Positions 1 to 64,000 of a stretch of DNA of 64,000 nucleotides are shown one piece after another; positions within the stretch are counted from its first letter, which is position 1, and every line of letters starts with the position of its first letter. Both the position numbers and the translations under genes were made by a program. The stretch is taken from assembly GCF_033153115.1 (NCBI RefSeq), contig NW_026889803.1, positions 26,970,001 to 27,034,000 on the forward strand. The letters are read 5' to 3'. The stretch is from Saccostrea echinata. Lineage: Eukaryota. The notes beneath the pieces are model-generated. The model had not been told where the DNA came from and searched no databases. It saw only the letters and a program-made list of their open reading frames with translations.

Positions 1-1134
1 CTGTGTCCCATTCATTGTACGCATTCAATTAAAATACATAGTATTATATACTATAAAATGTGAACGAAATGTACATATCAAAATATTTGCTTTATGGTAT
101 ACTATTTTTCGGAAAACTATAATTTGCAATGTAGAGAAAAGATTCAAATATAAGGAATACTAATATTTAGGTATGTTAGACCCAGTGTCAATGGTAGTTA
201 ACCATGACTTAAATATTGCTTGACTTCATAAATTGTTGTTCTTGTTTCGCATAGAGAAATCAGGCTTTCTGAAATGTAGAACTATGTTTTTATGTGGTTT
301 TAATCATATATCTAAAGGATGAAAAAAATTAATATAATGCACCGAGTGTAAGTTACCATTCTCATCTTTTTAAAAGGATACATGACAGGGACAAAAATTG
401 CATGGATTGATCTAATATGTTTTTTTGATTTTGAATAGAAATGACATGAATAAGAATTAAATCCATGTAAAGATGTAAAAAAAAAAATGTAAAGAAATCG
501 TAAGTTGTTTTTTTTTTTGTTTTTTGTTTTTGTTTTTTTTAGGTACTTAGATAGATAGGCAACTTTGTGTCGTTTTCTATGTAATTCTATACAAAATGTT
601 GCACACACATTTAACATTGTGACAAAATTCTCCCACTTTACCTGGCAAACATTATTCAGGCTACCTATTTGAATATAAATCTATGAGAAATATTGCTGAT
701 TTCAGGAAAAAAAAGTTTGTGTGTTTGTGTTATTTATCCCTAAAGTGTTTCACAGATCACTACCAGGAATAATCTTTGAACCTTTTACGCCATCGAATGT
801 AGCGATTTAGATACTGTCATAAAAATATCTCTGTTTAGAATAAATATGATTTTTCTTTTAAATATTGATATCTAAAGCTTACTTTTTTTAAAAAAAAACT
901 TCATAGTTAAATCTTAACTTTTTTAAAAACTTGATAGCTAATTTTTACCTTTTTTGAAAACTTAAAAGCTATCAATTTTTTTTAAATTGATAGACTCAGA
1001 TATCTAAATCTTAACCTTTTTTGCCCTTAGCAATAACCAGGTAAACTATATGATTTTGTGCAAATTTCTGAGTGTGTGAAACTTCAAAAGTACCATTGAA
1101 TTGTATATTTATGACTTTTTTCTTTTCTTTGCAG

Positions 1135-1212
1135 AAGAAAATCATGATCATGATTTGCCTAGTGGTTTTAATTATCGCTCTAGTTGCAATACTTGGAGGT
1201 TTCCTTGGATGA
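1135..1212 (+). CDS. STX1: Terminal coding exon of a syntaxin-1-like t-SNARE (C-terminal membrane anchor); upstream exons lie before the window
   Basis: Polypyrimidine tract + ttgcag acceptor at 1134, then KKIMIMICLVVLIIALVAILGGFLG*, closely matching the syntaxin-1A tail (KKIMIIICCVILG...GGIF). Long AT-rich downstream region is the probable 3' UTR. Confidence 0.75.
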   Translation, partial: KKIMIMICLVVLIIALVAILGGFLG

Positions 1213-4200
1213 CGTCACAGATTGCCTGTAGACTTCTTTTTACATATAGTGAATATTTTTTCTTTTATTTCTTACTTCATTGTAACTGTAAAGGATGATT
1301 TGCTGTGTAACATGTTGAAAGAGTAGTCAGTCATTTTAATAAGACATTTTAAATAAATATTATACAGATACTGATAATAAATATTCAAACCTCGTTATCT
1401 CAAACTCGATGGGACCGAGAAAAGACTTCGAGAAATCTGATTATTCGAGATATTGATGAGGCTCTTGCTTGTAGGAATTTGTAGGAATAACATCTATACT
1501 ATACGAAAATAATAGTAAATTTATTCGAACTTGGCCCTTCATTTACATAAAATACAGATAATTATTAATTCCTATTTAGTTCACATAACACTGAATGCTG
1601 AATCATTTTTATTATATAATCAAACATTGATAATTAATATGCTGCTAAAAGAATATCACCAATCCATGTAATTGGGGATACCTTTTCACATACATGTATA
1701 TTCTCTCACCCCAGACTCTCAAATTCGAATGTTCTGGGAAATATGAAGAAATTCAAGTTATCAATGCTATCATTATCAGTAACAGGGATATACTATAACA
1801 AATGAATCGTGCAATTTTTTAAAATAAATTAATTTGACGACATAGCACCACATTTTAACATCTTACGTGAAGAGGTAAAAGAAGTTCCTGAATCATTATT
1901 GGTTTGAAAGTTATGCTATTTCCAAATAAATAAAGGCTAAAAAAAGTAGTTTTCTTTTTTCGATGTCATTGAATGACTGGTATAAACGACATGAAAAAAA
2001 TCTATTGTACATCATTTTTACAGTAACATATAGCTTTTTAAAAAAAAAAATGTCAAAAATAAATAATTCTTTTTGAAAGAGCTTATTGTCGAAATGGCTT
2101 GAACATTTCTAGATAGATAAAAACTTAACAAGACAGATTATGTTCCATGCAGTCGCATGTGGACAACTTCAGTGGTGTAAAACAAGACAGATTCACTTTT
2201 CATTAATCAACAATTCTGTTTGTAGGAAATTGTTTATAACATACTTGAAAATTTTACTCTCTCAAGACAGACACTCTTTGTTTGCATATCCGTTGTAAAG
2301 TTATTAAAACTGTGCTTCACTGCTTTTATTCATCTCAAGACAAGAAAACGGCTGTACATGAAGCTCATTTCTCACACAGTCGGGGACAATAGATTCCTTT
2401 AGGAACTGTAGGTTTTACCTCCGCTCTTTGACTCCGCCTGTAGTGTATAATGTTTGTCTGTCTGTGCGTTTGACACTTGTTTTCCATAAGTTGTTTTGGT
2501 TAACCTTTGAAATACAGTGTATTGCTTTGGAATTTGATATACATGCACATGTACAGAGTTTCAAACTCAGGGGTTTCAGTTGCAAACCACATGACCATTC
2601 ATGAACGAAGTACGATAATTTTGTGGTAATTTGTCGAAATATCAATAACAAATCCAAGATGAAACTAACATTAAACTTTTTGTTTTAAAGACATTACAAG
2701 AAAATATCTATCTATCACATCTTTTTGCTATCCTTATTTAAAACGGAACGACGTTTTTGATTCAAAATTGACTTTTAGAAAACGTGCTTCAGTGTCTTTT
2801 TTTTCGTCTTCCGATAACAAAACTCAATAAAACACGCATTTAGAGGGACCCACTATATCGTTGTACGTCTTTTGACTATTTTTAGGTCCTGCTGTAAAAA
2901 AATAAAAATGACACCCCCCTCAAAAAAAAAAAAAAAAAAGAGAGAGAGAGAGGGGAACAAAAACTAAGATAAAAAAAGAAGGAAAAAACAAAACAAAACA
3001 AAATATGACAAAAACGAAAAAGCAACAACAACAAACAAAAAAAAAACAAAAAAGCAACCAAACAAACCAAACCGAAAACATCAAAATAAATTAAAGAAAA
3101 CGTTTTCCCATAAATTTAATACATCAAATAGAATGTTATACCCTAGTGGGTAAAAAAAGGCCCTCTTCTTTAAAATTTTTATTCGATTCCGGAATGAATC
3201 ATTGAGGTCGACGATTGTTCGAAATAATTCCAATATACTTCCCATGTTGCTTGAACAAAAATAGTTGCTTTCCATGTTCGCAAAATAATTCTGAAATGTT
3301 TTAAGTTGTGAACAGAATAGCTAAAAATTAATGACTTAAAAACTATTTTTGCAATTATTATTGAAGTAGTACATGTACATGTAAATGACTGAAGGTTTGG
3401 AAAGTTGTTTATGTGTGAGAGTGATAGCTTTTCACCCCTGATTTGATAACTTTCAATCCTCTGACGGAACCAAAACTGGGTCATTGGCTTGGATGACCAC
3501 AGATAAGATTATCTAGCAGGTCCTGTTCAAGTACACCTTCGGTTTCAGCAAACAAGACGGACATTATTTTCACAATACATTTTTTTTTCATTGCTAATTC
3601 GATGTAATTTTCCCGTCAATTTTCCGAAAGGGGAAATTGCAACCAACTATGACTTCCAAAATTTAAGTTTAGAAAACCATCGTTTTACAAAATGCGTAAG
3701 ATTAATTTAAGAGGAAAATTAATTTATTGAGAATGAACAACAGTTTGAAAACAAAACATCAAATATTTATTTGTCTGAACATGAAAAAATATGGAAATGC
3801 AAAATATAACAAAACGATTCAGAAAACACTGAAGAAAAACACCTTTGTATATACATCATACTTGAAATTATCCTACAACACTACATTGTGAGGACCAATA
3901 AGTATTTCTCATGAGGTCAATTTGGGTGGGTGCTTCTTGGGGGAAGTGGGAGGCACAGTTAAGAACTATTATATGTTAATTTCTTCAGACTACTATATGG
4001 GATTAAGACCATGACATGTTGATACCTGAAGTACTTCATCGCAATTTTTAACATTTAAAGCGCTATAGTAGTCTGTGTTTTCCAACATACAAAACCAAAA
4101 AAGAGGTTCAATTTAGTAAAATTACATCTTGCCATCAAAATAATTCTTCGGTTTTGTTAGTTTTATTCTTTATCATTCATGTATCTCTCATCTTGGTTTT

Positions 4201-4652
4201 AATATTATATACCAAATGAATTGTTTAAAAATATTCTTTTAGCAAAATTTTGGAACCACCAAATTTCATCAATTTACAGTTTAATTTGGAGTTCAATTAA
4301 ATAAATTGCAGTTACTCGATTTGCAAAAAAAGAAAAAAAAAATATTTTGTACTTTTTTGCAAGTGGACATAATGTCCACCCACATATACATACATGCATG
4401 TATAACATCGTATCAGTAATTATAAAAGACAGGTGCAACCATAAAAAAAACAATTTGTTCAGATCATGACATCGTATAAAAATCAAAATTAACAAATATA
4501 CAACAACAGGCAAAATATTTAAATCATACACCTCCACCCTCTCGTCTTGTCGTATGTACATGTAGATCACTGATTTTTTTGCCTACTATAGGTAAACCGA
4601 TCTATACATGTATATATTACATATATACAAGTGTATTTACAAACTTATAGCG

Positions 4653-7600
4653 TTAGTTTTCATTTTGGCATTTTTCTTTTTCAGTTATTTGAACAACTTC
4701 AAATGTATATGTCCACGAAGTGATTGTACTAATTGAAATTCTAGAAGATTTCAATACTTTCTTTCCGGAAACCTTAGACTTGCAGCCTGAGAGCATAGTT
4801 TTGTAATATTTACAAACTCTTCGGTTGCAAATGAATGCAAAAAAGATAAACAACCCCTGTGAACAATTAAATATGATAAACAAAAAGCTCATAACATGTA
4901 ACACCGTACAAATTGTAAATGTTGGTGTATCTGCAAAAGCACTAACTATCGAGGAGGCCAGACCGGAAATCCACGTGAAACCCATCATAGTTGACATGCG
5001 TACATAAAGACTGACATCAGATTTTCCGGTCACATGATTCAACGAAGATCGCCTCGTTTTGATGTTTGCAAGTTTCAAAGTTTTGCGAATGCAGTAAATA
5101 GTTTTTACAAACATTACGCTGTTGGAAAAAAGAATGAGGAGCATTGGAGAACCGAAGGCAACAAGAGCAGCCACAGGCTCCTGTATCCAACAGCCTAGGT
5201 TTTCATCCGTGGATTCCATCCTTCGAGACAATGTATTGTTGTCCAAGGTGCCACTCAAATCATGATCCACAAAACCATTTGGGGAAAGAGAGAGGGAACC
5301 GCCACCATATTTAATTTTTACATTAGGTATAATGTCTGTGTAGTCAATCACAGCACAACCAGCCACAATAAGAGCTGGTGATCCCCACGCATACAGAGCA
5401 TAACGTGGGAGGTATTTCTCTTTGCTTCTCACTCTTGTGAGGATATACTTGTTGGCAAATGTTTTATATAAGTCATACGACATAACATTCATCCAGAAGA
5501 AAGACGCCAGAAATAGGTAGTGAAGCATCATGCCTATCACTGGGCACAACCAATCTGGCTTAGGCGCCCCAGAGACAATGAAAAGTAGTTCGGCAAGAAA
5601 GAGTGCGAATGTTAGGTTAGCCGTGCTCACTCCGGGCAAATTTCTCATTTCTTTAAAAATAACATAGGTAATCAATGAAAGGAATGTGATCACAGTTGAA
5701 ATGATCCCCAAAACGAAACTTAGGTAACTCTCAGCCACGATGATATTCTTAAATTCTATTCCGCACGATGTTTTCAGAATATTCGAGGAAACGCCTTGAC
5801 TGTATATGCATATCCTTATATTGTCATGCATATCATCTACATATTCATATTTATCCTGATCAAATACTTCTCCTTCATAAAAAACCGAATTATTGTACAA
5901 TTTCTCGTACGAAGTCGAGTTCAAAGTCAATTTTGCACACTCGCCGTTTTGAATACGAGGCGTATCGCAGAGAAAAACTAAGGCGTTCATAGTTACGTTG
6001 CTTATATTTCCGAATTCACCCAACACGTAAATATAAAAATCAAACATATCCGGTCCATAGAATTTCCCTGTTTCATTCACAAATACACCGTGGACTGTTC
6101 GTCCGGTCCGACTGTCAGTTGAATTCTTCATGTCTACTTCACTTCCCTTTTTCATGATTTTCGTTCCATGGTTGCACCATTTGATAAGATGCAGTGATAC
6201 GTTATGTTGTTGCTGTTTTATTTCAGTAATCTTGAAGTCGGAGCCGTTTAATTCTAAACTAAAACTTTGAGTCCTTATCAAATGATTCATATTATCCACC
6301 ACACTAGACAAAGAAGAGCTAAATTTCCCAGTCTTTTTTATGCTTGCCAAAAGATCAAATTTAAATTCAACTGTGAACAATGATTCATCGGGGGATTTTT
6401 CTTTGGTAGTTTGTTGGTTGTCGGAAGACACATTTTTAGACACATCTTCAGTTTTTGTAGTCAATATTTCTGGAGAGAAGTCTTCGTTCTCCGTAGCTCT
6501 GTTTTTCTGGAACCGTCTTGGATGAACAATCTCTATCATCTGGGACTGTGTCGTACCGTTACGAATAGATATTGTAAGGTCTCTGATGCGACTGGAGCTC
6601 ACATTTAAGACAAAGGCAATTTCTTCAATAATCATATCCTCTGCACCGTCCTGTTCCAAAATACTCAGTTCCTCTTTAGTAGCATTAAGTCGGAATGTCA
6701 GAGACGTCATCTCATTCGCGTTTTGCAGTCGTGACAAAGAATCTTCTGAATTTAGAGATATTGGATCAGGTTGGCAGACGTTGTTTTCAAGATGGTAGCC
6801 TTCATCACATGTGACTTCACGACAGTGCCCCTTGTAATACACTTGGTTCTTTGGACAAGAGACCGTTTCAACGGGATGTGTCGTTTCCGTGCTGAATATA
6901 ATGTGTCCTTCACCATTTATTCCAAAATTTATCAGAATTTGAAACGACAAGGGCATTTTTTCTGAGCCTGGTTGAGGATTTATTGGAGCATTGCGGGCAC
7001 GGTTTTCATGGCTGCGAAGACTGGTGGGATGTTTACAGTGTTTTATAACATTTTGGTTATACGGAAAAATTTTCTTTGAACATCTCGCCATTTCATCCAT
7101 ACTTTTTAGGATATTGATAGAGGTATTCTTGAAGCCATCCATTAATTTAAGAACAGGTATGTCATTAAACTTTAAGTCAGCGGTCCAGGAACTTACATTG
7201 TGTGCTCCATGGCAACGCGAACAATAGACATTTCTGTACACGACTCCATGTAAATCTTGAACTGGGATATGCTGCAAGTCTATAACACACTTGTGCTGTT
7301 CTTCTACAAATTGTTTATGGTGACCATGACACAGCAATACGGCTTGATCATCAGTGGAGTCATGTGGACATTTATTAACCATATAAATTGGCTTAGGAGA
7401 ATACAACGGAAAGTGAATACATTTTCCAAACCTTTTGTAAACTAAATGAAAAATCAGCTCATCATAGAGGGATTCCTCGTCCGTTTCTGCGGGAGACTCC
7501 TGTTCGGCATCTTGTGGAGAAGTCGTTTTCATTTTATCTGCGCCTTTCATTCTAAGAACATCTCTGTTAAACCAAAATTGTTCATCTGGTATTTTCACGC

Positions 7601-7796
7601 TCTCATCCTCTTTTAGACCATATAGAAGTCTTTGTAACTTAATTTTCAGGATTTTCTTATTCTCATCCTGTGATTTGTTCGGCAAATCGTTTATACTGTA
7701 GGCGGTGGGTACGAATGGGTCACTGGAAATATGAAAACACTGGACGGTCACCAAAGTCAAGACAGCAAGGTACATTGTGATGAAGAGTTCATTCAT
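4653..7796 (-). CDS. Intronless class-B (secretin/adhesion/Methuselah-like) GPCR with a long Cys-containing ectodomain, ~1047 aa
   Basis: ORF 4653-7883 opens on TTG; first ATG at 7796 is followed by a signal-peptide-like hydrophobic stretch. Ectodomain has CP...PV...VYRNVYCSRCHG. 7TM motifs: MRNLPG, LHYLFLASFFWMNVMSYD, YALYAWGSP, GCWI, MGFTWI, NCSQGLFIFFAFIC. Confidence 0.88.
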   Translation of the reverse strand: MNELFITMYLAVLTLVTVQCFHISSDPFVPTAYSINDLPNKSQDENKKILKIKLQRLLYGLKEDESVKIPDEQFWFNRDVLRMKGADKMKTTSPQDAEQESPAETDEESLYDELIFHLVYKRFGKCIHFPLYSPKPIYMVNKCPHDSTDDQAVLLCHGHHKQFVEEQHKCVIDLQHIPVQDLHGVVYRNVYCSRCHGAHNVSSWTADLKFNDIPVLKLMDGFKNTSINILKSMDEMARCSKKIFPYNQNVIKHCKHPTSLRSHENRARNAPINPQPGSEKMPLSFQILINFGINGEGHIIFSTETTHPVETVSCPKNQVYYKGHCREVTCDEGYHLENNVCQPDPISLNSEDSLSRLQNANEMTSLTFRLNATKEELSILEQDGAEDMIIEEIAFVLNVSSSRIRDLTISIRNGTTQSQMIEIVHPRRFQKNRATENEDFSPEILTTKTEDVSKNVSSDNQQTTKEKSPDESLFTVEFKFDLLASIKKTGKFSSSLSSVVDNMNHLIRTQSFSLELNGSDFKITEIKQQQHNVSLHLIKWCNHGTKIMKKGSEVDMKNSTDSRTGRTVHGVFVNETGKFYGPDMFDFYIYVLGEFGNISNVTMNALVFLCDTPRIQNGECAKLTLNSTSYEKLYNNSVFYEGEVFDQDKYEYVDDMHDNIRICIYSQGVSSNILKTSCGIEFKNIIVAESYLSFVLGIISTVITFLSLITYVIFKEMRNLPGVSTANLTFALFLAELLFIVSGAPKPDWLCPVIGMMLHYLFLASFFWMNVMSYDLYKTFANKYILTRVRSKEKYLPRYALYAWGSPALIVAGCAVIDYTDIIPNVKIKYGGGSLSLSPNGFVDHDLSGTLDNNTLSRRMESTDENLGCWIQEPVAALVAFGSPMLLILFSNSVMFVKTIYCIRKTLKLANIKTRRSSLNHVTGKSDVSLYVRMSTMMGFTWISGLASSIVSAFADTPTFTICTVLHVMSFLFIIFNCSQGLFIFFAFICNRRVCKYYKTMLSGCKSKVSGKKVLKSSRISISTITSWTYTFEVVQITEKEKCQNEN

Positions 7797-10700
7797 GCTG
7801 ACAGCAGCTACTATGAATGTTGTGGTGATGCATCGCGAAAAAACAATACTGTTTTCCAAAATTAAACAAGTCTGAGTTCTCAATCGCTGGCTTGATTATA
7901 GAAAAAGATTGACACTTGGCAGAGTTTATCTACAGTTTGAACATATGGCGAACTCTCACAAATTTGTCGCCCTACGAATTTGTCCAATAAAATGTTTATG
8001 TCAATCCGGCAGGTAAATGACAAGTCCTTTTGTTATCAGAGGTAGTTTTGCAATCATTCGGACTTATTGTTACGGATTACAGCAACAATCACTGACTCTT
8101 AAGATAACTTTGTTTGCAGTTGGTATTAGAATCAGAGGGGAATGTTAAGTGTCCATTTATTCACTTCCTTCCAAAACCCCAGTAGCAGCTTTTAAGACCC
8201 TTGATTAGGGATACGGCGACACTGATGATAGTGTATTAAGAAACAAACTCTCGGGGACGAAAACCTTTGGTATGGAAGAATTTCATTGAAAAAGTTCGAA
8301 AAGCACGAAAGAGCAAAATATTATAGATTGGAAATTAGTCGTATCTCCTCGGCAATGATAATGGTTAAAATACACCTTATCCCATCCCTTTAGCCCATCC
8401 CTTCAGACTCAAGAACAATCAGTGAAGTGCACATGCGTGCTGTCTTTGACTTGAAGAAAGTCAAGATCAGCATTGTTGAACAAGGAGAAGCATCCCAGCT
8501 AAAATGGCATGCAAACATTTACGCAAAAAAGGGCTTGTGGACAGAGAAACACTGCATGATAAAAACGTTATACATTGTAAATATTTATATTTACAATACA
8601 TTTTGATTTTATGCATTAAGTGCGGTATACTGTAGTATTTTTTTTTTTTTGGCTAATTCTTGAATTTAATTTTTTTTATCATAAATGTCATTAAATATAA
8701 AGAAAAAAATGTAATTGGCCATTACTTCGAATTACATAAACTAGTAATTATAATCAATATTATCTGCTGCAATTAGAAAATTTTATAATGGCACGTGCGT
8801 TAGAAAAAAAACACAACTTTTTGGGGGGTATCTCTGACAGTAATTAAATAATTTAATATTGTATTTAAAAAAAACCTTGGGGGAATTGTTATGTAAATTT
8901 TTAATTTACCGGGAGACAGAAAAAAAAGTTGTACATTCAAAATTTACAACACCATAGAGCTGAATACTATAAATGTATATATGTAAAGATCTATGCAGAA
9001 CGTTCAATAAACCATTGGTGTCACCTGCTTGCGAACATGCTGATGCTACATTTTCTGTTACCATTTTAGAATCGTCAAAATAATGAATATTAATTCCATA
9101 GCACTAATATAAAATAATGAAATACTCATTGTTGATGATTCGCACTGATTACGGAAGCCCCATCTAGTGACATTTCATTATCAACAATCAATTTAAAGAG
9201 GTACGCATCTGAAAGTATTGTAATGTCAATTTTTCATGAAGTATATCTACTATGATAAAAAATAAAAATGCTATAGAGAAATATCGGTGACACATGCGTT
9301 ATCTCTTAGTGAAAGATATTTGAACTTGACCTATTTGTACTTGGAAAAGTATGAAATATTGATTTAAGCTACTGCTGTTTCAAAGAAAATATTATAAACA
9401 TGACAATACGTTTTATGTAAATGAATATCCAAGGATACTATTAATAGTTTTGTTTAAAAAAAATCACTTTTGATGTCTAAAATATGAGTCATGACATTTT
9501 TGCACTTAAAAATAAGAAAATTTAAGTTTATGTTTCTAAAATTTAGTGAAGAAGTTAAGTCATTTTAAAAAATTCGGCATGAATATTATTGCTACATCTT
9601 CTATTTTGTATATCTAGAACAAAAACATGGGGTCACATTCCACTTTATCAAGTTGTGGAGGTAATAAATAAATTTTAATGAAAAAAAAAAATGAAATTAT
9701 TTTTCCAGAATTTTTGTGAATTTAAGCCTTGTGTATTTTGATAAAACATCCATTGGTTTATTTTCAAATTCGATAAACTAGAGTTAAATCTCTACTATTT
9801 GTCTGATGTCTGAAAAAATAGTTGTGTGATTACTTCTTTTCAGGAGATGTTTAAAAGCCAATTAAAAAAAATTAAAATAAGCAAATCTGTATGTATTTCT
9901 TGCTTGAAATCCCGCACAAAAAATAATCCCCAAGAAAACACCTTTAAAAAGCATTTGACTTTTTTTCTTTTAATAAAATTGTTATGTTTTAGATATCACT
10001 ATCTTTATGAATATGAAGATAAATGTTAACTTTGGAATCCTAATCGGAGCATTCTTCCTTATGTGTTTTATTCTCTATTTTACATTTTCAGAACATTTGT
10101 GAAACAATCAGATTTAAAGTACATCTCGTTGGATCCTGATATTTAAAGTCTTAAACCTTTTTTCAAGTATATTTTTAGTTTCTACAAACATAGTTTAATT
10201 AAAAATCAAATCGAAAAATGGAGGTCAATATGCTTCTTTTGGTGCTACAGTACATTTAATATGACTTTTGTCTTAATCAAAAATCACATCTTCGACGTTT
10301 TCTCTCCAACGTTTTTATCCAAATAAATCATGGAACAAAATAAACTATTGGTCTATTAAAAAAAGACACGTTAAAATTGTGACCAAGAAAAAGTTTCAAA
10401 TTGCTTCGTATAATCAATTATCTGACCTTTCTGCACTCACAATATGTGATTTTTCTGGCATTAAAAATTTAACAAGCAAGAAAATTATTTTAAAGTCTTA
10501 AACTTTTGCTGAATTTAAGCAGATTGATCAAAGTTATCTTATATATATTCAGAAAAGAAAAACAAAAGTGGGGGTCTATGATGTAAATTTTTAGATATTA
10601 TTAGAATTAATTTTATGTTAAAATTGGCTCAATTTTTTCCTGGACTTTCAGAATATATTTTCTATACTTGTCACAATATGATGAAAGAATTCATAAGAAA

Positions 10701-13700
10701 TAATTTTAATAGATATTTCAGAACCAGCATAAAACATTTCACTGTAAAAAAAAAAAACAACAAACAAACAAACAAAAACAGCTGTTTGCAACCAGCATGG
10801 AAAAATAGGAATCTAAACTTAACAGTGCTGTATATATTTCTAAAAAAAAACTTCCACCACAAAATTTAGTTCCTGGCTTGATCCTATTTGAATGGAATTT
10901 AATCGCGTTTTTTCATTGGATATAGTTTAATTTTCATTGTAGAATCCAGATTTAATGTTAGAACTTAAAATGATGCAGAATTTTAGAAATAAAGGTCCAG
11001 ACCAAAATCTGCTCAAAAGCTCAGGATCGAACTGCAAACATGTGATCTACAAAGGAAACATTGCCTAAATAATTTGCACTTGAATATAAGAACGATTTCA
11101 CAGATACTAAAACTATTAACAAAGTTGAAAAATGAAAGGTGGGGAATTGCACGCACAAGTATCAAAATAATTGGTTTTACTTTATTCAGTCAATGCAACC
11201 TTAGGCAATACAGACCATCAGTATAGAAGATTAATATGATTATACAAGACACATGGGTACAGCCCACTAATTGTTTTCCCATAGGCGGCAATGTTAACAT
11301 TTCTTCACATAGCAATGTCCCTAATTTTCGTTCAGCATTGAGTGACCCCTCAAATCAAAGCACATCAAGTTGTCTTTCCTTGGTTAAAATCTCGAGGTGG
11401 CATGTCAGATTCGTTTTCCGGCAAAATGCGTCTGTCTGCGTTAACCTCTGAAAATGAAAGTGAAAGTAGGGGATTTCAAGACTTCTCACTGGTGTTATAA
11501 TACATAAAATAATTCTGCTGATCTTCTTGATAAATTACATCTGCCAAGCTTTTTTGCAAGGGAACATACTCCTTATCAACAAGTATGAGGCTCAGTTTAA
11601 TACCTTATCACAGTTTTTTTTACTCAGGTCTGCAAATTAAAAAACTTGTAATTTTTTCTGCACTACTTTCTTCTCCTACCGATTCTAAAAATAATTAGAG
11701 GTATGTACCCAATATGAAAAGAATTTTCTGGATTTTACAACATTTAACATCATAAGTCATACTACAAACTATGTAGTGACATTATGCCAAACTTCAGGAA
11801 AATTCAGTCATTAATAAAGATTTTACAGCATGCACAGTTCTATATGCAAAATTCTTTTAAAATGCTTCCATCTAGCCACAACTGCACCCAAATTTTAAGT
11901 CATCGGTTAGCCTATTAATGTACTTATACCATTTTAATTCTCTTTCATAATTTTAAATACATCAAGCAAAATCATAATCAAGCACTCATACGGGTCCATT
12001 TCTCTTATTTTAAAAAATCAATGCATTTTTGCACAAAATTTTATATCCCTCACCCTTGAATTCATTGTTTCTCCATGATTGACAAAAAAATTAAGTTTAC
12101 AAATACCCCGAAAGTAGTAAAAATAGAAAGTACTGATTATTTCCTGTCCATTGATGCATCATTCAGGAAAATTGGTATAGGAATAAAGAAGTTATAAGCC
12201 CTTATATTCTTGTAAACATTCATCTGTTTCAAAGCAATTTTTACGCCAATGCAAGGTCACTCATCTATGACGCCATAATGACATCATAATAATGGATTGC
12301 TTATTACACATGTAGTGTTACTTTTCCCATACTTTTAATTAAAGTTGAAATTAGAACTAAAATATTCATTATAACTATAAAATAACAAAAATACTTGCAT
12401 GAGCAGATCAAATAAATAGTCTACAGAAAATGTTTTGTTTCCATGGTAACCATTTTGTAATTTGTAGGAAAATGAAAGAGAACTTTGAAAGTTTTGAATT
12501 TCCTTACAAGTCGCTCATTCTGACTGACAAATATTAAAGAAATTTCAACTCTTATATTTTTTAATCTTAATATTTTATCATACACAACACTATGAATGTA
12601 ACTATTTTGAAATTCTCTTTAAAACATATTAGCTGTAAAATATATAGCATACATGTACAGATTAGTTTGATGTTCACTTTCATTGCTCAAATATTCATTT
12701 AAAATCTACATTTACTAAGCTTTAACACCCCCCCCCCTCCTCCCGCACACACACACACATACACACAAAGAAGCTTTAGAAAATTCAACTTACATATTAA
12801 AAGTACTGCCATCATTTTATATATGAAGACTCAAGCTGTGTTCAAATGAGTTTGTTTTTCCTGACTGATAGTTTTAAACACCATCTGCATGAACCTCAAA
12901 GTTAACCTGTATCACCATGAACCTAAAAAAAAATCAATTTAAAAAATGGTGCAATAATTAATCAGCATCAAAAAGCACCTAAAACATTCACAGACAGACA
13001 TCAAACACACACAATCCTACAACATTCCCTGATGCCCTTAATTGGTTGATATCAATTGAAAATTATGAATTTGCACTGATTAGTCTCAGCATTGTTAAAT
13101 TACATGTAAATTAATAATACAGGTAAAAAGCATGTAACTGACAATAATTATACATTAGACAAATACATGTAATCCAGTTAATAAAATATAAAAAAAAATG
13201 TTAGTGTGCATGTTCACACACACACTGCTTAACTTCTACACAACTGTAGCCTGACCGACTTCTTTGAAAAAATGCACATGTATGTCCTCGTTCATGTAAT
13301 TCTATTCCATGAAAATAAAAGTTTTCATTTACAAATATTGTAATAAAGCATGGAAACCTCTTTTTTTCTTTACCTCTTTCATAAAATGACAAATGCATAT
13401 CACCTACATACTGCAAGACTCTGCATTAGGTAGCATAGCTGCACTAAGCAGTGTTGATAACTTACTGCCATTCTACTTTCACTTTGACCTTGAACTTCAC
13501 TGAATACTGATTCCGACCTCATTTCTGAACTTTTGTGTATTGATGATAAACAATAGTGGTGGATGTACTTCTAAAATAATTGTTCCTTTTCTAAATATCT
13601 ATTAATGGCTCAAAATTAATAAATTGTATAGAATCGATACATTTAATTTACATGCTACATGTGTACACAATGGGAGATATGCATATATGCGCATAAGCTG

Positions 13701-16198
13701 TCTGTTCCTAAAAAGGGGGGGGGGGGTATTAACAAATCGATTTGTTTCAAAATATGTATAAACAAATTAAAATTTGCTTCTTTCATAAATTTAAACAATT
13801 GGAAATGATAGTAAACACCGAGTTCAAAACAAAGTAAAGATCTATGAGAATTTTCACTTACCAATAGGCTTCACATATTGGGTACAGCCCACTAATTGTT
13901 TTCCCATAGGCGGCAATGTTAACATTTCTTCACATAGCAATGTCCCTAATTTTCGTTCAGCATTGAGTGACCCCTCAAATCAAAGCACATCAAGTTGTCT
14001 TTCCTTGGTTAAAATCTCGAGGTGGCATGTCAGATTCGTTTTCCGGCAAAATGCGTCTGTCTGCGTTAACCTCTGAAAATGAAAGTGAAAGTAGGGGATT
14101 TCAAGACTTCTCACTGGTGTTATAATACATAAAATAATTCTGCTGATCTTCTTGATAAATTACATCTGCCAAGCTTTTTTGCAAGGGAACATACTCCTTA
14201 TCATCAAGTATGAGGCTCAGTTTAATACCTTATCACAGTTTTTTTTACTCAGGTCTGCAAATTAAAAAACTTGTAATTTTTTCTGCACTACTTTCTTCTC
14301 CTACCGATTCTAAAAATAATTAGAGGTATGTACCCAATATGAAAAGAATTTTCTGGATTTTACAACATTTAACATCATAAGTCATACTACAAACTATGTA
14401 GTGACATTATGCCAAACTTCAGGAAAATTCAGTCATTAATAAAGATTTTACAGCATGCACAGTTCTATATGCAAAATTCTTTTAAAATGCTTCCATCTAG
14501 CCACAACTGCACCCAAATTTTAAGTCATCGGTTAGCCTATTAATGTACTTATACCATTTTAATTCTCTTTCATAATTTTAAATACATCAAGCAAAATCAT
14601 AATCAAGCACTCATACGGGTCCATTTCTCTTATTTTAAAAAATCAATGCATTTTTGCACAAAATTTTATATCCCTCACCCTTGAATTCATTGTTTCTCCA
14701 TGATTGACAAAAAAATTAAGTTTACAAATACCCCGAAAGTAGTAAAAATAGAAAGTACTGATTATTTCCTGTCCATTGATGCATCATTCAGGAAAATTGG
14801 TATAGGAATAAAGAAGTTATAAGCCCTTATATTCTTGTAAACATTCATCTGTTTCAAAGCAATTTTTACGCCAATGCAAGGTCACTCATCTATGACGCCA
14901 TAATGACATCATAATAATGGATTGCTTATTACACATGTAGTGTTACTTTTCCCATACTTTTAATTAAAGTTGAAATTAGAACTAAAATATTCATTATAAC
15001 TATAAAATAACAAAAATACTTGCATGAGCAGATCAAATAAATAGTCTACAGAAAATGTTTTGTTTCCATGGTAACCATTTTGTAATTTGTAGGAAAATGA
15101 AAGAGAACTTTGAAAGTTTTGAATTTCCTTACAAGTCGCTCATTCTGACTGACAAATATTAAAGAAATTTCAACTCTTATATTTTTTAATCTTAATATTT
15201 TATCATACACAACACTATGAATGTAACTATTTTGAAATTCTCTTTAAAACATATTAGCTGTAAAATATATAGCATACATGTACAGATTAGTTTGATGTTC
15301 ACTTTCATTGCTCAAATATTCATTTAAAATCTACATTTACTAAGCTTTAACACCCCCCCCCCCCTCCTCCCGCACACACACACACATACACACAAAGAAG
15401 CTTTAGAAAATTCAACTTACATATTAAAAGTACTGCCATCATTTTATATATGAAGACTCAAGCTGTGTTCAAATGAGTTTGTTTTTCCTGACTGATAGTT
15501 TTAAACACCATCTGCATGAACCTCAAAGTTAACCTGTATCACCATGAACCTAAAAAAAAATCAATTTAAAAAATGGTGCAATAATTAATCAGCATCAAAA
15601 AGCACCTAAAACATTCACAGACAGACATCAAACACACACAATCCTACAACATTCCCTGATGCCCTTAATTGGTTGATATCAATTGAAAATTATGAATTTG
15701 CACTGATTAGTCTCAGCATTGTTAAATTACATGTAAATTAATAATACAGGTAAAAAGCATGTAACTGACAATAATTATACATTAGACAAATACATGTAAT
15801 CCAGTTAATAAAATATAAAAAAAAATGTTAGTGTGCATGTTCACACACACACTGCTTAACTTCTACACAACTGTAGCCTGACCGACTTCTTTGAAAAAAT
15901 GCACATGTATGTCCTCGTTCATGTAATTCTATTCCATGAAAATAAAAGTTTTCATTTACAAATATTGTAATAAAGCATGGAAACCTCTTTTTTTCTTTAC
16001 CTCTTTCATAAAATGACAAATGCATATCACCTACATACTACACTTAATGGTTCCGGTTATGGATGCATGGTTGGTGAAAAACTAGCCAGCGTTGTTTGTC
16101 CCTTTCTGTGGAATGAATGTAGATTGGTATAAAGGTATTTAATAATACAGAGATTCTACCTTGCGTACAAATTTACATACAGTAGATTGAAGTTCAAT

Positions 16199-18219
16199 AT
16201 GGGTGAAAGTGTTAAATCTATAAACATTAACGATATCGAGGACAGAGATGGCGCCAAAATCAAAATGGCGGGGGTGAGAAGTTTACCTTTTAAAGTTAAT
16301 CTAGATGAGGTGGACTTGTCTGTGAGAAGTATATACAAGGAATACCCACAACAGTGCTTACCTGACAATTTTAAAAATCCATCAGGACCTAAAGCAAAGA
16401 AACTTGAATATGAAAAGATAGACACTTCGTTATATGAACCGTCAGCGCACATGGTGGCGTTTCGGATTACGAGGGAGAGATTGGAAGCATGGATAAGAGC
16501 TCTGGGTGTATTGTATTATGAACATTATGGAAAGATGGAAGGATCATACTTAGTAGACTGGTATGACGAACCAAATGAATGGCTTGACGAAGGTAACAAA
16601 TCAATCTGCATTGGATTGTTGAAAGAACCACATTTACTGTACAAAGTTACTTTGTTTGTTAACACAGGAGTAATCCAAGCACAAGGGTTACAACACGAGA
16701 TCTTTGCATGCAATGATTTCCCAATGCTTCTTTCCCTGGTCAATGCTATTTGCGACTATGAAAGATCTACTAGAGCTGTTCACAATGAGGTAGCTGACAA
16801 TGTGTTTGAGGACACTGATGATGAAACCTAATATTAAAAACAACAAACGAAGCTATGTCAAAGGACCAAATGGAAGAAACAGGTTTGTCATCCTCAGATA
16901 ATACTGAAACTCCCCAAGTTACATACAAGGATTTCGAAAAATTACAGGAAATTTTTGTTGAATCGTTGTCCAAGTTGACTGAAACACAAACAACACTAGT
17001 ATCGAGGGTGGAGAAAAGTCTGTCTGATTCATTACAGAAAGTGACCAGAACTGTAAACAATTTGCAGACCCAGTTCAATACAATGAAATCTTTGAAGGAT
17101 AAGCAGACCAATGACACAAACTCAGATAAACTTCAGTCTCATATAGCTGATATTGAAAAACAATTATATCAGACACGCACAGATAAATACAACTTAACAG
17201 TAGAAAATGCGAGATTGGAATCCCTGCTGAAAGCAGAAAAAGCAAGAAACAACACCATGGATGAGACATTGAGAAGAGAAGTCAAGAATTTGAAACATGA
17301 AAATGAACACTTGTCTGAAAAACTTAACACAAAAAATGAGGAAAATGATCAACTCATGGATGAAAATAAATCACTGAGAAAAAATGTTGATAACCAGTTC
17401 AATGAAATTTTGTCCCTTAAATCTCAGCTCTCTAGCATGTTCATGAGTGGTGGAAAGGACACTGAAACCAGCAGGGCAAAAGAGATGACAGACCTGGTAG
17501 TCAGTGCTGGGAAGAATAAAAAACCAATGGCCCTGTTAATAGGTACTTCTAACGTGAATGGCATAAAAGAGGATAAACTTACATCAGACGTAAACGTTAC
17601 TAAAGTAACAGCTTTTACTCTGGATGAAACAAAGAATGTTATCATTAACTCTTCGTGCATACCTGATGTAGTAGTTCTTCATTCTCTAACAAATGATGTT
17701 AGAAATATTAGTCCTGAAAAATGTGCCGAGAAACTACAAGGGGTGGTTGAGGTTATTAAACAGAAGTGGAAGGACGTTCACACCATCATATCTCTAACCA
17801 CACCAAGAGAAGACAACTCCTTGCACAAGGTAAACTGTGAGATCCTGGATGGGATAATAAAGAGAGACTACATGGAGTATCCTGGAGTTTATATTTCTGA
17901 CAACGAAAACATGTGGCATGGACATCTACCTACAATCGAACTACTGAATCCCAATGACAAATTTCACTTGTCTCCGAAGGGAACATCCATATTAGCGTCC
18001 AACATGAAGAGAGCAATGCACACCGTATTAAAAATCGGCAACAACTCCAAGGGATATACAAATAAGTATCGAAATAGGTCGAACTACAACAACCAGGAAA
18101 AGTATTTCCAGGCGAATAACCGTAACAATTACTATAGGAGCAGTTTAAGCTGGAATCATCAGTACCGGAACGATAATTATAACCGCCAACTTAGAAAAAG
18201 TCCGAACTATTTTCGTTGA
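16199..18219 (+). CDS. LINE ORF1: N-terminal domain + coiled coil + SGNH/GDSL esterase-like domain, split by a 1-nt frameshift at ~16824-16826
   Basis: Adding one A to gatgaaaccta fuses ORFs 16187-16831 and 16855-18219 (…DDENLILKTTNEAMSK…). Esterase blocks ALLIGTSN, HSLTND, DKFHLSPKG. Confidence 0.8.
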
Positions 18220-18368
18220 GCATGGAAAGGGCCATCAACACAAGGGTGGTTAATTGTAATTCAAGTTGTTCTGTAGATCTGAAACTGGTGAACCTTAAAA
18301 TTATAACTTAGTTAATTTTCTTTATTTGTATAAATTTTATCACAGTAGAATACAGTTAAGGGTCCAAA

Positions 18369-21300
18369 ATGGACAAGTATATGTATAAAAATAGCATAAA
18401 AATTTGTTATTGGAATGTTGGAGGAATTTTTACACAGGGTGAGAATAAACTAAATGACAAATTATTTTTGAAGGAGGTGAAAAACTATGATATTATTATA
18501 TTAAGTGAAACACATGTTGGGTATAATACCAATCTTTTTATTGATGGTTTTACATACTTCCCTGTATGTAGGGACATGTCTGCAAATGGAAGATTTTATG
18601 GGGGAATTGGCATTTTTCGTAAAAATTGTATTAAGGAACATATTAAGTTATTACCAGGTACCCAGAAAGATTTTCAGTGGATTAAGATAGAAAAAAGGTT
18701 TTTTAATCTTCAAAATGATATTTATCTTTGTGCATGTTACATTCCACCTTCGAATTCAACTTACTTTCAAAAGTTAAATTATGATGTTATTGAAATTATT
18801 GAGAAAGATGTTAATAAGTTTAAGTATAAGGGGGAAATTATGATTTGTGGGGATATGAATGCACGCACTGCTTCATCAGATGATTTTATAGAACATGATG
18901 ATGTAAGGTACCTTCCTCTTTGTAAAACATATAAGATTGATGATAATTTTTGTAAACGTAGTAATCGTGATGTCATTTTAAATGAAAGAGGTAAAGAATT
19001 GATTGATTTTTGTATTAGTAATCAGTTGAGAATTATTAATGGTAGATGTATGGGGGATATTTTTGGTGATTACACATGTTTTAACACACATGGTCAAAGC
19101 ACAGTTGACTACCTTGTTGCAAGTGAACACTTAGTTAAACAAATTCTATATTTTAGGGTATCAAATTTTATCCCAACTCTTTCTGATTGTCACTGTAAAA
19201 TATCATGGGAAGTTTTAGCAAAATTTAAGGAAATTAATTCAAATGCTACTAATGCCAGAACCTTGCATCCCGCCCCTCAAAATTTTAAATGGAATGAAGA
19301 TTCCCCTATTAAATTTCAGATGGCTCTAAGTTCAGATAGGATACAAGAAAAAATCAAGTCTTTTTTAGATTCTTTTATTACAGAATCTACTTCTACTGAT
19401 ATCGAGAAAAAGGCAGAAGAATTCAATGACATTATCATAACTGCTGCTAACATGTCATTAAATAAGCCAGGTCATAAAAGTAAGAATATTAAAAAGCATA
19501 AAAATAAAAAATGGTTTGATTCAGACTTGCAAACAATGCGCCGTAGATTGATTGCGCATGGAAGAATTTATAGCATATTTCCAAAGGATCCAGTTGTTAA
19601 GAATCATTACTACAGACTTCTTAGAGAGTACAATAAATTAAGAAAATTTAAGCGTAAAAATTTCCAAAACTCCATTCTAAATCAACTTGATGCACTTCAA
19701 AATAAACAACCAAAACAATATTGGAAATTAATTAATGACCTAAAAGATAATAATAAAGACAATTCTGCTGCAAACATAGATTCTGAAACGTGGGTAAATC
19801 ATTTTCGCAACCTTCATTCTGTTTGTGATAACTCTTTTAAATCAAGGATACAAGAGCTAGATTCAATTTTGGCTGACATGGAGGAAAATCCATCCTTTAA
19901 TGAACTGGATTTCAAGATTTCACATAAGGAAATTGTAGATGCAATAGCAAATTTAAAATATGGAAAAGCCAAGGGGCTTGATTTGATATCTAATGAAATG
20001 TTAAAACATAGTCAGTCCTATTTACTCTCCTGTATACATAAGCTCTTTAATAGTTGTTTCACATATGGTATTTATCCTCAAACTTGGAGTAACGGGTACA
20101 TAAGTCCAATTTTTAAGTCTGAGGATCCAAACAACCCTGCAAATTATAGGGGTATTACAATTACCAGCACACTTGGCAAGTTATTCAACAGCATTCTGAA
20201 CTCTAGATTAGATAAATTTCTTAAAGAACATAATCTAATTCACCAATCTCAAATGGGTTTTACCAAAGATGCAAGAACATCTGATCATCTATTTGTGCTA
20301 AGATGTTTAATTGATAAATACTGTAGCTTAAAAGAAGGAAGACTATATGCTTGTTTTATTGACTTTCATAAAGCTTTTGACAGTGTTATCCACACAGGAT
20401 TAAAGCTCAAATTACTTCACATGAATGTTGGATCTAAATTTTATAATATTATAAGTAATATATATAAGAATAGTCAGGCATGTGTGAAAATTGGAAGGTT
20501 CTTCTCGGATCCATTTCCAATAGCTATAGGTGTCCGTCAAGGGGATAACTTGAGCCCTTCTTTATTTAAAATATTTATAAATGATTTTCCATCATATTTA
20601 GATTCATGTATTGATGAAGTATCACTTCAGACAAAAACTGTTAACTGTTTAATGTATGCAGATGACATTGTTATTTTATCAGCATCAGCTCAAGGTATAC
20701 AAGCAAGACTTTCTAAACTTGAAAAGTATTGCTCTGATTGGTGTTTAAAGGTAAACATTCAAAAAACTAAAGTCATGATCTTTAATAAAGCTGGTCGTAA
20801 TTTCACGCAAAAACTAATGTTTCAAAATAATAGGATAGACTGTGTATCTAGGTACAAATATCTTGGAGTTCACCTAACTGCATCTGGAAGTTTTCATGTA
20901 GCAAGATCAGAGCTTTATAAAAAGGCGTTAAAAGCATATTATAAACTGAGAAATGATTTTATTAATTTGAATCCTGGGATTAAAACGAGTATACATGTAT
21001 TTGACTCTACTATTAAACCAATTCTTTTGTATAATGCAGAGGTGTGGGGTGCAAGTAATATCAATACTAAAAGATTCCTAAAATGCCAAAAGTTAGAAGT
21101 TGAAGACTGTTTCAGAAATCTACTTTGTGAAAGAATACACCTTAAATTCTGTAAATATATTCTTGGTGTTCATAAGAAAAGTACAAATTTTGCAGTATTG
21201 TCTGAATTGGGAAGGTTCCCCCTGCATTATGATATTGTCAAATTGTTAATCAAAAGTTGGTATAGATTTGAAAATTTGTCCACAGAATTTCCTTTACTTA

Positions 21301-21897
21301 AAGATGCATATGAATGTAGTAAAAATCTTTATGTACATGGAAAGAACTCATGGTTCGCATTTGTACAGAAATTAAGAAATATACTGAATATCAAAGATGA
21401 AGTAATTTGTTATGGGAAGCATAAATTTAAGTCACTCTGTCATAAAACCATATTAGATTATTATATAAAAAATTGGTATACAAGTCAACAAAGTTATACT
21501 GATGGTAAATTAAGCACATATGTAAAACTCAAACAAAATTGGGGTTATGAGAATTATTTATCAGTAGTTAAAAATTTTCATCACAGAAAATCTCTATGTA
21601 AATTAAGAATTTCTTGTCACAGATTGCAAATTGAAGTGGGAAGATTTACCAACATCCCTCGTGAAGATCGATTATGCAATAGATGTAACTCTAACAGTGT
21701 AGATGATGAAACTCATTTTCTCATAACATGTAAAAAAATATGATCATCAAAGAAAAGAAATTTTTCAATCAATTAAAAGTAAATTTCCCAATTTCTCGGC
21801 ATTAGATGATGAACAAAAACTTTTTTGGTTACTCAATACTGAAGACAAAGAAACTCTTAATTCTGTGGGCAAATTCATAAATGATAACATGTTGTAG
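18369..21897 (+). CDS. LINE ORF2: APE endonuclease + reverse transcriptase + C-terminal CCHC; extra A in the run at 21732-21738 truncates it at 21743, reconstructed stop 21897
   Basis: APE motifs WNVGG, LSETH, GDMNA, VDY, SDCH; RT motifs NYRGIT, FIDFHKAFDSV, GVRQGDNLSP, YADD, YKYLG; CNRC...H...C knuckle. Shifted frame continues YDHQRKEIF...KFINDNML*. Confidence 0.93.
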
Positions 21898-23776
21898 TAG
21901 TCATACAGTTTTATATATAGTATTCCCTTTAACTGAAATAGTACAATATTATTGTTGAAATGAGTAATGTCATTTACAAGTTGTTATACTATCCATTGGC
22001 ATATCTTTTCTTTATTATTGTAATAATTTCATACTTGTCTGTTATGGGCTCTAAATTAGAAAATAAATGTTCTGTTCTGTTCTGTACTGCAAGACTCTGC
22101 ATTAGGTAGCATAGCTGCACTAAGCAGTGTTGATAACTTACTGCCATTCTACTTTCACTTTGACCTTGAACTTCACTGAATACTGATTCCGACCTCATTT
22201 CTGAACTTTTGTGTATTGATGATAAACAATAGTGGTGGATGTACTTCTAAAATAATTGTTCCTTTTCTAAATATCTATTAATGGCTCAAAATTAATAAAT
22301 TGTATAGAATCGATACATTTAATTTACATGCTACATGTGTACACAATGGGAGATATGCATATATGCGCATAAGCTGTCTGTTCCTAAAAAGGGGGGGGGG
22401 GTATTAACAAATCGATTTGTTTCAAAATATGTATAAACAAATTAAAATTTGCTTCTTTCATAAATTTAAACAATTGGAAATGATAGTAAACACCGAGTTC
22501 AAAACAAAGTAAAGATCTATGAGAATTTTCACTTACCAATAGGCTTCACATATTGGGTACAGCCCACTAATTGTTTTCCCATAGGCGGCAATGTTAACAT
22601 TTCTTCACATAGCAATGTCCCTAATTTTCGTTCAGCATTGAGTGACCCCTCAAATCAAAGCACATCAAGTTGTCTTTCCTTGGTTAAAATCTCGAGGTGG
22701 CATGTCAGATTCGTTTTCCGGCAAAATGCGTCTGTCTGCGTTAACCTCTGAAAATGAAAGTGAAAGTAGGGGATTTCAAGACTTCTCACTGGTGTTATAA
22801 TACATAAAATAATTCTGCTGATCTTCTTGATAAATTACATCTGCCAAGCTTTTTTGCAAGGGAACATACTCCTTATCAACAAGTATGAGGCTCAGTTTAA
22901 TACCTTATCACAGTTTTTTTTTACTCAGGTCTGCAAATTAAAAAACTTGTAATTTTTTCTGCACTACTTTCTTCTCCTACCGATTCTAAAAATAATTAGA
23001 GGTATGTACCCACATTGTAATAATTTTATTCTGAAGAAGTCTAAAACTGGGACAGACACCCCTGATGAGACGTTCCACAGTTCCATTTTCTATACAGAGA
23101 AAGATGAATATGCATATCATTATGTAATAGAATACAATTGTTCAACAATTTGTAGCAATGCTATTAAATCCTAATATAAACGTGTAGAGTGGAAAATCAA
23201 ACTAATACAAATATATTTGGTTTAACTGACAATTTAGCATTATTTGACATAAGAACATATGAATATATTTCTCCAAACCGACCGGCGTGGATATGTGTTG
23301 TGAACCAATAACTGTAGTAATTTAAATGAACTAGGTGATTTATAATAATACTAATTTATGTTTTTTTTTTCTTAAATTCAAATATTTAGGACACTGAAGA
23401 ATGAAGTGAAATTACATCACGTGCTCAGTTTATGCTAGAACCCGACCAATTTTCTCGATCTGCATCAGATCACATCGTAAGAAGATTTTTTTCAAAATGC
23501 AATTTTTAGTTTTTAATAGTTTACACCAAAATTACATCATTTTCATTTTTCTTTGTATAAGAATCCTGTAATTGCAAACATTGTTCCAAACTCCAAGAAT
23601 ATTTTTACAAAAGAATAAATGTAACCATTCAATTTCAAGTGATTCATGAAAACCCAAAATTTCACTTCTACCGTATAAGATTTTACATTTCTATAAGAAA
23701 TAACACTTCCAACATAAACAGATTATCAGAGTTGACACGTCTCTGTTGAATTCAAACTTTTGTATCAGCGACATAG

Positions 23777-24097
23777 CACCGTTTTTAAAAGGGAGGCAGC
23801 CAGAGAAAAAATATTCCAACTCACCTGAACAAAACTTGACAAGCAAAAAAAAAAGGAAAATTGTCCAAACTCGAAAATCCTATTTCGTAGTGGGGGTGGG
23901 AGGGGGGGGGTCCAACTTCTTTCAGTACCAAATTTTATTCATGCACTGCTACATTACCCTTATTTGACTATATACTGCAACAAAAGGGGGGGGGGCAACC
24001 ATCCATTCAATGAACATTTTCAGTAGTAAAAATTCATGTTTGGAAAAAAGGGGGGGGGGGGCAGGCCCCCTTGCCCTCCCCTGTTGCTACGTGCCTG
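23777..24097. mobile_element. Degenerate MITE with G-tracts (hAT-like end)
   Basis: Ends gcaggcccccttgccctcccctgttgctacgtgcctg; poly-G interior; other end eroded. Confidence 0.4.
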
Positions 24098-24129
24098 TGT
24101 ATATTACGGTTCAAACCATGCAGATAGTG

Positions 24130-26250
24130 CTTGCTGGCATTTCTATTGAGTAGCATTACTGTTAAAATTCAAGCATAATCCAAATTAATTGAAAGAGTCT
24201 ACAAGATTTCTTTGTCGTAAGTCCATGTATTTGTACCTTCCGTCTCTCTTTTTCTGAATGCTAAAATTTTGGATTCTGCAGTGTTGACAGTCAAATTTCA
24301 AGAAGAAACATATCCATGTAAAGCGTAAAGCATATATATATTCTGTCGCTCCTTTAGCGTGTAAGTAATGGATATATGCCGAATACTGTTCTATATGTAA
24401 AATTATCAGACTGTTTGAGGCCCGTTAGGGCCGAAAACAGTCTGATAATTTTACATATAGAATTGTATGAGGCGTATATCTTACTTAAAACATTGCTATT
24501 TAAATGTCCAAAAGTTACCTGGAGGAGTCCGATAATTACACAATAGGAGTTCAGGCATCAATAGTTTTCTACCTGAAACCATCTAATAAGTAGACAAAAG
24601 AAAAGAGAAAGTTTTTTTTTCTTTAGACAGTAAAATCAGTGAGTGAACTCTTTTGTTTCATTCATTCATTCAATGGCAGTCGTTTGGCTTAGCAGGAACT
24701 ATGGACAGTGGTCAGGTGATGAAGGATTTTTTTTATGATTCGGAATAATTTTTTTCATTAAGTGCGTTTGAGATTGATACAGATAAAGTGTTGGATAATA
24801 TCTTCAAAATGCATTTGAAGTAAAAATGCGGATTTTTATCTAAAATTTCAATTGGATGACATAATGAAAATCTTGGATTTCAAAAGTGAGGTCATTGACG
24901 AACAAATTTCGTTAAATGAAGAGATTCGCAGACTGGTTCTTTATCAGAAATGGATTTAAATTGGCTTATTCACGGTGCTGTATCGAAAACGCTTTGCAAA
25001 AACCGATTAGAAAGTGTTAGTTTTGAGGAAGGTTAAAACTCCAGCTTCTTCTTGGATTTGCTATTTTTAACAACATAATTTCCTCACGTTCGCTTTCCCG
25101 GAATTTTTCTCCCTAAATTAATTTTTGGTTTCTGGACAAATTAAACCTTGATTTCACTCTAGTTGTTGTTTTTTACTGTCCGATTTTGTTATCACTGCCG
25201 TCCGATAATATATTATTGGACTGTTAATTATTATTATCGGACGGCTACAGGTAAATTTTTAGACTGCAAGAACAAAGGCATGACGTCACAGCAATGTTTT
25301 AAGTGAATATTACGATGCATCAAGACAAACATATTCAGTTCCGTTTATTCTACGGATGGACAATTATGTTTGATGAAATGATTTTTCAAGTCGTTGACAT
25401 ACATATTGATTAGTATAGGTGATAGTGCTTCCCCTGTAATAGCCCAGTGTTTACAGGAAACTCCTAGGATATATAACTTGCATTCTTGACAAAGACACGT
25501 TCACCAATGTAGAGCGATCCAGTTATCAGTTTAGACCATAATTTTTTTTTCTGTTAATTTTATCAAACGTTTTCTATATTCCATAAACAGCAATGTAAAC
25601 CTGTTTCGTATATGGGTTCACCCCCCTTCTTTTTCTTTCCACAGAAAAAGAAGGGATGGCCGCATATACGAAACAACAGCCTGTGAAAACATTGTCTGCT
25701 ATTTAACTTTTGTGATATTAAATTTTGAAGCGCAAACATTGCATCTGTAGTGGAGAAGCCATGCATCCTGAAATCCAAATTGTGCGTTAGTGATAATATC
25801 TTCATTGAAGTTCCATCATTTTTCGTTTAGAATTGATTTGAATAGCTTTCCTAGAGTACCTGTGATGCTGATACCTCTGTAGTTTCCGGGATCATTAGTC
25901 TTTCCTTTTTGTGTATTGGAATGATAACTGCTTTTAACCATGATGATGGAAATACTAGTATACCAGAATTTTTAAAAATGTTGAAAAGAAACACTAAAAT
26001 TGGGAGAATTATGTCGCAGAAAAGAGAAATATTCATCGATTTATTTGTCGTTTCCTGCAGGTTTTATACAAGATTCTTCTTTTGGAGTGATTTCCGTTTC
26101 CAAAAGTTCAGATACAGGACTTTTAGTATCCTTAAAATAAACGATAGAAACATACAAGGATGTTGAACTTTTGATGCTGAAATGTTTAAAACTAACTAAA
26201 AAGTAGCTTTGAAGAATTTCTCCAAACAAAACAGAGTACCTCATTATATG
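24130..26250 (-). pseudogene. Old degenerate LINE RT fragment, interrupted by the 943-bp element at 24365-25307
   Basis: Minus-strand remnants WLKAVIIPIHKK, GFSTTDAMFALQNLI, GLLQGEALSPILINMYVNDL, then on the far side of the insertion LTVNTAESKILAFRK. Confidence 0.75.
24365..25307 (+). mobile_element. 943-bp non-autonomous hairpin-ended DNA element (Crypton/Helentron-like architecture), copy 1
   Basis: ~120-nt terminal hairpin 24365-24484; 15-bp subterminal inverted pair acttaaaacattgct/agcaatgttttaagt; no clear TSD (AA/TT site); inverted copy at 29240-30182. Confidence 0.8.
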
Positions 26251-51100: not shown

Positions 51101-54100
51101 AGGCATATCTCATCAAATTTTTTCTAGTTAGTGTGCATCCCAAGATCAATATCAATGCAAGTTTGGTTTGGGTAGGACTTACAGTTCCAAAAATAGTCCA
51201 GTCAGTTTATCATGAAACTTCAAACTCATTGCAACACAGTTTCTTTTGTTTTAAATAAACTCTAGAATGCTCAAAATAAATAAAATCTTACAAAATTGGA
51301 TGACCGGAAAGCATATTATTTGGGGTTCATAAATTTTCTATGAAAATAACCATGGAAAGGGGCATAACTCTTGTCAATTTAGTAGATTTTGGTTAAAATT
51401 TTGGTGCATTTTTCTAACCTGAATAAAGAGGAAATGAATTAAACTGTGTAAAATGACATTTATAGATGCAATAAAGCCTTTTATATCCAGCAAAAAACAT
51501 TTTTATAGATGTGTTTAGGCTTATTCAGAGTGTATGTTTCATTTATTTTCCCCATAATGATAAAATTTTAGGGCAGACTGTTATCAAAAATTCTGTCTCT
51601 AAATTTTTATGGATATGTGCTTTTTTATTATATTTTAGTAAATATGTACTAAATGAAATGATCTGTGCTTACTAAATCTTAGTCGAACAAAAATTTATTT
51701 TTTTTATTCTTTTTTAAATTCTGTGATCATTATATATCTATATTTAAAAAATGCTATACAGCTGAACTTCGATATCTCGAACACGGATATCCCGTTTTTT
51801 GGGGGGTCCCATCCAGTATGAAATAACAAGGTTTAACTGTGCATTTCCAAATTACCAAATAGTATGAAATTAAATTCAAAATGGCCATTTCAAATTCATA
51901 TTATTTACATGAAAAAATGATCTATTAAACTGTTTCAGAAAAGTTTAAATCAGAATTAAATTTCAGGAAAAACTGAAATTTTCTTTTAATATTGCTTCAG
52001 CAAAACATTGGATGCATTTGAAGAGTTATACCCCTTTTCTATAGTAATTCCAATGGCTAATTAAATCATGCCTAAGTTATGCTTTCTGCCCATTAGATAT
52101 TCTTAGATTTTTTTGCTGCAAAATTTTGTATATGTTAGATTTAATTTATAACAAAATAATTTATGTTGCAATTAGTTTGATGTTGGGCCCATATACTGGA
52201 CTGGTGTCGGGTGGTTACGCTCCGATTCCGTGTTCGACCCGCGTGGTTACGACCCAAGTGGTTTCGACCTACTCTAATATATATCCCTACATGTCAATAC
52301 CTGAGTACAGGGGTATACACTGTGCGGTAAACAAATGGATATCCGGTAGCTGTATATTGTATGGCTTCAGAGATGTGCGTGTCAATAGGTAGTTGTTTCC
52401 GTATGTGTAGTCAACATGCAGGTTTCCTAACATTTTTTTCTACTATCGCGGAGCATGAATGTTGATAAATTTGATTTAGTAATGAATTATATTTAAACAG
52501 TTTTCCATAAAAATTAATCAAATACTTCTTCAAATGTACCGTGATCACATATGCACTGTCTGAACAATGTACGTTTCTCCTAATTTAATTACATAAGATA
52601 ATTAACACAAATATACGTGGTCAATATAAAAAAATTGTAGACGAAAAAATAAAATGTAAAACTTTTAAAAGTGTTAATTAATTTCGTTCCGAAGCAATTA
52701 ATTGTTAATTAATTGCTTTGGAACGAAACCACTCGGGTCGAACATGGATTTGTGTCGAAACCACGCAGGTGGAACAAGTCATCGGAACGTAACCACCCGC
52801 ATTCTACTGGACTAAAAATTTAACCTGTCCATTCATCCTGAAAATATAGGTCAGATCCAGCATCCAAAGAAAGTCTGGTAATGTGCATCCCTAGATGCAT
52901 TATCCCTGCAAGTTTGGTATAGCTAGGGCTTATAGTTACTTGGGAATGGACCTGTATCAAAATCTTCAACTTGTTCATCAAATGGAAAATGTAGATCAGT
53001 TCCAGCATCCAAAGTAAGTCTGGTAATGTGATTCCTTAGATGCATCATCCTTTACGATTGGCCCAGGTAGGGCTTATTGTTACTTTGGAATGGGCTCGGT
53101 TTGAAATCTATAACCTGGTCACTTATCTGGAAAATGTAGGTCAGTTCCAACATCCGGAGCAAGCCCGATACTGTATATCCCTAGATGCATCATTCATGAA
53201 TTTTAGGTCCAGGGAGGGCTTATAGTTACTTGGGAATGGATTTGCTCCAAAAACTTAAACCTGGTCACTCATCTGGAAAATGTAGGTCAGATCCAGCATC
53301 CAATGCATGTCTGTTAGTGTGCAACCTTAGATGCATCATCCATGCTAGTTTGGTCCAGGATTCCAGGTAGGCTTTATAGTACCTATGCAATGAACTTGCT
53401 GCTAAAACTTTAACTGGTATGTTAATGCCAATGCTGGGGGTATAGCAAAAGCTCATCAACTTCATCAAGGTGAGCTTAAAATCAATCAATTTTATTTCGC
53501 AAATGGTGCTTTTCGTGATGAGTTCTTTAGTATATATACAAATTTACAGTAATCTGAGTTTGAGGCCTATGGACGAAATTGCTAACCATATCATATCAAT
53601 CAGTTTACACATAATATTATATAGAAATGAGTTATTTGATAGAAAAATCTCTTGCAAAAATTTGTGATTTCTTCAATGTTTCAACAATCTTAAGAATGTA
53701 TGAAATAATTTGCATTTTAAAATTAAAACTTTTTTATTTTTATTTTTAATTTTTAAATTTTTTCTCTTTCAGAAATATTCCCGTACATAAGTAAACATAA
53801 AAATAATCTGAAATAAAGTGCTTTACTCCAATTCTGTCTTTTAGCGTCTCTACATACCTGAAGAGTGGCCAGTCTGGGACTAACTGGGTTGTCTCCCTCC
53901 ACCTTTAAGTTCTCACTAATTGACATTAAATCCTAATGGAAAAGAAAAAATATTTTATGAAATTTAAGTTATTGGTAAAGGCAGTTTGAAATTTTGATTT
54001 CAGACTTGTTAGATTAAGCTATTTCTCATTGTTCCCTTAATTAGCTAGATAAAATGAAAACTTTGGGCTCAAGTAGGTCATAAACACAAAATTACATGAT

Positions 54101-56064
54101 CAAAGTATATTTTAAGTGAAGTGACCTTAAAAAACCTGTAAAGTATTTCATGTAAATGAACTTTCACGAGTCAATAGTATTCCACTTTGCAAAACATAAT
54201 TTCTTGACATCTTACTAATTTAAGTCATGATTTTTCATTATTGACCAGAACTTTTTTGCACCCCATAATCTCAAGAAATAAGCAAAAAAATAAAGTTTTT
54301 GTGGATGAGAACCTGTAAGTATTTTTCATTCCTCTGACGTGCTTTTTCTATATCTACAAGCTCAGTGGTTTGGAGTCTCGTTGCTCTGTTTTTGGAGTAA
54401 GCTAAACTGTAATTCAAGTGAGTCTCCCTCTTTCCTACTCTGTAAACAAAAAAAATTTAGTAAAACATATTAAAATTGTGTTATTGTAAATATATAGAAC
54501 ATGATAAAGAAGAGAGATAAAAAAAATGCTAACAAATGGATGGTAAAGGGGAATATCTTAAATCAGAAGGAAATGGCATTATGCACACACCCAAAATAAT
54601 AATGGTCTTAAGATATGCTGTCTTATCAGATGAATAAGGTCAGAATAAGGTCAAGTATGAAAAGAGGATCAAACGATTCTTCAGCAGACATTGATCAATT
54701 TACATTGAACATATGTACTATCACCTTATAACCCTTGTGAAAAAAAAACTTTAATCAGCACACATTATTGTTTATAAACATAAGTAACAATATGTCATGT
54801 AAAAACTAGCAAAGATGATGTATAGATATATATTAAACCTATAAATAAAGACAGGTGGTAGCTAGAGATTGAGAAGCTATTGGGGAGAGCAATATCATAT
54901 GTAAGGAAAAATGTCAGAGTACCCCTCCTGTCCTACCAGCAATGGAGAGGAGGCAACTTCTATTCAAGAATGGTCTTCCTAAGATTTTTACTATCATATA
55001 TGATGGCAGATGCGATGTAATTTTCTCACTTAATAAATATGAAAAAGTGTTGCACTAGTTAATACGAAAAATCATTTTTAAGCAAACTTAACAAGTTTTG
55101 CCTACAAGTATTTCTTTTCTTGTGAAACTCTTCTCAAACAGACTACATACAGATAACAGTTTCTCAGTACATTATTTTGTCTCATTAACTGAGAGGTATA
55201 GGAACCTCTATCTACTCTAATCAGTACTACTGACTTATTTTTTCATTACAAAGAAGGACATGAATATGTAGGCATGTCAAATAAACACAACTTAATTTTC
55301 TAAACTCAATCTATATCCCAATATATTTACATTCGTAAAAATATTCTCTTATGTAACACTATTTCAGGAATCTTTAAATTTATTAGGTACTGTACACAGG
55401 TTCATCACATAGCCATAAATTAATGTACTAATTTCTCAGTTCTGTCATAAAGGATTCAATTTATACTGCTGAGTTTCGAAAAATAATACATTTCATGGGT
55501 TTAAGAATAATATTACAGTGCAAATATAACACTTTATTATGATGAAAACACAAATGTAAATACAGGCTTTAAGGAATTTGATCACGTAATAATCAACCCA
55601 TATCTATGTCTTGATAGATGTTTAAAAGTGATACAGTATTTCTTATGCAAATGATGGAGCACTTTACAATAAAGTGATATCACAAGTGGACTTCAGTGTT
55701 CTGTATCTACACATGCTTTGATGTGAATGTTGTGAATCACTCTAGGTTCACGTCAGATCATGGTTTATTATATATTACTTCTACATTATGGCATTCACTA
55801 GGAGATGCAATACAAACAAACAAAATAATAGGCACACAGTCATCAAATGAAAAACATTTAAAGTTTACATCAATAATTTACACCCCTTCCCTCGGCTTTC
55901 TTTCTGACTTTTCAACATCCATTATTTCATCCCAAACCAACCTAATAGTCTTACATTTCCTCATGTAATCGAGACAACTGTAACTCTCTGTCTTTCCATT
56001 CAGCTATTCTTGAAGAATACAAGTTGGTAACTGGCCTCAAATCCATTTCAGAAGTGTCTTTCAT
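48200..56064 (-). CDS. CEP15: C3orf14/CEP15 (DUF4570-family) homologue
   Basis: Exons 56064-55955, 54439-54313, 53932-53858, 48463-48200, all GT-AG and in phase. ELQLSRLHEEIVGKR, ARQRNEKYLQDL and LQSNYWAMVKSLKPLWEENL parallel human EIRLSKRHEEIVSQR, AFKRNLSLLKDI and [20 protein letters not shown] (recalled, not aligned). Confidence 0.8.
52203..52804. mobile_element. Mutator/MULE-type MITE in a CEP15 intron
   Basis: Imperfect long TIR (cgggtggttacg.tccgat) and perfect 9-bp TSD TACTGGACT at 52194-52202 and 52805-52813. Confidence 0.85.
52820..53480 (-). mobile_element. HINE-like element with internal ~120-bp tandem units
   Basis: About 4 units containing ctggaaaatgtaggtcag.tccagcatcc...ctagatgcatc; terminus aaagctcatc...aggtgagcttaaa. 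Confidence 0.6.
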
Positions 56065-56565
56065 CTTCTCTCAGCTTATTATAAATCACAATTTTTCCAA
56101 TATTATAGGCTACTTCAAAACATGTCAGAGCATAGAAAATAAGGAATCAGTTGAAGCTGACAATCCAACAAATATGAAAAGGAAAGGTTTAGTTTACACA
56201 GATCGTAAATACGCTCTCCAAATTAATTATCCATAACCTTAAGCTGATAGCGACTGTGATACCGATACTGCGATCATAGCGTCTTTGACGATCAATCCGG
56301 AAACTAGGTTAAACTAATTTCCAAACCAAAGTCGGTTTATTGTCTGGAACCCCCCCCCCCCCCGACCAAAACAAACAAACAAATAAAAAGAAAAACAAAC
56401 ACCCCCCCCCCCCCCATAAAATAAATAAAAAAGAAAACAAAAACAAAACAACCATAACAAAAGAAAAGCCGGTACCCGAAAGAAAATCAAAGATCTATCA
56501 ATTTCTAAACCTTGGGGGGGGGGGGGGGGGGACTAACAAAACACTAGTTATAAGTATTTCCGCGC

Positions 56566-56567
<2 letters not shown>

Positions 56568-56623
<56 letters not shown>
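56568..56623. repeat. (GA)n microsatellite; (AAAT)n and (GATA)n tracts follow at ~56983-57176
   Basis: Directly visible. Confidence 0.95.
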
Positions 56624-56627
<4 letters not shown>

Positions 56628-58527
56628 ACCAAAAGAACCATTTTCTTTGAGGGGCTTTCTTTATTTACTAGTATACATAAAAAATGTCAGTTTCTTTTCG
56701 TTCTTGGTGCAAAGAACTAAGCATAATCAAGGATTTCCCCCCTGGAAATGTTATACGTTTTTATATCCATCAACAAATCTGTCATCTTCGCTAGCGAAGA
56801 TGCAAATCTGTTTAAATATCAGACTTCATAAAATGTATTTCCTCGTTTGATTCGTAGCTACAAGTGTAAAAAGGGGTCCAGCTTTACTCAGATCAGCTGA
56901 TCATTTTTTAAATAGACTTGGTAGCCATTGTCAAATTTGGGGGAGGGGAGTCCCGAATATTTTTCCAATATAATAATACATTAAATAAATAAATAAATAA
57001 ATAAATTAATTAATAAAATAAGATAACTAAAATAAAATAAAATAAATGAATAAAATAAAAACTTATAATGATAAGAAACAAATATTAAATTCATTAAAAT
57101 TAATAATAAATGAATGAATAAATAAATGAATGAATGTATTATCGATCGATCGATCCATCGATAGATAGATAGATAGCATTTCCTAACTATGACGTCACAA
57201 TTAGAGCACCTAGCTGTCTTGAATAGTGCTCCACGCGAACTTAGGCTTTATAACAGAAATATGATATCTCGCCGATTTTCTTTCTAAATCGCAGACATTT
57301 TATTATTATTATTATTTTTTTTTAAAAAAGCTACTACTCATAATCAAAATGAAAAAAAAATTATAGTTTTTCATGACATTTTTCCTATGCTTAATTATTT
57401 CAAATTTTCTTAAAGCTATATCAAAAATATGGTAATGTATGAATAAAATTTGGTTGTGAAAGGAATTGGAACCTACCCCCCACCCCACCCATTTTCGAGT
57501 TTGGCTATTTTCCTTTTGTTTCTGGTCTTTCAAACTTTTTTCAGGTATGTGGTCATTTTTTGTCCCCCCCCCCTTTTCAAAACTATACTACGTGTCTGTT
57601 TTCTATGAGTTTTCAGAATTTTAAAAATTAATTTGTGTTCATTACATGTAATGATAAAGAAGGTAAGTTGACATGTATGGTCCTTACTATTTCTGTTCTG
57701 AATGAACACTTCAAGGCCCTCTGAATGGGGTGGGTGCGATCGCACCCCTGTCCCCACCGGGTGACCCACCCCCTTTTTGACAAAGAGTCAGTCATCTCTC
57801 AGATATAGCAAGTTTTACATGAAAAAGACTTCCATAATTCAACAGAACTTCAAAAACTACCCATTTCTTTAAAAAAGAAAAATCTGGTTTAGGGGAGGGT
57901 ATACCCCCCCCCCCCCAAAACTCCCCTGCACCCCTTTTTCCGAAAAAAAAACCCCACAAAAAACTGGTGATAGCTTAATGCGTCATTCATGTAGAAACTA
58001 TGTAATGAAAAATAAAAACAGGAAAACCTCCCAAACAGTGAATATTGTAGTTAAAATTGGTTGACAGTTATTGACCCCCATAAAAATTGCCTCGCCAATA
58101 CTACCCGTAATTCGGTCACAGACCTTATCAATCTGCAAATGTCATTTACATGTCGCGTGAAATATTTTTACTCTTATATAGCATAATTTGGAAGTAATTG
58201 CCACTTAATAAACAAAGAAAGAAAAGATGACAAGAATGTTAATTGCGTTATTGAAGTTTTAAGAAACAATTAACTCTTGGTAACGAACTTATTTAGGTCA
58301 CCCGGTGGATTCCACTTCACGTGTGTGTACGAGGGCGTGCGATCAACCGAGGTAAGAGTTGCAGAGTATCACTTCTGTGCTGAAGGCGGAGAGAGACTCC
58401 GATGTTTTTCTTTAGGCGAATGCACTAAAGAGAGAACGTTTGTTTTCTTCTTCACAGAGCAAGTCACGGATCGTTATTAGCCAAGAGTCCTCACGGTGGG
58501 GGAAAGTTTGCACCTCTTTTGCGGAGG

Positions 58528-61500
58528 ATGTCTGCTGCTAAGTCGCTACCCCACGGGCTGCTAATAGGATTAGTCTTTGTGTTGCTCATTGTTCAGGGAA
58601 CTGTGAATGGGGAGTCTTCGGTAAGTCGTATAATTGTGCTGTAATTAAACTATTAAATTACGCAGAGTTGACAAAAATGAATGGAAATATCCTTTTCTCT
58701 GGATGTTAAAGTCAACGGACCACTTGATCTCTTTGGCTTTAAAAGCATTTAAACTTTTCATTCACAGAGTTTGCTTAGGTAAAACAAATTTGGAAAAATC
58801 CGTCGAGCCCTTAGCGACTGTGTGCATTTTGCGCATACTTCATAATTTTCGCTTAGCCAAAAGATCGCTCTTTCTCTCTTTCTGGATGTTTCTGTTTTTT
58901 GGTAACCTAAACTCTAAACAATTTTCTGTTGTTCTAAATTACCTGTCAGGTTTTTGATGATTAACACCTGGTGTCTGAAGGGGGTATTTGTTTAGGTATA
59001 TTAGTAAATATTTGTATAAATATAATTACCCTCCTCTAAAAACACAAAAAATGGAAACTTTTTACTCTAAAGGTGATATGAATAAATTTTGCAACTATGA
59101 TATTTTTTTTTCAGAGGCAATTAGTATTTTAGTGTAAACAGATCATAGGTCGCAAAACAGTATTGAATGCGATTGATTGTTAAACTTATTTTTTTTTCAC
59201 TATTAGCAACTTTAAATGGGGAGCATAGTTAAGAGGAAGGGTAATATTTCCCAAATGTTTTAAATAAAATGTTTCCCCCCTTTCCTTAGAATAACACTAC
59301 GCAGTTGATAATTAGGGCAGTATTCTTATAATGCACAGCCTAGAAAATCGAAATAATGGAAAAGGTGAAGTAAAAATTAAACCAACAGTGTAATTGGCTT
59401 AATAATGTAACATGCTGAGTTGGTGTGGTCTAGAAGTAAAAAACTGCTGGTTAAGCATCTGTTTTCTCTACATACAACTAATTTATAACCAGTGGGGATA
59501 CCTGCTGTAGTAAAAGCTAAATAGAAAAATATATGTATTTCCAATATCAATAAAAACTACAAGAGTTTACCAATAAAGTTATTTATCTTGGAAGAAATTG
59601 CGTCTGGCTGAAAAACATGGAAAGTAGGAATGTATCGCTGAGCATTTAGGGGAAAGGGGCCTTGTAATTTCAGGAATAGCTTCTGTTCATGAAAAATAAA
59701 ACTTCTTAGATATGTTAGATACAGTGCTTTACAGTTAAAGTTAATTGCATGTTAAATTATTTCCGAGGGAGTTTAAAAGCAAAAATAGTATTTTCATGTA
59801 CAGCTTTGCAAATGTCTTAAAATCAAAGAGCAGAAAAGTTCTCAATAATTTTTCTCTATATAGTCACAGTTGATATTGGACCTTGGAATTGTATTCAGGT
59901 TCTTCCATTTCATTTGCCCATCCTCCCCCTAGTCAGAACTAGAATTCCCTTACCTTTTACTGTGTTTAATTTGTTTATAATGCTTTTTGCTTATACATGT
60001 ATAAAATGCACCATGATATAGTAGACATGAATATTGGAGAAGCCAGTAACGTTTCGCAATATAGATCACAACTGATTAACTTATTTTTTTGCTTTTCGCG
60101 TTGGAAATGGAGGGACTATAAGGTTTCCACTCTCTAATGAGAATTGGCTGAGGTGAACAAACCAGTTTCATTTTCACTTAACTCAGAAGGTTTATTGTAC
60201 CAGTGGGATTGTAGACAAAATGCCTACCCATTTCCCAGGCATTTTCAGATCTATGTACCATGAAATTGTTAAATGATCTGTGAATTGATGGTCAACCTAT
60301 AGTGTGACCAAAGGGTTGTAAAACCAATGCGATGACCACACCACAATGCCTGGGTCCAAAGATCAATTTATAGTTGCCCACTTGCCAGGCTTAATTCTCC
60401 AATACTTGTTTTATAAATCTGTTATCTGACAATCTTATCAGGTAATTTACTTATCTTTTTGAATAAGAAGCTGATTTGATAAAGGGAGATGGAGTGAAAA
60501 TTGGAGAGAATGCCAACTTGTTTGTCCTCTGGCATATGTAATATCAAGGTAGCATATATTTTAGATCAATTTTTCATAAAATATACAATTTGAGAAATGA
60601 TTAAAAATTTTGATATAAGTAGGAGGATTAGGAATTTTAAGGGTATATTAATGCCAAAGTGTTGAATAAATGTATGTTGAGAAGAATCTTAAGTTAGATA
60701 TGCCATAAAATTCTTGTATATCCCACACATTATATAAGAGCTTTAATTTACTGTAAAAACCACAGAGAACGGGTTTTCATATTTGTGTAAATTCTTTCCA
60801 TGTTCCATTGATGCTTCAGAGTATAGGTTTGAGAAAAATTTTAAAAAGTTGAAATGGTGTACATCTATATTGATTCCGAGGAATTCCCATGAATGTACTT
60901 TGAATAGAGGGTTGGAAATAGAGGCAAATAAAATGCTCATTTGGAGACCTCTTCTGGAGCAGGTCTTTGCATCTTGAATGATGGCACTATCTTTGATGAT
61001 ATTGTCAGATTACATGTACATGTATACTTGAAAAAAAATCTTGTGGATTTAAATGTCATGAATATATTGCCTGTATGTTGTTGTAGATAACTTTTCATAA
61101 TTTCAGTCAAGTGGATAAAAATGCCGATGTTTTTAATATTAAAGACTGGAGCCAGACAAAACAGCTATTGAATGAGTAAATAGATTAGTCATCTGGTTAA
61201 GATGCTGTGAAGATATAAAGTAATGTGGAAGCAGGTCTGACTAAGCTTTTAATTATTTTTCTGTTGACGATGGGGTAAAGAGATTGAAAAGTGCAGGAAA
61301 ATGCAGAGCTAGTTCAATCCAGGTGTCTTGTGAAACATAAGCATATGCCAAAAAAATGTATGATTTGCAGGTGTGTTGCTATATTCCAGAAAAGACACTA
61401 GGCTATTAAAGTGAATTTTAGGTCAGAAAGGATAAAGAAAACCTGCATGCAATCTTTTCCTCTTCATTTATTATAAAAGATAAAAACCAAGGAAGCTATG

Positions 61501-62626
61501 CAAAGTTTGAGCCTGAGAACCAGTTGCAAAATATATAAACGTGATGATCGTACATGTGGTAATTTAGGGACGAAGTTTTTTTTTAAAAAAATGATGGTTC
61601 AACTGGTTTGCTAAAGTTGCATTCTGTAATTTATCTTTATGCCTTGTCCAGCTATTTACCTCATATTTCACATTGTTGTATACTTGTGTACCAATGAGGG
61701 AGAAAAATGCAGTGGATAAGTACAGGATTTGACCCTGGGCCCCCTTTAACACTATATAGTCAGGTAGCTATCTGGCCACCATTGATCAAATCTGCCTGAA
61801 TTCCACAATCCCCCCTCCTTGAAGGTCTTTGATCCCCCTGAAGACACTGACCCAGGCTCTTCCCTGGCAGATCTTTTATCTATCACTTCCAGGGCATGGC
61901 ACAGCACACCAGATGTAACTGAAGAGAAGAAAAAATGTGATGGACCAGATCAGGATTCAAACCTAGGCCCCATGAATCATTAGGCAGGTGCTCTACCAAC
62001 TGAGCTATTTGGCCACAGGTGATTCTGAAATTCTGGTCTAGTCTGTTGCATTCTTCTCCCTTGTCTGTTACACTTGGTGCCATGCCATGTCCTGGAAATG
62101 ACAGGTGAAAGACCTGCCTGGGAAGAGTCTGGGTTGGTGTTTTTTGGGGCAAAGATGTTTAAGGAGGGAGGAATGTGATGGTCCTCTCCTGTTACAATTT
62201 TATAGTGTTTCATGACTTGACCCCAAGTCATTTCAGATAGGTCAAGGTGATTGTAGCTCTTGAGCTGTATTTTCAAAGCCATGATAGATGAATTGATACT
62301 TCGCACCAAAGAGTTCAGTTTACATGATCTTGATGCAAAGTCACCTTTCTTTGGTGAACATCATTGTTTACCCATTGAAATAAAAGATGGGTACTGGTGG
62401 GTATGGGGATGGATTTTTTCCTGTAATCAATTCAATGATGACTTTCTAACTTTGTCTTAATCTTTTGTATAGGAAAAGGACTTTGAGTTTGATGATGTAC
62501 AAGTTGTAGTCCAGAAGAGATCTGTAGAAAATACATTGAAAGATGATGAGGATTTTTTACAAGATGAAGGTTCAGGTGACGTGGAGGGCAGTGGAACTGG
62601 AACCCTTGTGCCTCCAACAGTACCAG
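58528..62626 (+). CDS. First two coding exons (58528-58620, 62473-62626) of a secreted or cell-surface heparan-sulfate proteoglycan (perlecan-like; syndecan-like not excluded); gene continues beyond the window
   Basis: Exon 1 is a signal peptide ending at gtaagt. Exon 2 is in phase: EKDFEFDDVQVVVQKRSVENTLKDDEDFLQDEGSGDVEGSGTG, with acidic Ser-Gly GAG-attachment sites reminiscent of perlecan domain I. Confidence 0.65.
61687..62180. mobile_element. Degenerate miniature LTR element with tRNA-like LTRs (minus-strand LTR-internal-LTR, plus a partial inverted copy)
   Basis: Minus strand: A-box TAGCTCAGTTGG and B-box GGTTTGAATCC (62014-61942), LTR end GTTACA, TGG PBS-like site, ~105-bp internal part, PPT aaggagggggga, second LTR. 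Plus strand repeats GTTACA-tggtgcc...aaggagggagga-tgtga. Confidence 0.6.
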
Positions 62627-63025
62627 GTTAGTTTTACTACATTACCTTGATGATATAGAAACTTACCACAGTACCAAGGTAGTGTAGCTACCATACCATC
62701 ATAATACAGAAGCTTCCCACAAAACCAGGCTAGTGTAGCCACTACCACAGTACCAGGTATAACGATTTATCAGAGTACCATGTATAGCCACTTACTAAAC
62801 TACCAGGTATAAACACTTACCACAGTAACAGATATAGCTACACAGTACATGTACGAAATATTTCCACTTATCACAATACCAGATATACATGTATCTACTT
62901 ACCATATTGGAATAGTACCAGATATAGCCACTTACCAGAGTGCCAGGTATAGCCACTTACCACAGTACCAAGTATATTTATTTACCATATTACCAAGTAT
63001 ATCCACTTACCACAGTGCCAGGTAT
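62618..63025. repeat. ~25-bp minisatellite (ccacagtaccaggtatagccactta) starting at the exon-2 donor site
   Basis: About 15 diverged units; the first overlaps the exon end aacagtaccag|gttag. Confidence 0.8.
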
Positions 63026-63031
63026 TATTAG

Positions 63032-63381
63032 TTATCCAGGTCCAATCAAGGGTGTATGGGGATTTACCCCGGGTTTTTTTCAATACACCCTGAGGCCAAA
63101 GTAATCCCTACACCCTTGATTGGACCTGGATAAAGAATTTATTTCCTATGTACCCAAATAAATTCTTTGTAAACAAGTCCAATCAACTGTGTTTCAAGCT
63201 ATCGATAAGATTTACTACGTCCTACAATGCATCGTGACGTCATATTATTGCTTTTTATCATAGAGAAACTATGCATTGTGATGTCACGTTTTTTATCCCA
63301 GGCTCAAGTCGGGTGTGTGGAAATTTACACCCGACTTTGTAACCAATCAAAGCTCGTGTTACAAGCTACATAGGAAATAAA
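63032..63381 (+). mobile_element. 350-bp hairpin-ended element (same architecture as the 943-bp element, different sequence)
   Basis: Hairpin ttatccaggtccaatcaagggtgta...tacacccttgattggacctggataa (63032-63133), then inverted pair tttatttcctatgta / tacataggaaataaa. Confidence 0.7.
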
Positions 63382-64000
63382 GATACTCACCTCAGGACAT
63401 GTTGTGTGTATTTACTTACTGTAGACAAATCAGATCTGAGTAATACCCTTAAAAATACAGAAAAATGGAGATTCTCCCACATTTTATTGTTACTCTTTGT
63501 CATGGAAATGTCTAAAACAAGTGGTGTATTTTTAGTGCTAATGGAGCATTTGTCTTGGAATGATACTTCTTTCATATAACAATTGCATAATTGTTGCATA
63601 CAGAAAAACAAGTCACTCTTTATTGGTGGCATATGTGTTTATGATGGCTTACAATACTGATATAGTGAACACAAATGCTTATACTGAAAGGTTTGTTTTG
63701 CTAGTTTATCAAGTACAAGGCTTATAGAGTCATTTATTTTTGACAAAATACTGCAATATGCAGATGCAAAAAACCTAGCGATAAACTGTATGAGATGTGT
63801 CAAATTCCAGATAAGAGAATTTGCCTCCGAGAATCTAGGATGCAAGGATTAAGGGTGATAAATCATTCACCTGTTCATATTGGCAGTATAGAAACACCAG
63901 GTTAACAGATTAACATTGTGATATTTTGACTCTTATCTTTTGATGGCTCATCAGACAGTCTACCTGGGACAGGGAATGCTCCCTGAGTCTCCGTCAGCCT

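Follow-up and report, generated by a model that had tools for sequence, protein, structure and literature searches.

What kind of element is an array in which three long direct repeats alternate with two non-coding segments, the whole bounded by a short duplication? Such an array lies in the 64,000-nucleotide stretch of Saccostrea echinata DNA analysed here (contig NW_026889803.1, positions 26,970,001 to 27,034,000; hereafter, the window). The original prediction, made from the letters alone, described it as an unclassified mobile unit of the form R-I-R, where R is the repeat and I the segment between repeats, with junctions resembling recombination sites. Our analysis points, with a probability of roughly 0.9, to a gene-less DNA transposon of the KolobokP type that is present as a tandem dimer, (LTDR-INT)2-LTDR (R corresponding to the LTDR and I to the INT). 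It was likely mobilized in trans by a KolobokP transposase, likely doubled in place, and likely received a nested LINE later.

Anatomy of the array

The R-I-R-I-R array was found where it had been predicted, with repeats of 456, 456, and 457 bp, and its ACAT bounds were confirmed (Table 1). The window is free of Ns. The duplication is exactly 4 bp long: only 1 of the 11 lengths tested matched, with a chance of about 0.7% given the flank composition. R1 and R2 are separated by a single substitution, at R position 325, where the base of R2 is absent from both outer copies, and R3 has one additional T. The prediction of two near-identical 2.17-kb I segments held for the first (2,169 bp) and, once the LINE is removed, for the second (2,170 bp); as it stands, the second I occupies 14336-22554, or 8,219 bp, on account of the nested LINE, which the prediction does not mention. 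The differences between the two segments are confined to two homopolymer runs, one of C and one of G, and over 2,625 bp the two units show one substitution (0.04%). An empty site reconstructed from the coordinates resembled no other sequence in the window, and the longest stop-free frame over its junction was 55 aa, giving no evidence of an exon.

Table 1. Coordinates of the array components and of the recurrent 13-mer, as window positions
Feature	Position	Strand	Description
ACAT target-site duplication, left copy	11251-11254		4 bp
R1 (LTDR 1)	11255-11710	+	456 bp; GG...CC; imperfect TIR 15/18
I1 (INT 1)	11711-13879	+	2,169 bp; non-coding; tips AATATG ... CATATT
R2 (LTDR 2)	13880-14335	+	456 bp; middle repeat common to both units; one substitution vs R1 and R3
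INT 2, left part	14336-16039	+	1,704 bp
Nested LINE	16040-22084	+	6,045 bp
INT 2, right part	22089-22554	+	466 bp
R3 (LTDR 3)	22555-23011	+	457 bp
ACAT target-site duplication, right copy	23012-23015		4 bp
13-mer AAAGTGAAAGTAG	11457-11469, 14082, 22757	+	One per LTDR; candidate cis-element
13-mer AAAGTGAAAGTAG, inverted	13473, 22149	-	One per INT

The array had been predicted to lack any ORF. This is correct for R and I themselves, the longest stop-free frame in I reaching 74 aa, and incorrect for the second I as it stands, which holds a LINE frame of 1,127 aa. Pfam searches of I gave no match in any of the six frames read through with X, and revealed no transposase or nuclease remnant at E<=0.1. 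Rfam gave no match over 11000-23300, and no tRNA was found in the window. The LINE frame, at 18360-21743, encodes EN-RT and matches Pfam RVT_1 (E 4.2e-33) and Exo_endo_phos; its end, at 21743, adjoins an A run that is shorter by one base in two contigs from public data. The 5' coding region of the LINE lies in two frames, 16133-16831 and 16825-18219, split near 16825, and neither has a Pfam match. The tail is short, with GTTCT repeats, and the element is apparently full-length. TACT flanks the LINE on both sides (16036-16039; 22085-22088), possibly as its TSD or else as microhomology. We take its ORF1 to be esterase-like and the element, presumably, to be CR1/RTEX-like. It is present in only one of the two INTs and is an ordinary LINE, unrelated to its host transposon.

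Other features of the window lie on either side of the array. On the minus strand, 4656-7895 is an uninterrupted frame of 1,080 aa with a 7tm_2 match (secretin/adhesion GPCR; E 8.4e-21). Two 949-bp arms (24362-25310 and 29237-30185), 100% complementary and 3,926 bp apart, each have a 53-bp hairpin near the outer end, and could represent a single foldback-like element or, alternatively, a young element present in two inverted copies around possible host exons. Nested inverted repeats at 34345-37212 form a foldback-like structure of about 2.9 kb with arms that are 86-99% complementary. The interval 37894-40163 holds an element of 2.27 kb whose inverted ends are 50 bp long and in which a 21-bp subterminal repeat forms arrays in both orientations. 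At 41231-42504, 45866-46591, 52814-53413, and 62654-63050, the sequence is tandemly repeated, the period being about 324, 145, 145, and 25 bp, respectively.

Repeat ends and assignment to KolobokP

Every R begins with GGGTACA and has GG...CC ends, of the RR..YY form, together with an imperfect TIR of its own (15/18 and 19/23 matching bases); random pairs of 18-mers taken from R reach 15/18 once in 200,000. A 13-bp motif in inverted orientation had been reported at each inner R/I junction, and it is indeed present at all four. It is, however, a composite, 7 bp being the start of the TIR (the only part of the TIR noticed earlier) and 6 bp the AT-rich tips of I. Given this composition and the imperfect inversion in relatives, we rejected the motif as a recombinase site. 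The host junctions had likewise been thought to cut through it; R starts at GGGTACA and the remaining 6 bp belong to I, so these junctions coincide exactly with the transposon ends, as in any TIR element, and no site is cut.

Kojima and Bao described 228 KolobokP families in 2022, mostly from bivalves (PMC9587614). In the available parts of that paper, LTDRs of about 450 or 660 bp flank the INT. Each LTDR has its own TIR, which is short, perfect or imperfect, and has 5'-RR and YY-3' ends, and the TSDs are 3-5 bp long. The paper reports solo repeats as well as (LTDR-INT)n-LTDR multimers, in which neighboring units share an LTDR and the outer TSD is likewise found. Non-autonomous KolobokP elements of Crassostrea gigas have monomers of about 1.7-3.3 kb without coding capacity (PMC9587614). 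The array shows the same combination: LTDRs of 456, 456, and 457 bp, TIRs with GG...CC ends, a 4-bp TSD (at a single locus), a multimer with n=2 (as read from the assembly), LTDR homology (judged by eye), and no coding capacity at a monomer length of 3,081 bp. An autonomous KolobokP does not fit, as R and I lack coding capacity. Because architecture, repeat length, TIR, TSD, multimer form, and LTDR sequence homology all agree, we assign the element to KolobokP as a non-autonomous member. The prediction of a mobile unit of the form R-I-R holds, and the DDE transposase partner that it had expected, with a tyrosine recombinase as its alternative, fits the assignment.

The unit is no longer unclassified, as R is homologous to two published LTDRs of C. 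gigas; the element is described at the level of the lineage, and an identical family was not found. Homology to C. gigas families is in keeping with an oyster source. Identities were counted by eye and cover 261 of the 456 positions; the middle 195, visibly more diverged, were left out of the counts. The non-autonomous KolobokP-N1_CGi has an LTDR of 455 bp, a TIR of 16 bp, a TSD of 4 bp, and a monomer of 3,053 bp (PMC9587614). R agrees with its LTDR at 163 of 210 positions in the 5' part once a single gap is allowed, and the 3' end has 46 matches out of 51. The INTs share collinear patches at matching offsets, including 30 of 37 positions near INT position 557-561 and the 13-mer of Table 1, whose distance to the right end is about 395 bp. 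That INT starts with AATAT, as here, and ends with AATAT where ours ends with CATATT, which makes the 13-bp junction inversion imperfect in N1_CGi. With an LTDR identity of only about 78% and divergence in the LTDR middle and most of the INT, the two are distinct families. The autonomous KolobokP-7_CGi (LTDR 456 bp, TSD 4 bp, length 4,333 bp), for which a transposase is entered, agrees with R at 163 of the first 210 positions in ungapped register and at 42 of the last 51, again by eye, and the first six bases of its INT are identical to those of I; unlike R and I, it codes for protein. More distantly, KolobokP-4N1_CorFlu as well as KolobokP-7N2_CorFlu of Corbicula fluminea are non-autonomous and form many multimers, dimers included, as here, whereas their LTDRs, of 473 and 664 bp, have other sequences.

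None of the four junction 13-mers occurs in the four supplements of PMC9587614, where line breaks can hide matches. Among six shorter motifs, four were absent from the available supplement text and the other two occurred six times, the four passages shown being internal rather than termini; the single line there beginning with 'gggtac' was internal as well and marked no terminus. Because no exact match was found among the available consensus sequences of PMC9587614, the family is probably new and distinct from the published KolobokP set, Repbase entries after 2022 lying outside the comparison. The literature searched held no primary description of such elements besides PMC9587614.

Related copies and alternative readings

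The public data comprised four runs from one sample of an organism given under a code, in which 13-19% of the words were present. A contig of 1,106 bases crosses an R/I junction and differs from the array at 35 letters (about 3%), possibly a difference between populations or species. Pieces of R appeared at depths of 47-222, whereas most of the remaining pieces lay at 2-20; these depths do not give a copy number. Some contigs joined R to unrelated flanks, and others held the I-end/R junction following an internal deletion. Overall, these sequences suggest a dispersed, multi-copy family with deletion variants. Contig joints corresponding to window positions 11447/12794 and 15547/22535 suggest internally deleted relatives of the element. 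A further joint lies at window position 13878, where a deep contig (depth 47) connects the start of R with 500 bases of different sequence; these may represent a further type of INT or else an insertion into a different repeat. A metagenome scan with a conserved 19-mer returned 14 loci, all of them seed-only matches (19-25 bp) that we took as chance. Neither an autonomous partner nor a solo R nor an empty site appeared in these contigs or in the scan.

We considered whether the array could be a tandem of non-autonomous LTR retrotransposons (TRIM/LARD) or an element moved by a tyrosine recombinase with site-specific junctions. A non-coding core within long direct repeats and a 4-bp duplication would suit either, and tandem TRIM arrays are known (PMC9587614); in these, as in bacterial composite transposons (IS26-type translocatable units), neighboring units share direct repeats, and solo repeats and arrays arise by recombination. 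An IS composite transposon, however, has a gene inside its repeat, which R lacks. The array also departs from TRIM and other LTR elements in having GG..CC rather than TG..CA ends and, as had been predicted, in lacking a PBS and a PPT: no TGG directly follows R (none within 20 nt on the plus strand; on the minus strand only at offset 16), and no purine tract lies beside R (purines 6/15 and 4/15). The 18-bp TIR and the direct homology to KolobokP LTDRs argue against both versions, and the prediction was right to set the element apart from LTR/TRIM. As for a tyrosine recombinase, the plain direct repeats carry TIRs and are bounded by a 4-bp TSD. Tyrosine-recombinase elements such as DIRS, Ngaro, and Crypton normally have no TSD and have split or inverted terminal repeats. 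Moreover, relatives whose INTs end in AATAT do not keep the perfect 13-bp inversion (PMC9587614). We regard this whole class of explanation as extremely improbable.

Two further readings keep the KolobokP family and question only the dimer. The assembly may have written two haplotypes, with and without the LINE, in tandem through a shared R; the INTs, which have no substitutions between them and whose only differences are the homopolymer lengths and the LINE, would fit such an error, and in the public data (13-19% word coverage) no read or contig extends across the array, nor any contig across a host junction. Against it stand the private substitution of R2, the window without Ns, and the fact that KolobokP dimers with intact TSDs are common, with 5 and 7 of them in two clam families (PMC9587614, Table 3), leaving an artefact very unlikely. 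Alternatively, the dimer could have transposed ready-made from a donor multimer elsewhere by means of its two outermost TIRs. Any two TIRs of a multimer could be used (PMC9587614), and the TSD fits this route equally well, but a near-identical donor array would be needed, which was not seen in the sequences covered, and the doubling step would merely be shifted to another locus; we find such a transfer unlikely. Doubling of a single KolobokP insertion in place remains our preferred reading of the dimer.

Origin of the dimer and a recurrent 13-mer

Insertion would have begun when the outer GG...CC TIRs were recognized by a KolobokP DDD/E transposase provided by another locus of the genome; a cut staggered by 4 bases would then give the ACAT duplication. 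The extra LTDR-INT unit may have been added by unequal crossover between the LTDRs of sister chromatids or, alternatively, by recombination that returned an LTDR-INT circle to an LTDR, perhaps with help from an autonomous relative's His-Me nuclease. Crossover and circle re-entry each keep the TSD unchanged (PMC9587614). The transposase and unit-addition steps follow the model of PMC9587614; the timing of the doubling and of the LINE is our own reading. According to the available text of a 2026 review, the nuclease-induced crossover model still awaits experimental confirmation (PMC13565253). Since the units differ by 0.04% within the array and by about 3% from the outside copy, a local doubling is favored over a fusion of two independent copies. 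The same comparison favors doubling in place, and we infer that it was very recent. Amplification by recombination between R copies, which the prediction had proposed, is likewise the probable source of the array. The LINE would have arrived after the doubling, unless the crossover took place between LINE-bearing and LINE-free alleles. A simple sister crossover does not predict the private base of R2, which a point mutation or a sequencing error explains.

Within the window, and allowing at most one mismatch, AAAGTGAAAGTAG occurs five times, always inside the element; 0.24 occurrences were expected, and five were reached in none of 100 shuffles. The five occurrences are copies of two independent sites. 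We take the word to resemble IRF/PRDM1-type sites. In the available text of supplement 3 of PMC9587614 it is found five times, in two related clam LTDRs and in three INTs near or at the 3' end, and, when line breaks are bridged, it also appears in the LTDR of 7_CGi and the INT of N1_CGi. Its layout, with one copy in the LTDR and an inverted one near the right end of the INT, matches that of the C. gigas relatives, and the word recurs in distant clam and mussel families; in the LTDR of KolobokP-4N1_CorFlu it stands in the opposite orientation to the array's. We found no discussion of it in the available parts of PMC9587614. These matches tentatively suggest a cis-element common to KolobokP lineages, such as a promoter element or a site for an element protein, kept even by gene-less families, a proposal that we consider doubtful. 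Alternatively, the word could belong to promoters in these genomes generally and not be specific to the element.

If AAAGTGAAAGTAG is such a cis-element, it would, together with the self-complementary INT tips, help explain how inner ends are told from outer ends. The element itself adds a young family to repeat libraries, which is of modest use and counts for little as a discovery. If our reading of the array is correct, the LINE-marked dimer would provide a natural tag that separates unequal crossover from circle re-entry. With the LINE marking one INT and a single base marking the middle LTDR, allele surveys could test the as yet unconfirmed models of KolobokP multimer formation.
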